Both the position numbers and the translations under genes were made by a program. The notes under the pieces were generated by a model. The model saw only the letters and a list, made by a program, of their open reading frames with translations. It searched no databases and was not told where the DNA came from. Of a stretch of DNA of 64,000 nucleotides, positions 1 through 64,000 are shown in pieces (within the stretch, counting starts at the first letter, position 1; each line of letters begins with the position of its first letter). This DNA comes from Anaerolineae bacterium (GTDB lineage Bacteria; Chloroflexota; Anaerolineae; Anaerolineales; E44-bin32). The stretch spans positions 3,642-67,641 of the forward strand of contig BTQZ01000007.1 of the NCBI GenBank assembly GCA_036986135.1, given 5' to 3'.

Positions 1-2
1 TT

Positions 3-1430
3 GAAGCCGCCGGCGCCCTGCGCGGCGGCGATGTATCTTCCACCGAGCTTACCCGCGCTTGCTTGGACCGCGTTCAGGCCATTGACGGCGTCGTGCGAGC
101 CTTCCTGACCGTCACGGAGGACTTAGCCATGGCCCAGGCGGAGGCCGCAGATCAGCAACTGAGGATGCGCTCTGACGAACCGCTGCCGCTCGTGCTTGGC
201 ATCCCCATTGCCGTCAAGGATGTGCTGTGCGTAGAGGGTGTTCCGACCACCTGCGGATCGAAGATCCTGGAGGGCTTCCGTCCCCCGTATACGGCCACCA
301 GCGTCGCGCGATTGGTCGAGGCCGGGGCAGTGATTCTGGGAAAGACAAACACTGACGAGTTCGCAATGGGCTCTTCCACGGAGAACTCTGGCTACGGCGT
401 GAGTCACAACCCCTGGAACCTGGACCGCGTGCCTGGCGGTTCGTCCGGGGGACCGGCGGCCGCGGTCGCCGCGCGCATGTGCTATGCAGCCTTGGGCACC
501 GATACGGGAGGCTCCGTTCGCCAACCCGCCGCATTCTGCGGAGTGTCCGGCTTGAAGACTTCTTACGGTCGGGTTTCTCGCTACGGTCTGATTGCCTATG
601 GCTCGTCTCTGGACACCGTGGGCGGCTTAGCAAGGAACGTGGCGGATTTGTCCCCGATTTTCTCGCTCATGGCTGGGCACGATCCGTTGGACTCGACCTC
701 GGTCACCGACCCGGTGCCAGATATCCATCTGAGCGGAGCCCCGAAGCTCCGCATTGGGGTTCCGAAGGAATACTTCATTGAGGGTCTGCAGCCAGATGTG
801 GAGACCGCGGTGCGCGCAGCCATCGAAACCTTCCGGGAGATGGGTGCGATAGTCCAGGAAATCAGCTTGCCGCACACTGATTTGGCTCTCCCGGTCTATT
901 ACATCATTGCGCCGGCAGAGGCCTCCGCCAATTTGGCCCGCTATGATGGTGTACGCTATGGCCCTCGGCATGGTCCTGGTTCCTATCCGGAGGACTACTT
1001 CGTGACCCGCGGGGAGCTTTTTGGGGCGGAAGTCAAGCGCCGTATCATGCTCGGCACTTACGCTCTATCAGCTGGATACTATGATGCCTACTATGGGCAG
1101 GCTCAGAAGGTGCGTACGCTGATCAAGGGAGATTTCGAAGCGGCCTTTCAGGAGGTGGACCTAATCGCTTGTCCCGTGACACCGACCACCGCCTTTGGCA
1201 TCGGCGCGCATGGAGACGACCCGCTGTCCATGTACCTGGAGGACGTCTTTACGCTCCCTGCAAACCTGGCCGGCATACCGGGTCTCAGCTTCCCAGTAGG
1301 ATTTGACTCCGAGGGCCTGCCCATTGGAATGCAATTCATGGCCCCACACCTGGAGGAAGCGCGGCTGTTTTCTGCCGCTCACGCCTATCAAGCTGCTACT
1401 TCCTGGCATACGAGGTGGCCCGAGCTATGA
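3..1430 (+). CDS. gatA: Asp-tRNA(Asn)/Glu-tRNA(Gln) amidotransferase subunit A (5'-truncated by window edge)
   Basis: Amidase motifs GKTNTDEFAMGSS, PGGSSGG, GTDTGGSVRQPAA, SANLARYDG; frame open from base 3 (EAAGALR...). Confidence 0.97.
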   Translation, partial: EAAGALRGGDVSSTELTRACLDRVQAIDGVVRAFLTVTEDLAMAQAEAADQQLRMRSDEPLPLVLGIPIAVKDVLCVEGVPTTCGSKILEGFRPPYTATSVARLVEAGAVILGKTNTDEFAMGSSTENSGYGVSHNPWNLDRVPGGSSGGPAAAVAARMCYAALGTDTGGSVRQPAAFCGVSGLKTSYGRVSRYGLIAYGSSLDTVGGLARNVADLSPIFSLMAGHDPLDSTSVTDPVPDIHLSGAPKLRIGVPKEYFIEGLQPDVETAVRAAIETFREMGAIVQEISLPHTDLALPVYYIIAPAEASANLARYDGVRYGPRHGPGSYPEDYFVTRGELFGAEVKRRIMLGTYALSAGYYDAYYGQAQKVRTLIKGDFEAAFQEVDLIACPVTPTTAFGIGAHGDDPLSMYLEDVFTLPANLAGIPGLSFPVGFDSEGLPIGMQFMAPHLEEARLFSAAHAYQAATSWHTRWPEL

Positions 1431-2422
1431 GATTGGTCCTTCCCATGGCAGGACTCGGAACCCGGCTTCGTCCGCACACTTGGTCGAAACCCAAACCGCT
1501 GGTCCCTGTGGCGGGGAAGACCGTGCTGGGTCACTTCCTAGATCCGGTGATCGCGCTGCCGGAACTGGAGGAGCTAGTCCTGATCATTGGCTATCTCGGA
1601 GACCAGATCCGAGAATACATGAGCGCGCACTATCCGGATATGCGTGTGCGGTATGTCGTACAGGAAGAGCTCTCCGGCCAGTCACACGCCATCTGGCTGG
1701 CGAGGGAGGGTCTGGAGGGCCCCACCCTCATTGGGTTTGTCGACACACTCATCGAAACCGATTTCAACGTCTCCAATAGCGAGGCTGCTATTTGGGTGCG
1801 TGATGTCGATGACCCGCGTCGTTTCGGCGTGGTTGAGGCCGATGCGGAGGGGCGAGTGCGGCGCATAATCGAGAAGCCCGATGACCCGCCGAGCAACCTT
1901 GCTGTGGTGGGCTTCTACTACTTTGAACGGGCGGAGCGCCTGATTGAAGCCATTCGGCGGCAGATGGAGCGTGGGTCTAAGCTGAAAGGCGAATACTTCC
2001 TGGCCGACGCCATCAACATCATGTTGGAGGGCGGACTGAATATGCGCGCGGTTCAGGTCGATGCCTGGAACGATTGCGGCACGCAGGGCGCCATACTGGA
2101 TACCAATCGCTATTTGCTCGACCATGGTCGAGACAACACCGAAACTGCATTGGCGGGCAACGGGGTCGTTATCGAACCTCCCGTATTCTTGGATCCCTCC
2201 GCGCGTGTGAGCCGATCCGTGATAGGACCGCATGTCTCGATTGGTCCCGGATGCGTAATTGAGCGCTCCTCGATTCGCGGGTCGATCTTGGATGCAGATA
2301 CCGAGGTTCGAGATAGCGACTTGTCAGATTCCCTGATCGGCCGGGCCTGCACGATTCTCAACTCGGAGGGATCACTGAACATAGGGGATGCTTCACAGGT
2401 GCGGGGTGGGAGCGGTGAATAG
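1427..2422 (+). CDS. Sugar-phosphate nucleotidyltransferase (long-form glucose-1-P thymidylyltransferase-like)
   Basis: MAGLGTRLRPHT..KPKPL, IIEKP, C-terminal hexapeptide repeats; ATGA overlap with gatA stop. Confidence 0.9.
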   Translation: MRLVLPMAGLGTRLRPHTWSKPKPLVPVAGKTVLGHFLDPVIALPELEELVLIIGYLGDQIREYMSAHYPDMRVRYVVQEELSGQSHAIWLAREGLEGPTLIGFVDTLIETDFNVSNSEAAIWVRDVDDPRRFGVVEADAEGRVRRIIEKPDDPPSNLAVVGFYYFERAERLIEAIRRQMERGSKLKGEYFLADAINIMLEGGLNMRAVQVDAWNDCGTQGAILDTNRYLLDHGRDNTETALAGNGVVIEPPVFLDPSARVSRSVIGPHVSIGPGCVIERSSIRGSILDADTEVRDSDLSDSLIGRACTILNSEGSLNIGDASQVRGGSGE

Positions 2423-2512
2423 AAGCGTGTTCCTATGGACCGAGGTTCCGGACGCAATCTTCGTCCAGTCTGGTGATCTACAGTTCTTGCTGGCCGATCT
2501 CGATGCCGCAGC

Positions 2513-2728
2513 GTGACAGACGAGATCGTTGAGTGCCATTCAGGGCATACGTACGCGGAGCGCCCCGTCGCCCTGCGGTGGGATGGCTCGCGGCTGGCCA
2601 TCGAGGAGATCGAGGACGCGTGGCGCATTCCGGGCGGTCGCAAATTTCGGGTGCGGGTGGAGGACGGCCGGACCTTCGAGTTGTTTTACGGCGAGCTCTA
2701 CGATGAGTGGCGCATCCTTGCGCTCTGA
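2513..2728 (+). CDS. Small conserved hypothetical protein (DUF6504-like)
   Basis: 71 aa with ERP..L.W.G ... W ... F.V ... FELFY....DEW pattern; ends 6 nt before gatB. Confidence 0.65.
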   Translation: MTDEIVECHSGHTYAERPVALRWDGSRLAIEEIEDAWRIPGGRKFRVRVEDGRTFELFYGELYDEWRILAL

Positions 2729-2734
2729 CCTCCG

Positions 2735-4216
2735 GTGACCGTTTTCGAACCAGTCATCGGACTCGAGGTGCACGCAGAGCTGCTTACGCAGTCCAAGATG
2801 TTTTGCAGTTGTGCGGTGGTGGATTCCACCTCAGCCGAGCCCAACAGCTCGGTGTGCGAAATCTGCACCGGAATGCCTGGTACGCTCCCGGTAATCAATC
2901 AGCGAGCCGTGGAATACGCCCTGCGAGTGGCGCTGGCCCTCAACTGCACCATTGCCGAGACCAGCGTCTTCGCCCGCAAGAATTACTTCTACCCCGATCT
3001 GCCCAAGGGCTTTCAGATCTCGCAGTACGAGCTTCCTCTGGCTACGGCCGGTTGGATCGAAATTGAAGACGCTTCAGCGACCCCCACCACCAAACGCGTG
3101 CGCATCCGGCGCGTACACCTGGAGGAAGATACCGGAAAGCTCCTTCATCGTGAGCATCACTCCTTGGTGGACTACAACCGCTCCGGCGTGCCATTGCTTG
3201 AGATCGTGAGCGAGCCCGACCTGCATTCCGTAGATCAGGCTCGGCAGTACTCATTGGCGCTGCGGTCGCTGCTCCGCTACCTGCGAGTCAACAGCGGGGA
3301 TCTGCAAAAGGGCGTGATGCGCTTCGAGGCCAACGTCTCCGTCCGCCCCATCGGCTCCGAGGAGTTGGGGACCCGCACAGAGATCAAGAACCTGAACTCG
3401 TTTCGTGCGCTCAGCCGGTCGATCGAATACGAGATCGATCGGCAGGCGGCGTCGCTGCGGTCGGGCGAGCCAGTAGTACAGAACACAGTAGGATGGGATG
3501 AGGTCCGCCAGGTAACGGTCTCGCAGCGAAGCAAGGAAGAGGCGCATGACTATCGGTATTTCCCCGAGCCGGATCTCCCGCCGCTGCACATCGAAGCGGC
3601 CTGGGTCGATCGGGTCAGATCTGCCTTGCCTGAGCTACCGGCCGCTAAACGCGCGCGGTTTGTAGAAAAGTATGGCTTGAGCGCCTACACCGCCGGGGTG
3701 CTGACCGCTGAGAGGCCGGTCGCAGACTATTACGAGGCGGCCGTCGAATCCGCGCACGAAACTTCGCCGGTCAAAATCGCGAACTGGCTTTCGAGCGATC
3801 TGTTTGGTCTGCTCAACGATGCCGATATTGAGATCGACCAATCGAACGTAACTCCTGAGGCGCTGGCGAGGCTGGTGAGCCTGGTCGAGACCGGCAGGAT
3901 CAGTGCCGCGTCGGGCAAGATAGTGTTGGGAATGCTCTTCAAGCAGGGCGGATCTCCCGAATCGCTCGTTGACGAGCAGGGACTGGCCCAGCTTGAGGAT
4001 CAGGCCTCCATCCGCCCCATCGTCGATCAGGTGTTGTCCGACAACCCCGATCAGGTAGCCGAGTATCTCGCTGGCAAAGCCGCACTGTCGGAGTGGTTCC
4101 TGGGGCGGGTCATACGGGCAACGCAGGGCAAGGCCGACCCGGCTACCGCGCGCGCCGAACTAGATGCAGCGCTTCTTGATCTTGATGATCGTGATCAGAA
4201 TCAATCCAGTAGGTGA
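2735..4216 (+). CDS. gatB: Asp-tRNA(Asn)/Glu-tRNA(Gln) amidotransferase subunit B
   Basis: IGLEVHAEL, RKNYFYPDLPKGFQISQ, HLEEDTGK, EIKNLNSF, YRYFPEPDLPP. Confidence 0.98.
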   Translation: MTVFEPVIGLEVHAELLTQSKMFCSCAVVDSTSAEPNSSVCEICTGMPGTLPVINQRAVEYALRVALALNCTIAETSVFARKNYFYPDLPKGFQISQYELPLATAGWIEIEDASATPTTKRVRIRRVHLEEDTGKLLHREHHSLVDYNRSGVPLLEIVSEPDLHSVDQARQYSLALRSLLRYLRVNSGDLQKGVMRFEANVSVRPIGSEELGTRTEIKNLNSFRALSRSIEYEIDRQAASLRSGEPVVQNTVGWDEVRQVTVSQRSKEEAHDYRYFPEPDLPPLHIEAAWVDRVRSALPELPAAKRARFVEKYGLSAYTAGVLTAERPVADYYEAAVESAHETSPVKIANWLSSDLFGLLNDADIEIDQSNVTPEALARLVSLVETGRISAASGKIVLGMLFKQGGSPESLVDEQGLAQLEDQASIRPIVDQVLSDNPDQVAEYLAGKAALSEWFLGRVIRATQGKADPATARAELDAALLDLDDRDQNQSSR

Positions 4217-4236
4217 CCATCACTACTTGAACCGCG
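4213..4236 (+). repeat. 24-bp direct repeat, left copy (GTGACCATCACTACTTGAACCGCG)
   Basis: Identical to 6690-6713; includes the gatB TGA. Confidence 0.92.
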
Positions 4237-4299
4237 CAGGCCGCGATATATGCTGGTCGCTGGCGACTGGCTGGCACACAAATGGTGTCTTACAGCTGG

Positions 4300-4655
4300 T
4301 CAGTGTTACCTGCGGTGCTCGGCTATCCATCATGGCGCATTCGCACGCACGACCAACCTGGTGGGGCGAGCCTTCGTGGAGCAGAAGAGGCGAACCAAGA
4401 CGTTCCCGCTGTTCTGGATTGAGTCGAGCCGCTTGCCTGTCCTCGCTGACAGCCCAGGGAAGCTGGTCTTCGCGGCCTTGTGGCGGGTCAGTCGGCACCG
4501 GCAGTGGGTGCACATGAGCGAGTTCGAGCAGCACCAACTCCTTTAGCCTCGATCGGAACTCGGGCTGCTACCGCCCATCAGCTCTGGAGATACATTCAAA
4601 TGTGCAGCCTGATACTTCACGGCGCGTTTTTTTGCAGGAGGTTTCGGACTTGGCC
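4300..4655 (+). mobile_element. IS256-family transposase C-terminal relic with probable right terminal inverted repeat
   Basis: Translation RTTNLVGRAFVEQKRRTKTFPLFWIE...KLVFAALWRVS...MSEFEQHQL resembles the IS256 transposase end (RTTN..ER...E.RRRTK); 4630-4655 TTTTGCAGGAGGTTTCGGACTTGGCC resembles an IS256-type end. Confidence 0.7.
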
Positions 4656-4745
4656 CCAGATACTGCCTTCGCTTGAACATTACACGACAACAGAGTATCG
4701 TAAACGAGACTCTTGGGAGCTGATCACTCCGTTAAGATTCACTCG

Positions 4746-4766
4746 CATGTATTGAAGCAATACATG
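4746..4766. promoter_or_regulatory. Perfect 9-3-9 palindrome, candidate operator
   Basis: CATGTATTG-AAG-CAATACATG, 65 nt upstream of the 4832 gene. Confidence 0.5.
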
Positions 4767-4831
4767 ATCTTGAATGCAGGAACTCACGTGATTTACAAAG
4801 CCATCCCAGCAGCCGATCAGGTTATCAAGCC

Positions 4832-5557
4832 GTGACCAATTACAAGTCGATTCTTCAGAAAGCCCTCATTGCACTCAGCTTGGTTGGGCTCCTCGCGTTT
4901 CCATTCTCTGTTGGACCCTATCAATGGGGAATGGCCTTGAATATGGTCGCTCAGGCCCAAGTTGAATTCACACCTGATATTGACGCCCTAGAGATGGCCG
5001 CAACCCCCGAACCACTCCTCCAAGAGAAGCTTGAGCTCCCGGAAGCGTTCGTTGAAGGGAACGTTCTTGTCATTGATGGGAATCCATATCCGATCGGAGA
5101 TGGCTTTTATGATGCTGAAGGGATTCCTCTTGGGCCAAGTGTAACTGACAAGACTGGCCTCTACGGGTATGCTCCCATTCAAACCCTACCTGATCATGTG
5201 TTGATCTGGTATCTGGATGGGACTGGGAAGAAGCAATACCTTGTGACAACGGCGGACGATGAATTACTTACAGGATCCACGGGCTTCGATCAGATGATCA
5301 AGAATCTCCGAGATGCAGAGGATCGACTTATTACCACTGCGGGCGGAGGTGCTGCCGCCCTTGTGACGGCCGCGGTGCTGCAGCTGGCTGTTTGTCCATC
5401 AACCGTCGGGGCAACTTGCGTGACTGGAGTCGTTACATTGATTGTTGCCGCAATTGGTGCAACATTCGCGTCGGCAGCCCGATTGCTCTTTGATATCGTC
5501 CCGGCGATGAACAATGTCGAGAGTGCCTTTGCGACACTCGACCAGAACAGACCATGA
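4832..5557 (+). CDS. Secreted protein with C-terminal Gly/Ala-rich hydrophobic hairpin (candidate membrane-active toxin/bacteriocin)
   Basis: Hydrophobic N-terminal signal ending near AQA; acidic middle; C-terminal AGGGAAALVTAAVLQLAVC-x7-CVTGVVTLIVAAIGA; a decayed paralog lies downstream. Function is inferred. Confidence 0.75.
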   Translation: MTNYKSILQKALIALSLVGLLAFPFSVGPYQWGMALNMVAQAQVEFTPDIDALEMAATPEPLLQEKLELPEAFVEGNVLVIDGNPYPIGDGFYDAEGIPLGPSVTDKTGLYGYAPIQTLPDHVLIWYLDGTGKKQYLVTTADDELLTGSTGFDQMIKNLRDAEDRLITTAGGGAAALVTAAVLQLAVCPSTVGATCVTGVVTLIVAAIGATFASAARLLFDIVPAMNNVESAFATLDQNRP

Positions 5558-5594
5558 CCGGAAGTTAATGTTTGAGCGTAACAGAGGCGTTCTC

Positions 5595-5990
5595 ATGGAA
5601 AAACAAGGACTGCGCGTGAGTGCTCGGTATTCAAAGATTCTTGCCATCTTCAGTGCTTGGGTTGCGTTTGGGGCAGCCGCTGGGCTTGTTACATCAAAAC
5701 AAGCGTTCTTAGGGGCGTTCCTGATTGTCGTCGGGTTAGTCGCGATAGTCCTTGCGGTCGATGGGAGGAGAATGCCGGAGAGAGTACACACGAGGTTGGA
5801 TTTGGTGCTGCAATCGATCATGTTTGGGCTGCCGATAGCTTTCATGATCATGTTGATTGTTGTCCTTGGCGGCAGCCTCCTTCGTCCATTCTTGGGATAT
5901 ATCGTTGCATACCTCACGGGCCTGGTTGTGCTTGCGGCACTGGCTGTCCGTGAACTCCGAAGAGGTGTAAAAGTCGGCGGACTCAACTGA
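5595..5990 (+). CDS. Small 4-TM membrane protein (candidate immunity protein)
   Basis: AGAGG RBS before ATG 5595; four hydrophobic segments; decayed paralog at 6546 starts at the equivalent Met. Confidence 0.75.
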   Translation: MEKQGLRVSARYSKILAIFSAWVAFGAAAGLVTSKQAFLGAFLIVVGLVAIVLAVDGRRMPERVHTRLDLVLQSIMFGLPIAFMIMLIVVLGGSLLRPFLGYIVAYLTGLVVLAALAVRELRRGVKVGGLN

Positions 5991-6035
5991 GCTCGAAGTT
6001 GCTTCGCAGAATAGCCCAGTGCGACTTGGCCGCTG

Positions 6036-6504
6036 CCATGTCCCATCGGTGATGGGTTCCATGATGCCGAAAGGATACGGCTTGGCTCCCATGTACCGGC
6101 AGAACAGCTCTTTACAGTTGCGCACCCATTCAGATTCGACCTGATTATGTATTGATCTGATATCTGGATGGCACCGGAAGGAAGCGATACCTGGTGCCAA
6201 CAGCGGATGCGGAACTACTTACGGGGCCTTCTGGGTTTGATCAAACGAATATCAACTTGAGAGCTGTCGAGGATTGGCTCACGCATGCCATAGGAGTCGG
6301 CGGCACAGGTTAGCCAATGCTGCTATTAACCCAGGTCGCGGGAAGCGCGCCAACCGAAGTTTGTTATGCGTGTCTGCTGTAGTTACAGGTCTGGTTGGAG
6401 CAATAGGAGGAACGATAGCCACGATAGGTGCCGTTGCCGTCGACCTCATTCCTGCGATGAATAACGTAAAGCGCGCATTTGATACGATCGACCCGAATCG
6501 ACCC
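6036..6504 (+). pseudogene. Decayed, N-terminally truncated paralog of the 4832-5557 protein
   Basis: PCPIGDGFHDAE / APIQIRPDYVLI*YLDGTGRKRYLVPTADAELLTGPSGFDQ / DLIPAMNNVKRAFDTIDPNRP align with the intact copy; frameshifts and a TGG>TGA stop. Confidence 0.9.
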
Positions 6505-6545
6505 TATTTGATATCCGATGTAAGAGTCGACGCAAGGGAATTAGT

Positions 6546-6707
6546 ATGGGAAAAGAAGGTCTTCGTCTAAGTGCTTGATATCCGAAGATATTGGCAGCAT
6601 ATGGCGCTTGGATTTCGTTCGGACTGACGATAGGCTTCTTAGCCACAGACCAGTTTATTTGGGGAGGGTTACTGATTGTCGGAGGCGCAGTGACCATCAC
6701 TACTTGA
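6546..6707 (+). pseudogene. Decayed, truncated paralog of the 5595-5990 membrane protein
   Basis: MGKEGLRLSA*YPKILAAYGAWISFGLTIG vs MEKQGLRVSARYSKILAIFSAWVAFGAAAG; similarity ends at the right direct repeat. Confidence 0.88.
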
Positions 6708-6713
6708 ACCGCG
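6690..6713 (+). repeat. 24-bp direct repeat, right copy
   Basis: Identical to 4213-4236; contains TTGAAC, a possible -35 for gdhA. Confidence 0.92.
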
Positions 6714-6749
6714 TGCCCGTGGACGATATATACTATTCGCCTGCAGCAG

Positions 6750-6795
6750 AGTTCTGTCGCGAGCAACCAAGTTCTGTCGCGAGCAACCAAGTTCT
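6750..6795 (+). repeat. Perfect 20-bp tandem duplication (GTTCTGTCGCGAGCAACCAA x2.3)
   Basis: Directly visible in the gdhA leader. Confidence 0.95.
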
Positions 6796-6849
6796 TTCAC
6801 TTGCGACCAATTAGTTTTACCTACGATCCGATAAGGAGATAAATGCTCA

Positions 6850-8133
6850 ATGGCAACCGCAGCAAAGTCCGATATCAAGCTCGAACCATCCCCTAATCCC
6901 TTTGAGGTTGCGCAGCAGCAACTTGACGAGGCTGCCGAGCTCTTGGAACTGGATACTGCAATCCATCATCTGCTGCGCTGGCCGCTGCGCGAACTACACG
7001 TGACGTTGCCGGTGCGGATGGACGACGGAAGCACCAAGATCTTTCATGGCTTCCGTGTGCAGTACAACGACGCGCGCGGCCCCACAAAAGGCGGAATCCG
7101 CTTCCATCCAGACGAAACCATCGATACCGTTCGCGCACTGGCGGCCTGGATGACCTGGAAGACGGCCGTGGTTGATATCCCACTGGGAGGCGGCAAGGGC
7201 GGCGTCATCTGTAACCCCAAAGAAATGTCGGACGGCGAACTCGAGCGACTCAGCCGTGCCTATATCCGGCAGGTGGGCCGAATTCTTGGTCTGGAGAAGG
7301 ACGTTCCCGCGCCCGACGTATACACCACACCTCAAATCATGGCTTGGATGGCCGACGAGTATGCCTTTATGAAGGGATACAACGAGTTCGGAGTGATTAC
7401 CGGCAAGCCTCTGGCGCTCGGCGGTTCAGCGGGGCGAGGCGACGCAACCGCTCGGGGCGGAATTTACTGCTTGAGGGAAGCGGGGAAGGTACTGGATATC
7501 AAGCTGGACGGCGCCACGACCGCAATTCAGGGCTACGGAAATGCAGGTTCCTTTGCCCATAAACTAGGAGTTGAACTCGTGGGCCTGAAGGTGGTTGCGG
7601 TCTCCGACTCCAAGGGCGGGATCTACAGCAAGGATGGCCTAGACTACAACGATGTTTTAGCTCATAAGCAGAAGACCGGCTCCGTCATCGATTTTCCAGG
7701 CACCGAGTCCATTACGAATGAGGCTCTGCTTGAGCTGGATGTGATTGTCTCTATTCCCTCCGCACTTGAGAGTGTCATCACGGACCGCAATGCTGCCGAC
7801 ATCCCCGCAAAGATCATCGTAGAGTTGGCAAACGGCCCCACAACTCCCGAGGCGGATAGGATCCTTTACGAGGCAGGCACCTACGTCATCCCCGACTTCC
7901 TGTGCAACGCGGGCGGTGTGACCGTCTCTTACTTCGAAATGGTGCAGAACGCCTACGGTTACTATTGGACAGAAAAGCTGGTGTACGAGCGCCTTGACGA
8001 GAAGATGACCGCCGCCTTCCACGCCGTGCACAACGCGGCTCAGGAACACAAAGTTCATAATCGCCTGGCCGCGTACCTGGTTGCGGTGAACCGAGTTGCG
8101 GAAGCGGTCAAGCTGCGCGGCTGGGTTTCTTGA
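6850..8133 (+). CDS. gdhA: Glutamate dehydrogenase (Glu/Leu/Phe/Val family)
   Basis: [54 protein letters not shown]; AAGGAG RBS. Confidence 0.96.
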
Positions 8134-8171
8134 TGCTTGACACATAGACAGGCAAAGGTGTGAGCGTCTCC

Positions 8172-8507
8172 TGTGGATTGAATGCAACCGCTCGTCAGTA
8201 TTCTTTTCTTTTCCCATTTCACTAGTTAAGATTCGTAGTAGCCGTAGAGGTTGGGGATTTGTGGAGAAGGCCTCCTCTAAAGGGCGATGACGACTGCACG
8301 GTGGAGCGAATGCTTGCACACCTAGTGGGTGGAAAGAATGTGGGAAACCCAGGGGCTGCCTAAGAAGAGAAGCATACGCGCGTGCTCAGCGATCGAAGCG
8401 GTGGAGAACGCTGGCTTCCACTCCACGCTTCTGCAGGAAAGATCCACAGTTAGCGTGGGTTATCCACAGGTGGACGGAGTCTTTTCCACAACAAACAGCG
8501 TGGAGAA
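8172..8507. other. DnaA-box cluster with DnaA-trio-like repeats (candidate oriC)
   Basis: Perfect TTATCCACA 8460-8468; 1-mismatch boxes 8260-8268 and 8482-8490; 2-mismatch boxes at 8172, 8339, 8400, 8440, 8499; AT-rich tract ~8199-8233 and in-phase TAG trios at 8227-8247. Confidence 0.7.
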
Positions 8508-8522
8508 TGCGTAGAACGTATG

Positions 8523-9698
8523 ATGGAATGGAGTGATGAGGTCCAGCGTGCCTGGGATAATCTCCCAAAGGGCACACGAACCGAGATCGAGCGGGCGCTG
8601 CAGCGAGTACCTGGCGGCCTCAAAGGCTGGCGGGCACTCATCGACCAGGCCGCAGAGCACTTCCGGCTGGCTACTGGAACCAAGCGCAAGGTCGCCATCG
8701 TTGGGCCCGCAAACGTCGGCAAATCCACCCTCTACAATGCCCTGATTCAGCCTGATGAGGAACCCGCGGAAGTTAGTGCGGTTCCAGGGACGACCCGCGA
8801 TGTGCAGTCAGCCGATGCTGGCGTGTTTGCCATGATCGACACGCCGGGAACCGACGCGGAAGGCGAAGGCGGAGAGGCAGATCGCCAGAAGGCACTTCTG
8901 GCCGCAAGCAGCGCGGACCTCATGGTGCTGATATTCGATGCCTCTCACGGAGTGCGCAATCCTGAGCGCGCGTTGCACCAGAAACTGAATGCGCTTGGCG
9001 TCCCGATGATTGTGGCACTCAACAAAATGGATCTGGTAGGCGAAGAAGACGCGGCGGTGACCGGACGGGCGATCGGTACGCTCAAGCTAAAACACGATGA
9101 AGTGATCCCGATCAGCGCTCTTCGGCGGGAGGGGCTCGAAGACCTGCTGCTCGCCATGGTGAGGAAGGAGCCGGAAGTCCTCGTTGCGCTAGCAGAGGAG
9201 CTGCCGGCATATCGGAGAAAGCTCGCACAAACGGTCATCGTGCGTGGAGCTTCTGCGGCGGGAGCCATCGGATTCACCCCGCTGCCAATCATTGACTTTA
9301 TCCCGCTTGTTGGTGTTCAGGTAACGATGGTCCTGGGCATTGCGCGGGTCTATGCCTACCGTATCAGCCTGGCGCGTGCGCGGGAATTGATCGCCACATT
9401 TGGCGTCGGCGCACTGGGCCGGCTGGCCTTCTATGAGCTAAGCAAGTTTGGAGGGCCTCCCACCTGGCTGCTCTCCGCCGGCATTGCTGCAGGGACGACG
9501 GCCGCATTGGGATACGCGGCGGCGACTTGGTTTGAGAGCGGCCGGAAATTGTCGAACGCGGAGCTTAGAGCGCTGATGCTCCGCACCTCGCAGACGATGA
9601 TCGAACGCCTCAAGTCGCTTGGGAGACGCAGGCCGCGCAAGACTGAGTTGAGGGAACAGTTGAACGAGGCGCTAGAAAATCTGCCGATAGAGGATTAG
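8523..9698 (+). CDS. Era/MnmE-like GTPase with C-terminal DUF697/YcjF-like membrane domain
   Basis: G1 GPANVGKS, G2 GTTRD, G3 DTPG, G4 NKMD, ISA; C-terminal TPLPIID motif and hydrophobic helices. Confidence 0.88.
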   Translation: MEWSDEVQRAWDNLPKGTRTEIERALQRVPGGLKGWRALIDQAAEHFRLATGTKRKVAIVGPANVGKSTLYNALIQPDEEPAEVSAVPGTTRDVQSADAGVFAMIDTPGTDAEGEGGEADRQKALLAASSADLMVLIFDASHGVRNPERALHQKLNALGVPMIVALNKMDLVGEEDAAVTGRAIGTLKLKHDEVIPISALRREGLEDLLLAMVRKEPEVLVALAEELPAYRRKLAQTVIVRGASAAGAIGFTPLPIIDFIPLVGVQVTMVLGIARVYAYRISLARARELIATFGVGALGRLAFYELSKFGGPPTWLLSAGIAAGTTAALGYAAATWFESGRKLSNAELRALMLRTSQTMIERLKSLGRRRPRKTELREQLNEALENLPIED

Positions 9699-10546
9699 CC
9701 GACCGGACCCCGGCGCCGGCTGGCGATGTAGCCCCTCCCAGGGGCGAAGACAAAGATCACTCCGAAGATCGCAGTTGCCGCCAGTACGATCATAGGCCCC
9801 GAGGCGACCCCCAGATGAAACGAGAGATACAGGCCGACGACCCCAGACACCACGCCGATTACGGCCGCCACCAGCATCATGCTGGGCAGTCGCCGCGTGA
9901 GCAAGTATGCGGACGCGGCTGGCGTGATGAGCATCGCCAGGATCAGCACTACTCCGACCGCGCTGAGCGAGATCACGATCACGACCGCGAGCAGCACCAG
10001 AAGCAGGTTGTTGAGCCGGCCGACCGGGAGCTGCATGGTGCTGGCCAAGATCCGGTCGAACGCGAGAACTAGAAATTCCTTGAAGAAGGCCACGATAACG
10101 ATCAGAACAATCGTCGTCAGTAATGCAATCACGAGTAGGTCGGTCTGAGAGACATCAAGTAAGTTGCCAAAGAGTATGTTGTCCAGTTCTTCCTCGGAGT
10201 CTCCTCCAAGCACAGAAAGCAGTGCAATGCCAAGCGAAAAGGCGCCTACAAACACGACTCCGATGGCGCTATCTTCCTTAATAGTTGTTGTGGCGCTGAT
10301 GAAGTTGATCAACAGGGCGCCCAAGATACCGACGATAAGTGCCCCCGCCAATGCCGGCCAGCCCAACAGAACGGCTACGACGACCCCGGGAAGCACAATG
10401 TGCGCCACCGCATCCCCGAAAAAAGCCATTCCCCTGAGCACGACATAGCATCCCAGCACGGGCGCCACCACACCGATAAGGATTGCGGCCAGAAGGCCTC
10501 GGACCATGTAGGGAAAAGCCAGAGGATCTGTGAGCAGGGCCTCCAT
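9695..10546 (-). CDS. Mn/Zn ABC transporter permease (ZnuB/MntB family)
   Basis: GDAVAH..LPG, EDSAIG, ILFGNLL, LITPAASA. Confidence 0.93.
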   Translation of the reverse strand: MEALLTDPLAFPYMVRGLLAAILIGVVAPVLGCYVVLRGMAFFGDAVAHIVLPGVVVAVLLGWPALAGALIVGILGALLINFISATTTIKEDSAIGVVFVGAFSLGIALLSVLGGDSEEELDNILFGNLLDVSQTDLLVIALLTTIVLIVIVAFFKEFLVLAFDRILASTMQLPVGRLNNLLLVLLAVVIVISLSAVGVVLILAMLITPAASAYLLTRRLPSMMLVAAVIGVVSGVVGLYLSFHLGVASGPMIVLAATAIFGVIFVFAPGRGYIASRRRGPVG

Positions 10547-11337
10547 TACTCCATACCCTCGTGGTGCGTGTCGATCACCACCATCCCATCGGAAACTACA
10601 TGCAAATGACCGCCGTAGGCCTCCAGCAAGGCATCCGATGTGATGGCAGTCTTTGGATCCCCGATGGCGATCAAACGCCGGTTAAGCAGCATAACTTGGT
10701 CAAATCGTTCAGCCGCGAGATTGAGATCGTGGGTCGCAATGAGCACCGTAATGGACATTCTACGAAGCTCGTCCAGGATCTCAAGAATGGCTTCCTGCCC
10801 CGGCAAATCCAGACCGGTCAGGGGCTCGTCCAGCAATATGATGTCGGCTTGCTGGGCCACGGCTTGAGCCAGGAATACGCGCTGCCGTTGTCCAGTCGAG
10901 AGTGTCCGGATTGGCTTGCCTCGATGGCTCGCCAGGCCAACGCGATCGAGAGCAGAATCAACCTTCTCCCAGTCAGATTTACTCGGCCATCGAAAGAGCC
11001 CAATCTCCCTCACCCGACCCATCATGACGACCTCGGCCACCGTGACCGGGAAATCCAGGTTCACCTGGGACCGCTGCGGAAGATAACCCACGCAGATATG
11101 TCGTCCGGGTCCATGTCCAAAGATCTCGAGGGAGCCTGCTGTGGGGCGCAGGATCCCCGCGATAACCTTGAACAAGGTGGTCTTGCCGGCCCCGTTTGGT
11201 CCTACAATGGCCACGCGCTGGCCGGCCCCAACCGTGAAATTGAGATCTTCCAATGCCAGCGTACCGTCGTAGGCCGCTCGCAGTCGTTCCGCATGTATCG
11301 GAGGAGCACGCTGGTCGTGCTTGTTAGGGTGGTCCAT
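10546..11337 (-). CDS. Mn/Zn ABC transporter ATP-binding protein (ZnuC/MntA family)
   Basis: GPNGAGKT, YLPQR, FPVTV, LS.GQRQR, LLDEP; start placed at ATG 11337 just after a consensus promoter. Confidence 0.93.
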   Translation of the reverse strand: MDHPNKHDQRAPPIHAERLRAAYDGTLALEDLNFTVGAGQRVAIVGPNGAGKTTLFKVIAGILRPTAGSLEIFGHGPGRHICVGYLPQRSQVNLDFPVTVAEVVMMGRVREIGLFRWPSKSDWEKVDSALDRVGLASHRGKPIRTLSTGQRQRVFLAQAVAQQADIILLDEPLTGLDLPGQEAILEILDELRRMSITVLIATHDLNLAAERFDQVMLLNRRLIAIGDPKTAITSDALLEAYGGHLHVVSDGMVVIDTHHEGME

Positions 11338-11347
11338 GAGCGTGGCG

Positions 11348-11376
11348 AGCATAAGACCGGCCCTAGGTGTTGTCAA
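11348..11376 (-). promoter_or_regulatory. Sigma70-type promoter TTGACA-N17-TATGCT
   Basis: Near-consensus hexamers with 17-bp spacer; the -10 ends 10 nt before ATG 11337. Confidence 0.75.
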
Positions 11377-11662
11377 GGGAACGGGCTTGGTTATAGTTGG
11401 GACAACGAAACGAAGGCGACCGAACGCGAGATCGACCGTTAAAAAAAACGATCTGAAGGCCGCGCTGATTAAGGGTGTCGGCCCGCCTTTACCTGCCGGC
11501 GGGGCCACTTAGGTTGGATGGGCCAAGACCGCTGGTCTATTATCTCCATGGCGGGCCACAGAGCAAAGAGAGGGAACGACTACCGGTTAATCGGGACCTA
11601 AATAGGCCAGCGAACTTGCTGGAGACAGGCTGCACCTGAGCAGCCCGTATTGAATTAAGTGA

Positions 11663-13096
11663 CTATTCGGCGAGCTCGGCGGGGAAAGTGAGAGCTTCGC
11701 GAATCATCTCGCCGATCTCAGCATCAGGCGCCAGGATCCAGAGGGTCTGGTCGCCACCGATGTCGATGGAGTTCCAGTCGTCGGGGGAATCCCAGACAGA
11801 GCGGGTCGTAGAGGAGAGGCTCCGATCACCGAAGCGAGAATCTCCATAGTCACGGAAGGCGCCATAGAATTCATGCGCGTCGCGCACCGTATCCCAGGCT
11901 GTAGCGACGACAAGAACGCCCTGCCCCTTGAAATCGTTATGGAAGGCGATGTAGTAGTCGCCGCCCCAGCCCTCTGCTGCAACCTGCGCCTGCTCTTCGG
12001 GCAGACGCTCCCTGAGGGTCAGGAAAGTGAACCACTCGCCCAGCACGTCGCGATCCATCTCCCGCCAGCCTGACCCAAAGGAATCGAGCACTTCCGGTAC
12101 CGTCAGAGGAACAGGCATGTCATTTGGATAGCGCCCCGGGTGAAGGATCTGTTCTGTCGAAACCGGCGGAGCGGCATACAGCGCATCGACCGCCGCCCAA
12201 CCACCGTCCAGGAAAACGCTTTCAACAAAGTCAAAGCCGGTGGTATACGGGAACAAGAAGTCCTCTTTCAGGAACTCCGGAGCGGATTCATAAGCCGGAC
12301 TCGAGAACGAGTCATAGAAGTCGAGCAGCTGTTGAAAATCTGCGTCGGAGGCGTAGGTCAACAGCCATCTCTCCTCAAGCAGCGTGGCATCGCCTTCTAA
12401 CAGGGCCTGCAGGGCGGCACAACGCTCGCTATCCTCCTCACAGGCCTCATGATTGAAGCCCAGGCCCTGGTCCAGATCGTAGGTTTGATCCTGCAGCGCA
12501 TGCGCGTACTCATGCGCGTACGTTAATCGTTCGGGTCCTCCGAACCGAGAATCTTGAACCACGAACATCTGCTCGATTTCGTCGTCGTAAAACCCAGCGA
12601 TGTTCTCACTGTAGAGGTCGAGGTAGAGATCAAAGAGTTCATAGTCGGCATCGAGCAGGCCCAGCAGCGCAAGAACCCGAGCGTCGTCCTGTGCCTCCTC
12701 CTGACTGTAGTCGATCAGGAAATCGTCAAGCACGTACTCGCGCAGTTCGTCTGCCGAGAGCAGCGCCCGGTTGACGGGGGCGCTTGGCCGTAGACCTCGC
12801 AGCAGTACGACCTCATCTTGGATCTGGTCCATCTGCTCGCGAACCTCTGAGGGGATTGATTCGTTAGGCGACGTGATTGGGTCGGCGGGCGCCGCTTCGC
12901 CCCCGGGATCGATCGGAGTCTCATCATCGGAAGGCGGACCCTCGTCCAACGTGGGTGGGGGCGATGCAGAGGGCTCTTCGCCTCCCAGCGAAAATCCAGT
13001 GGTGTCCTCGATCAGGCCGTACGCAAAGTTGCAGGCTAGGCCGGAGAGGGCCAGGACCATCAGCAGAAGGGGGATATGAGCCGATCTGAATCTCAA
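11663..13096 (-). CDS. Acidic lipoprotein with HExxH zincin motif (Hvo_1808-like)
   Basis: Lipobox GLAC, Pro-rich linker, AGFYD, AHEYAHALQDQ, EGDAT, FPY..G..F, P.STEQILHP, GWGGD. Confidence 0.8.
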   Translation of the reverse strand: MRFRSAHIPLLLMVLALSGLACNFAYGLIEDTTGFSLGGEEPSASPPPTLDEGPPSDDETPIDPGGEAAPADPITSPNESIPSEVREQMDQIQDEVVLLRGLRPSAPVNRALLSADELREYVLDDFLIDYSQEEAQDDARVLALLGLLDADYELFDLYLDLYSENIAGFYDDEIEQMFVVQDSRFGGPERLTYAHEYAHALQDQTYDLDQGLGFNHEACEEDSERCAALQALLEGDATLLEERWLLTYASDADFQQLLDFYDSFSSPAYESAPEFLKEDFLFPYTTGFDFVESVFLDGGWAAVDALYAAPPVSTEQILHPGRYPNDMPVPLTVPEVLDSFGSGWREMDRDVLGEWFTFLTLRERLPEEQAQVAAEGWGGDYYIAFHNDFKGQGVLVVATAWDTVRDAHEFYGAFRDYGDSRFGDRSLSSTTRSVWDSPDDWNSIDIGGDQTLWILAPDAEIGEMIREALTFPAELAE

Positions 13097-13213
13097 AGTC
13101 AGCTTCCGAGAATCCGGCGGATTGTATCACCGGGGGCTTGGAGAGGCTTGGAATCGCCGGTCACCACGCGTATTTACATGCGGGGAATTCAAATGTGGGG
13201 TTCAGACCCAGAG

Positions 13214-13870
13214 CTACAGGGGGGGTTCGACGAGGATGTGGCCTGCAACCTCTCGGCCCAGGGAATGCTCGTCGCCATTGATCCGGATAGTGACAGGTCC
13301 ATCAAAAGGTGCACTGGATATTACGCGGACCTTGGCTCTGGGAAACAGTCCCATCTCTCCAAGGTAGCGCAGTAGCTCTGCGTCGTGGTCGCTGACTTCC
13401 GCGATGACTGCAGCCTCGCCGGGTTCAAGTTCTGAAAGCCGTCGGAGATCAGATTTCGGGATAGTCCCATCCCGCGTGGGAATTGGCGCGCCGTGGGGAT
13501 CAGTGGTGGGGTGGCCAAGCTTGTCATCCATGATGTCTTCCATTTCCTCTGAGAGCACATGCTCCCATCGGTCGGCCTCCTCGTGGACCTTATCCCAGGG
13601 AACCCCCAACGCTTCGGCCAGGTAGCTCTCGACTAGCCGATGGTGGCGGATGACCTCCAGTGCGATATTTTTCCCGGCCGGCGTCAGCTCGACCCCCTGG
13701 TAAGGCTCATGCACCACGAGCTTCATCGTGGCCAGCTTCTTGACCATTCCCGTAACGGAGGCTGGCGCGACGCCAAGCTGCTCCGACAAGCTTGTGGTAG
13801 AGACCTTTCCACTCTCTGCCTGGAGCTCATAGATGGCCTTTAGATAATCTTCAACCGCCTGTGTTTGCAT
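13214..13870 (-). CDS. DtxR/MntR-family metal-dependent repressor with FeoA domain
   Basis: EDYLKAIY, SVTGMVKKL, RHHRLVESYL, EADRWEH, DPHGAPIP, C-terminal FeoA/SH3. Confidence 0.95.
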   Translation of the reverse strand: MQTQAVEDYLKAIYELQAESGKVSTTSLSEQLGVAPASVTGMVKKLATMKLVVHEPYQGVELTPAGKNIALEVIRHHRLVESYLAEALGVPWDKVHEEADRWEHVLSEEMEDIMDDKLGHPTTDPHGAPIPTRDGTIPKSDLRRLSELEPGEAAVIAEVSDHDAELLRYLGEMGLFPRAKVRVISSAPFDGPVTIRINGDEHSLGREVAGHILVEPPL

Positions 13871-13886
13871 CAGCCAGCACCAAAAA

Positions 13887-13900
13887 TTAGGCTTGCCTAA
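13887..13900. promoter_or_regulatory. DtxR-type operator TTAGG-CTTG-CCTAA (autoregulatory site)
   Basis: Palindrome 16 nt upstream of the repressor start, downstream of TTGACA (13934-13939, minus strand). Confidence 0.8.
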
Positions 13901-13999
13901 ATCTAGGATAGATATACTCTTTGCTCTGGTAATTGTCAAGCGCTCTCGGTTCTCCGAGCATCCAAGATCCTTGCCTCAACGCCCTGCGGGATTCGCTTC

Positions 14000-14836
14000 T
14001 TACATTCCCCGGATCAGCCCACCAGGCTGGCAGGTGCGGCAGAAATTGGTGATTCTTCCGCCAGCGGTGACTTCAGAAACCTTCCCGCCGCAGCGGGGGC
14101 AAACCTCACCGCCGCGCATGTGCACCGCGAAGAAATCGCGAGGTTTCAAATGAACATCCTCGCCCATGGCCGCGCGTACCTTATCAATCGAATCCAATAA
14201 TGTCTCGCGCATGGCGGAGTAGAGCACCTTGATCTCTTCAGAGTCGAGGTCCGTTCGCTTTCGGTAGGGATGGATTTTGGCTTTCCACAAGATCTCGTCC
14301 GCGTAGGCATTGCCGATGCCCGCTACAAACTGTTCGCGAGCTAGGACTCCCTTTATCTCGCCTCTAAAACGCTTCAATCGGGCAACGAAATCCTCCTTCG
14401 AGACATCCAGGGCATCTGGCCCCATGTCGGAATATGTCGGCACTTTAGCCAGGTCGCTGGTCGTATAGAGCTGGCCCATGCGCTTCTGATCCACATAGCG
14501 GAGTTCTTGCTCAGGGTCGCCAAAGTGCAGGGTGACGTGGACCGGGCCCGCCTTCTTAGCTCCCGGCAGAGCGAGCTGGAATCGTCCCGTAAGCTTTGGG
14601 TTGACGACTAGATGGAGGTCCGTGGCAGACAGTAGATCAAAGACCACGAATTTTCCCCGCCGCTTAATCGTGCCGATCTGCGAGCCGGTGAGGGTCTCAG
14701 CGAAGCCGCCCCCGGTCAGGTCGCGTGCCACAATCGGCCCGCCTCGGCCAGACAACGTTACGTGCTCTACGACCTGGCCGCCCACTCGGGCTTGGAGGAC
14801 ATCACGTACGATTTCCAGCTCCGGAAGCTCAGGCAT
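14000..14836 (-). CDS. Fpg/Nei-family DNA glycosylase/AP lyase
   Basis: N-terminal MPELPE, RRGK, H2TH GIGNAYADEIL, zinc finger CPRCG...CRTCQ. Confidence 0.93.
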   Translation of the reverse strand: MPELPELEIVRDVLQARVGGQVVEHVTLSGRGGPIVARDLTGGGFAETLTGSQIGTIKRRGKFVVFDLLSATDLHLVVNPKLTGRFQLALPGAKKAGPVHVTLHFGDPEQELRYVDQKRMGQLYTTSDLAKVPTYSDMGPDALDVSKEDFVARLKRFRGEIKGVLAREQFVAGIGNAYADEILWKAKIHPYRKRTDLDSEEIKVLYSAMRETLLDSIDKVRAAMGEDVHLKPRDFFAVHMRGGEVCPRCGGKVSEVTAGGRITNFCRTCQPGGLIRGM

Positions 14837-14872
14837 TGCGCGCCTGCCTCTCAGCACATTCCCAGGGAGGCA

Positions 14873-16387
14873 TCAGGGCGGAGGCTCCAATTCATAGATC
14901 GCGTAGCGGCCATCGTGGTAGCGCTCCCGCATTTCCGGGCAGTCCTGACCCAGCTGCTCGGGCCCGAGCACGATATGGGTCACTCCATATTCATCAATGA
15001 AGTCTCCCATAAGCCCACAATCAATCTCTTCCCTGTAGAACCACTGGAGCAACCGCACCCGGTCGCGCCAGTTGATCACTTCTCCCCTGCGGTAGGGAAT
15101 GGACTTGAAATCTGCCAGGATGGGTGTGCCGGTTGCCAGGCGAAAGTCCTGCAGCTTGGGAGGTATCGCATACAGCTGCCCTGGCACCCTGGCCGCCTGA
15201 ACATAGTCGTATAAGGCGCGCTCGGGAGCGATCTGCCGCTGCAGGCTCTGGACTGCAATCCAGATCAGGCCGCCGACGATCGAAAGGCCGATTACCAGCA
15301 TGCTGGCTGGAGACGCGATACGGCCGAGTCGCTGCCCCGTGTGCTCACTCAGCCAGACCGCAAGCCATCCGGCAAGGATTGTGATTGAGAGCGGAACCAG
15401 ATAGGCGGACAATCGCCAGGGGAAGAGAAGCGCCAGGGCGTCACTCCCGGTAAGGATCTGGAGCAAGGTAAGCGCCACGCCAACCGCGACCGAGATCAGC
15501 AGGACCGGCAACAGCGGATTACTTCTGGTCAAGATCAGTGCCAGGCCGATGAGCGCCAACGTTGCGAGCGTTGCGGCGCCAAACCATTCGGACACGGCGG
15601 CATGCGCGGGAAGGCGGAAGTGAGCCAAAATGCCCTGCGCGTCTGCCGCAGAGGGAAAAAACGAACTGTAAGTGTAGGCCAGGATGGGCAGCACCACGAT
15701 CAGTGCAAGACCGCCGAGCTGGAGCGACTTTCTGTAGCTCTTGCCAGTGCGGACCTCGACAAACATGTATACGAGGGTGAGAACGGCCGCGCTGAGCAAG
15801 TAGGTCGGGTGTACTGTAGCCGCCACCGCGGCCGCCAGAACCGCGCGGTGGGGACGATCTTCGATGAACTGCTGAACGGAGAGCAGCAAGAACACGCCAA
15901 AGCTGCTCGGCTGCAGCACGGTGCCGAGCAGTCTCTGTCCGGCCAGCCCGCCGTCGAACAGGTATTCCCAGTCTCCGCCGACCCCGCGGCCTAGCAGCAC
16001 GTGCAACGCGGCGGAATGCGTCACGAAGATCACAGCCAGGTAGACCCATCGCGTGGACCTGGAGCGCTCGAGGTTGAAAAGCCGATCTGAGATGTGACGC
16101 AGGCTGTAGAGGTAGACGGAGAAGAGAAGGAAGTAGTAAAGGTAGAAGGTGGCCTGAGGGAGGTAGCGCGTTGTGAAGACCACGAGCCAGGTAAACACGG
16201 GTGTTGGATCCGTCGTGCCGGCCAGCCAATCCTCTGCAAGCAGCCCCTGCCCGGCTTGAGCGAGGCCGTGCAGAAAGTATTGATTTTGATTAGAGGTGTA
16301 GAGCGGGGCCTGACCGTAGGCCAGGCCAAGCAAGACACCCCAGACTATGAACTCCAGCGCCGAGCGAAGGCGTGCACGAATGGACAT
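14873..16387 (-). CDS. Polytopic membrane protein (DUF6798-like)
   Basis: About 12 hydrophobic segments; SNQNQY, DWL, R.PAH, FPWR, DFKSIP motifs. Confidence 0.7.
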   Translation of the reverse strand: MSIRARLRSALEFIVWGVLLGLAYGQAPLYTSNQNQYFLHGLAQAGQGLLAEDWLAGTTDPTPVFTWLVVFTTRYLPQATFYLYYFLLFSVYLYSLRHISDRLFNLERSRSTRWVYLAVIFVTHSAALHVLLGRGVGGDWEYLFDGGLAGQRLLGTVLQPSSFGVFLLLSVQQFIEDRPHRAVLAAAVAATVHPTYLLSAAVLTLVYMFVEVRTGKSYRKSLQLGGLALIVVLPILAYTYSSFFPSAADAQGILAHFRLPAHAAVSEWFGAATLATLALIGLALILTRSNPLLPVLLISVAVGVALTLLQILTGSDALALLFPWRLSAYLVPLSITILAGWLAVWLSEHTGQRLGRIASPASMLVIGLSIVGGLIWIAVQSLQRQIAPERALYDYVQAARVPGQLYAIPPKLQDFRLATGTPILADFKSIPYRRGEVINWRDRVRLLQWFYREEIDCGLMGDFIDEYGVTHIVLGPEQLGQDCPEMRERYHDGRYAIYELEPPP

Positions 16388-16519
16388 GGTCGAACTATCA
16401 CGCAAGTGAGGCTCTCTCGCAAGGGCTTGTAAGGCAACGGGATTGCAGCGCGCCTATCCTGGAGGATAAAGCTCACTTGACCGCATTGCGCGCCTCAAGC
16501 ATATTGCCTTGGGGTAACA

Positions 16520-16538
16520 ATTCTGCAGTCTGCAGAAT
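16520..16538. promoter_or_regulatory. Perfect 9-1-9 palindrome, candidate metalloregulator operator
   Basis: ATTCTGCAG-T-CTGCAGAAT 26 nt before the ZIP gene. Confidence 0.45.
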
Positions 16539-16564
16539 GCAAACTACAGGGGCCATCCAGAACC

Positions 16565-17341
16565 TTGACAGAGCCAACGCTTGCCAACGCAGTGATCGCT
16601 GCCACCATAACCATGCTGGCAACCGGACTCGGCGCACTGCCCTTCGTGTTCGTGCGCCGCTTCCCCGACGACCTGGCGCGTCTCGGCTGGGCATTTGCGG
16701 GCGGTATTATGCTCTCCGCCTCAGTCTTCAATCTCATCATCCCTGGTGTCGCTAAAGGGGGTATTCCACTCGTCGCCCTTGGAGTCCTGACTGGAACGGC
16801 CCTCTTTGGGTGGGCGTCCATGTATCTAGGTCGCCATGAACACGACGAGAGCGGCATCCCCATTCCGAAACCCAATGTTCAAGGCAACGCCAGGATCGCC
16901 TTGATTCTGGGCACGATGTTTTTGCACAGCTTTCCTGAGGGTCTGGCGGTCGGGGTCGCCTATGGGTCCGGCGAGGCCGCGCTCGGTGTGCTTGTGGCCG
17001 TCGCGATCGCCATCCACAATATTCCCGAGGGCGTGGCCGTCTCACTTCCGCTGAGAGCCGCCGGCGTCAGCGCATGGAAGTGTGTTGGCTGGTCGATATT
17101 TTCCAGCCTCCCACAGCCCATTGCTGTAATTCCCGCCTTTCTAGCGGTCAAGATCTTTGAACCCTTTCTCCCCTTTGCATTTGGATTGGCGGCCGGCGCA
17201 ATGTTCTTCCTGGTTCTTAGTGAGATGATCCCCGAAAGCCGCGCTAACGATTCCCAGCGACTCACCAGCGCCCTGGCTTCCATGGCAGGCTTCCTGCTTC
17301 TGATGGCCCTCACCTATCTGCTGCTGCTCCCCGGTTCCTAG
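16565..17341 (+). CDS. ZIP-family metal transporter (ZupT/GufA-like)
   Basis: LHSFPEG and IHNIPEG motifs; AAGAM...EMIPE. Confidence 0.93.
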   Translation: MTEPTLANAVIAATITMLATGLGALPFVFVRRFPDDLARLGWAFAGGIMLSASVFNLIIPGVAKGGIPLVALGVLTGTALFGWASMYLGRHEHDESGIPIPKPNVQGNARIALILGTMFLHSFPEGLAVGVAYGSGEAALGVLVAVAIAIHNIPEGVAVSLPLRAAGVSAWKCVGWSIFSSLPQPIAVIPAFLAVKIFEPFLPFAFGLAAGAMFFLVLSEMIPESRANDSQRLTSALASMAGFLLLMALTYLLLLPGS

Positions 17342-17401
17342 CCCCGAAATCTTGCTCCCATAGAACTGGCGCAATTAGTTACATTATCCCCCTTCCCAAA
17401 T

Positions 17402-17415
17402 TTAGGTATTCCTAA
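17402..17415. promoter_or_regulatory. DtxR-type operator TTAGG-TATT-CCTAA
   Basis: Same TTAGG-N4-CCTAA palindrome as 13887, in the AT-rich leader of the feo operon. Confidence 0.8.
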
Positions 17416-17461
17416 TAAAATGGTGAGCATCAACTAATAGACTGCTGTATATATAAAAAAG

Positions 17462-18484
17462 ATGACTGACCCGTTGGTCGCGCTGATCGCCGCCTTGATC
17501 CTTCTTGCTGCTGTAGCGGGTCTCTTCTATCCACGCCGCGGCATCATTCCGCGCTGGCGTCGGGCCCGACAGCAGACCGAGCGCATACGCATGGAGGACG
17601 CGCTCAAGCACATCCTTGGATGCGAGATGAGCGGAGATCGATTCACGGCCAACAGCCTTGCTGGGGCGCTGCAAATCACCGCCGACCAGGCGGCGAACTT
17701 GCTGCTGAAAATGGAGCGCCGTGGCTTGCTGCAGGTAGAGCGCGATTCGATTCGGCTGTCTCCCGTCGGTCGCCAATCGGCGCTTCATATTCTCCGAGCG
17801 CACCGGCTATGGGAGAGTTATCTTGCGGATGAAACCGGGGTCGGCGAATTGGAATGGCACGGACAGGCGGAGTGGCACGAGCATCAACTGACTCCCGAGG
17901 AAGCGGAGACGCTTGCTGCCCGCCTGGGGAATCCAACTCACGATCCGCATGGGGATCCCATTCCCAGCGCGGAGGGCGAGTTGTTGCCTCAAGCAGGCAT
18001 ACCGCTAATTTCCGCAGAGGTCAATGAGCCGCTCCAGATCGTACATATCGAGGATGAGCCGCAGACGGTGTTCGCGCAGCTGCTTGCCGAAGGGCTGTAT
18101 CCAGGAATGGAAGTGCGGTTGGTCGAACGTTCGCCCCACCGGATCCGCTTTTGGGCGGGCGGCGACGAACACGTTCTGGCCCCGGTAATTGCGGCCAACG
18201 TCTCGGTCGACCGACCCGCGGACCCAAGCGATCTGGCCGGACAGCGATTGAGCGACCTGGCCCACGGTGAGCGAGGTCAAGTCGTTGAAATCTCTTCCCG
18301 GTGCAGAGGACTGCAGCGTCGGCGGCTGCAGGATCTCGGATTCTTGCCGGGAGCTGAGATTCGGGCGGAGCTAGCCAGCAGCAGCGGAGATCCGGTGGCT
18401 TATCGTATCCGGGGCACGCTCATAGCCCTGCGAAAAGAACAGGCGGATCTGATCCGAATCCGACGCGCAGAGGAGGCGGCGTGA
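17462..18484 (+). CDS. Membrane-anchored DtxR-like protein fused to two FeoA domains
   Basis: N-terminal TM helix, EDALKH, RAHRLWESYL, DPHGDPIP, two FeoA repeats (..GLYPG.., RRRLQDLGFLPG..GDP..ALRK). Confidence 0.88.
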   Translation: MTDPLVALIAALILLAAVAGLFYPRRGIIPRWRRARQQTERIRMEDALKHILGCEMSGDRFTANSLAGALQITADQAANLLLKMERRGLLQVERDSIRLSPVGRQSALHILRAHRLWESYLADETGVGELEWHGQAEWHEHQLTPEEAETLAARLGNPTHDPHGDPIPSAEGELLPQAGIPLISAEVNEPLQIVHIEDEPQTVFAQLLAEGLYPGMEVRLVERSPHRIRFWAGGDEHVLAPVIAANVSVDRPADPSDLAGQRLSDLAHGERGQVVEISSRCRGLQRRRLQDLGFLPGAEIRAELASSSGDPVAYRIRGTLIALRKEQADLIRIRRAEEAA

Positions 18485-19302
18485 ACACGAAGACAAACAC
18501 CTCATCGGGATGCGAAGCCTGCCCGGTTCATCTACCGGGCAATCTCCTAAAGCGTGGCGTAGATATGGAGAACTGGGATTTCGTTGTGGCGCTGGCGGGA
18601 AATCCCAATACCGGAAAGAGCACCGTATTTAATGCCCTGACCGGCCTCCGTCAGCACACGGGCAACTGGCCCGGAAAAACTGTGGCGCGCGCTGAAGGCG
18701 GCTTCGAATACGGAGGCAAGCGCTACAAGCTGGTTGACCTGCCCGGCACTTATTCGCTTCTTTCCACCAGTGAGGATGAGGAGATCGCCCGCGACTTCCT
18801 GCTCTTCGGACGGCCAGACGTCACCGTGGTTGTCGTGGATGCCAGCGGGCTGGAGCGCAATCTGAACTTGGCGCTGCAGGTCATGGAAATCACCGATCGG
18901 GTCGTGATCTGCTTGAACCTGATGGACGAGGCCAGACGCCACGGCCTGAAGGTCGACGATCGGCGCCTGGCGCGGGACCTTGGCGTACTGGCGATCCCTA
19001 CCTCGGCACGTTATGGCGAAGGACTAGACGAATTGGTCGGCGCCATAGAAGAAGTAGCCACGGGCAAGGTTGTCTGTAAGCCGTACCGAATCGAGTATCT
19101 ATCCGGAGCCTTGAAGACGGCCGTGACGCAACTGGCGGCCGAGGTCGAGGCCCGCTTCCCTGGCCTGCCCAATTCTCGCTGGGTAGCACTGCGGCTGCTG
19201 GATGGCGATGCGCGAATGAGGAAGGTGGTCCAAAGCGGAGAGCTGGGTGAGCTTGCTCGACAGGTGGACATCCAGATGGACATCGTGGGAGAGCCCGCGT
19301 GA
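18481..19302 (+). CDS. feoB: FeoB soluble GTPase domain (split FeoB, N-part)
   Basis: [30 protein letters not shown]. Confidence 0.92.
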
Positions 19303-20723
19303 CGAGGACCCCCGGAGCAGATGTGCTTGCGACTGCCACAGCGATGCGCTGGGAGTTCGGCGGGAACCTGCACGAGCAATTGGTCGAAGCCATCTACGCC
19401 GACGCGGCCAGGATTGCCGAACGAGCGGTGACCCGCCCGGATCAAAAGCCGCGCTTCGATTTGGATCGGACGATCGACCGAGTCGTGACCAGCCGGATCT
19501 TGGGATTTCCGATCATGCTGCTGGCCCTATCCGTGGTCCTGTGGCTCACGGTTATCGGTTCCAACATCCCCTCCGATTTGATCTTCGCCCTGCTCGTCGA
19601 CACAATCTACCCGTTCCTGAAGCAGATCGCGGCGGAGGTTGGATTGGCCCCGTGGATCGGGGGAATACTCATCGATGGCGTTTATTTGGCCACCGCCTGG
19701 GTAGTGAGCGTGATGCTGCCTCCCATGGCCATCTTCTTCCCACTCTTCACGCTGCTGGAAGATTTCGGCTATCTCCCGCGCGTGGCATTCAATCTAGACC
19801 GCGCCTTCAAGAAGGCCGGCGCGCACGGCAAGCAATCGCTCAGCATGGCCATGGGGTTTGGCTGCAATGCAGCGGGGGTGATGTCTACCCGCATCATTGA
19901 TAGCCCGCGCGAGAGATTGATCGCCATCATCACCAACAACTTCGCCCTGTGCAACGGTCGCTGGCCCACTCAGATTGTCATCGCCATAATTTTCGTCGGC
20001 GCGCTGGTGCCCGGTTACCTGGCCGGAGCGGCGGTTGCGCTTGCAGTGATGGGAACTGCCGTGCTCGGAGTGCTGCTGACTTTGCTGGTCTCGTGGGCCC
20101 TTTCGCGATCGGTTTTGAAGGGCGAGGTTTCCACCTTCAGCCTGGAACTCCCTCCCTATCGACCCCCGCGCATCCTGCAGACGCTCTACACCTCGGTCAT
20201 CGATCGAACGCTGCATGTGCTCTGGCGTGCCCTCATATTTGCCGCGCCGGCCGGGGCGGTCATATGGCTGATCTCGAACGTCACGTTCGGCGGCACGAGC
20301 GTGGCAGAGTACATGATCAACTTCCTGGATCCGTTCGGGTTGCTGCTCGGCCTCAATGGAGTGATCCTGGTTGCCTATATCGTAGCCATCCCAGCCAACG
20401 AGATCGTCATTCCAACCATCCTGATGTTGACGGTCCTGGTCAGCGGCCTCACCGGGGTGGGAGAAGGTGCCGGGGTAATGTTCCAACTGAATTCGGAGGC
20501 CGCGACGGGAGCCATCCTGAGAGCCGGCGGCTGGACTCTGCTCACCGCCATAAGCATGATGATCTTCGTTCTCATCCATAACCCCTGTAGTACGACCATC
20601 TTCACGACCTATAAGGTGACTGGCAGCAAGCGGTGGACCACCGTCACCGCGCTCCTGCCTCTGTTCATGGGCTTTCTGATCACCTTCTTCGTCGCTCAAA
20701 TTTGGCGCCTGGTTATCGGCTGA
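19299..20723 (+). CDS. feoB: FeoB membrane domain (split FeoB, C-part)
   Basis: [39 protein letters not shown]; GTGA overlap with the upstream gene. Confidence 0.92.
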
Positions 20724-20879
20724 GTTGTAGACCCAACTCGAATAGACTGCAGGCACAATAGGGCCCGATCCGCGCGCGTCTCCGTCGACCTGCGGGAAGT
20801 ACTAGGATTCGACTTGAGACAGGCGGTTGCCGCGCACTACGGCAGCTAGCAATCTGACTGAGGTCCTAAAAGCTGGGAT

Positions 20880-21764
20880 CTATCTCAGAGGTTGGTGCGG
20901 ACCGAGCTGCTGGCGGACATATCGAGCCCGCCCATGATCGACCCACTGAACAGGAACTATTGCACCATGTTCAATCTCAAGGCCGGTGATCCGGCCCGGA
21001 AATACTCCGCTTCCCGTGTTGAAGTAGGGAGGGCCGCCACTAAACGGGAAAGACATCCGGTGCGTGTGTCCGCAGATCACGATTTGACTATGTGCATTGA
21101 TCCATTGGATGATGCGATGCTCGAGTTTCCCCTTTTCGCGCTCCAGTGGCGTTGGGGGCTGCCATTTCCGCAGGAAATCCCGCAGCAGATAGCCGAATCT
21201 CGCTGCACGCCGCGCGAAAAAGTACATCGGATCACATAAGATGTCGGCCTGGTGACCGTGGACCACGAAGAGCCGTTGGCCGCTCAGGCGATGACGAAAG
21301 ACAAGCCCCTCGTGCACTAGAATTCCGTCCTTCTGCTCTTGATGACGGGCCCTGCGCTTGACATCGTGGTTGCCTAAGATCAGGTGCAGGCGCCGCTCCT
21401 TGTCCAGCTCGTGGAACAGGTCAAAGACCCGCCGGTGAGCATCGCGGATCTCCTCGAATGGCCAACCCTTCCATAGCTCGTCACCGTCACCAACCTCGAT
21501 GTAAGTGAAGCCGCGCCGCACATAGTTTTGAAGCGTGGCCAGGAACAATTCGGCGTTGGGTCGAGAGGCATCCGCCTTGCCCCCATTACCGCGGTGCAGA
21601 TCGCTGAGCATAACGAACCGCGAGGAATCGTCGAAGTTGATGGTCTTGGCGGTCTCAAGCACTTGGGAGAGCCTTCGATGGATTCGGGGTAGCCATCCCG
21701 CGCGGAAGAAGGACGGGGGCTGCAAAACGGATTTCTTGAGGGATGCTTCTTTGCGAGAGCTCAT
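20880..21764 (-). CDS. Calcineurin-like metallophosphoesterase
   Basis: SDLH, GDGDE, GNHD, HGH, GHTH, FNTGS motifs. Confidence 0.9.
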   Translation of the reverse strand: MSSRKEASLKKSVLQPPSFFRAGWLPRIHRRLSQVLETAKTINFDDSSRFVMLSDLHRGNGGKADASRPNAELFLATLQNYVRRGFTYIEVGDGDELWKGWPFEEIRDAHRRVFDLFHELDKERRLHLILGNHDVKRRARHQEQKDGILVHEGLVFRHRLSGQRLFVVHGHQADILCDPMYFFARRAARFGYLLRDFLRKWQPPTPLEREKGKLEHRIIQWINAHSQIVICGHTHRMSFPFSGGPPYFNTGSGVFPGRITGLEIEHGAIVPVQWVDHGRARYVRQQLGPHQPLR

Positions 21765-22021
21765 ATAGCCGACAATCCTATCAGAAATGGCCTGCTATCC
21801 TCTACCGACTTCAGCGGCGCGCCCCACCGCGGATCGACGCTTGCACTTTATCATCGAGGGGCCCAGCCTCGTATAGTCGACGGGTCCTAGAAATGCCGGC
21901 AGTGTTGTAAGGTCGATGCAATGTCCAAAGCACATACGCGTCGGTGGCGCGAGGCATCGGTCGCACGGCGAGCACAGGAGCGCAGATTTGTCAGGGAACG
22001 GATAGTTATAATCCCAGCGCC

Positions 22022-24568
22022 ATGTCAATAGGCGAGGTGTTGGAGGCACTGCGGCGCGACCCGGCCTTCATGGAAAACGTAACGGCTTGGGAGCGGTTGC
22101 CGGCACGCGAGGCCCGCTACGCCGATTTCCCCGAGCATCTGGATCCGCGCCTCGTCTCCGCACTGCGGGCGCGGGGGACCGCTCCGCTCTTCATCCACCA
22201 GGCGGCGGCCGTGGAAGCCGCGCTCGCGGGCGAGAACGTGGTGGTCGTCACCGGAACCGCATCGGGGAAGACCCTCTGCTATAACCTGCCCGTGTTGCAG
22301 GCCGCCCTGGCAGACTCGGAGGCACGCGCGCTGTATCTATTCCCCACAAAAGCGCTCGCCCAAGATCAGGCTTCCGCGCTCGCGGAGATGCTGCAGACGC
22401 TGGAGGCCGTTGAACAGGTGCCCGTTCGCACCTACGATGGGGATACGCCGAGCGCGGACCGACGCGAGGTGAGGGATCTAGTGCGCATCCTCATCACCAA
22501 CCCCGACATGCTGCACATGGGCATCCTCCCGCATCACCCGCGCTGGGCGGCGCTCTTTGAAAACCTGCAATGGATCGTGCTCGACGAGCTTCACGTCTAT
22601 CGAGGGATTTTTGGTTCAAACGTCGCCAATCTACTGCGGCGATTGCGGCGTATTTGTCGCTTCTATGGCGCTGACCCTAAATTTGCCCTCACCTCGGCCA
22701 CCATCGCCAACCCGAAAGAGCTCGCCGAGAAACTAATCGAGGCACCCGTCCGGCTGATCCCGCCTGACCTGGACGGATCGCCGCGTGCCGAGAAGCATGT
22801 GATTCTCTACAACCCGCCCGTGATCGACGCCGCGCTAGGAATCCGACGCGCCTACACTTTGGAGACCACACGCATCGCTGAGCGATTTCTGCAGGCCGAT
22901 GTGCAGACCGCGGTTTTCGCCCGTGCGCGGCTCACAACGGAGGTGCTTCTGGGCTATGTGCGAGACGGAGTCGAAGGCGCCGGTGGCGATCCTCAGACCA
23001 TTCGCGGCTATCGAGGAGGGTACCTCCCGCTCGAGCGGCGGGAGATCGAACAAGGCCTGCGCGAGGGCATCGTTCGAGGGGTGGTGGCCACCAACGCCCT
23101 CGAGTTAGGCGTCGACATCGGCCAGCTAGGCGCGGCGGTGATCGCCGGCTACCCAGGAACGATCGCCAGCCTGTGGCAGCAGGCCGGGCGCGCAGGCCGC
23201 AGGGCGGAGGCTTCCGCTGCGGTGTTGGTTACCTCAGGGGCGCCCCTAGACCAGTTCGTTGCGGCCAACCCACGTTACTTATTTGAGAACCCGCCTGAAC
23301 ACGGATTGATCAACCCGAACAACCTGGCCATCCTGCTGCGCCACCTGCGCTGCGCAGCGTTCGAGTTGCCCTTCGCAGGCGATGGTAACTTTGGATCCTT
23401 TGAGGAGCTCAGAGAGCTGCTTGACTTCTTGGCAGAGGAGGGATCGCTGCACCGATCCAATGGGAAATACCGCTGGATGGCAGATGCGTACCCCGCCGAA
23501 GCGGTGTCCTTGCGGACGGGCGAAGATGCGACAGTGGTCATCCAGGACGTGAGCGACGGCCGGCCGAAGGTTATCGGCGAAGTGGATCGCGCCACCGCGC
23601 CCATCTTGCTGCACGAAGGCGCGGTGTACACCCATGAAGGCCGCACCCATATCGTGCAGCGACTGGATTGGGAAAATGCCATCGCCGAGGTTTCGCCGGA
23701 ACGCGTGGACTACTACACCGACGCCTCGGAGGCCATCGATCTCGAGGTCCAGCAGGTCTATGATGCGGACGAGACGACGGCTGCTCGCCGGGCGCATGGC
23801 TGGGCGCAGATCACGGCTCAGGCCTCCTCCTATCGTAAGGTCAAGCGATACACCCACGAGACGCTGGGATATGGTGAGATCGACCTTCCGCCGCGCCAGT
23901 TCGAGACGACCGCCTACTGGCTTTGGATCGGGCCGGAAACGGCCGAGCGCCTGGAAGCGGAAGGCGTTCTCATACCACCCAACGACTACGGACCCGACTG
24001 GTCGCACGTGCGCCGGGCGGCCTTGGAACGCGATGAGCACCGCTGTCGGCAGTGCGGCGCCCCCGAGCGCGAAGGACGGTCACACGACATCCATCACATC
24101 CGGCCCTTTCGGAGCTATGGCTACGTCCCGAGTAAGAACCGCAACGATCGGGAAGCCAATCAAATGGAGAATTTGACCACGCTGTGCCCAGCCTGCCACG
24201 CGCGGGCCGAGGCCGCGCGTGGCACACGCAGCGCGCTGGGCGGTCTGGCCTATGCGCTGCGAAACATCGCGCCGCTGTTCCTGATGTGCGATCCGCGCGA
24301 TATCGGCGAGCTGACCGAATCTCGCTCCAAAGAGACTAAGGGTCCCACCATCACGCTGTTCGATCGGGCGCCGGAAGGATTAGGACTGGCGGAGCGGTTG
24401 TACGACCTGCATGACCAGCTGTTGGAGGGCGCGCTGGGACTGGTGCGCCACTGCCGTTGCCGCGATGGCTGTCCAGCATGCGTGGGGCCGGTGGGACCCG
24501 GCGGACGCGAAGTCAAGGCGCTGACCGCGCAGCTGCTGGAGGCGCTGCTTGAGGGCGGAGCGCGATGA
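22022..24568 (+). CDS. DUF1998 DEAD/DEAH helicase (MrfA/SftH/Hrq1 family) with inserted HNH domain
   Basis: TGTASGKT, PTKALAQDQ, TNPDMLH, DELH, SAT, TNALELG, QQAGRAGR, terminal C-x-C-x3-C-x2-C; HNH insert at ~23984-24211; TATAAT at 22007. Confidence 0.93.
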   Translation: MSIGEVLEALRRDPAFMENVTAWERLPAREARYADFPEHLDPRLVSALRARGTAPLFIHQAAAVEAALAGENVVVVTGTASGKTLCYNLPVLQAALADSEARALYLFPTKALAQDQASALAEMLQTLEAVEQVPVRTYDGDTPSADRREVRDLVRILITNPDMLHMGILPHHPRWAALFENLQWIVLDELHVYRGIFGSNVANLLRRLRRICRFYGADPKFALTSATIANPKELAEKLIEAPVRLIPPDLDGSPRAEKHVILYNPPVIDAALGIRRAYTLETTRIAERFLQADVQTAVFARARLTTEVLLGYVRDGVEGAGGDPQTIRGYRGGYLPLERREIEQGLREGIVRGVVATNALELGVDIGQLGAAVIAGYPGTIASLWQQAGRAGRRAEASAAVLVTSGAPLDQFVAANPRYLFENPPEHGLINPNNLAILLRHLRCAAFELPFAGDGNFGSFEELRELLDFLAEEGSLHRSNGKYRWMADAYPAEAVSLRTGEDATVVIQDVSDGRPKVIGEVDRATAPILLHEGAVYTHEGRTHIVQRLDWENAIAEVSPERVDYYTDASEAIDLEVQQVYDADETTAARRAHGWAQITAQASSYRKVKRYTHETLGYGEIDLPPRQFETTAYWLWIGPETAERLEAEGVLIPPNDYGPDWSHVRRAALERDEHRCRQCGAPEREGRSHDIHHIRPFRSYGYVPSKNRNDREANQMENLTTLCPACHARAEAARGTRSALGGLAYALRNIAPLFLMCDPRDIGELTESRSKETKGPTITLFDRAPEGLGLAERLYDLHDQLLEGALGLVRHCRCRDGCPACVGPVGPGGREVKALTAQLLEALLEGGAR

Positions 24569-24765
24569 GTTGCGGCAACGCCGAGCGATTCGCGGAACGG
24601 GGTCACAGGGAACTCGAAATCGCCGGGCCCAGGCGGGACAAAGAGCCGACCAGCTCTGTTCTGTGCCACGGATGTGTGTCAGATGACAGAGATACTCAAT
24701 CATGCGTATTGCTCTGCCGTAAGACCGACCTAGAATCTAGCCTGGACTAGCTGGAGGAGTTCAAT

Positions 24766-25673
24766 ATGAAGAAATCAGTCTGGGTGGGCGCGCTGCTATT
24801 GGGGCTGGCGCTTGCAGCATGTTCCACCACGACCCCAACCGCAGAGATCATTGTGGTGACTGCCACGCTGGAGGCACCCACACAAGCGCCTCCGACGGCG
24901 GAACCCACAGCGGCGCCGACCGTCCAGCCGACGCCGGATGACGGGAACCCGGCGGTGTTTTTAGCCATCATAACGCCTAGAAATTGGACCGCGTGGGAGA
25001 GCACCGACTTCATCGAGGTGACCGGATCCGCGCGCGGGATGCCAAATTAGGCGTGATCGTGTTCTTCGTTGACGAGGGCCGCAACATCTACGGCTTTGCG
25101 TGCGCGGAGCTGGGAGCGCCGAACGCCAGCAATATCAGCACCTACTCGACGCGCATGACTGCCCCGGTCAACGTGGATACAGCAGGCAAGATCATCGCGG
25201 GGAATCTCGCCGATGACGGCAGCATCGCCGGTTCTGCCGGAGTCTTCTCCACTGCGCTGAAGGACAACAATGACCGGCACGTGACCATCGAAGAGCCCGG
25301 GAATCGCTGCATTGTCACGAACCCGAATTCCTTCACCGTCGAGGGTTCCGCGCAGGGTGCGTTTGAGAACAACATCGTAGTTCAGGCGCAGGACGCAAAC
25401 GGAAAGGTTCTGGCTGAGCAGGTCACGACCTATTCATCAGGCTCGGTCGGGGGATCGGGTGCCTGGTCGGTTCAACTGAGCGTGAACGTGGCGGCCGGAA
25501 CCGAGGGCCGTCTCGTTGCCTTCTCCCCCGATCCGACGGGCGGTACTGCGCTCAGCTCGCGCATCTACACGGTTTTCTACGGGGCGAGTAGCCGTACCAA
25601 GCTAACGACCCACAACGGGCCTTCTCGCGAGCCTCAACGCTCGTGGGAAGGCCCGTTTGCATTGCGGATCTAA
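24766..25673 (+). pseudogene. Frameshifted lipoprotein with Gmad2-like Ig domains
   Basis: GGAGG RBS, lipobox LAAC, Thr/Pro linker; frame stops at 25050 while the domain continues in the -1 frame (..GAFENNIVVQ..). Confidence 0.72.
25614..25657. terminator. Long GC-rich hairpin
   Basis: AACGGGCCTTCTCGCGAGC / GCTCGTGGGAAGGCCCGTT inverted repeat. Confidence 0.55.
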
Positions 25674-25873
25674 CCTCGACAAGTCCTGCGGACGCGACGT
25701 GCAGACCGGCAGGACGCGCCGGATTACTGCCGTACCTGCCTGAGCGCCTGGCTCTAATACTGATAGAATTTCAGGTTGCTTCGGCCAGCCATCAATCGTT
25801 GAAGGCGGAGGGGATCGACCGACCGACCGCTCGCAGTTCGGCGGTCTGTCATATGCTAGTCACCTAGCCTGGA

Positions 25874-28030
25874 ATGACAGAAACCATCGAAGATTCAAAG
25901 CTGCCAATACCACCCAAACTCACGTCAATAAGGCTCTCCAACCTACTCGATCGATGGGGGCCGTCGGCGGAGATTGTATTCCTCGGGACGTCGGTCTTTA
26001 TCGGCCTGGCAACCGGCGTCGGGGCGGTCGTCTTCCGTTATCTCATCACGGGAATCACCTGGATCGGTTATGACTGGCTGCCCAGCATCATTCCCGGTGG
26101 GGGCACCGCCTATGTAATCTTTGTTCCGGCGCTGGGGGGTCTCGCAGTCGGACTCATGGTCTTCTATCTTGCCCGCGAGGTGAAAGGCCACGGCGTACCA
26201 GAGGTCATGGAAGCAGTTGCCTTGCGCGGCGGGAGGATCCGCCCGCGGGTGGCGGCGGTCAAAGTGCTCGCCTCGTCGCTGACGATCGGCAGTGGCGGAT
26301 CGGCCGGACGAGAGGGCCCGATCGTGCAGATCGGATCGGCGATCGGCTCCACGCTTGGGCAGGTGCTTAATCTCTCCGAGGACCGGATCAGCAACCTGGT
26401 GGCCTGCGGCGCGGCGGCAGGCATCGCAGCCACCTTCAATGCACCCATCGCGGGAGTTATGTTTGCTCTAGAAATTATTCTGGGGCGCTTCACCGTCCGT
26501 CACTTCAGTACCGTGGTGATCTCCGCCGTTGCGGCGAGCGTCGTTGGGCGGGCAGCCTTCGGTGATACGGCGGCCTTCGCCATACCGTTTGAGTTTGGGG
26601 TGAACAGCCTGTGGGAGTATTTGCTCTACCCAGTGCTCGGAATCTTGGCCGCCTTGGTGGGAGTCCTGTTTACTCGCTCGCTGTACGGCTTTGAGGATCT
26701 CTTTGACCGCTGGCGGCGGCCGCCGGAATGGGTGAAGCCCGCCATCGGAGGCGCAGCGCTTGGGATCCTGGCGTTGGCATACCCGCTCGTGCGGCTGACG
26801 CAGCCGGTTACCTGGGAGCGGATGCCCCAGGTATTCAATGTGGGATATGAGGTCATCGAGAATGTGCTGGCGAACGAGGTGCTGCTCGGCGCCGCGCTTG
26901 TGTTGCTGATAGCAAAGATTCTGGCAACGAATCTCACCCTTGGATCAGGCGGCTCGGGCGGGATTTTCGCCCCTTCCCTGTTCATGGGGGCCATGCTGGG
27001 AGCTGCGTTCGAACTGGCGGTTAACCGATTCTTTCCAGGGATCGTCGCCCCGCCCGGAGCCTATGCCATCATCGGTATGGGGGCGGTATTTGCCGCAGCG
27101 GCTCATGCTCCAATCACGGCGATCATCATCTTGTTCGAACTCACCGGTGACTACAGGATCATTCTTCCATTGATGCTGACCGTGGTCATCGCTACCCTTG
27201 TGTCGCAGCGGTTGCTGCGTGGCGAATCGATCTATACCTTAAAGCTGACTCGGCGAGGGATCCGGCTGCACCGCGGTCGCGATCAAGACATTTTGCAGAG
27301 CGTCCAGGTCGGTGAAGTGATGACCGAGGAGCTGAACACCGTCAAGGGCTCCGTCACGATCGAAGAAGTCTCCAGTTCGTTCGAGTTCTCACACAGCCGC
27401 AGCCTGATGGTGCTCGATGAGCAGGACCTGCTAATAGGCATCGTTACCCTCAGCGACCTGGAACGGGCCTTCGGTGCTGGCCGGTCGCCGGACACGGAAG
27501 TGGCGGCCATCGCAACCACCTGGCCGCACCTGCAGGTCACGTATCCCAACGAATCGGTCGGAGCGGCATTGGCCAAGATGGGCTCACGCGGAATCGGCCA
27601 GCTTCCGGTGGTATCTCGCAGGGAGCCGCGCCGGCTCAGGGGGAAGATCAGCCGGATTGGGATCACCAAGGCCTACACGCTGGCCCTCTCTCAAAGGTCG
27701 GAAGTTGAGCATAGAAGCGCTGAACTCGAGCGCCGGTATCAAGACGAAGCCGGATTTGTGGAGATCACGCTTGCACCGACGGATGCCATCATCGGTAAGC
27801 AACTGAAGGAAGTGGCGCACAAGCTGCCCAAGGACTGCATCTTGGTTTCGATTCAGCGTGGAGAAAATACGCTAATTCCCCACGGGGATACGATATTCGA
27901 GGCCGGTGATCAGCTGACAGCGTTTATGCGCACGAAGGATTCGGAGCTGTTGCAATCGGCCTTAGGCCTCGCGGGACCTGTTACTGAGGGAAAAGACCGC
28001 CAGCAAGCACGAGACAAGGGGAGACCATAA
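25874..28030 (+). CDS. ClC chloride channel/transporter with CBS pair and TrkA-C domain
   Basis: GHGVPE, GSAGREGP, FNAPIAG, GGIFAPSL, two CBS domains, C-terminal IPHGDT. Confidence 0.94.
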   Translation: MTETIEDSKLPIPPKLTSIRLSNLLDRWGPSAEIVFLGTSVFIGLATGVGAVVFRYLITGITWIGYDWLPSIIPGGGTAYVIFVPALGGLAVGLMVFYLAREVKGHGVPEVMEAVALRGGRIRPRVAAVKVLASSLTIGSGGSAGREGPIVQIGSAIGSTLGQVLNLSEDRISNLVACGAAAGIAATFNAPIAGVMFALEIILGRFTVRHFSTVVISAVAASVVGRAAFGDTAAFAIPFEFGVNSLWEYLLYPVLGILAALVGVLFTRSLYGFEDLFDRWRRPPEWVKPAIGGAALGILALAYPLVRLTQPVTWERMPQVFNVGYEVIENVLANEVLLGAALVLLIAKILATNLTLGSGGSGGIFAPSLFMGAMLGAAFELAVNRFFPGIVAPPGAYAIIGMGAVFAAAAHAPITAIIILFELTGDYRIILPLMLTVVIATLVSQRLLRGESIYTLKLTRRGIRLHRGRDQDILQSVQVGEVMTEELNTVKGSVTIEEVSSSFEFSHSRSLMVLDEQDLLIGIVTLSDLERAFGAGRSPDTEVAAIATTWPHLQVTYPNESVGAALAKMGSRGIGQLPVVSRREPRRLRGKISRIGITKAYTLALSQRSEVEHRSAELERRYQDEAGFVEITLAPTDAIIGKQLKEVAHKLPKDCILVSIQRGENTLIPHGDTIFEAGDQLTAFMRTKDSELLQSALGLAGPVTEGKDRQQARDKGRP

Positions 28031-28164
28031 CGGGGTAGCGGCACCACGGCAAGCAAAGTGATGGGCATAAAGTACGTACTTATGCGTATCCCCCTTCGAA
28101 GACCTTTCGATCATAATCCTCCTTCGGCCTGCATACGTCGCGGGCCAAGCGGAGGAAATCTCGA

Positions 28165-28497
28165 ATGAAGGTTCATGGTATCGCACTGGGGATCATCCAG
28201 CCGCCTGACGGCGCGACCCTCGCGACTCCCTCCTCCATTGGAGTAACGGGCACTGGAGTGGGTCTGCCGGAAAACAACGTGGTCGTTCAAGCGACCGACA
28301 GCTCAGGAAACGTACTTGCGGAGCAGGCTACGATCGTAAACGCCAGCGAACTCGGCGGCTCGGGGACCTGGTCGGTCACGCTGAGCGTCAGCGTATCGGC
28401 TGGAACGACCGGGCAGATCATCGCCTTTTCGCCCGATCCCAAGACCGGCGGGATGGTCGCCTCAGCCACCATCAACGTGACCTACGGCCAGCAATAG
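28165..28497 (+). CDS. Single Gmad2-like domain protein, possibly the detached C-terminus of the 24766 lipoprotein
   Basis: ENNVVVQA.D..G.VLAEQ...GGSG.WSV.LSV.V.AGT.G...AFSPDP nearly repeats the domain at ~25280-25585. Confidence 0.72.
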   Translation: MKVHGIALGIIQPPDGATLATPSSIGVTGTGVGLPENNVVVQATDSSGNVLAEQATIVNASELGGSGTWSVTLSVSVSAGTTGQIIAFSPDPKTGGMVASATINVTYGQQ

Positions 28498-28519
28498 GGC
28501 CGACTCTACTGGACCACTC

Positions 28520-28550
28520 AGACCTTCTCCACAAGGGAAGGTCTTTTTTT
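28520..28550 (+). terminator. Intrinsic terminator
   Basis: AGACCTTCT-CCACAA-GGGAAGGTCT hairpin running into a T tract. Confidence 0.8.
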
Positions 28551-28782
28551 GTGCGGCAGAATAAAAAGTCGCAGCTTGATTGGAGGCCTACGACAAAAGT
28601 GGGTCTCTCGTAAAGGGGCCACTTCTCACGGGACTAGATCTTGAGCGAGGTGGTATCCCGAGAATAGTGGGGATTGTCCGGCAAGGGCAGTGGCGTCTTG
28701 TCCTCCTCCGCTCTTATGATCTGCGAAATCACGACGAGCGCAGCAAGAATGAGCATCATGCTGATAGGAATCCATCAGTTGC

Positions 28783-29355
28783 TCAGGGGGGAACGGTGCC
28801 TATTAGGTAGATAGCGGGGTAGAAGAACACCCAGACCACGTCGACGTAGTGCCAGTAGATGGCGCAGGCCTCGACACCCCAGTGCCGCTTCGAGGTGTAG
28901 CGACCCTTGCGGCCGTTGTACCAGACGATCAGAATGAACACGATGCCAGTTGCGACGTGCAGTGCGTGCATGCCGGTCATTCCATACAGCACGGCTCCAT
29001 ACGCGCCGTCCCAGGGGCGAATCTGGCCACCCCACTCGAAGACCACCACTCCCACCAGGAATGCAGTGCCCAATATGGCAGTCATGATCAAGCTGATCAA
29101 AAACGTCTTGCGCTTTTCGTGTTCGGCGGCAACTTCTGCGACATACATGAAGAAGCTGCTCAGGAGCAGGATGGAGGTGATGATCAGGCCAAGCTGTTGA
29201 TCCAGGTCAGGGCGAGTGCCGCCCCAGAGGTAAAAGCGGGTGATCAGCAGTCCGGCAAAGAGGAAAGCCTCCGAAACGAAGAACAGCCACAGACCGAGGC
29301 GGTTGCTGCGCAGCTGGGCGCGATATTGGGAGAGGGCAGTCGTGGCGACGCTCAT
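28783..29355 (-). CDS. coxC: Cytochrome c oxidase subunit III
   Basis: GLWLFFVSE, TGMHALHV, YWHYVDVVW. Confidence 0.93.
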   Translation of the reverse strand: MSVATTALSQYRAQLRSNRLGLWLFFVSEAFLFAGLLITRFYLWGGTRPDLDQQLGLIITSILLLSSFFMYVAEVAAEHEKRKTFLISLIMTAILGTAFLVGVVVFEWGGQIRPWDGAYGAVLYGMTGMHALHVATGIVFILIVWYNGRKGRYTSKRHWGVEACAIYWHYVDVVWVFFYPAIYLIGTVPP

Positions 29356-29555
29356 TCACGACTCCCGTCAGCCCAGAGCCGGTTCACATGCATGAAGTAT
29401 CGGATGATCAAAGCGGCCTTTATGAGCGCGAGGATGAATAATCCCGCTACCGTACCCGAGATGGAGGCCAGATAAAACTCCACCGCGGTCAGCACGGCCA
29501 ATATAAGAAAGACGATGACCCCCATTCGGTATGCTGCCCGCTTCTTGTCATTCAT
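29352..29555 (-). CDS. Cytochrome c oxidase subunit IV
   Basis: LAVLTAVE...KAALI..YFMH; position in operon. Confidence 0.87.
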   Translation of the reverse strand: MNDKKRAAYRMGVIVFLILAVLTAVEFYLASISGTVAGLFILALIKAALIIRYFMHVNRLWADGSRE

Positions 29556-29568
29556 CTATGGTCGCCTC

Positions 29569-31449
29569 TCAATCCGCCGCCGAGCTAGCGGGGCCCAGGC
29601 GGATGTAAACTGATTCGGGTTCAGCGTAGTCATAAGGCTCACCGGTGACCACAGGCGGCTGAGCGTAGCTGTGTTCTGGAATCGGAGAAGGGATCTGAAA
29701 TTCTGGCGAGCGCGATTGCCACGGATTGGCAATGGCCACCCTTCCTCGGACGGCGCTGATAATGAGATTAGCCAAGAAGACCAACATAGAGAAGCCTATC
29801 GTAAATCCGGCGATCGTAATCAGCAGCTGGCCCTGCTCGATACCCAAAGCCGGGTCCCAATCGGCTATTCGGCGGCGCATCCCCAGCAGTCCGACGCGGG
29901 CCATGGCCAGGCTCTGCAGCCAGAACGCGGGCGTCATCAGCCAGAAATGCAGTTTGCCAAGCCCCTCGTCGTACATGCGGCCCGTGATTTTGGGGAACCA
30001 GTAGTAGATAGCGGCAATGAAGGGGAAGATGAACCCGCCAAACATAGTGGCGTGGAAATGGCCAACAATGTAGTAGGTGTCGTGAAGGAAGAGATCCGTT
30101 ACGCTCACCCCGCTGGGTGGCCCAGTAAGACCGCCAATCAGGAAGATGGAAATAGCGCCCAACACAAAGAGCATCGGGGTCTGGAAGCTGATCTTGCCGC
30201 CCCATAGCGTAGCTACCCAGCTGAAGAACTTTACGCCGGTGGGCACGGCAATCAGCATCGTGGTGACCATAAAGGGAATCCGCAGCCCCTCGAGCATGCC
30301 GGAAGTGAACATATGATGGCCCCAGACCAGGAAACCCATCAGTGCAATGGCCATACTCGACAGCGCTACCCACTTGTATCCAAACAACGGCTTGCGGGAG
30401 AAGACCGGAAGCAGCTCGCTAATAATGCCCAACCCGGGGAGAATGAAGACATACACTGCCGGATGCGAGTAGAACCAAAACAGATTCTGAAACAACAGCA
30501 CCTGTCCAGCGGGGGATCCGATTGCCGCCGCCCCCGGAGTTAGTTCGGGGCTGAAGAAGGTCATACCTAGAGCACGTTCGGCGCTGACCATCAGGAACGA
30601 AAGCGCGATGAACTGGGTAGCGGTAAGGGCAATGATGCTGGTAGCCATGACGGACCACACAAAAATTGGCATGCGAAACAGGCTCATTCCTGGTGCGCGG
30701 AAGTGCAGCACGGTCACGACGACGTTGATCGATCCCACAACGGAAGACAGCCCGATTAGAAATACGCCGAGCAGGACAAACTGCATCCCCAGTGGGGCGT
30801 TGATGCTCAGCGGCGCATAGGCCGTCCAGCCGGTGTCCCACCCGCCAACGTACATACTGGAAGCCACCAGAATTGCGCCCGGCACGTTGATCCAGAAGCC
30901 GAAGGCATTCAGGCGCGGGAAAGCCATGTCCGAGGCCCCGATAAGTAGCGGGGTCAAGTAGTTCGACATGGCGCCCACTCCCACAAGGATGGCGGCAATC
31001 ATCGCGATCCCGTGGGTGCTCATGATGGTGTTGTAAGTGTGGTTATCGAGGAACTGCAGACCTGGAGAAGTCAACTCCATACGGAAAGTGAGTGCCAGCA
31101 TGCCGGCCAGAAATAGCAGCGCCACCGAGGTGACTCCGTATTGGATTCCGATTACCTTGTGGCTGTAGTCCACTCCAAAGTAGCGGGTCCAAGATGGCCT
31201 CCCCTCGGGAGGCCCGTGGCGCAGCGGGGTTTCAATCCCACGCATCCACTTGAACCAATCCGTCAAGGCTCCCACGCCGATCATGAAGCCCATGGCTCCA
31301 ATCAGGATGCCAACGACGATGGCCCCCTCCTTAACCTCGAGCGTCAGTCCCATCGCGGCTCTAACGGCCACGGAGACGCCAATGCCCACTGCCGTGCCGA
31401 TGAGCTGGCCGGCCAGGCCTCGGACGATGCCTAATGAAAGTATCGTCAT
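29569..31449 (-). CDS. coxA: Cytochrome c oxidase subunit I (A2-type, N-terminal extension)
   Basis: HKVIG, DMAFPRLN, GWTAY, FWFYSHPAVY (YS motif of type A2), WGHHM, HFH, GMRRR. Confidence 0.96.
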   Translation of the reverse strand: MTILSLGIVRGLAGQLIGTAVGIGVSVAVRAAMGLTLEVKEGAIVVGILIGAMGFMIGVGALTDWFKWMRGIETPLRHGPPEGRPSWTRYFGVDYSHKVIGIQYGVTSVALLFLAGMLALTFRMELTSPGLQFLDNHTYNTIMSTHGIAMIAAILVGVGAMSNYLTPLLIGASDMAFPRLNAFGFWINVPGAILVASSMYVGGWDTGWTAYAPLSINAPLGMQFVLLGVFLIGLSSVVGSINVVVTVLHFRAPGMSLFRMPIFVWSVMATSIIALTATQFIALSFLMVSAERALGMTFFSPELTPGAAAIGSPAGQVLLFQNLFWFYSHPAVYVFILPGLGIISELLPVFSRKPLFGYKWVALSSMAIALMGFLVWGHHMFTSGMLEGLRIPFMVTTMLIAVPTGVKFFSWVATLWGGKISFQTPMLFVLGAISIFLIGGLTGPPSGVSVTDLFLHDTYYIVGHFHATMFGGFIFPFIAAIYYWFPKITGRMYDEGLGKLHFWLMTPAFWLQSLAMARVGLLGMRRRIADWDPALGIEQGQLLITIAGFTIGFSMLVFLANLIISAVRGRVAIANPWQSRSPEFQIPSPIPEHSYAQPPVVTGEPYDYAEPESVYIRLGPASSAAD

Positions 31450-31494
31450 GCGTGTGCTCCTCGCACGAACCCGCGCCTATCAGTCGTTTGCATA

Positions 31495-32502
31495 CTAATT
31501 TCCCAGGCTGCGAATGTACGCGATCAAAGCGTCTATTTCTGTCTGGCTGAACGTGTCCCCATAAATCTTGGGCATCAGATTCGGCAAGAAGCCGTCCACA
31601 ATCTGGGCATTGGGGTCAAGGATCGATTTCAACAAGTAGTCCTCATCGACGAGAACTTCCGTACCGTCTTCTAGAATCTCCTCCGAACCGAACAATGCTA
31701 GCCAACTCGGGCCCACGGAGGGACTTCCATCTGAGCTATGGCAGGCCACGCACCCATTCAGCTCGGCCAATTGCTTACCGCGATCCGCGGGGCTGAGCGC
31801 GCGGGAGTCGATCTGTGCGGCAATCCAGGCGTCGAATTCCGCCGGCTCCATCACCGTTACCGGGGTAAGCATATTGGCGTGGTTCAGGCCACACAGCTCA
31901 GCGCAGCGGACCGTGTAGCTGCCGGACAAGGTGGGCTTGAGTCGTAAGGTAGTGGTGATTCCAGGTACGATATCCTGTTTTAGGCGAAATTCCGGGACCC
32001 AGAAGGAATGGATCACATCCAGGGAATTGAACTCAAAAAGAACCTGACGTCCATTTGGCAGGTACAGCTCGCTTGAGCTGACACCGAATTCCGGATAGTC
32101 GAAACGCCACGACCACTGAGCGGCCGTGACTTCCACCACCATCTCGTCGGCCTCAGCCTCCAGCGTGTCGCCCAAATAGACTGCGCCCAGTCCTGCAAGC
32201 AAGAGCACGATCCCCAAAGGAATGACGGACCAGACGATTTCCAAAACCGAATTTCCGTGGACGTTGGCTCCAGGCTCATCGTCTCCTTTCTTACGACGGA
32301 AGACGACCGCGCTGTAGAGCATGATCACAATGATCAGGGCAAAGAAGAAAGCGATCACAAATGCGTAAATCGAGAAGAGCTGATCCACGTAGGCGCCCTC
32401 TTCGCTCGCAAGAGTTGGCAGAATGTTCTCGGGACCCAGCAATAATCCCACAGCAGCCGTGACGATGGCAATCAGTATCACTACCGCCAGCAAATGCCTC
32501 AT
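31495..32502 (-). CDS. coxB: Cytochrome c oxidase subunit II fused to cytochrome c (caa3 type)
   Basis: DVIHSFW, CuA motif CAELCGLNH..M, heme-c motif CVACH. Confidence 0.96.
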   Translation of the reverse strand: MRHLLAVVILIAIVTAAVGLLLGPENILPTLASEEGAYVDQLFSIYAFVIAFFFALIIVIMLYSAVVFRRKKGDDEPGANVHGNSVLEIVWSVIPLGIVLLLAGLGAVYLGDTLEAEADEMVVEVTAAQWSWRFDYPEFGVSSSELYLPNGRQVLFEFNSLDVIHSFWVPEFRLKQDIVPGITTTLRLKPTLSGSYTVRCAELCGLNHANMLTPVTVMEPAEFDAWIAAQIDSRALSPADRGKQLAELNGCVACHSSDGSPSVGPSWLALFGSEEILEDGTEVLVDEDYLLKSILDPNAQIVDGFLPNLMPKIYGDTFSQTEIDALIAYIRSLGN

Positions 32503-32772
32503 GCGGCCTTCCTCTCCTGCCCTACGCCAGGCTCGTACGGGTCAATCAACGACCCCACGCTGATGCCAACAACCTGTCTGAGCGCGGCTGTTTTTGCCCT
32601 GCGATCTATTTGAATTGGATCTCGTCCCCACTGGGGAAGTCCCTCGCCGACCGGGGAACAAGCGCCCCATTGTGCCGGAACTAACGCTTAAGGTGCACGG
32701 ATTCAACGTCACTTCTCCAATCATGTTGGCTCGTCGTCGGGCAAGGGGCTTGCGATCAGAGCCTCCCCGCAC

Positions 32773-33864
32773 TCAGACTTTTAGCGAGTCTCTGTCGGGC
32801 GAGTAGGGGAGCAGATTCAGCTCCGGTGTCTCGCCCGCTACGATCTGTCTCACCAGGTCGGCGGTAATCGGCGCCAACAGGATCCCGTTACGGAAGTGTC
32901 CGGTGGCGATGACTAGGTTGGGGAGTTCGGCGGAGGGCCCGATGAGGGGCAGATCGTCCGGCGTTCCTGGGCGGAGCCCGGCCCAGGCGCCAGCAAAAGT
33001 GGAGGTCTCAAGCACAGGGGAGATCTCAAAAGCTCGCCTCGAGACCGTCCCCAGGCCTTCGGGAGTATTGGAGAGGTCGAAGCCGACATCCTCAACCGTC
33101 GCCCCCAGCATGGTTTGGGTGTCGCCCTTTGGGACGATGTATCCCCTTGGCGAGTGGATCACGTGCTTGAAGTAGGAGCCTTCGACAGAATAGGCTTGTC
33201 CCCGCCTGGGCTTAACCGGCACATTCCAGATCTGCCCCGACCATGCGCCGGCGGCCAGCACGACCCAATCCGCTTCGTAGAGTGTCTCTCCGGCGTTGAC
33301 TCCCGTTACGCGTCCGCTGCGACTTTCGACCGAAGTCACCTCGGCCTGTTCGAATGTGGCTCCAGATTGATGCGCAGCGCGGACGAAGGCCTGGGTCAGG
33401 GCCGTGTTATCGACCCATGCATCGTTGGGAGAATAAAGCGCCCCAGCAATCTCGGGGTTGAGGTTTGGCTCCAACATCAGAGCCTCTTCGATGGAGGCCT
33501 CTTCGAGTTCGACCCCCTCCTCGCGATTCACTCGCAGGGTGCCCTCCAGCGATGCCAGATCATCATCGTTGAAAGCGAGGATTAGCTGCCCCTCCTGGCG
33601 GAAATACACGTGCTCCCCAACTGCCTCTTGCAGCTCTTGAATAATGGCTGGGTAGAAATCGCGGCTCTTCTGTGCCAGCACCCGCAGCGGTTTGGGCATT
33701 GTGTCGGGCCGGCCATGAAAGCTGAGCACGCCGAGCGCGGCCTGGGAGGCCTCGCTGCCGGGAGCGGACCGATCCAAGATCGTTACGTTGAATCCGGCCT
33801 GGGCCAGCCGCCAGGCGCTTGCAGCCCCGATGATCCCGGCGCCGACGATGAGTACGTCAGTCAT
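32773..33864 (-). CDS. FAD-dependent glycine/D-amino acid oxidase (ThiO/DadA family)
   Basis: GAGIIG, WAGLRP, GHFRNGILLAP. Confidence 0.9.
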   Translation of the reverse strand: MTDVLIVGAGIIGAASAWRLAQAGFNVTILDRSAPGSEASQAALGVLSFHGRPDTMPKPLRVLAQKSRDFYPAIIQELQEAVGEHVYFRQEGQLILAFNDDDLASLEGTLRVNREEGVELEEASIEEALMLEPNLNPEIAGALYSPNDAWVDNTALTQAFVRAAHQSGATFEQAEVTSVESRSGRVTGVNAGETLYEADWVVLAAGAWSGQIWNVPVKPRRGQAYSVEGSYFKHVIHSPRGYIVPKGDTQTMLGATVEDVGFDLSNTPEGLGTVSRRAFEISPVLETSTFAGAWAGLRPGTPDDLPLIGPSAELPNLVIATGHFRNGILLAPITADLVRQIVAGETPELNLLPYSPDRDSLKV

Positions 33865-33936
33865 TTATTCCTGCGGGAGATGTTCTGCAGCGTACTAATC
33901 GGGGGAATGGCTACCATAGAGTGATTCCCGGCACAG

Positions 33937-34653
33937 CTACACCCAAAGCGCTTTCTCGAGATCGGTAAATTCCTCCGCCGGTCCGTCGAATTTGTTTCGG
34001 CCCAGCTCCAGAACGTATACGTAGTCTGAGATCTTGAGCGCTTGCCGGATCTCCTGATCCACAAGCACGATGGTAAGACCCTCGACATCCCTGAGATCGA
34101 CCAACATCCGATAGACCTCTTGGCTGAGCAGCTTCGCCAGCCCCGCCGTGGGCTCATCCACCAGGATGAGCTTAGGGTCGGTCATGAGCGTGCGCGCGAT
34201 CTCGACCATGCGCTGCTGTCCGCCGGACAGTTCGCCGGCAGTTTGTTTGCGTTTTTCGATCAGGGCCGGGAAGCGCTCGTAGTTCTCCTCGACTTTTCGT
34301 TTCACGCGCTTCTTGTCCTTGCGAAAGGTCCACCCTCCCAGCACCAAATTTTCCTCAACCGACATGAAGGGGAAGATCCCCGTGTGTTGTGGGATGTACG
34401 AGAGCCCGCGGTTGACGAGCTCGTGCGTAGGTTCTCCAACAACATCCTCGCCCTCAAGCAGGATCTGTCCCCCGTTGGGTTTTAGGAATCCATAGATGCC
34501 CTTCAGCAAGGTCGACTTTCCGACCCCATTGGCTCCGAGGATGCAGGTTAGCTTGCTGGTTTGGGCGCGGATATTTACGCCCTGTAGGATGTTGAGGTCC
34601 TTGTAGTAGCCGACGTAGAGGTCCTTGACCTCCAACATGTACCCGTTATCCAT
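33937..34653 (-). CDS. HAAT-family ABC ATPase (LivF-like)
   Basis: GANGVGKS, LSGGQQRM, DEPTAGLA. Confidence 0.92.
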   Translation of the reverse strand: MDNGYMLEVKDLYVGYYKDLNILQGVNIRAQTSKLTCILGANGVGKSTLLKGIYGFLKPNGGQILLEGEDVVGEPTHELVNRGLSYIPQHTGIFPFMSVEENLVLGGWTFRKDKKRVKRKVEENYERFPALIEKRKQTAGELSGGQQRMVEIARTLMTDPKLILVDEPTAGLAKLLSQEVYRMLVDLRDVEGLTIVLVDQEIRQALKISDYVYVLELGRNKFDGPAEEFTDLEKALWV

Positions 34654-35398
34654 CCCCCGGTTCCTCCAGCTCTTCCTCTTCCTCCTCTTTGCCCAGATAA
34701 GCCTCGATCACGACCGGATCCCGCTTGACATCCGCCGGATCGCCGTCGGCGATGACTGCGCCAAAATCTAGCACCACCAGCCGCTCGCTCAGTGCAAAGA
34801 TGGATTCCATGTCATGGCTGATCAGGAGGATGGCTTTGCCATCTTTGCGTACTCTTCGAATGTATTCGTAAATAGTTTCCTGCAACTTGGGGTGAACGCC
34901 GGCAAACGGCTCATCCAAGATGATGAAATCGGGCTTCATCATCAAAAGCCGGCCGAGCTCCAGCAGCTTCTGTTGACCGCCAGAAAGACTGCCGCCCTCG
35001 TCGTTAGCGAGATGTTCGATGGTGAGGAACTCCAGGATCTCTTGAGCCTCCCGAACGCGCTCGCGCCGATCGGCGGTGGGGTGGATGGCCATGGCCGGCA
35101 CCAGCATGTTCTCCATCACGGTCATGCGCCGGAAGGCCCTGGTGACCTGAAAGGTGCGACCGATGCCACGGTGTGCGATGTGGTAGGGCGCCATGCCATC
35201 GATGCGCTCCCCATTGAACCAGACAGTACCGCTGGTTGGGCTGTATGCACCGTCGATGATGTCAGTTAGTGTGGTCTTGCCCGCGCCATTCGGGCCGATC
35301 AGCCCCACAAGTTGGGGCTCGTCGATCTTGAGATTCACGCCGTTCAAGGCCTTCACCCCGCCGAAGTTCATGTGGATATCGCGCAGTTCAAGCTCCAT
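34646..35398 (-). CDS. HAAT-family ABC ATPase (LivG-like)
   Basis: GPNGAGKT, RTFQ, DEPFAG, VIEAYLG. Confidence 0.92.
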   Translation of the reverse strand: MELELRDIHMNFGGVKALNGVNLKIDEPQLVGLIGPNGAGKTTLTDIIDGAYSPTSGTVWFNGERIDGMAPYHIAHRGIGRTFQVTRAFRRMTVMENMLVPAMAIHPTADRRERVREAQEILEFLTIEHLANDEGGSLSGGQQKLLELGRLLMMKPDFIILDEPFAGVHPKLQETIYEYIRRVRKDGKAILLISHDMESIFALSERLVVLDFGAVIADGDPADVKRDPVVIEAYLGKEEEEEELEEPGDG

Positions 35399-35445
35399 GG
35401 ATCAACCCCCAGGCCTCCGGCAAAGGGAGATGTGATTCAAAAGGC

Positions 35446-36468
35446 TCATGCCGGCTCACTTTCGCTCGGCAGCTTACGCTTCGCTACGGTCTCGGCCAGC
35501 GCCTCTTCCCGTCGCAGGACATATTGGAGAACCGGATGAAGCAGACCGTTTTGGAAGAAGCGCAACGTCAGCATCAACAGCAACCCAAAGACCACCAAGC
35601 GCCAATTCAGCAGTGGGCGCATGATCTCCAGTCCGAATTGAATGAGGATGGCGCCGAAGGCGGCCGCGATCAGACTCTCGATCCCACCGATCACCGCCAT
35701 CGTGATCACAATGCTCATCTGCAGGATCAGAATAACGTTGGGCGTGATGATCTCCACATAGTGGAATTGCACCGCGCCCGCCAAACCAGCAATCATGGAA
35801 GTCACGACAAAAACGAAGATTTTGTAACGAACCACGTGCACGCCGAGTGCCGCAGCGGCCTCCTCATCTTCGCGGATGGATCGGAAGAACAGCCCGAACC
35901 GGGATCTGACCAGCGCGTACATGAAAGCCAATCCAAACACCAGCAGCGCCAGGTGTATGTAGTAGGCGGGCACCTTGGAGGTGGTGTTGACCAAGGGAAC
36001 CATCGAGAGCCCATCGGGACCTTCGGTGATGCGATGCTCAGCCATCAATACCAGGCGAAGGATCTCAGAGAAAGCGATGGTGAACAGCGCCAGGTAGGTA
36101 CGCCTAAGCCGAAGGGTCAATGCGCCGATGATGAAGCCGAACACTCCGGCCAGAAGAGTCCCAAGGATAATGCCGGGCACGACACCCACGGCCATATATT
36201 GGCCCAGGAGCCCAGCCGTGTATGCGCCGATCGCCATAAAGGCCATGGTTCCAAACGAGAACTGTCCGGCATATCCGGCCAGCAGCGACCAACTTGCGGC
36301 CAGAATCGCGTAATACATGGCCACAATGGAAACGTGGAACCAGTAGGGAGGCACGCCCAGGGCGATCATCAATACCGGGGCAAAGATGGCAAGGATCAGC
36401 AGTCCGCCTAGAGGAACCGCGACTCGCAGGTCGGCACTTCGGATGCGGGCTATGGTTCGGGAACTCAC
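35446..36468 (-). CDS. HAAT-family ABC permease (LivM-like)
   Basis: GYAGQFSFG, YLALFTIAF, IREDEEAA..LG. Confidence 0.92.
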   Translation of the reverse strand: MSSRTIARIRSADLRVAVPLGGLLILAIFAPVLMIALGVPPYWFHVSIVAMYYAILAASWSLLAGYAGQFSFGTMAFMAIGAYTAGLLGQYMAVGVVPGIILGTLLAGVFGFIIGALTLRLRRTYLALFTIAFSEILRLVLMAEHRITEGPDGLSMVPLVNTTSKVPAYYIHLALLVFGLAFMYALVRSRFGLFFRSIREDEEAAAALGVHVVRYKIFVFVVTSMIAGLAGAVQFHYVEIITPNVILILQMSIVITMAVIGGIESLIAAAFGAILIQFGLEIMRPLLNWRLVVFGLLLMLTLRFFQNGLLHPVLQYVLRREEALAETVAKRKLPSESEPA

Positions 36469-37391
36469 AGCTTTCTCCCGAACAGACCTTGGGGCCGGAT
36501 CAAAAGCACTAGGGCGAAGATGACCAAGCCAAAAGCGCTCTGGTATGCAAGGCCGCGACTAGGATCGGGGAAGCAGCCGGTTCCCAATGACTCCACCGCC
36601 CCGACGATCAATCCGCCTATCAGTGCACCCGGGATGGAGCCCATGCCGCCTAGCACGATGACGACGTAGGACTTGGAGGCGGCAGGGACACCGACGTTGA
36701 AGGTCCAAGAGAAGACCTGCACCAGCGCCGCGCCCGACATGCCGGCTAGGGCCGCGCCGAGCCCGAAGGCGAAGTTGTTCATACGCAGCGGGTTGATTCC
36801 GGTGACGGCCGCGGCGTCCTTGTCCTGGCTGACGGCCCTCAAACCGCGCCCGGTCCAGGTTCGCTGGATAAACCAAAGCAGGATTGCGATCAGGACCAGC
36901 GCGATAACAGCCGCCACAACGCGGGTCGAATAGACGGTTACGACTCCAAATAATGGCTTAATGATCAAATCGACGAAGCGGCTAGCCTTGAATGGGAACG
37001 GGCCGATGATGGCGACGGTGAGGTATTGCAGGAAGAAGGCGAATCCGAAGGTTACCAGGATGGCATACTCGCCAGGTCTCTGTACTTTCCCCTCGTGCAT
37101 GGGGCGCAGGAAGAGCCGCTCAAAAATGGCTCCAATGATGAAGGTAGCAATCCCTGCGGAAGCTATTGCGATGATCGGATTAAGGCCGGCAAAAAAGTCT
37201 AAAAGGAAGAAGGCCACAAACCCACCGATCATGTACAGCTCGCCGTGGGAGAAATTCACGATGCCCAGCACAGAGAAGATCAGGGTCAGTCCGAGGGCCA
37301 TTAGGGCGTAGATGATGCCCATCACGAGCCCGTTGGTAAGCAGGGTTGCGAGGTAGGCAATCGACTCGATGCATTGGTCAAAAATCAGCAT
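36465..37391 (-). CDS. HAAT-family ABC permease (LivH-like)
   Basis: YALMALGLTLIF, NFSHGE, RAVSQD, LGGMGSI.GA, RPQGLFG. Confidence 0.92.
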   Translation of the reverse strand: MLIFDQCIESIAYLATLLTNGLVMGIIYALMALGLTLIFSVLGIVNFSHGELYMIGGFVAFFLLDFFAGLNPIIAIASAGIATFIIGAIFERLFLRPMHEGKVQRPGEYAILVTFGFAFFLQYLTVAIIGPFPFKASRFVDLIIKPLFGVVTVYSTRVVAAVIALVLIAILLWFIQRTWTGRGLRAVSQDKDAAAVTGINPLRMNNFAFGLGAALAGMSGAALVQVFSWTFNVGVPAASKSYVVIVLGGMGSIPGALIGGLIVGAVESLGTGCFPDPSRGLAYQSAFGLVIFALVLLIRPQGLFGRKL

Positions 37392-37465
37392 CTTTGCGTT
37401 CCTTCTGATCGATGGTGGGATGCAAAGGAGGGGTTGCCCCCTCCTTTGCATTTAGAGCGTGCGCC

Positions 37466-38845
37466 CTACGGTCTGACGATCGCTCCCTCGCTCGTGCGGT
37501 AAGTAGCGGGCCAAATGACTTCAATGTCATCCGAGCTCTGTCCGGTTTCTGTGTACTGTAGGAACAGCAGCGGGACTTCAGGCCACTGGTGCCACATGTA
37601 GGCCGGTTGGCCGGCATCCGCAGGCGTATTGCCGCTTCCGTATGGGAAGGTGTAGCGACCTGCGGCGCCCTCGAAGTCGGTCTCCTCCAACGCAGCGATG
37701 ATCGCATCTGGATCGAGCGACCCCGCGCGGTTGATGGCGTCCGCCATGAGGTTCAGCGAGTCATAGGCCTCGAAGGCGTAAGCCTCCGGGAAGCGGCCCA
37801 TGCGGGCCCGGTACACCTCTGCAAAGGCCAGCCCGGTTTCGGTCGCGGAAGATGCCCACGGCCCGATCCTGGGAACAACTGCAAAGTTGCCGTCCGGTAC
37901 GTTCTGCCAGAACTCATCGTGGTTTAGTGCGACCTGATTGGCGACCACGATGGTCTGGCTGATGTCGATCCCACCCTCATACAGCTGCTGCTGCAGATTG
38001 TAAGAGGTCTCGCCGGTCACCTTGATCAAGATGGCGTCCGGGACCGTGTCCAGCGCATTGATACGCGTCACGACTGAACTGAAGTCCTGGGTCGGAAGAT
38101 CGGCGAAGAAAGTTTCGTGGGTTAGGCCATACTCCGGGAACCACTTGTCGGCCTTATCGACCTGTCCCTGTCCATAGCCGGTGTTCTCGGCCACGATCAC
38201 GACGAACATTTTGCCGTCGCCATTGTAGTCACCGACCTCCGACAGCCACTTACCGTCCATTTGGGCCGTGAAGGTGGAGGTGGGGGCGATGCGGAAGACC
38301 TCCGGATAGCCAACGCCGGTGATGTCGTCGTTGTAGGTCTCGGCGAAGATGGTGGGGACGTGGTATTTGTTAGCCACCTCTTTCATCGTGAGTCCGACCG
38401 CACTGTGGTACTCGCCCACGACTGCCACGACGCAGTCCTGCGTGATCAGGCGCTCCATCACCGCGGTTCCACGCTCTGGCAGGCCCTCCGTGTCATTGAG
38501 GATGATGTTGATGGGCTTGCCGAGCACGCCGCCGGCTGCATTGATCTCATCTTCCGCGATGCGGAAGGCCGCCTGCATCACCAGGCCGCCGGTGACAGAA
38601 CCGGGGGCGGAGAGCGGTGCGGTGGCGCCGATCTGGATGGTCTCGACGTCGGCGACATCCATCGGAGCGCAGCGGCCGGGGACGGCCGTGACTTCCACTT
38701 CCACAGTAGTGGATTCGCCCGCGACCTCGACGATCTCCGTAATTACCACTTCCTCTACAATCGTTTCTGGCGTGGGGGTCGCACAGGCTCCCGCCAGCAG
38801 CGCTACGGTTGCTATCGCGAGCGCCCAAATAATCTTTCGATGCAT
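37466..38845 (-). CDS. HAAT-family substrate-binding lipoprotein
   Basis: Lipobox AGAC, E/V-rich linker, INAAGGVLG, GEYHS; AGGAG RBS. Confidence 0.92.
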   Translation of the reverse strand: MHRKIIWALAIATVALLAGACATPTPETIVEEVVITEIVEVAGESTTVEVEVTAVPGRCAPMDVADVETIQIGATAPLSAPGSVTGGLVMQAAFRIAEDEINAAGGVLGKPINIILNDTEGLPERGTAVMERLITQDCVVAVVGEYHSAVGLTMKEVANKYHVPTIFAETYNDDITGVGYPEVFRIAPTSTFTAQMDGKWLSEVGDYNGDGKMFVVIVAENTGYGQGQVDKADKWFPEYGLTHETFFADLPTQDFSSVVTRINALDTVPDAILIKVTGETSYNLQQQLYEGGIDISQTIVVANQVALNHDEFWQNVPDGNFAVVPRIGPWASSATETGLAFAEVYRARMGRFPEAYAFEAYDSLNLMADAINRAGSLDPDAIIAALEETDFEGAAGRYTFPYGSGNTPADAGQPAYMWHQWPEVPLLFLQYTETGQSSDDIEVIWPATYRTSEGAIVRP

Positions 38846-38926
38846 GTTACTCCTCCTCTAGTTCGGATACGTTCAGGATGCGGGGTCTAGACATCTCTAC
38901 ATAAACTCCCTCCTTCAGGATTCGCG

Positions 38927-39919
38927 TTAGCCGACGGGAAGTTGGAGCTGCCCGTCGGCCACGATCACTCGCTCGTCAAGCACTGCAGTTGGTCGATACA
39001 TCACCATGTCGATGTGGACCGCGCTCTCGATTTCGCCGCCGTAAAACAGGTTGTCGCCTAATGCGGCATGGACGTTGCCGCGGGCCTTCTTTTCCTCTTG
39101 AAAATGGCCGTTTCTACGAGAGAGCGGATTCAAGCCGATGCCAAATTCAGCCAGGTTGTCGGCGTCAGTTATCTTTTCGATTACGCTGCGCAGCCCTACG
39201 GCTTGAGTGGTATCTCCCTCGATGCTTACGATCTTCCCGCCTTCCACTTTCAGCGACACCGGTCGCACCGGCAGTCCAAAATGAGCCATGGGACCGTCGA
39301 TCACCAAGACCCCCTCCGCCGATCCGGTCGAAGGCATTTGGGATACTTCGCCGTCCGAGAAAGCAGCTTCCTGGCCCGGCTGCGTGGCAAAGCCGCATTC
39401 CACGATCACGTCCTCGTCGTTGATGCTGGCCCGAACGTCGGTGCCAGCTGGAGTCGTGATGTGAATGCGTTCGGCGGATCGCCACAGCTCGGCCAGCCGC
39501 TGGCCTTCCTCGTGCAGTGCGTCGTAGTCAGCACGCGCTGCACCACGCGTGAACGTGTCGATGTCGCGCATCACCATCGACATGCCGCGCAGCTTGCGCG
39601 CGTCGTAGAGTTCTTTGACTACCCGAGCGTAGGTCGGTGCGCCAGAAGCGCCGGTAAGCCCAATTAGACAATCGGCGTGCTGCAACCCAGCTTCGACCAC
39701 CGGACCGAGCTCATTCTTGCGGGTCAACTCGCGGGTGGGCATAGTGAGCACCGTAAATTCCCCGCCCACGCTCTCCACTACGCCCGCCAGAGCGTTGGCC
39801 ATGGCCATTTCGGAGTGCGGATCGCATACGATGGCCACCTGTTCGCCGGGTGCAACCGCTAGCAGGCGACGTACGATCAGGTCTGCGGAACGGGTGAGGT
39901 CGATACTGGTGGCGTCCAA
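38927..39919 (-). CDS. M29-like (thermophilic aminopeptidase superfamily) metallohydrolase
   Basis: TPAGTD, DGEV, AEFGIGLN, EEK..GNVH.ALG, HIDMV. Confidence 0.82.
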   Translation of the reverse strand: MDATSIDLTRSADLIVRRLLAVAPGEQVAIVCDPHSEMAMANALAGVVESVGGEFTVLTMPTRELTRKNELGPVVEAGLQHADCLIGLTGASGAPTYARVVKELYDARKLRGMSMVMRDIDTFTRGAARADYDALHEEGQRLAELWRSAERIHITTPAGTDVRASINDEDVIVECGFATQPGQEAAFSDGEVSQMPSTGSAEGVLVIDGPMAHFGLPVRPVSLKVEGGKIVSIEGDTTQAVGLRSVIEKITDADNLAEFGIGLNPLSRRNGHFQEEKKARGNVHAALGDNLFYGGEIESAVHIDMVMYRPTAVLDERVIVADGQLQLPVG

Positions 39920-39939
39920 GGTCTAATCCTCGCCTATCA

Positions 39940-41133
39940 TCAAATCACGGCCTGAGCACGAAGGTTCTCGATATCCGTCGGGGTACAGCCGAGTTCGTTG
40001 AGCAGCAGACTCTCTGTATCTTCTCCCAACGTCGGGGGCGCCTTGCGCACACGCGCCGGTGTGCGGGACATCTTCGGCACCGGGCCCAACTGCTGGATCG
40101 TGCCCAGGCTGGAATGCTCCACCTCCTGAACCATCTCACGCGCAAGCACTTGCGGATCGTTCAACACAGTCGGGATATCGTTCACCGGGGCAACCGGGAC
40201 GCGGTGCTCAAGCAAGAGTTCGATCCACTCCCCGGCAGTCCGCTGACGGAAAACGCGCTGGAGTTCCGGCACGAGCGTACCGCGATACTCGACCCGATCC
40301 GCATTTGTTCGGTATCGGGGATCCTCACCCAGGTCTTCTCGGCCCACCGCCGTGCAGAGTCTTTCGAACTGAGCGTCGGTGCCTACCGCAACCGCCAGCA
40401 GGCCATCGGAGGTAGGGAACGTCTCGTACGGCACGATATTGGCGTGAGCGTTGCCGTATCGCTGGGGCGGCGCTCCGGTGGCGAAATAGCTATGCGCGAC
40501 ATTCGCCAGCCACGCTACCTGAGCATCGAAAAGAGCGATATCGATGTGCTGGCCCTCGCCGGTCTGCTTCCGATGGAAGAGCGCCGCAAGAATAGCGCTG
40601 CTGGCATATAGACCGGCGGTGATATCGACGATGGCGACACCAACTTTGGAGGGAGGCCCACCTTCCGGGCCGGTGATGGATAGGAGGCCGCCCTGAGCCT
40701 GGATCATGAAGTCGTAACCGGAGCGCTCGCGATAAGGACCGTTCTGGCCGTATCCCGTAATGCTGCAGTAGATCAGGGAGGGGAGCTCGCCAGCGAGCGT
40801 CTCGTAGTCCAAGCCCAGCTTGGCGGTAGTTCCTGGACGAAAGTTCTCCACTAGAACGTCGGCGGAGGCGATCAACTCACGAACGAGCCGCTGACCCAGC
40901 GTATGCTTGAGATTCAGGGTCATGCTCTTCTTGTTACGATTTGCGCTGAGGAAATACGCGCTCTCGTCGCCGACCCAGGGAGGACCCCACTGCCGGGCGC
41001 CGTCTCCAGATCCGGGCTGCTCCACCTTGATGACCTCCGCCCCAAGGTCTCCAAGCATCATCGTGCAGTATGGACCCGCCAGCACCCGGGAAAGATCGAC
41101 GACCCGGATGCCCTCTAGTGCCTTATCACTCAT
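39940..41133 (-). CDS. Family III CoA-transferase (CaiB/BaiF)
   Basis: DLSRVLAGP, GAEVIKVE, NRNKKS, ENFRPG, catalytic Asp in VAIVDITAG. Confidence 0.95.
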   Translation of the reverse strand: MSDKALEGIRVVDLSRVLAGPYCTMMLGDLGAEVIKVEQPGSGDGARQWGPPWVGDESAYFLSANRNKKSMTLNLKHTLGQRLVRELIASADVLVENFRPGTTAKLGLDYETLAGELPSLIYCSITGYGQNGPYRERSGYDFMIQAQGGLLSITGPEGGPPSKVGVAIVDITAGLYASSAILAALFHRKQTGEGQHIDIALFDAQVAWLANVAHSYFATGAPPQRYGNAHANIVPYETFPTSDGLLAVAVGTDAQFERLCTAVGREDLGEDPRYRTNADRVEYRGTLVPELQRVFRQRTAGEWIELLLEHRVPVAPVNDIPTVLNDPQVLAREMVQEVEHSSLGTIQQLGPVPKMSRTPARVRKAPPTLGEDTESLLLNELGCTPTDIENLRAQAVI

Positions 41134-41268
41134 TTGGCGTACCTTGGCAGTTCTTCGACAGTAAATATCATGGGCCTTACAGAGATGGGGTACTCCTCCG
41201 CTCCGATCCCCGAGGACATAGGGGTGGGCTCTCGCCGCGTAGGAATCCGAATCGGTATGACCCAGCCG

Positions 41269-42054
41269 TCAGGAAGCAGCAGGATCCTCCTCCATGTAGC
41301 CGAGCGTCTGAGAGATCTCGGCGGCGGTTTTCACGAGCAAGGGTGCGAGTTCTTGACGGAGGCGGCTCCGCGAAATTGTCTCTGTCGATCCGCTGATATT
41401 GATCGCCGCCACAACGCCCCCATGCTCGCCCCAAATGGGGGCCGCCACCGCCCGTAGGCCGACCGCCAGCTCTTCGTTATTGACTGCGTAGCCTCTTCGT
41501 CGCACCTTAGACAGATCGGCTTCCAAGGTTTCGGTCTCAATGATCGAATTCCTAGTGCATGCTTCGAGGACCGCGCCATTGAGTCGCGTCTTAATCTGAT
41601 CCCCGGGAAGGTAGGCTAGCATGGCCTTTCCCATCGAGGTGCAATGCGCCGGCAGGCGAGATCCCATCCCCAGCACGACACCCACGATCTGGCGGTTGCG
41701 GATGCGGTCGACATAGACGATCTCCAGGCCATCCAGTACGGCGTGGCTGACTGTCTCGCCGGTCTCCTTCGAGAGTCGCTCGAGATGCGGGCGGGCCGTC
41801 TGGCGGAGGTCCATGCTCCGAAGTGCCGAGAACCCCAGTTGCAGCACCTTCAGCGAAGGCCGATAGCGCTTGGTCCCCGGATCTCGCTGAAGGTAGCCGG
41901 CCGCCTCGAGGGTCGAGGCAATTCTGAGCGAGGTCGTCATGTTCAATTCGGCCGACCGTGCTATCTCGGTGAGCGTCAGCTCAGGCGAGTCGCTGCCGAA
42001 CAAAGACAGGACACTGAGCCCACGCTCGAGAGTCTCAATAGCATAACGGGACAC
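41269..42054 (-). CDS. IclR-family regulator (PcaR/PobR-like)
   Basis: LERGLSVL HTH, G.RLPAHCTSMGKA, RGYA, GLRAVAAPI. Confidence 0.95.
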   Translation of the reverse strand: MSRYAIETLERGLSVLSLFGSDSPELTLTEIARSAELNMTTSLRIASTLEAAGYLQRDPGTKRYRPSLKVLQLGFSALRSMDLRQTARPHLERLSKETGETVSHAVLDGLEIVYVDRIRNRQIVGVVLGMGSRLPAHCTSMGKAMLAYLPGDQIKTRLNGAVLEACTRNSIIETETLEADLSKVRRRGYAVNNEELAVGLRAVAAPIWGEHGGVVAAINISGSTETISRSRLRQELAPLLVKTAAEISQTLGYMEEDPAAS

Positions 42055-42083
42055 TTGAGTAATTTTGACCTAGTCGTTTGAGT

Positions 42084-42149
42084 TTTCGCTCAGGGAAAGC
42101 GGTTTTCTCTAGCTGAAAGTATCCTAATGTAGGAGTCTTGCGGGGTCAA
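42084..42149 (-). promoter_or_regulatory. Promoter TTGACC-N17-TAGGAT followed by two TTTC-N7-GAAA operators
   Basis: -35 at 42144-42149, -10 at 42121-42126; 15-bp palindromes at 42104-42118 and 42084-42098, 20 bp apart. Confidence 0.72.
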
Positions 42150-42177
42150 TAGAAGAGGGAAACTATTAGGAGAGGCC

Positions 42178-42651
42178 CTAGAGGTCTACCATTTCCAGGG
42201 AAGTCGTAATATCCACACAGTTCCGGATCGTGCGCGCAACGGGGCAGTAGCGGGCGTGCAGTTCGTGTGCCCGCTCGGCGGCCTCGTGCTTTTTCGGATC
42301 CAACTTGAGGGTGTATTTCACGTGTATGCGCTTGACCACGAGAATCTTATCGTCTAGCTCGATTTCACCGGTGGCTTCAGATGTCAGCCGGCCTTCGCCG
42401 GCGGGGATATCGCGCGCCTCCAGCGCGCCTCCGAGGGTCCCAGTCAGTCAACCCGCCGCGGCGGCGACGAGGTAGTCCAGGGTCGTGGAATGAGCGGGAT
42501 GGGCTCCCGGTTCATGCTTGTAGTACTCGGCAATCTCGGAATGGGTTGAGAGGTAGATCGGCTCCTCCTCCACCGGCATGTGAACGCGTCGGTACGGCCC
42601 CTTGATGCGCTCTACCTGGATCTTGGATCGATAAACGATTTCGTCAGACAT
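42178..42651 (-). CDS. OsmC/Ohr-family protein with in-frame UGA (candidate selenocysteine at codon 68)
   Basis: GGAGG RBS; ...TTLDYLVAAAAG-UGA-LTGTLGGALEAR...RIHVKY...RYCPVARTI...; frame stays open 89 codons past the UGA at 42448-42450. Confidence 0.85.
42404..42441 (-). promoter_or_regulatory. Candidate bacterial SECIS hairpin
   Basis: GCGCGC-UGGAG-GCGCGC apical stem-loop (42412-42428) starting ~20 nt after the UGA; possible lower stem GGGA/UCCC. Confidence 0.55.
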
Positions 42652-42717
42652 GAGACCTCCACATAAATACGGGCGCAATCGGTCTGCGTAGGGATGCTGA
42701 CCCACACCTTCGATCGC

Positions 42718-43557
42718 CTAGCCTTTGACCGCCCCCATTGTCATTCCAGCGACCAAGCGACTCAGGAACAAGCTATACACAATTCCAACCGGGATCGCCA
42801 CAATCACCGCCGCCGCCATCAGCGACTGCCAAAAGAAGACATCGCCGCGGATCAGCTCGACCGGTACGCCCACACTGATCGTGCGTTGGGCCGAGGAAGT
42901 GATAAATGTCAAAGCATAGACGAATTCGTGCAGCGTGAGTGTGAACGTGAAGACGATCACCGCGATGATTCCAGAGACCGAAAGCGGCATCACAACCCGC
43001 GTAAACGCCGACAACCTGCTGTAGCCGTCGACCATGGCCGCTTCCTCGAGGTCGCGCGGGATAGAGCCGAAGAACCCGGCTAAGAGCCAGGTCGAGAACG
43101 GAATCGTGAAGGTCGGGTATACGACGACCAGCGACCAAAGGCTGTTGTTGAGATCTAAGGCCACAACTATCCGAAAAAGCGGGATGAAAAGCAGGATCGG
43201 TGGAACAAGATAGATCAAGAACATTCCGATGCTGGCCCGCTCCCCCCAGCGCCCAGCCAGGCGAGCCAAACTGTATCCGGCTGGGATCGCGAGCAGCAAG
43301 GTGATGATCACGACCAATGTGCCGACGATCAGCGAATTACGAACAAACCCAAGGTAGTTGGTATTTAAGAAGAGCAGTTCTAAATTGTCCAGGGTAGGCG
43401 GTTCGTTGAAGAGGAAAGGATTGCCTTGAGCCCGGTAGAGGTCGCGGTCGGTCTTAAAGGTGGTGATGATCATCCATAGAAAGGGCGCCGCGAAGAAGAA
43501 GCAAAAGGCCACGACCGTTGTATAGAGCGCCACACGCCTCATTCGGTCTCTAGCCAC
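42718..43557 (-). CDS. Carbohydrate ABC permease (MalG-like)
   Basis: FVRNSL, EAA loop LEEAAMVDG. Confidence 0.93.
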   Translation of the reverse strand: MARDRMRRVALYTTVVAFCFFFAAPFLWMIITTFKTDRDLYRAQGNPFLFNEPPTLDNLELLFLNTNYLGFVRNSLIVGTLVVIITLLLAIPAGYSLARLAGRWGERASIGMFLIYLVPPILLFIPLFRIVVALDLNNSLWSLVVVYPTFTIPFSTWLLAGFFGSIPRDLEEAAMVDGYSRLSAFTRVVMPLSVSGIIAVIVFTFTLTLHEFVYALTFITSSAQRTISVGVPVELIRGDVFFWQSLMAAAVIVAIPVGIVYSLFLSRLVAGMTMGAVKG

Positions 43558-44496
43558 CTACGTCACCTCGATCCGGCGGACACTTCGAAGGATCAAAATT
43601 GCCGCGACAAAAAGAACCGGAGCGAAGAACAATGCGATCGCCGCCCCTTCCGCGAGCGCGCCCCCCTCGATGCCCTTGTTATACGACCACATAGAAAGCA
43701 CCTGGGTGTAGTAGATCGGCCCGCCCCGCGTCAGTACAAAAACCACCACCAGGTCGGTGAAGATCAGAATGAATGCAAAGAGTGACGCAATGGCCAGGAT
43801 CGGTGTGATGAGCGGCAATTTGATCTGAAGGTAGGTTCGCAGCCCGCTCGCTCCATCCACCTGGGCCTGATCGATCAATTCCTGATCGATAGAAGTCAGG
43901 CCGGCCAGCAAGATCACCGCCGATAACGGGACCAATCGCCACACGTGCACCAAGACCACCGAGCCCATCGCTAAATACTCACGTCCGAGGTAGTTGAGAT
44001 GAAGTCCGGGTCCTAGAAGCGTATCCGGACCGAGTAGTCCGATCTGTACCAATACCCAGTCGATTGGGCTGAATTTGGAATCCAGCAACCAGAGCCAGCC
44101 CAGGGTCCCCAGGGAGATCGGAGTAGCCCACGGGAGGATGACCAAGATGCGCGCCAGCCACTTGCCGCGGAAGTCCTGTGTGAACACCACTGCCAAGATG
44201 TTGGCCAACACAATAATGATCAATAGGGCCGCGGTCGTGAACAAGATCGAATCGATGACCGCGCGCCGGAACTGCGGCGTCCGGGTGACATTCCGAAAAT
44301 TCTCCAGTCCAACATAATCCAGGCTGGTATCTCCGACAGTCACGTCGGAGAGACTGAAGGCGATCGACAAAACGAGAGGCAACCCCACAAGAGCCAGGAT
44401 TAAGATCACGGCTGGCGCCAGCATCAGCGCGCCAAGGGCGCGCTCGTTGTCGGCAAGAGATCTGAATCGAGAGGGCTGTGCTGTCTCTGTGCTCAT
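43558..44496 (-). CDS. Carbohydrate ABC permease (MalF-like)
   Basis: VGLENF, LPWA, AQVDGA, IKLPL. Confidence 0.93.
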   Translation of the reverse strand: MSTETAQPSRFRSLADNERALGALMLAPAVILILALVGLPLVLSIAFSLSDVTVGDTSLDYVGLENFRNVTRTPQFRRAVIDSILFTTAALLIIIVLANILAVVFTQDFRGKWLARILVILPWATPISLGTLGWLWLLDSKFSPIDWVLVQIGLLGPDTLLGPGLHLNYLGREYLAMGSVVLVHVWRLVPLSAVILLAGLTSIDQELIDQAQVDGASGLRTYLQIKLPLITPILAIASLFAFILIFTDLVVVFVLTRGGPIYYTQVLSMWSYNKGIEGGALAEGAAIALFFAPVLFVAAILILRSVRRIEVT

Positions 44497-45521
44497 GGCG
44501 CACCCGGAGTGGTCGTGCGTCCAGTTTCTTTGTCGAAATACCGCAAGTACTCGGTATTGACCACGAACTCCCTTTTATCTCCTGCCGAGGCGAAGAAGGT
44601 CGACGTAGAGGGGATCTTGGCCACCACATTGGTGCCTTCATCCACCGAGCCGTAAACTAAGGTGTCTGCGCCCAGATTTTCAACTCGATCGACGGTGATC
44701 ACATAACTTGAAGCGTCATCTTCGAACCTTGCGCTGTCTCTAGGATGCAAGTGCTCGGGCCGAAATCCCACGGTGTACTCAGGCCCTTCAATCAAGTTCA
44801 TGCCAGGCGATCCAAGAAAGGTTGCCACGAAAGTATCTGCGGATTTGCTGTAGATCTCATCCGGCGTTCCAACTTGCCTGACTTTGCCGGCGTACATGAC
44901 GGCAATTCGATCCCCCAGGCCCATGGCCTCGACCTGATCGTGCGTCACGAAAATCGTTGTGATTCCTAGCCGATGCTGGAAACGCTGGAGTTCGTCGCGA
45001 GCAGAAGCGCGCAGCTTCGCGTCCAGGTTGGACAGGGGTTCATCGAGCAGCAGGACGCTGGGTTCCTTCACCATCGCTCTGGCCAGGGCCACGCGTTGCC
45101 GTTCTCCGCCGGAGAGTTGGCGCGGCTTGCGGTCGAGCAGAGGCTCAATACCCAGCACGCCCGCGGCATGTCGAACCTTCTCATCGATTTCCCCTTTCGC
45201 GAGGCCGCCCTGGGCCTTGAGCGGAAAGGCGATGTTCCGATATACAGTCATGTGCGGATAGAGCGCGTAGCTCTGGAACACCATGGCGATGTGCCGAGCT
45301 CGGGGAGGAAGCTTTGTCACCTGCTCTCCGGCGATCAGGATCTCGCCCTCGGTTGGAATTTCGAGTCCCGCAATCATGCGCATTAGCGTGGTTTTTCCGC
45401 AACCGGAGGGTCCCAGGATCACCAGCAACTCACCCTCCTGGATGGAGAGGTCTACTCCATCGACGGCCTTCACACCCGCAAAGTGCTTCCTGAGCGCCTG
45501 AGTTTCTACAAAACTAGTCAA
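44493..45521 (-). CDS. Carbohydrate ABC ATPase (MalK-like)
   Basis: [40 protein letters not shown]. Confidence 0.95.
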
Positions 45522-45529
45522 TGGAGGAC

Positions 45530-45563
45530 TAAGGCCCGCCGAAATAGATTCCGGCGGGCCTTA
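45530..45563. terminator. Intercistronic hairpin after the substrate-binding gene
   Basis: TAAGGCCCGCCG / CGGCGGGCCTTA 12-bp stem. Confidence 0.6.
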
Positions 45564-45619
45564 AGGCGAACGCTCGTGCGAAGGGATAGCGTGATTTTCG
45601 CGCGCGCCAAGAACGCTCG

Positions 45620-47086
45620 CTAACCTACAGCGCAGTCGGGAGAAGCTTCGCCGCCGACCAAGCCCTCAGCCCGCCATTTTTCGAAGATATCTTCGATTTG
45701 AGCATGCGCTTCACACACCGCCTCCGCGGCGGTCAGCTCACCCAGGGCAGCTTTGCCCATCATGGTCGGGATGATACTGGTCCCGAAAACCTCACCTGTG
45801 GCCGGGTTGGCCGGGCCAGGGTAGCCGAGGTATACCGTCCAATTGATCGCGTCGGCCAGCAAAGCAAGCTTGTCCGCCGGCCGCGAGCCGAACGGGTCTT
45901 TGTTCACCCAGCCTTCGAGCTGCGGAACGGTGCTCGGGAAGGCCGGGAAGTTGTACAGCTCGCTGTTGAAGACGATCTGATTGGAGTTGGCAGTGAGGTG
46001 GAGCAGGAAGGCCTTAGCAGCCTCCAGCTCGGCGCCCTCTACGTAGTTGGGAATAACGTAGATCGACCAGACGTGGGCCGAAGCAGCCTGATCACCTCGC
46101 GGTCCAACAAGTGCCGGTCCGAAGCCGATGTTGTCGGCCGCCTCCGGATCGATCTTCTGCAGACTGCGATAGGCAGAGATCGAGTTGAGAATGTAGGAAA
46201 GTTCTCCCGCGATCAACCCCTGGTTGTTGGAGGCCGGCGTCCAGGCAAAGACTTCCTCGGTCATGGTGTCGTTATAGAGCTGGGCCATGAACTCGACCGC
46301 CTCGACCACCTCCGGCGAGTCGATCACAACGTTTTCATTCTCGTCCTGCACGGAGCCGCCGAAGGACCACATTAGTGCTCGGCCGGCCATGCGCGAGTCA
46401 AGCTCGGGCGAGAGCCCAATACCCAGCGGCACACCAGTCTTATCCTTGATGGCCTTTCCGCCTTCCAGCAGGTCACGCCAGGTCTCTGGGCCGTTTGGAT
46501 AGCCCGCGTCGGTCCACAGCGCGGTGTCGTAGTCGGCGGGATCTGGTATCCAGGAATGGCAGAAGCCATACCATTTGTCCACGGCAGGCAAGTACGAGCT
46601 GTTGGCGCAGCTGGCGGCCTGCTCACCAAACAGCGCCTGAGCCTGCTCATTTACATCCGTCAGGTCCTGAACGCCGTTCACAAAAGCGGATGGCGAGAAG
46701 AGCACTTCGACCATGGTCGGGCCCTCGCCGGCATCGATGGCCGCGGTCAGGGTGGCAGTTGTAGTTGGGATGTCCACATGATCCACACTAGTCTCAACCC
46801 CATTGGCGTCGCCCCAGGCCTCGAGGAAGGGATCGAACCATACGTCGTACTGTGGGACGAAGTGGCTCCACTGCACGAGGCGTATGGAGGTACCTTCAGG
46901 AAATTCGGGGACCTGCACCTCGACCGGCACTTCTACCTCTACCGGAACCTCCACTTCTACCGGAACCTCCACCTCGACCGTGACTTGGACCTCCTGGACC
47001 TCCGGCTCTGCAGGCTGGCAAGCGCCCAGCAGCAAAGCTAAAAGGGCCAGAGACCCTAATAGAATCCAAAGATGACGTTTAGACAC
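45620..47086 (-). CDS. Carbohydrate ABC substrate-binding lipoprotein
   Basis: Lipobox LGAC, (VEVEVP)n linker, QWSHFVP, NSISAY; AGGAG RBS. Confidence 0.92.
   Translation of the reverse strand: MSKRHLWILLGSLALLALLLGACQPAEPEVQEVQVTVEVEVPVEVEVPVEVEVPVEVQVPEFPEGTSIRLVQWSHFVPQYDVWFDPFLEAWGDANGVETSVDHVDIPTTTATLTAAIDAGEGPTMVEVLFSPSAFVNGVQDLTDVNEQAQALFGEQAASCANSSYLPAVDKWYGFCHSWIPDPADYDTALWTDAGYPNGPETWRDLLEGGKAIKDKTGVPLGIGLSPELDSRMAGRALMWSFGGSVQDENENVVIDSPEVVEAVEFMAQLYNDTMTEEVFAWTPASNNQGLIAGELSYILNSISAYRSLQKIDPEAADNIGFGPALVGPRGDQAASAHVWSIYVIPNYVEGAELEAAKAFLLHLTANSNQIVFNSELYNFPAFPSTVPQLEGWVNKDPFGSRPADKLALLADAINWTVYLGYPGPANPATGEVFGTSIIPTMMGKAALGELTAAEAVCEAHAQIEDIFEKWRAEGLVGGEASPDCAVG
46911..47002 (-). 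repeat. 18-bp coding tandem repeat (PVEVEV)n
   Basis: About four degenerate 18-bp units such as ACCGGAACCTCCACTTCT. Confidence 0.8.
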
Positions 47087-47271
47087 GACTCTCCTCCTTT
47101 TGGTGCGATGCCAGACGGGTGGATAGCGAAGGGGATATACAGTCTAATGCAGTCGAAAGACAGCGTCAATCGGAATCGAAACTGAAGCGCGCGGCTGTGG
47201 TCTGATCGGGCGCCTGACCCAGGCACGGGACGATCGGGGCTTACAATCACCAGGAAACGGAGGAACGTGCA

Positions 47272-48060
47272 ATGGACCTTCAACTGAAAGATCAAGTTGC
47301 GGTAGTCGCCGCGGCCTCGAAGGGACTGGGCAAATCGGCCGCAATGGCGCTTGCGCAAGAGGGAGCCCGCCTTGCCATCTGTGCCCGGAGCGAGGCCCTC
47401 GATGCTACGGCGGAAGAGATCCGTTCGGAGACGGGGGCGGAGGTGCTGGCGGTCCGTGCTGACATGACCAAGCGAGCTGAGGTCGAAGGCTTTATCAAGC
47501 AGTCTGCGGATCACTACGGCCAGATCGACGTCCTGATCGTCAATAGTGGCGGGCCGCCGCCCGGCAACTTCATGGACCTGACGATCGAAGATTGGGAAGC
47601 GGGTATCCAAACCACGATCATGAGCACCTTGTATCTATGCTACGCGGTCATTCCACACATGCTTGAGCGCGGCTCGGGCAGCATCGTGACCACCCAGTCG
47701 ACCTCGGTTAAACAGCCGATCGAGCGGCTGATCACTTCGAATTCGCTGCGCCTGGCGGTTATTGGGCTTATGAAGAGTCTGGCCAACGAGCTTGGGCCCC
47801 AAGGAATTCGCGTCAATTCGATCAATCCAGCCTGGACCTGGACTGACCGGGTGCAGAAGCTCATGGAGGACCGCGCCAATGCGGCCGGGACGTCCGTCGA
47901 GCAGGAAGCCGTCAAGGTGGCAGAGGCGCTCCCGCTGCGCCGCATGGGAACGCTGGATGAATATGGAAAGAGCATCGCCTGGTTGGCTTCGCCGGCCGCC
48001 GGCTTCATCCACGGTCACGCCTTGATGTTTGACGGCGGCGCGGTTTCTGCTCCGCTGTAA
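47272..48060 (+). CDS. SDR-family oxidoreductase
   Basis: AASKGLG, NSGGPP, SNSLR variant of YxxxK, DGG C-terminus. Confidence 0.92.
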   Translation: MDLQLKDQVAVVAAASKGLGKSAAMALAQEGARLAICARSEALDATAEEIRSETGAEVLAVRADMTKRAEVEGFIKQSADHYGQIDVLIVNSGGPPPGNFMDLTIEDWEAGIQTTIMSTLYLCYAVIPHMLERGSGSIVTTQSTSVKQPIERLITSNSLRLAVIGLMKSLANELGPQGIRVNSINPAWTWTDRVQKLMEDRANAAGTSVEQEAVKVAEALPLRRMGTLDEYGKSIAWLASPAAGFIHGHALMFDGGAVSAPL

Positions 48061-48129
48061 ACGTCACCGTGTTGTGCATTTTCGCTCACGGACCGCGCGC
48101 CTACCGCTCTGCGGTAGAATCGCTCCGCA

Positions 48130-49062
48130 ATGTCATCTGTGATTCCTGACATCGATGTCCAGGAGCTTCCAAAACGGCCGGGCAGGCGCCCCGAGTGGAT
48201 CAAGGTACGCGCCCCGAGCGGGCCTAGCTACGAACGCGTGCTCGAGACCATGCGATCGAAGCGGTTGCATACCGTTTGCGAAGAAGCTCGCTGCCCCAAT
48301 CTGGGCGAATGCTGGGGGTCGGGAACCGCCACGTTCCTGCTCATGGGGGATACTTGCACGCGCTCCTGCGGCTTTTGCGATATCAAGACTGGCCGCCCGG
48401 AGACGCTGGACTGGCTGGAGCCGGAGCGGGTGGCAAGGGCGGTGCAGGATATGGATCTGCGCCACGCAGTGATCACCAGCGTCAACCGCGATGAACGTCC
48501 CGACGGCGGTGCGCCGATCTTTGCCATGGTCATTCGCAGGATCCGCCAGCTGCGGCCGGGGTGTTCGATCGAAGTCTTGATCCCCGATTTCAAAGGCTCG
48601 CGGGACGCGCTTGCGATCGTGATGGAAGCCCGGCCGGAGATCTTGAACCACAATGTCGAGACCGTGCGCAGGCTGTTCAAGCATGTGCAGCCGCAAGATC
48701 AATATGAGTGGGCCGAGGCCACCCTCAGCAACGCTAAATCACTCGATCCGGACGTACTGACCAAATCCGGAATAATGGTCGGCCTGGGCGAGACGATGGA
48801 GGAAGTCAAGGAAACCATGCGCGACCTGCGCGAGTGGGAGGTCGATATCTTAACCATCGGCCAGTATTTGCAGCCCACCATCAAGCATTTGCCGATCGAA
48901 CGCTACTATCGACCGGAGGAGTTCGAGGAACTGAAGGACTTTGGGATGGACATCGGTTTCCGGTGGGTTGAGAGCGGGCCGCTCGTGCGCTCCTCATACC
49001 ACGCCGAACGACAGGTACGTGCACTTTCAGTGGTTCACCGAGAACTGTACGGCTCCGAATAG
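48130..49062 (+). CDS. lipA: Lipoyl synthase
   Basis: [31 protein letters not shown]. Confidence 0.97.
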
Positions 49063-49086
49063 TCTCAATCCCTCGCACAGTTGAAC

Positions 49087-49110
49087 AATGCCCGGCTCGC
49101 CGGGCGTTTT
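49087..49110 (+). terminator. Intrinsic terminator after lipA
   Basis: GCCCGG-CTCG-CCGGGC hairpin followed by GTTTT. Confidence 0.65.
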
Positions 49111-49432
49111 CATAGCATGGACCCCCCTCTTGCGCGCCCAAAAGGATCCCATGGATCACCCCCTTCGATTCGGAGAGGAGCGCGGCCGAAGCCATAGGCC
49201 GGCGGAGATGGATTAGGCGCTATCGTGCAGGGGCGATCCGGCCCGAGAGCGCCGCGTGACAGGCGGCACAGAACGGGTCATGCCCTTCAAGCGCTACGAA
49301 GGGATCCCAAAGTTCGCTGAGTTCACCGTTAGCGGCCTCGAGAAAATACGATGGATAAACGATCGCCCCCACAATGAGGTAACGCTGCATCGCTACCCTG
49401 TGGTCAGTCAGTGATACCGACCGGAGGAAGCG

Positions 49433-49690
49433 ATGAATATCAATCTTGGAATGGTCGAATGGGAAGAGGGTCGGCGATCTTCTCCCGGCAGGTTAGGGAA
49501 GAAACTGGCAGTGGCCCTGAGCGTAGTTTTGCTCGCGGCATTGGCCCTGGGGAATTGGCTCGCGGCCCCCGATCTTTCGATCGGGGGACAGAGTTCCTCT
49601 GCAATCGCCGAAGACGCATTTGCTGCGGATCAAGAGATTGCACAAGATGAGAGTTTCGCGCCGGCAGGATCACAGGTCTTCACACGGTAG
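49433..49690 (+). CDS. Small single-TM hypothetical protein
   Basis: GGAGG RBS, one hydrophobic helix, acidic tail. Confidence 0.55.
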   Translation: MNINLGMVEWEEGRRSSPGRLGKKLAVALSVVLLAALALGNWLAAPDLSIGGQSSSAIAEDAFAADQEIAQDESFAPAGSQVFTR

Positions 49691-49755
49691 ATTCAGTGCT
49701 TCCTTACCGCCCGCAGCAGTTGCATCAAGAGTGAAGACTTGAGCTGCGCGAGGCA

Positions 49756-49796
49756 AAGAGAGGCTGTCTCAAAAGCAGCATGAGACAGCCTCTCTT
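49756..49796. repeat. 16-bp perfect inverted repeat
   Basis: AAGAGAGGCTGTCTCA-N9-TGAGACAGCCTCTCTT. Confidence 0.85.
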
Positions 49797-49904
49797 ACTT
49801 GAAACAATGCCGGTCATGACCGCATTCTGCTGCGGCGCTATTGACGGTCGGTCAGTGGTCTGCAGCGAGGAAGTAAAATCAGACCCGAACAACAGGGAGG
49901 AACG

Positions 49905-50243
49905 ATGGGGCAGATCGAGTGGCAGGAGTTCGAGCGGGTGGACATGCGGGTTGGTCGGGTGCTTCAAGTCGAAGACTTTGAAGAAGCCCGCAACCCCTCT
50001 TATCTCTTGCGGATCGACTTTGGTCCGGAGATCGGGGCCAAACAATCGGCAGCCGCAATTCGGAATCTCTACCGCAAAGAAGAGCTTCGGGATCGGCTGG
50101 TCGTGGCCGTGGTGAACTTCCCGCCGAAGCAGATCGCGAACCACACCTCAGAGGTCCTGGTGCTGGCGGGCGTCAACCCAGACGGCTCCATGCGCTTGCT
50201 CCAGCCCGATGCCGAAGTCGAGCTCGGTGCGCGCGTTCGGTGA
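49905..50243 (+). CDS. csaA: tRNA-binding/export chaperone CsaA
   Basis: DMRVG, DFGPEIG.KQS.A.I, VVNFPPKQIA..SEVLVL. Confidence 0.9.
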   Translation: MGQIEWQEFERVDMRVGRVLQVEDFEEARNPSYLLRIDFGPEIGAKQSAAAIRNLYRKEELRDRLVVAVVNFPPKQIANHTSEVLVLAGVNPDGSMRLLQPDAEVELGARVR

Positions 50244-50329
50244 CTCAGCTAGGCGCCATATGTGTCCGAAGGGATAATGCATAATATGCATACGATGAAG
50301 AACCTCGCTGACCGTGTGGTCCCCATCCC

Positions 50330-51346
50330 ATGAAGATCGATGCGCAGATCGCTCCCTCCTCATTATCCAGCATTCCGGAAGTCGCCAGCAGCGCGGAACG
50401 GCTGGGCTTCGACGCCATCTGGTCCTCGGAGACCCAGCATGATCCTTTTCTTCCCCTGGCTCTGGTCTCCGAGCATACCGAGCGGATGAAATTTGGCACT
50501 TCCGTAGCGATCGGCTTCGCGCGCAGTCCGGCCACTCTCGCCTACACGGCCTGGGACCTGGCAGAGGCTTCCAAAGGCAGGTTCATTCTGGGCCTGGGTA
50601 CGCAGGTCAAGCCGCACATCGAGCGGCGCTTTGGAATGCCCTGGCCAGATTCTCCCGTGGGAAAGCTGCGGGAACTCATTGAAGCCGTGCGCGCTTTCTG
50701 GCAAGCCTGGCAGACCGGCGAGCGACTCAACTACCGCAGCGAACACTACAAGCTGTCCCTCATGTCGCCGTTCTTCAATCCGGGTCCGATCGATCACTCC
50801 GACATCCCGATCTACATCGCCGGAGTGAACACCGGCCTGTCCCGGCTGGCGGGCGAAGTAGCGGACGGATTCCACGCCCATGTCTACCATTCCCCCCGTT
50901 ATCTCAGGGAGGTCGTACGTCCCGCAATTGATGAGGGCGCGATGAGAGCAAACCGGTCGCCGAATGAGATCCATCTGTCGACGGCCGCCTTTACGGTCAC
51001 CCGGTCGGAGGAGGCTGAATTCGTGCGTTCTCAGATTGCCTTTTACGCCTCCACACCCACTTACCGCCCGGTCATGGAACTGCACGGCTGGGGAGAGACC
51101 GCGGAGCGGCTCCAAGGTCTGGCACGCAAGGGCGCATGGGAGGAGATGGCTCAGCAGATCGATGACGAGATGCTCAACACATTCGCGGTCGTATGCGAAC
51201 CGGCGGCATTGTCGAAGATGCTGATCGAGCGGTATGAGGGTTTGGTTGACCGACTCGCGCTCTACATACCGTACGTTCCTGGCCAGCGAGAAATGGAGTG
51301 GAACGAGCTGTTGGAGGGTGTTCGAGCGCAACTCGGATCCGCTTGA
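50330..51346 (+). CDS. F420-dependent LLM-class oxidoreductase (TIGR03617-like)
   Basis: ETQHDPFL, FARSP, GLGTQVKPHIERRF, IAFYASTP.Y. Confidence 0.88.
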   Translation: MKIDAQIAPSSLSSIPEVASSAERLGFDAIWSSETQHDPFLPLALVSEHTERMKFGTSVAIGFARSPATLAYTAWDLAEASKGRFILGLGTQVKPHIERRFGMPWPDSPVGKLRELIEAVRAFWQAWQTGERLNYRSEHYKLSLMSPFFNPGPIDHSDIPIYIAGVNTGLSRLAGEVADGFHAHVYHSPRYLREVVRPAIDEGAMRANRSPNEIHLSTAAFTVTRSEEAEFVRSQIAFYASTPTYRPVMELHGWGETAERLQGLARKGAWEEMAQQIDDEMLNTFAVVCEPAALSKMLIERYEGLVDRLALYIPYVPGQREMEWNELLEGVRAQLGSA

Positions 51347-51405
51347 TACAATTCGGGATGTTGAGTTAGCGAAATCGGATCACAAAGAGGGCGTGGGGTA
51401 ATCCT

Positions 51406-51885
51406 ATGACAGCGGCACCACTTACGAAGAAACAGGTAATGGCGGCTCGCGGGTGGATGACGATGGTGTTGATCGGACTGTTCATCTTCATGATCGGAAT
51501 CTATCCGAACCTGATCGGCATGGACCGCAGCCCCGTGGTGGGATTTGTGCAGATCGGAGTTTGGCTGCTGGGACTGGGCATCCTGCTCCTAGGATCCACG
51601 CTGACCGTGCGTGTCATCCGCAACGGCCATCCAAACTCGCTGAGGTCGGAAGTCGGGCTACGATTGATCGCAACCGGCTATGTGTTTGCTGTAGCCGCCT
51701 CTTTCGCCGACTTTCTGGGAATCGGCTCGCACACCCTTCCGGGAATATCCTATGGCCCGCTGCAGGTGACGGGCTTGGCGCTCGGCGTGCTGGTCAGCTT
51801 ATTTGGCGTGATTCTTTATTGGCCCGGAAAGGGCAGCCATGCCTCTAGCGAGGGGCGAACCTCCCCACAGCCGAGCACCCCGTAA
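51406..51885 (+). CDS. 4-TM hypothetical membrane protein
   Basis: Four hydrophobic helices; DRSP..GFVQ and AD..GIGSH motifs. Confidence 0.75.
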   Translation: MTAAPLTKKQVMAARGWMTMVLIGLFIFMIGIYPNLIGMDRSPVVGFVQIGVWLLGLGILLLGSTLTVRVIRNGHPNSLRSEVGLRLIATGYVFAVAASFADFLGIGSHTLPGISYGPLQVTGLALGVLVSLFGVILYWPGKGSHASSEGRTSPQPSTP

Positions 51886-52042
51886 TCAAGGGAGCACCCC
51901 TCTCCCAAGTCCCAGGTAAGACATTCCCCAGCTGACTGCGTCTAACCCATTTTCCGATCCCAGGTGCGTCCAATACAGAAAGGCTGCCGGATAGCTTCTC
52001 TCGACAGCCTCGATTCGCTCAATTTGTCTGCAGAACCGGCTA

Positions 52043-53074
52043 CTACTCGGCCATCTTCTCGCTGGAGTGGCCGGGGAAGACCTTCTCGCCAGGCTTGATG
52101 GCTGCATAGGCGTAGTTCACGGCCACCGTCACCTGGCCATAGCCCACGACGATGAGGTTGAGGGGTTCGAGATCCTCCTGAAGCGCCAAATCCCCTGCCG
52201 CATACACATTGGGCAGATTGGTCTCCATCTTGTTGTTCACCCGAACATAGCGACGGCCGATCGTTTCCAAGCCCCATTCGCGAATCGGGCCCAGATCGGC
52301 TTTGAAACCCAGCGCCAGGACGGTGGCGTCCACGTCGATGATGGTTTCCTCATCGGTCCGATTGTCAAAGATCACCGCTCGCTCAACATGGCCGTCGCCC
52401 TGGATCTCGCGCAGCTCGTAATGAATCTTGACATCGACCCCGGATTCATTCAGCCTGTTTACCGACGTATCGTGGGCGCGAAATCCGGGTCGCCGGTGAA
52501 TCAGCGTGACGTGCTCGGCGATGGGCTCGGCAGCAAGCGCCCAATCGACGGCGCTGTCGCCGCCGCCCACGATCAGGACCCGCTTGTCGGCAAACTCCCC
52601 GATATCCGCCACGAAGTATTCGAGGCCCTTTCCCTCAAAGAGATCTACGCTCTCATTCGGGAGCTTAATGGGTCGGAAGGCTCCAATTCCCGCCGCGATG
52701 ATAACCACTCTCGAGAAATGGTCTCCCTTTGTTGTCCCGATGGCCCAGCATTCCTCGTCCGGTTCGCCGCCCGGGAGCGGCACACGACGCAGTGTCTCGG
52801 CCCGTTCGCCAAGGGCGAACTTTGTGTCCCATTGACTGGCTTGCTCGACCAAGTTCTCAACCAGGTTCTTCCCGACGATGGTGGGAAACCCCGGTGTGTC
52901 GAAGATCTTCTTCTCGGGGTACAAGGCCGTGATCTGACCCCCCGCCTGCGGGAGGGCGTCGATCAATTTGCAGCTCATCTCGCGCATGCCAGCATAGAAT
53001 GCGCCAAACATACCGGTCGGCCCGGCCCCTACGATGGTGATATCGAAAACCTCGGGTTCTGTGCCTTTTCCCAT
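52043..53074 (-). CDS. TrxB-fold ferredoxin-NADP+ reductase (YumC-like)
   Basis: GAGPTG, LYPEK.I.D.PG, GGGDSAVDWA, AAGD, PGHSS; no CxxC. Confidence 0.9.
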   Translation of the reverse strand: MGKGTEPEVFDITIVGAGPTGMFGAFYAGMREMSCKLIDALPQAGGQITALYPEKKIFDTPGFPTIVGKNLVENLVEQASQWDTKFALGERAETLRRVPLPGGEPDEECWAIGTTKGDHFSRVVIIAAGIGAFRPIKLPNESVDLFEGKGLEYFVADIGEFADKRVLIVGGGDSAVDWALAAEPIAEHVTLIHRRPGFRAHDTSVNRLNESGVDVKIHYELREIQGDGHVERAVIFDNRTDEETIIDVDATVLALGFKADLGPIREWGLETIGRRYVRVNNKMETNLPNVYAAGDLALQEDLEPLNLIVVGYGQVTVAVNYAYAAIKPGEKVFPGHSSEKMAE

Positions 53075-53262
53075 TAGATCCAATCGGCTCCTATTCGGAT
53101 GCGTAAAGTTCCCCGGGACACGATTTTAGCAAACCGCTGGGGCTGAGGAGAATAGCCCCTTGGACAGTTTGTGGCCTGAAGGATGTCACATATCTTGCGA
53201 ACTTACACCAGAGCATGGACAGGATTCCTTCTCACCTGCGCCTTGGGGCATACGTGTGGGGG

Positions 53263-53895
53263 CTACAGCTCCACGCGGCGCGGATCGACGCGATGATGTT
53301 CGGCCTCAATGATGGCCAGGATCGTATCCACCGTCTTCTCGACCTGCGAATCCGCATTTAGGACGGCATAGTCGAAGATTTCCAGGTATCCGAGCTCCTC
53401 TTTAGCCGTCTCCAGTCTGAGCTGCAGATCCGCTTCCGACTCGGTCCGCCGCTTCCGGAGACGGCGAGCAAGCTCCTCTTCGTCTCTGGCGGTCAAAAAG
53501 ATCAACAGGGCCTCCGGTGCCAGGGCCCGGATCGTCTTGGCTCCCTGCACGTCCACGCGCATCACAACGTCCTGTGCGCTTTCCATGGCTTCACGAATCT
53601 GCTGCCTCGGGACGCCCTTATAGTCGTTGTATACGAGGGCGTGCTCGATCAGTTCGCCCCTTTCGATCATGTCAAGGAACTGCTCTTCCTCGACAAAGAA
53701 GTAGTCTTCACCTTCAACTTCGCCGGGTCGGCGGGGGCGGGTGGTCGCCGTAACCACAAAATGGAACGGCAGCCCCCGTTGCTTCATATGATCCAGGACG
53801 GTGTCCTTGCCGACTCCGGAGGGGCCGGAAATCACAACAAGGAGTGGCTCGGTGGGTTGCTCAATCACGGCTGCGGGCGCTGAGTATAATCCCAT
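53263..53895 (-). CDS. gmk: Guanylate kinase (start ATG 53895 or GTG 53868)
   Basis: SGPSGVGK, TTRPRRPGEVEG.DY.F, DVQGA. Confidence 0.95.
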   Translation of the reverse strand: MGLYSAPAAVIEQPTEPLLVVISGPSGVGKDTVLDHMKQRGLPFHFVVTATTRPRRPGEVEGEDYFFVEEEQFLDMIERGELIEHALVYNDYKGVPRQQIREAMESAQDVVMRVDVQGAKTIRALAPEALLIFLTARDEEELARRLRKRRTESEADLQLRLETAKEELGYLEIFDYAVLNADSQVEKTVDTILAIIEAEHHRVDPRRVEL

Positions 53896-53910
53896 TCGCT
53901 GGAGGCCGCG

Positions 53911-54291
53911 ATGCCGAGCTACGATTACCGCTGCGCTAACTGCAACAAACGATCTGTGATCTATCAAACCTACGAAGAGTATGGCGAAACGCCTGTCCAG
54001 TGCCCGCACTGCGGGGGCAAAGACCTGCACCGAATCATCGGTCGAATCCGCATTGCCAAATCGGAAGATTCACGGCTTGAGGATCTCTCCGACCCGAGCA
54101 GCTGGGGAGATTTCGATGAGAATGACCCCAAGTCCATGGCGAAAATGATGCGCAAGATGGGCAACGAACTCGGTGAGGATATGCCGGCCGAATTTGATGA
54201 GGTGGTCGATCGCCTAGAGGCTGGTGACGATCCAGAGCAAATCGAGAAGGACATGCCCGATCTCGGAGGCGGGGACGACTTCGGCTTCTAG
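53911..54291 (+). CDS. FmdB-family zinc-ribbon protein
   Basis: MP.YDYRC..C...CPHCG; GGAGG RBS; TATAAT at 53885. Confidence 0.9.
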   Translation: MPSYDYRCANCNKRSVIYQTYEEYGETPVQCPHCGGKDLHRIIGRIRIAKSEDSRLEDLSDPSSWGDFDENDPKSMAKMMRKMGNELGEDMPAEFDEVVDRLEAGDDPEQIEKDMPDLGGGDDFGF

Positions 54292-54363
54292 CAACCCGGG
54301 GATCTGCTGCAGCCCCCCCGCCTCCTTACTATTGGGCGCCCAGGACCGAGGGCGCCCGGTACC

Positions 54364-54984
54364 TTACATCTCTAATCGCCCCGCAACAACTCCCCGTATC
54401 TGTTCCTGAATCTGATCCTCAGTTTGGGCCGCGTCGATCCGGACCCAGCGGTCCGGCTCGGCGTCTGCCAGGCGCAGGTAGCCTTGCCGGACGCGTTCAT
54501 GGAAAGCCAGATCGTAATCGTCGAGGCGATTCCAGTGGCCGTCCTGCTTGCGGCGCTCCAGCCCGAGCTCGCTGGTGAGGTCGAGAAGGAATGTTAGGTC
54601 CGGGATTAGTCCACCGGTGACGAAGCCGGTTATGGTGCGAAGCAGCTCCAGATCCAACTCGTGACCGTAGCCCTGGTACGCGAGCGAGGAGTCGTAGAAG
54701 CGATCGCATACGACCACTCCCTCACGCGCAAGATGAGGCTGGATGAGTTGCCGTACCACTTGTGCTCGGGAGGCGGAAAACAACAGGAACTCGGCCTCCG
54801 GGCTCATGCTCTTGTTCTCAAGCGACATGATCACTCGGCGAATCTGATCGCCGATTTTTGTGCCGCCCGGCTCTCGAGTGAATAAGATGTCGTGACCCTG
54901 GCTTTTGAGGTGATCGGCCAATCGCAGAGCTTGAGTGGACTTGCCGCCCCCCTCGGGGCCTTCAAGGGTTACGAAGAAGCTCAA
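54364..54984 (-). CDS. tmk: Thymidylate kinase
   Basis: EGPEGGGKST, TREPGG, CDRF.DSS.AYQG, PDLT.LLD. Confidence 0.96.
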   Translation of the reverse strand: MSFFVTLEGPEGGGKSTQALRLADHLKSQGHDILFTREPGGTKIGDQIRRVIMSLENKSMSPEAEFLLFSASRAQVVRQLIQPHLAREGVVVCDRFYDSSLAYQGYGHELDLELLRTITGFVTGGLIPDLTFLLDLTSELGLERRKQDGHWNRLDDYDLAFHERVRQGYLRLADAEPDRWVRIDAAQTEDQIQEQIRGVVAGRLEM

Positions 54985-56567
54985 TCGCGAAAGATCCTGA
55001 CCCGCCGCCGAGGGTCTTTGCCGTAGGAATGCGAGATCAGGTCGGCCTGGCGAGCCATCTCGTGCTGTTGACGGCGCACGTAGGACGACGCCGGCCTGAG
55101 ATCGACCGAGCGGGCACCGTTCAGCACCTTTTCAATGGCTTGCTGCGCCTCTTGCGCGCCCTGCGTCACCGTAGGATCGTCCGCCGGCTCTCGATCGAGG
55201 GCAAAGAGGTCAACCAGGAAGCTCTCCATCTGGCCCACCGTATTTGCCCGCAATACATAGATCGGCATTCGCCGGTTTTCTGCATCGGCGATCAGCTTGC
55301 GACGCCTGCGATAGTAGGAGCGGAGGGTGACCATCGCGTCCGCCTGCCCGATGTCCTCCGCAATCAATACCGGCACGTGGATGCGCTTGGCCGCCTGCCG
55401 CAGCCGGTTGCGGGCTACTCCGTAAGGATAGATGCGGATGATCTCCAGCGGCTCTCCGGGAAGCCTGGGGGAGGCAGGGCGGGCAAGATCCTCGGGGGGC
55501 TGAGCGCTCTGCAGTGCGGACTGTCTCCGGTATCCAGCGGGGCCTCGGCGAGTGGAGCTCGCGCCTGCGTTAAGTTTGTTGATCTGGATCTCACCCGCTT
55601 CGTCGCGGAAGCGTTCTTCCATGGCAGGTGGAACGTTGCGCAGCAGCGCATCTACCGCGGCGGATACGTCGTGGTGAACGGCAAGTTTCTCACGATCCTG
55701 GATCTCAATAAGCACATCGAAGGTGGGCGCCGCGCGGCGTTCGAGCACCGTCTTCTGAGTGCCGCGACGGCGGGCCTCCTCGTCGGACAGAGTTACCGAT
55801 TCGATGCCGCCCACCAGGTCAGATAGCGTGGGATTTAAGAGTAGATTTTCGAGGGTGTTGCCGTGGGCGGTGCCGACGAGCTGCACTCCGCGTTCGGCGA
55901 TGGTCCGCGCAGCCACCGCTTCTAGCTCCCGCCCGATCTCGTCAATCACGATCACTTCAGGGTTGTGGTTTTCAACGGCCTCGATCATGACCTCGTGCTG
56001 CAAGCTTGGTTTGCGAACCTGCATCCGACGCGCGCGTCCGATAGCCGGATGAGGCACATCACCGTCGCCGGCGATCTCGTTCGAGGTGTCAACGATGACC
56101 ACGCGTTTCTCATCGGCCAGGACACGGGCTGCCTCGCGCAGCATCGTGGTCTTGCCGACTCCCGGCCGGCCAAGCAGCAGCAGACTTTCGCCGCTGTTGA
56201 TCAAGTCTTGAATGATATCGATCGTGCCGTAGACTGCCCGACCCACCCGGAACGTCAGACCGACGATGCGACCGTGCCGGTTGCGGATGGCTGAAATACG
56301 ATGCAGCGTACGCTCGATTCCCGCACGGTTGTCGGCGTCGAAATCGCCGATGCGTTCAATGACATAGTCAATATCTTCCCAGGCGACCTCCTTGTCGCTC
56401 AGGGTCACCTCAACGTCGACGTAGCGAGCTGTCGGAACTCGCCCGATATCCAGTATGACCTCGAGCAGATCGTCGGGCCGATCAATTTCAGTTAATTTGT
56501 CGGTGATGTATGGAGGCAGGACACCTCGCAGGGTGTCCAGGTCGTCGGTGATGCGTCTTCCTGTCAT
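54981..56567 (-). CDS. Ycf45/SpoIIIAA-like AAA ATPase with R3H domain
   Basis: TLHRIS, GRPGVGKT, DTSNEIAGDG, IDEIG, GTAHG, C-terminal RRQQH. Confidence 0.9.
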   Translation of the reverse strand: MTGRRITDDLDTLRGVLPPYITDKLTEIDRPDDLLEVILDIGRVPTARYVDVEVTLSDKEVAWEDIDYVIERIGDFDADNRAGIERTLHRISAIRNRHGRIVGLTFRVGRAVYGTIDIIQDLINSGESLLLLGRPGVGKTTMLREAARVLADEKRVVIVDTSNEIAGDGDVPHPAIGRARRMQVRKPSLQHEVMIEAVENHNPEVIVIDEIGRELEAVAARTIAERGVQLVGTAHGNTLENLLLNPTLSDLVGGIESVTLSDEEARRRGTQKTVLERRAAPTFDVLIEIQDREKLAVHHDVSAAVDALLRNVPPAMEERFRDEAGEIQINKLNAGASSTRRGPAGYRRQSALQSAQPPEDLARPASPRLPGEPLEIIRIYPYGVARNRLRQAAKRIHVPVLIAEDIGQADAMVTLRSYYRRRRKLIADAENRRMPIYVLRANTVGQMESFLVDLFALDREPADDPTVTQGAQEAQQAIEKVLNGARSVDLRPASSYVRRQQHEMARQADLISHSYGKDPRRRVRIFRD

Positions 56568-57505
56568 TTGGAAGCACCGGCCGGATCCTCGATCCGAGCA
56601 ATCGGTGCAGTTGGCTCCGGGTAAGTTCCTTCGACTGCTGGCAGCGGGCTCGCGGCCTGTCTGCGAACTCCGATCGCTAAACGCTTGACCATGACCGCCT
56701 GGTCGACCGCCGGTTCAAACCACATACGCTCCAATGGTCCGCTCATCCAGCTCTGATAGGAGCGGACGCAAACATAGACCGGGCGATCTCTCGGTACCTC
56801 TCGGAGATAGTCACCGAGTAATCCTTGAAAATCTTCGACCGCGGGGTGGAAATAGGGCTGGACCCAGGTACCGAGCGAGCCGCGTTCGATGTCGAGGTAG
56901 CCCAGCAATTCCCCCTCACGCCAGTAAACAAGATTATGACCGGTACGGGTGGGTGGGGGCTCGACCTGTCGAACCAGTCCGGGGACGATGTTGTGATAAA
57001 GGCTTTGGGCGGCGATAGCGTCTTTCGAGTTCTCTACACGCCAAACGTCGCCGTCCGAGTGCTCGATATTCTCTTTGGCTGCATCTAGTCGCCAGATCCT
57101 TTGCCGGGCATAAATCGCAAACCCAGCAGAGCGAAGCCGTTCGAAGGCCTCTCTATGCTCATCCACCTCAGCGACCAGGTTTGGCGCCCCGTGCTCACCT
57201 ACCGCGGCAGCCAGCGACTCCAGGAGTTTGAGACCCGCATCATGATCCAGGGCTTCTTCAGGACCAAAAAAAGAAAGTCGCGCGTTGGGAGCGTCCGACT
57301 GATAGATGCATTGCCCCACGGCTTCAATGTCACCGTTGCGTGACACGAGTGTGACCGCGGATCTCCCTGGGATAAAGGGGCCCAGCAGGGCATTCTGCAT
57401 GGCGTGCGCGCCGCGCGTAAAGGCCAGCTGGGAGTCTGGACACAGCCCGCGATCTCGTACCCTATGCAGCAGCGGGAGGTCTCGCCAATCTAATTCTCGA
57501 ATCAT
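56564..57505 (-). CDS. Hypothetical protein (degenerate GNAT-like fold)
   Basis: 313-aa ORF overlapping the next gene by ATGA; weak GNAT pattern (FERLRSAGF). Confidence 0.7.
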   Translation of the reverse strand: MIRELDWRDLPLLHRVRDRGLCPDSQLAFTRGAHAMQNALLGPFIPGRSAVTLVSRNGDIEAVGQCIYQSDAPNARLSFFGPEEALDHDAGLKLLESLAAAVGEHGAPNLVAEVDEHREAFERLRSAGFAIYARQRIWRLDAAKENIEHSDGDVWRVENSKDAIAAQSLYHNIVPGLVRQVEPPPTRTGHNLVYWREGELLGYLDIERGSLGTWVQPYFHPAVEDFQGLLGDYLREVPRDRPVYVCVRSYQSWMSGPLERMWFEPAVDQAVMVKRLAIGVRRQAASPLPAVEGTYPEPTAPIARIEDPAGASK

Positions 57506-57676
57506 CGAATATCGCGCAAAAGCCGACTCGTACCCACGCCAAACGATCGGCGAGCGATTCTACCATGTGGGCGTTTTTTGAGCCCCTGGGCCATTTCATG
57601 CGGGTGCGCAAAGATGACCCTCGGCGTCGCTGGGGTACAATCACCTCTGGCCTGCCCATAAGGAGAAGTAAAGGGA

Positions 57677-58204
57677 ATGAGCGCAAGATCCTTATCGATC
57701 ACGGCGGTAAGCGTTGCAATTGTGTTTGTTTTCATCCGCCTGATTCAAGTTCCTATCCCCGCCACGGGCGGCTTTACGCACATCGGCGCCGTGGCAGAGA
57801 TATTCATCGCCCTGGCCTTTGGCCCAATCGTAGGGGTGGTCGCCGCCGGGGTTGGGGCCGCACTGGCCGACCTGACTCTGGGATACGGACAGTGGGCCCC
57901 TCTTACACTGCTTGCGCATGGGGCGCTCGGCGTGCTCGCCGGGTACATCGGTTGGAAAGCGAGCACTGGAAGGATGCTCCTGGCCTGGCTGGCGGGTGGA
58001 ATTGCGTTGGTGCTAGTTTACTTTGCGGGTGAGTCGCTCATTCCCAGTCTCTACGGCGGCTCAGCGGCCGCGATCTTGGAGCTTCCGGTCAACCTCTTTC
58101 AGGTCAGCCTCGGAATCCTCGGCTTGCTGTTGCTGCGCCTGACCAAGGCCGCATACCCACAAATCGATCAGCTGGCGGAGGACGTCAGCTTTGAGGAAGT
58201 CTGA
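57677..58204 (+). CDS. ECF transporter S component
   Basis: P.PATGG, FGP..G..A.GVGAALADL, N.FQ; about five TM helices. Confidence 0.88.
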   Translation: MSARSLSITAVSVAIVFVFIRLIQVPIPATGGFTHIGAVAEIFIALAFGPIVGVVAAGVGAALADLTLGYGQWAPLTLLAHGALGVLAGYIGWKASTGRMLLAWLAGGIALVLVYFAGESLIPSLYGGSAAAILELPVNLFQVSLGILGLLLLRLTKAAYPQIDQLAEDVSFEEV

Positions 58205-58269
58205 GGAGTCCGGATCCCCGCTCATTTCCCGCTACCGCGCAAGCTTCCTGCACAAACCTCACATGCATC

Positions 58270-59112
58270 ATGACGGTCGTTATTCAAGACCTCAGCTACG
58301 CCTACCCTGACGGCGATTGGGCGCTCCGCGACGTCAGCCTCCGTGTAGAGCAAGGCGAATTCCTCTCAATCATGGGCGCTAACGGGGCGGGAAAGAGCAC
58401 ACTCTGCCTGGCGCTCAATGGGATCGTTCCACAGGCTACGGGGGGCCGAATACGTGGGAACGTCACCGTTGATGGAATGAACACCAAGGAGCATCCGGTG
58501 GCGACCTTCGCGCAACAGGTCGGTATCGTGTTCCAAAACCCGGAGTCCCAACTCTTCAGTGCCACCGTCGAAGCGGAGGTGGCTTTTGGATTGGAGAACC
58601 TGGGATTGCCTCGCGACGAGATGCAGGACCGTGTGGGCTGGGCGCTTGATTTGCTCAGGATCGACGATTTGCGTGATCGGTCGCCGTCGCAACTCTCCGG
58701 AGGGGAAAGGCATCGCCTGGCTATTGCGAGTGTCCTGGCGATGTCCCCGAAGATCTTAGTTCTGGATGAACCAAGCGCTAATCTGGACCCGACCGGAAGG
58801 AGCGAGCTGCTCTCCGCACTAAAAGACCTAAAGAGCACCGCGGGGTTAACCGTCATCATGGCAGAGCACGAAAGCGAGCTGATCGCCGAGTTTTCCGATC
58901 GGATCGCAGTCTTGGATAGTGGGCGGCTCACGAAACTCGAGACCCCAGAACGCTTGTTCTCCGATATCGACGGCATGCGTGCTCTGGGATTGGGAGTGCC
59001 CCAGGTCAGCGAAGTGGCGGCCTGTTTAAACCGGAAATTTGGTGTGGGGCTGAATCTGACTCGGTATCAAGACGCGCACCGAAGCCTAAGAGCCCTCCTG
59101 AACGCGAGATGA
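58270..59112 (+). CDS. ECF transporter ATPase A
   Basis: GANGAGKS, VFQNPESQL, EVAFGLEN, LDEP. Confidence 0.92.
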   Translation: MTVVIQDLSYAYPDGDWALRDVSLRVEQGEFLSIMGANGAGKSTLCLALNGIVPQATGGRIRGNVTVDGMNTKEHPVATFAQQVGIVFQNPESQLFSATVEAEVAFGLENLGLPRDEMQDRVGWALDLLRIDDLRDRSPSQLSGGERHRLAIASVLAMSPKILVLDEPSANLDPTGRSELLSALKDLKSTAGLTVIMAEHESELIAEFSDRIAVLDSGRLTKLETPERLFSDIDGMRALGLGVPQVSEVAACLNRKFGVGLNLTRYQDAHRSLRALLNAR

Positions 59113-59125
59113 ATACGGTACCCGC

Positions 59126-59956
59126 ATGACGGAAATTGAAATGTGCAACGTGTGGTTCTCCTATCGCGACGGGGACGATGTATTGAAGTCGGTATCGATA
59201 CGGGTCCAACAAGGCGAGTTTTTGGCCTTGATTGGTCAGAACGGGTCTGGGAAAACTACGCTAGCGAAGCACCTGCTCGGTCTGCTGCATCCCAGGGAGG
59301 GTAAAGTACTGATTCGAGGAGAAGATATTCACGGTAAGCCGGTGGGGGAGATCGCACGCCGGGTCGGATACGTCTTTCAAAACCCCGACCATCAGATCTT
59401 CAGTGCCACCACAAGGGAGGAAATCTCATACGGACCGCGGAATCTGCAGCTCGGAGAGGCCGAGATCGTCCGTCGGACCGAAAGAGCCATGGAGCGATTC
59501 GATCTGAAAGTCCATGCGGAGCAGCAACCAGCAACCTTGAGCTTCGGCACGCGTCGCAAGGTGGCGCTTGCCTCGATCTACGCCATGGATCCGCAGATCT
59601 GGATCCTGGATGAGCCCACCGGGGGACTCGATTGGCGCTCAGAGCAGGCGACGATGACACTACTTCACGAACTGAACGAGGCTGGCAAAACGATCGTACT
59701 GATCACGCATGACATGCGTATCGTGGCCGAACACGCGAAGCGCTGCATCGTGATGTCGGAGGGTCGAGTGGTTGCTATTGACGAGACGCGGCGAATCATG
59801 GAACAAGCTGGAGTACTGGAGATCACGCCGCCGCAGGTCTGGAGGCTTGCGTGCGCGTTCGACCTCCAGCCGCTTTCCCTGACCGCGGAAGAATTCTGCT
59901 GGGAATACGGACGGCGGCTAGCGACCGAAAGCGAGATCAGTGTCAGTCGCTCCTGA
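59126..59956 (+). CDS. ECF transporter ATPase A'
   Basis: GQNGSGKT, VFQNPDHQIF, LDEPT. Confidence 0.92.
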   Translation: MTEIEMCNVWFSYRDGDDVLKSVSIRVQQGEFLALIGQNGSGKTTLAKHLLGLLHPREGKVLIRGEDIHGKPVGEIARRVGYVFQNPDHQIFSATTREEISYGPRNLQLGEAEIVRRTERAMERFDLKVHAEQQPATLSFGTRRKVALASIYAMDPQIWILDEPTGGLDWRSEQATMTLLHELNEAGKTIVLITHDMRIVAEHAKRCIVMSEGRVVAIDETRRIMEQAGVLEITPPQVWRLACAFDLQPLSLTAEEFCWEYGRRLATESEISVSRS

Positions 59957-60749
59957 TTTCTATATCCACCGGCGGAGTTGGTTGCACGACACCGATCCCC
60001 GCGTCAAGCTGCTGATGCTGGTCCTTACTGTCGTGCTGCTGCTCGTATTTCAGAACCTGTGGATCATGCTGGCCTCATGGCTCCTGATTTTGATCTTGCA
60101 CCGATCTGCCAAGGTGCCGAGGGACCGCATCCGTTTCCTGCTGAGGGCGCTGCTCCCCGTCACGATCCTGATGCCTTTGATTTGGGTCATCTTTTACCCG
60201 GCAGGTGAGGTCGTCATCAGCATCGGTTTCATCAACATCCGAGGAGAGAGCCTGGCGCAAGGATTGACGGTCGCCCTGCGAATCCAGGCCATGACCTTCG
60301 CAATTTTTGCTGTACTCTTCACGACGGATACCGATACCCTGATGCAAGGCCTGGTGAGACTGAGGATGCCTTATTCATGGGGGCTTATGCTGTCCCTGGC
60401 GCTTCGCTATGTACCTAACTTTGCCAATTCGTACTCATCGATCCATCAGGCACAGCAGGCACGGGGGCTAGAATACGAATCCACAAGAGGCCTGAAGCGC
60501 GTGCGGGAGATGATGCCCGTATTGGTCCCCATGATTATTGGGTCCTTCCGAAGTAGCGAGCAGATGTCCATCGCTCTCGAAGCCAGAGGATTTGGTGTTC
60601 CGGGAGTTCGGCGCACCTACCTCAGTGTGATTCGCTTCCGCGCCCTCGATTGGGTTCTTGTAGCCCTCGGCCTCATCGTGGCCATGGCTCTGCTTGCGCT
60701 GAACCTGGCGTACGGGTTTGGGACCGATCCGATTGCCATCTTCCCGTAG
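59940..60749 (+). CDS. ECF transporter T component
   Basis: DPRVK, AQQARG and ALEARG motifs. Confidence 0.92.
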   Translation: MSVAPDFYIHRRSWLHDTDPRVKLLMLVLTVVLLLVFQNLWIMLASWLLILILHRSAKVPRDRIRFLLRALLPVTILMPLIWVIFYPAGEVVISIGFINIRGESLAQGLTVALRIQAMTFAIFAVLFTTDTDTLMQGLVRLRMPYSWGLMLSLALRYVPNFANSYSSIHQAQQARGLEYESTRGLKRVREMMPVLVPMIIGSFRSSEQMSIALEARGFGVPGVRRTYLSVIRFRALDWVLVALGLIVAMALLALNLAYGFGTDPIAIFP

Positions 60750-60756
60750 GCCGTGA

Positions 60757-61794
60757 ATGGCTAGGCGACTTCCCCTGGGAAAGCTCCCATCCGATATGCT
60801 GGCCGAGCTCCTGAGCAAGGTGTCCGACGCCGACCCCGGAATCATTGTGGGCCCAGGAGTTGGCCTGGACGCGGCGGTGCTTGACCTAGGTGACCGCTAT
60901 CTGGTGGCAAAGACCGACCCGATCACTTTTGCCACAGATCAGGTGGGTTGGTATGCGGTTCATGTCAACGCCAACGACGTGGCGTGCATGGGAGGGACCC
61001 CTCGCTGGTTCCTGGCGACGCTGCTGATGCCGGAGGGCCAGGCAGATGAGGAGCTCGCCACAACGGTGTTTGAGCAGATCGAGGAGGCTTGTGGTGCGCT
61101 GGATGTGAGCCTGGTCGGCGGGCACACGGAGATAACGTTCGGCATCGATCGCCCGATCGTCATGGGTTGCATGCTCGGGGAGGTCGAACCGGATAAGCTG
61201 GTCACTCCAGCTGGGATCAAGGTTGGGGACGTCGTGATTCTTGCCAGGGGTGTCCCCATCGAGGCCACCGCAATCATCGCGCTTGAGAGGGCTGACGAAC
61301 TCGAAGGACATTTTGAGGCGGAGTTCTTGTCCAGGTGCGCCAATTTCCTAGTCGAGCCCGGAATTAGCGTGGTGGCGGCCGCGCAGGCCGCGCAGGCCTC
61401 AGGCGAGGTGCATGCGATGCACGATCCCACGGAAGGGGGGCTGGCGACGGGCCTGTGGGAGCTGGCGCAAGCCTCTCGAACCGCGCTACTTGTTCAGGAA
61501 TCGGCTATCCACATAGTGCCTGAGGGCCGGATTCTCTGCGAGCACTACGGATTGAACCCGCTTTCATGCATCGCTTCCGGAGCGCTGCTGTTGGTTGCCG
61601 CACCGGAAAGCGCGCGCCAAATTGTGAGCGCTCTCAACGATCGAGGGATCTCCGCGGTAGCAATCGGGGAGGTCACAGGCCAGGGCGAGGTGAGCGTGAC
61701 GCTCGTCTCCGAGACGGGGAGTCGGCCCCTGGACGCACCCGACCGGGATGAGATCTCGAAGCTTTTCGAGATCCGCGACCCTCCAATACAATAA
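60757..61794 (+). CDS. AIR-synthase/PurM-superfamily protein (HypE-like)
   Basis: G.DAA, KTDPITF, NANDVA..G, GGHTE, MHDPTEGG, DEI. Confidence 0.88.
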   Translation: MARRLPLGKLPSDMLAELLSKVSDADPGIIVGPGVGLDAAVLDLGDRYLVAKTDPITFATDQVGWYAVHVNANDVACMGGTPRWFLATLLMPEGQADEELATTVFEQIEEACGALDVSLVGGHTEITFGIDRPIVMGCMLGEVEPDKLVTPAGIKVGDVVILARGVPIEATAIIALERADELEGHFEAEFLSRCANFLVEPGISVVAAAQAAQASGEVHAMHDPTEGGLATGLWELAQASRTALLVQESAIHIVPEGRILCEHYGLNPLSCIASGALLLVAAPESARQIVSALNDRGISAVAIGEVTGQGEVSVTLVSETGSRPLDAPDRDEISKLFEIRDPPIQ

Positions 61795-61833
61795 AAACAA
61801 TGGTACAATTATACAATGCTACATTGCTACAAT
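61787..61833 (+). promoter_or_regulatory. Six TACAAT-like direct repeats at ~8-bp period, candidate GntR operator array
   Basis: Units at 61787, 61796, 61804, 61812, 61820, 61828. Confidence 0.65.
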
Positions 61834-61887
61834 ATGAGCCAACCCAACGGGTCTAGAGATTGGTATTGAAGCCGCAGGGGGTAGTGA

Positions 61888-62271
61888 TTGGTTGAGCTAG
61901 ACTTCCGAAGTGGCGAGCCGATCTACATGCAGATCGTGGTTCAGCTCGAACAGCGCATCGCCGCCGGAGAACTCAAGCCAGGGGATCAATTGCCGACGGT
62001 GCGCGAGCTGGCGGACGAACTGGACGTGAACTTCAATACGGTGGCCAGGGCCTATCGGATACTTGACGAGGCTGGCTCGATTTCCACGCAGCAGGGTCGC
62101 GGCACATTCGTGATCGATCCCAGCGAAGCGGGCCAGACGACGCTGGAGGGGATCACACGCAGGTTTGCTGGACAGGCCCACCGTCTGGGCTTTGAGCCGG
62201 AAGAGGTCGCTCAAAGCGTAGGTTTTGTTTTGGGTCAATGGGAACAGTCGGGCAAGCCGCCCGACGACTGA
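61888..62271 (+). CDS. GntR-family regulator (YtrA subfamily)
   Basis: PIYMQI, PGDQLPTVRELA, VNFNTVARAY, GRGTFV, short C-terminal domain. Confidence 0.92.
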   Translation: MVELDFRSGEPIYMQIVVQLEQRIAAGELKPGDQLPTVRELADELDVNFNTVARAYRILDEAGSISTQQGRGTFVIDPSEAGQTTLEGITRRFAGQAHRLGFEPEEVAQSVGFVLGQWEQSGKPPDD

Positions 62272-62275
62272 TCAA

Positions 62276-62291
62276 TGTTCCACGTGAAACC
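62276..62291. other. parS-like site
   Basis: TGTTCCACGTGAAACC, one mismatch to the TGTTNCACGTGAAACA consensus; intergenic. Confidence 0.75.
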
Positions 62292-62455
62292 TTCACACGC
62301 AGAGAGCAGGTTTAGGAAGAGTCGGGCTCGTGCAAATGCGATTTCAAACTAAGAGACGGCAATTCGGAATGCGGCGAGGTCAATCGTTCCTTCCCGTGGG
62401 GCTCGAACTAATCATGTTGCTTCCCGTCAAGCTGATCTGAACCCGGAGAGGGTCA

Positions 62456-63316
62456 ATGGACATTGCGGTTCGGTTGCTAAATGGATTGCTCATGATCGCT
62501 ATGCCGATCGCGCTGGGGATCTACCTGGTGCGTCGCACGGGACAGAGCTGGCGGCTCTTCCTCGCCGGTGGCGTGCTTTTCGTCGGATCGCAAGTGCTGC
62601 ATATCCCGTTCAATCTTGTCGTGCTAAACCCCATATTGGAGCAGCTTGGGTTCGGCGAGGGCGTTCTTGGTTCCGGGCTCTTAATTGGAGCGCTGCTCTT
62701 GGGCCTATCCGCCGGACTGTTTGAGGAGCTCACCCGCTGGCTGGGCCTGCGTTTTTGGCTGAAAGGCGCCCGATCCTGGAATTCGGCGCTCATGTACGGG
62801 GCTGGATGGGGCGGCGCCGAAGCGATCCTCCTAGGCCTGGCCGTGCTGTGGTTTCTTGTCCAGGCACTGATGTTTAGACAAGGCACGCTGCAAAGTCTTA
62901 TACCAGCCGAGCAGCTGGAGATTGTTGAAGCACAGTTTGCGGCATATTGGGAAACCCCGCTGTTCTTGAACCTGATTGGGGCGGTTGAAAGGGCGTTCGC
63001 GCTGGCCGTGCAGGTCTCGCTTAGTGTGATGGTGATGCGGGCCGTCACACGACACAAGCTTCTGTGGCTTCTTGCTGCTATCACCTGGCATACCCTTGTG
63101 AACGCTGTGGCGGTGGTGGCGGTGACTCAAGTGGGCGCAGTGGCTACGGAAGCGTTCATTGGGGTCATGGCGGCCATCAGTCTTGTGGTGATATTCTGGT
63201 TGAAGGAGGAAGAGCTGCCCCAAGATGAGAGGCCGGGGGCACCACTCGCCGAATTCAAACCGGCGCCGGTGAAAGTGACGGAAGAGAAGTTGGAAGATTC
63301 TCGATATTCCAGCTAA
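62456..63316 (+). CDS. YhfC-family intramembrane metalloprotease
   Basis: AGLFEE..R, G.GWGG.EA, ER, H...N motifs. Confidence 0.88.
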   Translation: MDIAVRLLNGLLMIAMPIALGIYLVRRTGQSWRLFLAGGVLFVGSQVLHIPFNLVVLNPILEQLGFGEGVLGSGLLIGALLLGLSAGLFEELTRWLGLRFWLKGARSWNSALMYGAGWGGAEAILLGLAVLWFLVQALMFRQGTLQSLIPAEQLEIVEAQFAAYWETPLFLNLIGAVERAFALAVQVSLSVMVMRAVTRHKLLWLLAAITWHTLVNAVAVVAVTQVGAVATEAFIGVMAAISLVVIFWLKEEELPQDERPGAPLAEFKPAPVKVTEEKLEDSRYSS

Positions 63317-63341
63317 ATTTGATGATTCGCGGCACAGGCAA

Positions 63342-64000
63342 ATGATCAGCATTGAAGGCTTGACGAAGCGGTTTGGCGATACCACGGCGGTGGAAAACCT
63401 GGAGCTTGAGATCCGCTCAGGGGAGGTATTCGGTTTCCTGGGCCCGAATGGAGCCGGTAAGACCACGACGCTGCGCATGCTGAGCGCGCTGATCAATCCC
63501 ACTTCTGGAACGGCGCAGGTGGCCGGCTATCGACTTGGGGAGGACGACCAGGCGCTCCGCCGCAACGTCGGCATTCTGACGGAGGCCCCGGGACTCTACG
63601 ATCGTCTGAGCGCGGAACGCAATCTAAGTTTCTTTGCCCACCTGTACGGAGTAGGTGATGTCGATGGGCGGGTCGAGCGCTACCTGAAGCTTCTGGGGCT
63701 GTGGGAGCGGCGCTCGGAACCGGTTGCCACTTTCTCGCGCGGAATGCGACAGAAGCTGGCCATCGCCAGGGCGATGCTGCATGAACCTCCGGTTCTGTTC
63801 TTGGATGAACCCACCACGGGCCTGGACCCGGAGGCATCCCGGCTGGTTCGAGAATTCATCGAGGGATTGAGGGGCGAAGGCCGCACGATCATCCTGAATA
63901 CTCACAATTTGGACGAGGCGGATCGCCTCTGCGACCGAATCGGCGTGCTCAACACCCGATTGCTGGCTCTGGACACGCCGGCCGCCCTGCGGCGGGAGGT
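63342..64000 (+). CDS. ABC-2-type exporter ATPase (3'-truncated by window edge)
   Basis: Not in the ORF track; MISIEGLTKRFG...GFLGPNGAGKTT...FSRGMRQK...LDEPTTGLDP. Confidence 0.92.
   Translation, partial: MISIEGLTKRFGDTTAVENLELEIRSGEVFGFLGPNGAGKTTTLRMLSALINPTSGTAQVAGYRLGEDDQALRRNVGILTEAPGLYDRLSAERNLSFFAHLYGVGDVDGRVERYLKLLGLWERRSEPVATFSRGMRQKLAIARAMLHEPPVLFLDEPTTGLDPEASRLVREFIEGLRGEGRTIILNTHNLDEADRLCDRIGVLNTRLLALDTPAALRRE

Follow-up and report, generated by a model that had tools for sequence, protein, structure and literature searches.

An inserted island in an Anaerolineae bacterium carries a candidate exported membrane-active bacteriocin and a putative cognate membrane immunity protein

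The 64,000-nt stretch of Anaerolineae DNA analysed here (the window) contains, between gatB and gdh, two adjacent forward-strand genes that we call A and B. Gene A (4832..5557, forward strand) is an ORF of 241 aa with a GTG start, for which homologues were found. The same frame stays open for 32 codons upstream, none of which is ATG, GTG or TTG, and the homologues begin at the aligned position equivalent to the GTG. Gene B (5595..5990, forward strand) encodes 131 aa with four transmembrane (TM) helices and is a putative cognate immunity or partner protein. The stop codon of A ends at 5557 and the ATG of B lies at 5595, leaving a gap of 37 nt, with the sequence AGAGG 8 nt 5′ of the ATG. A longer start for B (ATG at 5514, 158 aa) was rejected; it overlaps A and is unused by homologues. 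Both ORFs are conserved in other assemblies and are therefore genes, not chance ORFs.

The first ~43 residues of A are signal-like, with two lysines followed by a hydrophobic stretch at about residues 11–27, and alignments show that this succession of basic residues, hydrophobic residues and then proline with small residues is conserved family-wide. An acidic linker leads into a β domain (residues ~67–150), which is followed by an amphipathic helix (151–170), a hydrophobic helical hairpin (173–215), and a C-terminal helix that carries an FDxxPAxNNV motif. Residues 44–150 hold 19 Asp and Glu against 4 Lys and Arg, and mature A is strongly acidic throughout (26 against 9). Most membrane-active bacteriocins are not acidic, unlike mature A, and we count this against a bacteriocin function. 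The tail (171–215) consists to 53% of Gly, Ala and Thr and to 84% of Gly, Ala, Thr, Val, Leu and Ile, and the turn of the hairpin holds the pair C188-x7-C196 (CPSTVGATC), both cysteines of which are invariant in 30 diverse relatives. Summed over 19 residues, the two hairpin arms have values of +4.2 and +0.6 kcal/mol and the helices of B values of −2.5 to +0.4, a comparison that is weak; such marginal hydrophobicity might fit a segment that passes the translocon and inserts later. We also considered, and rejected, A as a lipoprotein: the signal region contains a cysteine in many relatives, but this is not conserved, and the residues before it do not fit a lipobox.

B has four hydrophobic segments, with clusters of Lys and Arg at the N-terminus, in the middle loop and at the C-terminus, so that the positive-inside rule predicts an N-in/C-in topology. 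A single-protein search finds 10 homologues of B and a profile search 29. A complex prediction for the tail of A (residues 145–241, 25-row alignment) with B (19-row alignment) scored 0.00, which speaks neither for nor against binding. The original prediction had described A as a 241-residue protein with a signal-like N-terminus, an acidic middle and a Gly/Ala/Thr-rich tail with a C-x7-C pair, followed 37 nt later by a 131-residue protein with four TM segments; the ORFs and their coordinates, the residue counts and the hydrophobic segments of B bear out each of these features.

The A-B pair sits on an inserted island of ~2.45 kb between gatB and gdh. A repeat search found a perfect 24-nt direct repeat, GTGACCATCACTACTTGAACCGCG, whose left copy (4213..4236, no strand assigned) is the attL-like core of a duplicated target and overlaps the gatB stop codon (4214–4216). 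The right copy (6690..6713, likewise without strand) is the attR-like core, after which the chromosomal gatB-gdh spacer follows. Around this identical core the target duplication extends over ~50 nt at 81% identity, and both copies align to a single position in close relatives whose site is empty. In the window, gatB and gdh are 2,633 nt apart; in the three closest relatives (L062, L060 and L055, with GatB 89, 88 and 82% and Gdh 97, 92 and 92% identical to those of the window by tblastn) the distance is ~140 nt and the site holds neither A nor B. Among 19 loci from the same order, gdh lies at most 231 nt downstream of gatB in eight, which include both genomes of the same family. The GC content is 0.49–0.54 over 4600–6800 and about 0.60 in the flanks, so the stretch is indeed more AT-rich than its surroundings, as had been noticed; GC3 is 0.51 for A and 0.55 for B, against 0.67–0.72 for five neighbouring genes. 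No integrase is found on the island, which we count against a bacteriocin function.

The left island segment (4237..4658, no strand assigned) holds no convincing gene, has a GC content of 0.595 and is single-copy in its own genome; its first ~40 nt align, as a diverged copy, with chromosomal sequence on the right-hand side of the core. Its ORFs gave no Pfam match above cut-off, and an Rfam scan of 4000–7000 returned nothing. The region directly upstream of A (4659..4831, forward strand) is conserved with locus L005, in a block of 83% DNA identity that runs from 4659 to 6084, and presumably contains the promoter and 5′ leader of an A-B operon. A consensus promoter scan found nothing in 4659..4831, the results for promoters and terminators being at chance level overall.

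Downstream of B lie the remains of a second pair. A′ (6036..6504, forward strand) is a decayed, 5′-truncated copy of A equivalent to residues ~85–241, split over several reading frames with one TGA and one TAG as in-frame stops. Its tail (6361–6504) is 83% identical to P0007 and P0012 and only 54% to A, and hence of another allelic type. B′ (6546..6701, forward strand) retains ~52 codons from the start of another B, frameshifted and cut off at the right repeat (E 3.6e-12 over residues 1–52, one TGA), and its best match is P0035 at 55%. P0035 and P0007 are each found on a 2,090-nt contig, and from these similarities the tail type and the B type of the remnant point to one foreign pair. The decayed second copy (6036–6701), the 24-nt direct repeats and the nature of the whole stretch as an insertion all go beyond the original prediction.

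Comparable arrangements occur elsewhere in the family. Locus L043 has an intact tandem A-B-A-B array, extra B-like genes are present in L007, L011 and L053, and L005 has an orphan A tail between two B-like genes. Beside the cassette of L005, an ORF (2522–2818) without a Pfam match may be the start of an IS3-type transposase. Short proteins that consist of the tail only make up 9 of the 60 clusters of the family, with unrelated N-termini in two of the five whose sequences were read. Across six loci, mean identity falls from 73.5% in the β domain to 51% in the tail and 45% in B, and individual pairs are mosaic: P0005 and P0006 are 88% identical in the N-terminus and 43% in the tail, P0007 and P0010 91% and 45%, and P0006 and P0007 48% in the N-terminus, 92% in the β domain and 86% in the tail. 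Modules are exchanged at a point ahead of or inside the β domain, and every tail is a variant of the same fold. Directly visible in these loci is that alleles turn over by recombination inside the conserved 5′ part of A, which displaces older tail-plus-B modules downstream, where they persist as remnants, and gives rise to arrays. Such turnover is typical of toxin-immunity loci.

The close homologues of A number 26, A itself included, and the wider family forms 60 clusters at 50% identity, all found, in the collections searched here, in a single family of the Anaerolineales. In the class sample and in the phylum sample A occurs in 1 of 401 genomes, only the window's own, and the wide A profile has credible matches in 5 of 401 genomes of the order sample, all in the window's family. 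Weaker matches at the level of the order (G970, G1000 and G1076) were treated as spurious, that in G1076 falling within an ORF of 527 aa that looks like an enzyme and has an Ala/Gly-rich helix, and a 556-aa match, P0095, is a Ca-ATPase false positive. No large fusion proteins with an A tail occur among the 60 clusters, the longest credible member having 336 aa, and a search of the close A alignment against genome contigs gave no match.

Downstream DNA of at least ~400 nt is available for 12 A-like genes, and in all 12 a small gene of 127–156 aa with three or four predicted TM segments follows directly 3′ on the same strand (L005, L006, L007, L008, L009, L011, two pairs in L043, L044, L045, L046 and L053; the downstream DNA of L010, L051 and L054 is too short to count). 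The gaps are 0–41 nt where both ends are clear, the start of the L053 partner being uncertain. A membrane gene adjoins A in all of these, as the original prediction had asked of the homologues, and none was found without one. As to the co-diversification that it had also asked about, identity in the tail correlates weakly with identity in B (Spearman 0.34; 15 pairs from 6 loci), which we count against a bacteriocin function.

Neither gene belongs to a family that the libraries recognise, as had been surmised. In Pfam, A and B match no family, the best hit of A being DUF6594 (E 0.19). A search for a match to a known non-toxic family, in Pfam, PADLOC, PHROGs and the PDB sequences, gave none, and the A family profile had no match among PDB sequences at E ≤ 10. 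In a predicted structure of A, the β domain (67–150) has six strands and a pLDDT of 90.5, residues 151–239 are helical, and the hairpin region reaches only pLDDT 58–76. The Foldseek comparison that had been proposed for such models matched no solved fold: whole A had no PDB hit at E ≤ 0.001. With VIA-align against 48,161 chains, the best result was Z 5.7, among generic helical matches, and viral predicted structures gave none. For the β domain alone, Foldseek found nothing and the best VIA result was Z 3.8, to single propeller-blade-like pieces. On the strength of the model, the β domain appears to have a fold absent from the solved structures searched.

The class III bacteriocins of the geobacillin-26 family appear to be the only named family that A resembles, weakly and below the curated cut-off. 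The NCBIfam profile Geo26A_fam (NF035925) aligns residues 151–234 of A, a match that spans its entire C-terminal helical module, with positions 121–195 of 197 (E 2.2e-4); the score is 21.1 bits, against a cut-off of 40 bits, and the matching region is compositionally biased and hydrophobic. The profile also matches 21 of the 26 close relatives (best E 7.2e-6, none reaching the cut-off), one of 36 distant A representatives (P0051, E 7.3e-5) and none of eight A-like sequences from genomes. In a six-frame search of the 2.9-Mb genome A is the top match, with 21.2 bits against 12.3 for the next. Among ESM Atlas feature neighbours of A, the nearest cluster is 'geobacillin-26 family protein' at 0.83, a range that shuffled proteins reach one-third of the time.

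Geobacillin 26 (Geo26) and alicyclobacillin 24 (Ali24) are described, in passages of PMC13176240, as Sec-signal proteins of ~240 aa with a C-terminal hydrophobic helix (residues 205–225 of 245 in Geo26 and 198–218 of 238 in Ali24), membrane-associated action and a narrow spectrum. A is likewise ~240 aa long, with a Sec-type signal-like N-terminus and its hydrophobic hairpin at 173–215 of 241, near the C-terminus. There are also clear differences. The AlphaFold 3 models of Geo26 and Ali24 show an elongated α-helical central core with some β elements, according to the same text (PMC13176240), whereas the middle of A is a compact six-stranded β domain predicted to have no known fold. The hairpin of A has two arms and an invariant cysteine pair, features that those passages do not mention for Geo26 or Ali24. 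A gene for a four-TM protein always follows A, while no immunity gene is discussed for either bacteriocin in that paper; the word 'immunity' is absent from the main text of the Ali24 paper (PMC13176240), and the Geo26 family therefore gives no precedent for a B-like partner. The host phylum differs too, A being from Chloroflexota and the Geo26 family from Bacillota.

Other systems share parts of this design. In pore-forming colicins the hairpin inserts in the membrane, and a small polytopic immunity protein acts within the membrane. With these and with pyocins, A-B shares a hydrophobic helical hairpin, an adjacent gene for a protein with three or four TM segments and, in the roles proposed for the modules of A-B, a conserved targeting part with exchangeable killing and immunity modules. 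However, A has no sequence match to the Pfam colicin pore domain, and no colicin chain is among the Foldseek or VIA results for the A model (hairpin pLDDT 58–76). Colicins depend on lysis proteins and outer-membrane translocation and do not leave the cell by Sec, whereas A has a signal-like N-terminus, and the helical module of A has ~90 residues and four helices, compared to the 10-helix bundle of colicins.

Weak but recurrent matches to α pore-forming toxins of the ClyA family place the hairpin of A on their hydrophobic head region. Among the 26 close members, HblD (Hbl L1) is matched by four (best E 0.0051), MakA by one and NheB by one; in addition, P0066 matches MakA (E 0.0046) and a protein of L050 matches NheB at 239–305 of 398 (E 0.0026). 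The last two are local to the hairpin and amount to 12–17 bits, compared to cut-offs of 320 (MakA) and 500 (NheB); all these scores fall short of the curated cut-offs by tens to hundreds of bits, and the likeness may be compositional only; A is far smaller than these toxins and lacks their long helical bundle. As in the cdiA-CT/cdiI modules of CDI systems and in Rhs systems, A is conserved at its 5′ end and varies in its 3′ tail, with a putatively cognate small gene behind it, and the A-B loci include 5′-truncated orphan tails that are each followed by an immunity-like gene, arrays, and recombinational module exchange. Unlike them, A is small and would leave the cell by Sec, not by contact-dependent delivery, and its tails vary within a single fold. 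SdpC/SdpI of Bacillus subtilis likewise combines an exported toxin with a multi-TM immunity protein; however, SdpI is larger than B and has a second role in signalling to a repressor, and SdpC and A are unrelated. B scores 14.1 bits against Pfam SdpI (PF13630; E 0.052, gathering threshold 28.2 bits), and the Atlas structure neighbours of B include an SdpI cluster at a TM-score of 0.42; both signals are at noise level.

Taking all of this together, we consider it an evenly balanced proposition that A-B is an exported, membrane-active class III-like bacteriocin with its cognate membrane immunity protein, carried on an island. In the mechanism that we infer, of which the anatomy alone is observed, A would be exported by Sec through its N-terminal signal, which would be cleaved on secretion. 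The conserved acidic β domain (~67–150) would dock on a conserved surface feature of related cells, and the C-terminal module, composed of the amphipathic helix, the cysteine-stapled hairpin rich in Ala, Gly, Thr and Val, and the final amphipathic helix, would insert from outside into the cytoplasmic membrane of the target. There it would dissipate the barrier, as geobacillin 26 and alicyclobacillin 24 are reported to do, and so be toxic. B, almost wholly buried in the membrane of the producer, would neutralise the cognate hairpin there and thereby protect the cell. The antagonism module that the original prediction had proposed is supported by strong circumstantial signs, namely the island with its empty site, the displaced remnant of another allelic type, the arrays with extra B genes and orphan tails, the divergence of tail and partner beside a conserved head, the shuffling of modules, and the weak, sub-threshold similarity to one bacteriocin family; the specific analogy to colicins that accompanied it finds no support in sequence or fold matches.

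The main rival is a pair of non-toxic membrane proteins, in which A is anchored in the membrane of the producer by an uncleaved N-terminal segment and the C-terminal hairpin, with its β domain displayed outside and B as its partner, serving a lineage-specific envelope function, for example in sensing, adhesion or the filament or sheath. We regard this as somewhat unlikely, though it has several observations on its side. On the Kyte-Doolittle scale, both the N-terminal segment and the hairpin's second arm are of TM grade; the latter reaches 2.0–2.1, equal to a real TM helix, and A could therefore simply remain in the producer's membrane. The small-residue cleavage motif is poor in the A of the window, where the sole close candidate site precedes a proline, and no toxin family is matched at cut-off. 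Deep conservation of the pairing extends over subfamilies whose B proteins are mutually dissimilar: the B profile recognises 2 of 7 distant partner genes, and the other five are alike in size and topology only, which also counts against a bacteriocin. The same holds for one A subfamily that occupies a fixed site beside uvrA in three genomes (L046, L053 and L054), which looks like stable vertical inheritance. On the other hand, one would not expect a housekeeping complex to lie on a low-GC island absent from the three closest relatives, or to be accompanied by a decayed, displaced copy of another allelic type, orphan tails and extra B genes. The family is also sparse, occurring in 4 of 48 genomes of its own bacterial family. 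Finally, conservation is highest in the exposed β domain and variation greatest in the membrane-buried parts, the reverse of the usual selection on surface proteins.

An improbable explanation is that the pair serves another mobile-element function, as a membrane-acting abortive-infection or superinfection-exclusion pair or as a holin-like lysis module and inhibitor, and is what a degraded integrative element left behind. The island with its att-like repeats would suit such an origin, and B, which is holin-like in size only, has a weak match to the PADLOC '4TM effector' model (E 0.0092). An ORF neighbouring the pair in L007 matches a holin family below cut-off (E 0.012), and the second-nearest Atlas cluster for A is viral (0.81). 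Against this, no relative of A was found in 2.9 million viral contigs, among viral predicted structures or in plasmids (tblastn, E ≤ 10), PHROGs gave nothing above noise, PADLOC returned nothing significant, and no phage or conjugation genes are present in any locus read; moreover, Abi effectors are not usually built from a signal peptide and an extracytoplasmic domain. That A and B are non-functional, as chance ORFs or a remnant decaying throughout, is scarcely credible: the second copy in the island is clearly decayed and the GTG start of A has no obvious Shine-Dalgarno sequence, but both ORFs are intact, conservation across many assemblies is far higher in protein than in DNA, the β domain is modelled with a pLDDT of 90.5, and residues are invariant in an alignment at 26% identity.

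Returning to the bacteriocin and its immunity protein, we tentatively suggest a more specific version, in which A-B is a polymorphic bacteriocin system particular to the Anaerolineales. Here, a Sec-exported β head of new fold would serve in targeting and a cysteine-stapled, marginally hydrophobic hairpin in killing, and a family of four-TM proteins would neutralise the hairpin within the membrane. Alleles would spread by recombination in the head and on miniature integrase-less islands with ~50-nt att-like repeats, and the tail would be distantly related to the geobacillin-26 killing domain, as the first such case beyond Bacillota.

Whatever its function, the locus offers a clean natural case of displaced alleles in which occupied and empty sites can be compared side by side. 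Should the pair prove non-toxic, it would still be a conserved, uncharacterised two-gene membrane module of one bacterial family. If the proposed roles are correct, A would represent a new bacteriocin architecture, with a head of unknown fold and a stapled hairpin, and the geobacillin-26 class, whose mechanism and means of self-protection are unclear, would gain a killing module open to testing and a candidate kind of immunity protein; if the tail of A is a relative of the geobacillin-26 killing domain, it would therefore define which part of the class kills. Anaerolineales are filamentous bacteria, abundant in sediments, vents and digesters but rarely cultured. We know of no protein antagonism system described for them, and a full-text search found no literature that joins bacteriocins and immunity proteins with Anaerolineae. 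Killing by A and protection by B, if confirmed, would give the order its first described protein toxin-immunity system.

Gene A is an intact ORF with a GTG start (4832-5557, + strand) that encodes 241 residues, and it is followed after 37 nt by gene B (5595-5990, + strand), an ORF with an ATG start encoding 131 residues. The original prediction described A as having a signal-like N-terminus, an acidic middle, and a hydrophobic C-terminus with a C-x7-C pair, B as a 4-TM protein, and the surrounding stretch as more AT-rich than its flanks, all of which is borne out. At the N-terminus of A, two lysines precede a hydrophobic stretch, residues 44-150 contain 19 D+E vs 4 K+R, and a C-terminal stretch of 45 residues, 84% of them G/A/T/V/L/I, is interrupted by C188-PSTVGAT-C196. 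B has four hydrophobic segments; since its basic residues are concentrated in the central loop and at both termini, these three parts should face the cytoplasm. The GC content drops from ~0.60 to 0.49-0.54 over 4600-6800, and GC3 is 0.51 in A and 0.55 in B vs 0.67-0.72 in five flanking genes. Right behind the signal region, at residues ~43-52, A carries a motif, Q-[IV]-x-F-T-P-x-[IV], that is kept even in distant subfamilies; it lies in a segment that is disordered in the structural model, and it may act as a signal for processing or sorting.

Neither protein matched a Pfam family, and PDB sequences searched with the A profile gave no match at E <= 10. Apart from A itself, 25 close homologues were found, with 44-83% identity (38% for one partial sequence), and among 1.84 billion representatives its profile retrieved 60 clusters at 50% identity, 38 of them with E <= 1e-10; P0095, which is among these clusters, is a false positive (a Ca-ATPase). 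G112, W126, C188, and C196 are invariant in an alignment of 30 A-family sequences with a mean column identity of 26%. For B, a single-protein search found 10 homologues and a profile search 29, all of 101-142 residues, for which the sole source name was "hypothetical protein [Anaerolineales bacterium]". A and B are thus genuine genes of a small family without earlier description. By language-model features, the nearest Atlas clusters of B (scores 0.91-0.92) are unnamed proteins of 127-135 residues, mostly from Acidobacteriota; small 4-TM proteins like B may also occur in phyla that yielded no A-like gene.

The original prediction proposed testing whether the two genes are always adjacent, and their pairing proved deeply conserved. 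Seven metagenome loci encode close relatives, and in all six that have downstream DNA a B homologue lies directly 3′ of A, with an additional B-like gene in two (L007 and L011). A wide A profile found family members in four more genomes, all belonging to the same bacterial family as the window (4 of 48 genomes in that family and 2 of 8 in the genus), whereas the 352 genomes from the rest of the order gave no credible match. Where downstream DNA is available in these genomes, the A-like gene is followed by a gene for 132-156 residues with 3-4 TM segments: locus L043 holds two pairs in tandem (A-B-A-B), L044, L045, and L046 are single A-like loci with a partner, and in L053 the A-like gene precedes two small TM genes in a row. 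Overall, a small membrane gene directly follows the A-like gene in 12/12 evaluable cases, a count that leaves out L010, L051, and L054, whose contigs end too early downstream. Of the distant partners, those in L044 and L045 alone are matched by the B profile, with E about 1e-6; the remainder resemble B solely in size, position, and topology. One A-like subfamily, with a longer Cys-to-Cys hairpin loop, lies directly 3′ of uvrA in L046 (genome G1059), L053 (G918), and L054 (G958), followed, given downstream DNA, by one or two 4-TM genes of 155 residues; unlike the island in the window, this is conserved synteny. In two unrelated assemblies, the same two genes without a Pfam family adjoin the A-like gene (L009 3829-5149, - strand; L051 2-1356, + strand), encoding a lipoprotein-like protein of 212 residues and a Pro-rich membrane-anchored one of 226.

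An AlphaFold2 model of A (26-row alignment, mean pLDDT 73) places an N-terminal helix at residues 4-21, followed by a disordered linker, a beta domain at 72-140, and four helices at 152-170, 174-186, 194-208, and 212-239, of which the second and third are predicted to form the arms of the hydrophobic hairpin, with the Cys pair at the turn. Folded alone (49-row alignment), the beta domain (residues 64-152) reached a pLDDT of 90.5 and a pTM of 0.80. No convincing fold match emerged: among solved structures, Foldseek found nothing resembling the beta domain at E <= 0.001 (best VIA-align Z 3.8), and the whole-A model matched nothing more specific than generic helices (best Z 5.7) and no viral model. 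From these models we can name no known fold for A, although an absent match is no proof of a new one. Rough sums of translocon-scale values, without position weighting, are +4.2 and +0.6 kcal/mol for the hairpin arms and -2.5 to +0.4 kcal/mol for the helices of B, which suggests that the arms are much less membrane-prone; export of A would thereby be allowed. On the Kyte-Doolittle scale, however, the second arm is TM-like.

One named family resembles A, namely Geo26A_fam (NF035925) of geobacillin 26, a class III bacteriocin. The match is weak (E 2.2e-4, 21 bits at a cut-off of 40) and pairs residues 151-234 of A with the last 75 profile positions. It recurs in 21 of 26 close A relatives (best E 7.2e-6), and when all six frames of the genome are searched with the Geo26A_fam model, A ranks top, 9 bits ahead. 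The nearest ESM Atlas cluster of A by features bears the same geobacillin-26 name (score 0.83); the two signals come from different methods, each providing no more than a lead. Counting against the link, however, Geo26A_fam matches a single one of the 36 distant representatives and none of eight A-like sequences from genomes. According to PMC13176240, geobacillin 26 and alicyclobacillin 24 comprise ~240 residues with a Sec-signal, a mostly helical core with some beta elements, and a hydrophobic helix at the C-terminus, have a narrow spectrum, and cause dye uptake, indicating membrane damage; the main text of that paper never mentions "immunity". Scattered weak matches to ClyA-family toxins put the A hairpin on their hydrophobic head, and signals of B to SdpI are at noise level. 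By the families' own criteria A belongs to none of these; it may work like them.

The A-B cassette lies on an island (~4237-6689) between gatB and gdh, bounded by a perfect 24-nt direct repeat whose left copy (4213-4236) overlaps the gatB stop codon and whose right copy spans 6690-6713. In the three closest relatives found (tblastn identities to the window of 82-89% for GatB and 92-97% for Gdh), the two genes are about 140 nt apart and A and B are absent. Among 19 loci of the order, 8 have gdh <= 231 nt downstream of gatB, and both genomes of the same family belong to these 8. Window positions 4101-4260 and 6690-6900 both align onto one ~50-nt stretch of the empty site, and in a five-way alignment the chromosomal spacer continues the right repeat and a diverged version of it the left. 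The arrangement looks like an attL/attR pair after recombination in a 24-nt core; no integrase is encoded on the island, whose left 420 nt occur only once in the genome. In public sequencing run X2, one contig departs from the window at 4236 and continues with letters resembling the right arm of the empty site, and in run X3 flanking contigs end at both repeats with the cassette on a separate contig. Since these contigs derive from mixed communities, they give no more than a hint of occupied and empty sites existing together. Just 5′ of gdh (6737-6776), the spacer holds a 20-nt unit twice in tandem (75% alike), and one X3 contig lacks 20 nt at 6753, so the copy number differs between populations. 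L018 comes from a genome of this order (G776) and encodes a Gdh with 81% identity to that of the window (6850-8133), but its adjacent GatB reaches only 61% (2735-4216), whereas the two identities track each other more closely in other relatives; either a transfer event or a gdh that is unusually well conserved may explain this. A second GatB-like gene with 44% identity lies outside the window elsewhere in the genome (G000, contig C84:447-1868), and many genomes of the order likewise have two GatB matches.

Downstream of B lies a decayed second copy, which, with 66-73% DNA identity to the first, is no recent duplicate. Its A′ part (6036-6504) equals residues ~85-241 of A in several reading frames with in-frame stops, and B′ (6546-6701) retains the first ~52 codons of a B gene. 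The A′ tail is 83% identical to the A homologues P0007 and P0012 and 54% to A, and the closest relative of B′ is P0035, probably the neighbor of P0007, as the contigs of the two are equal in length. L005, whose cassette is 83% identical in DNA to that of the window, carries on the opposite strand an orphan A tail with a B-like gene on either side; by eye, this tail resembles that of P0038. An ORF without a Pfam match that directly follows this cassette and the beginning of the A′ remnant there (L005 2522-2818) may resemble the N-terminus of an IS3-family transposase. Short tail-only proteins make up 9 of the 60 clusters; unrelated N-termini were seen in two of five read, and fragments may account for some of the remainder. 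Averaged over six loci, the beta domain is 73.5% identical, the tail 51%, B 45%, and the signal region 33%. Between individual homologues, P0005/P0006 share 88% in the N-terminal region and 43% in the tail, P0007/P0010 share 91% and 45%, and P0006/P0007 share 92% in the beta domain, 86% in the tail, and 48% in the N-terminal region. These patterns indicate that the exchanged unit is the beta domain plus tail and, by position, also B, in agreement with an A′ remnant that begins within the beta domain.

The most likely mechanism, whose chances we judge to be about even, is that A is an exported membrane-active protein and B its cognate immunity protein. A would be exported and cleaved, its conserved beta domain would dock on a related cell, and the hairpin, stapled by a disulfide of the Cys pair, would be driven into that cell's membrane and damage it, while B would engage the cognate hairpin inside the membrane and so shield the producer. 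The data directly show the anatomy of the two proteins, their pairing, the island, the pattern of turnover, and the weak family link; export, cleavage, the disulfide, targeting, membrane damage, and protection are inferred. A non-toxic envelope pair, which we consider appreciably less probable, would explain the deeply conserved pairing and the uvrA-linked subfamily, but leaves the island, the remnant, and the orphans unexplained and does not account for the exposed domain being the conserved part. A mobile-element function, for example exclusion or lysis, is improbable; viral, plasmid, PHROG, and PADLOC searches gave it no support. Non-functional ORFs are excluded by the conservation data.

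Systems in which a membrane-active toxin is exported, a polytopic protein confers immunity, and evolution proceeds through module displacement are a known kind. As far as our searches reach, what is new is the A family itself with its head domain and Cys-stapled hairpin, possibly a distant tie to the geobacillin-26 class, and the restriction of the A family to one family of the Anaerolineales.
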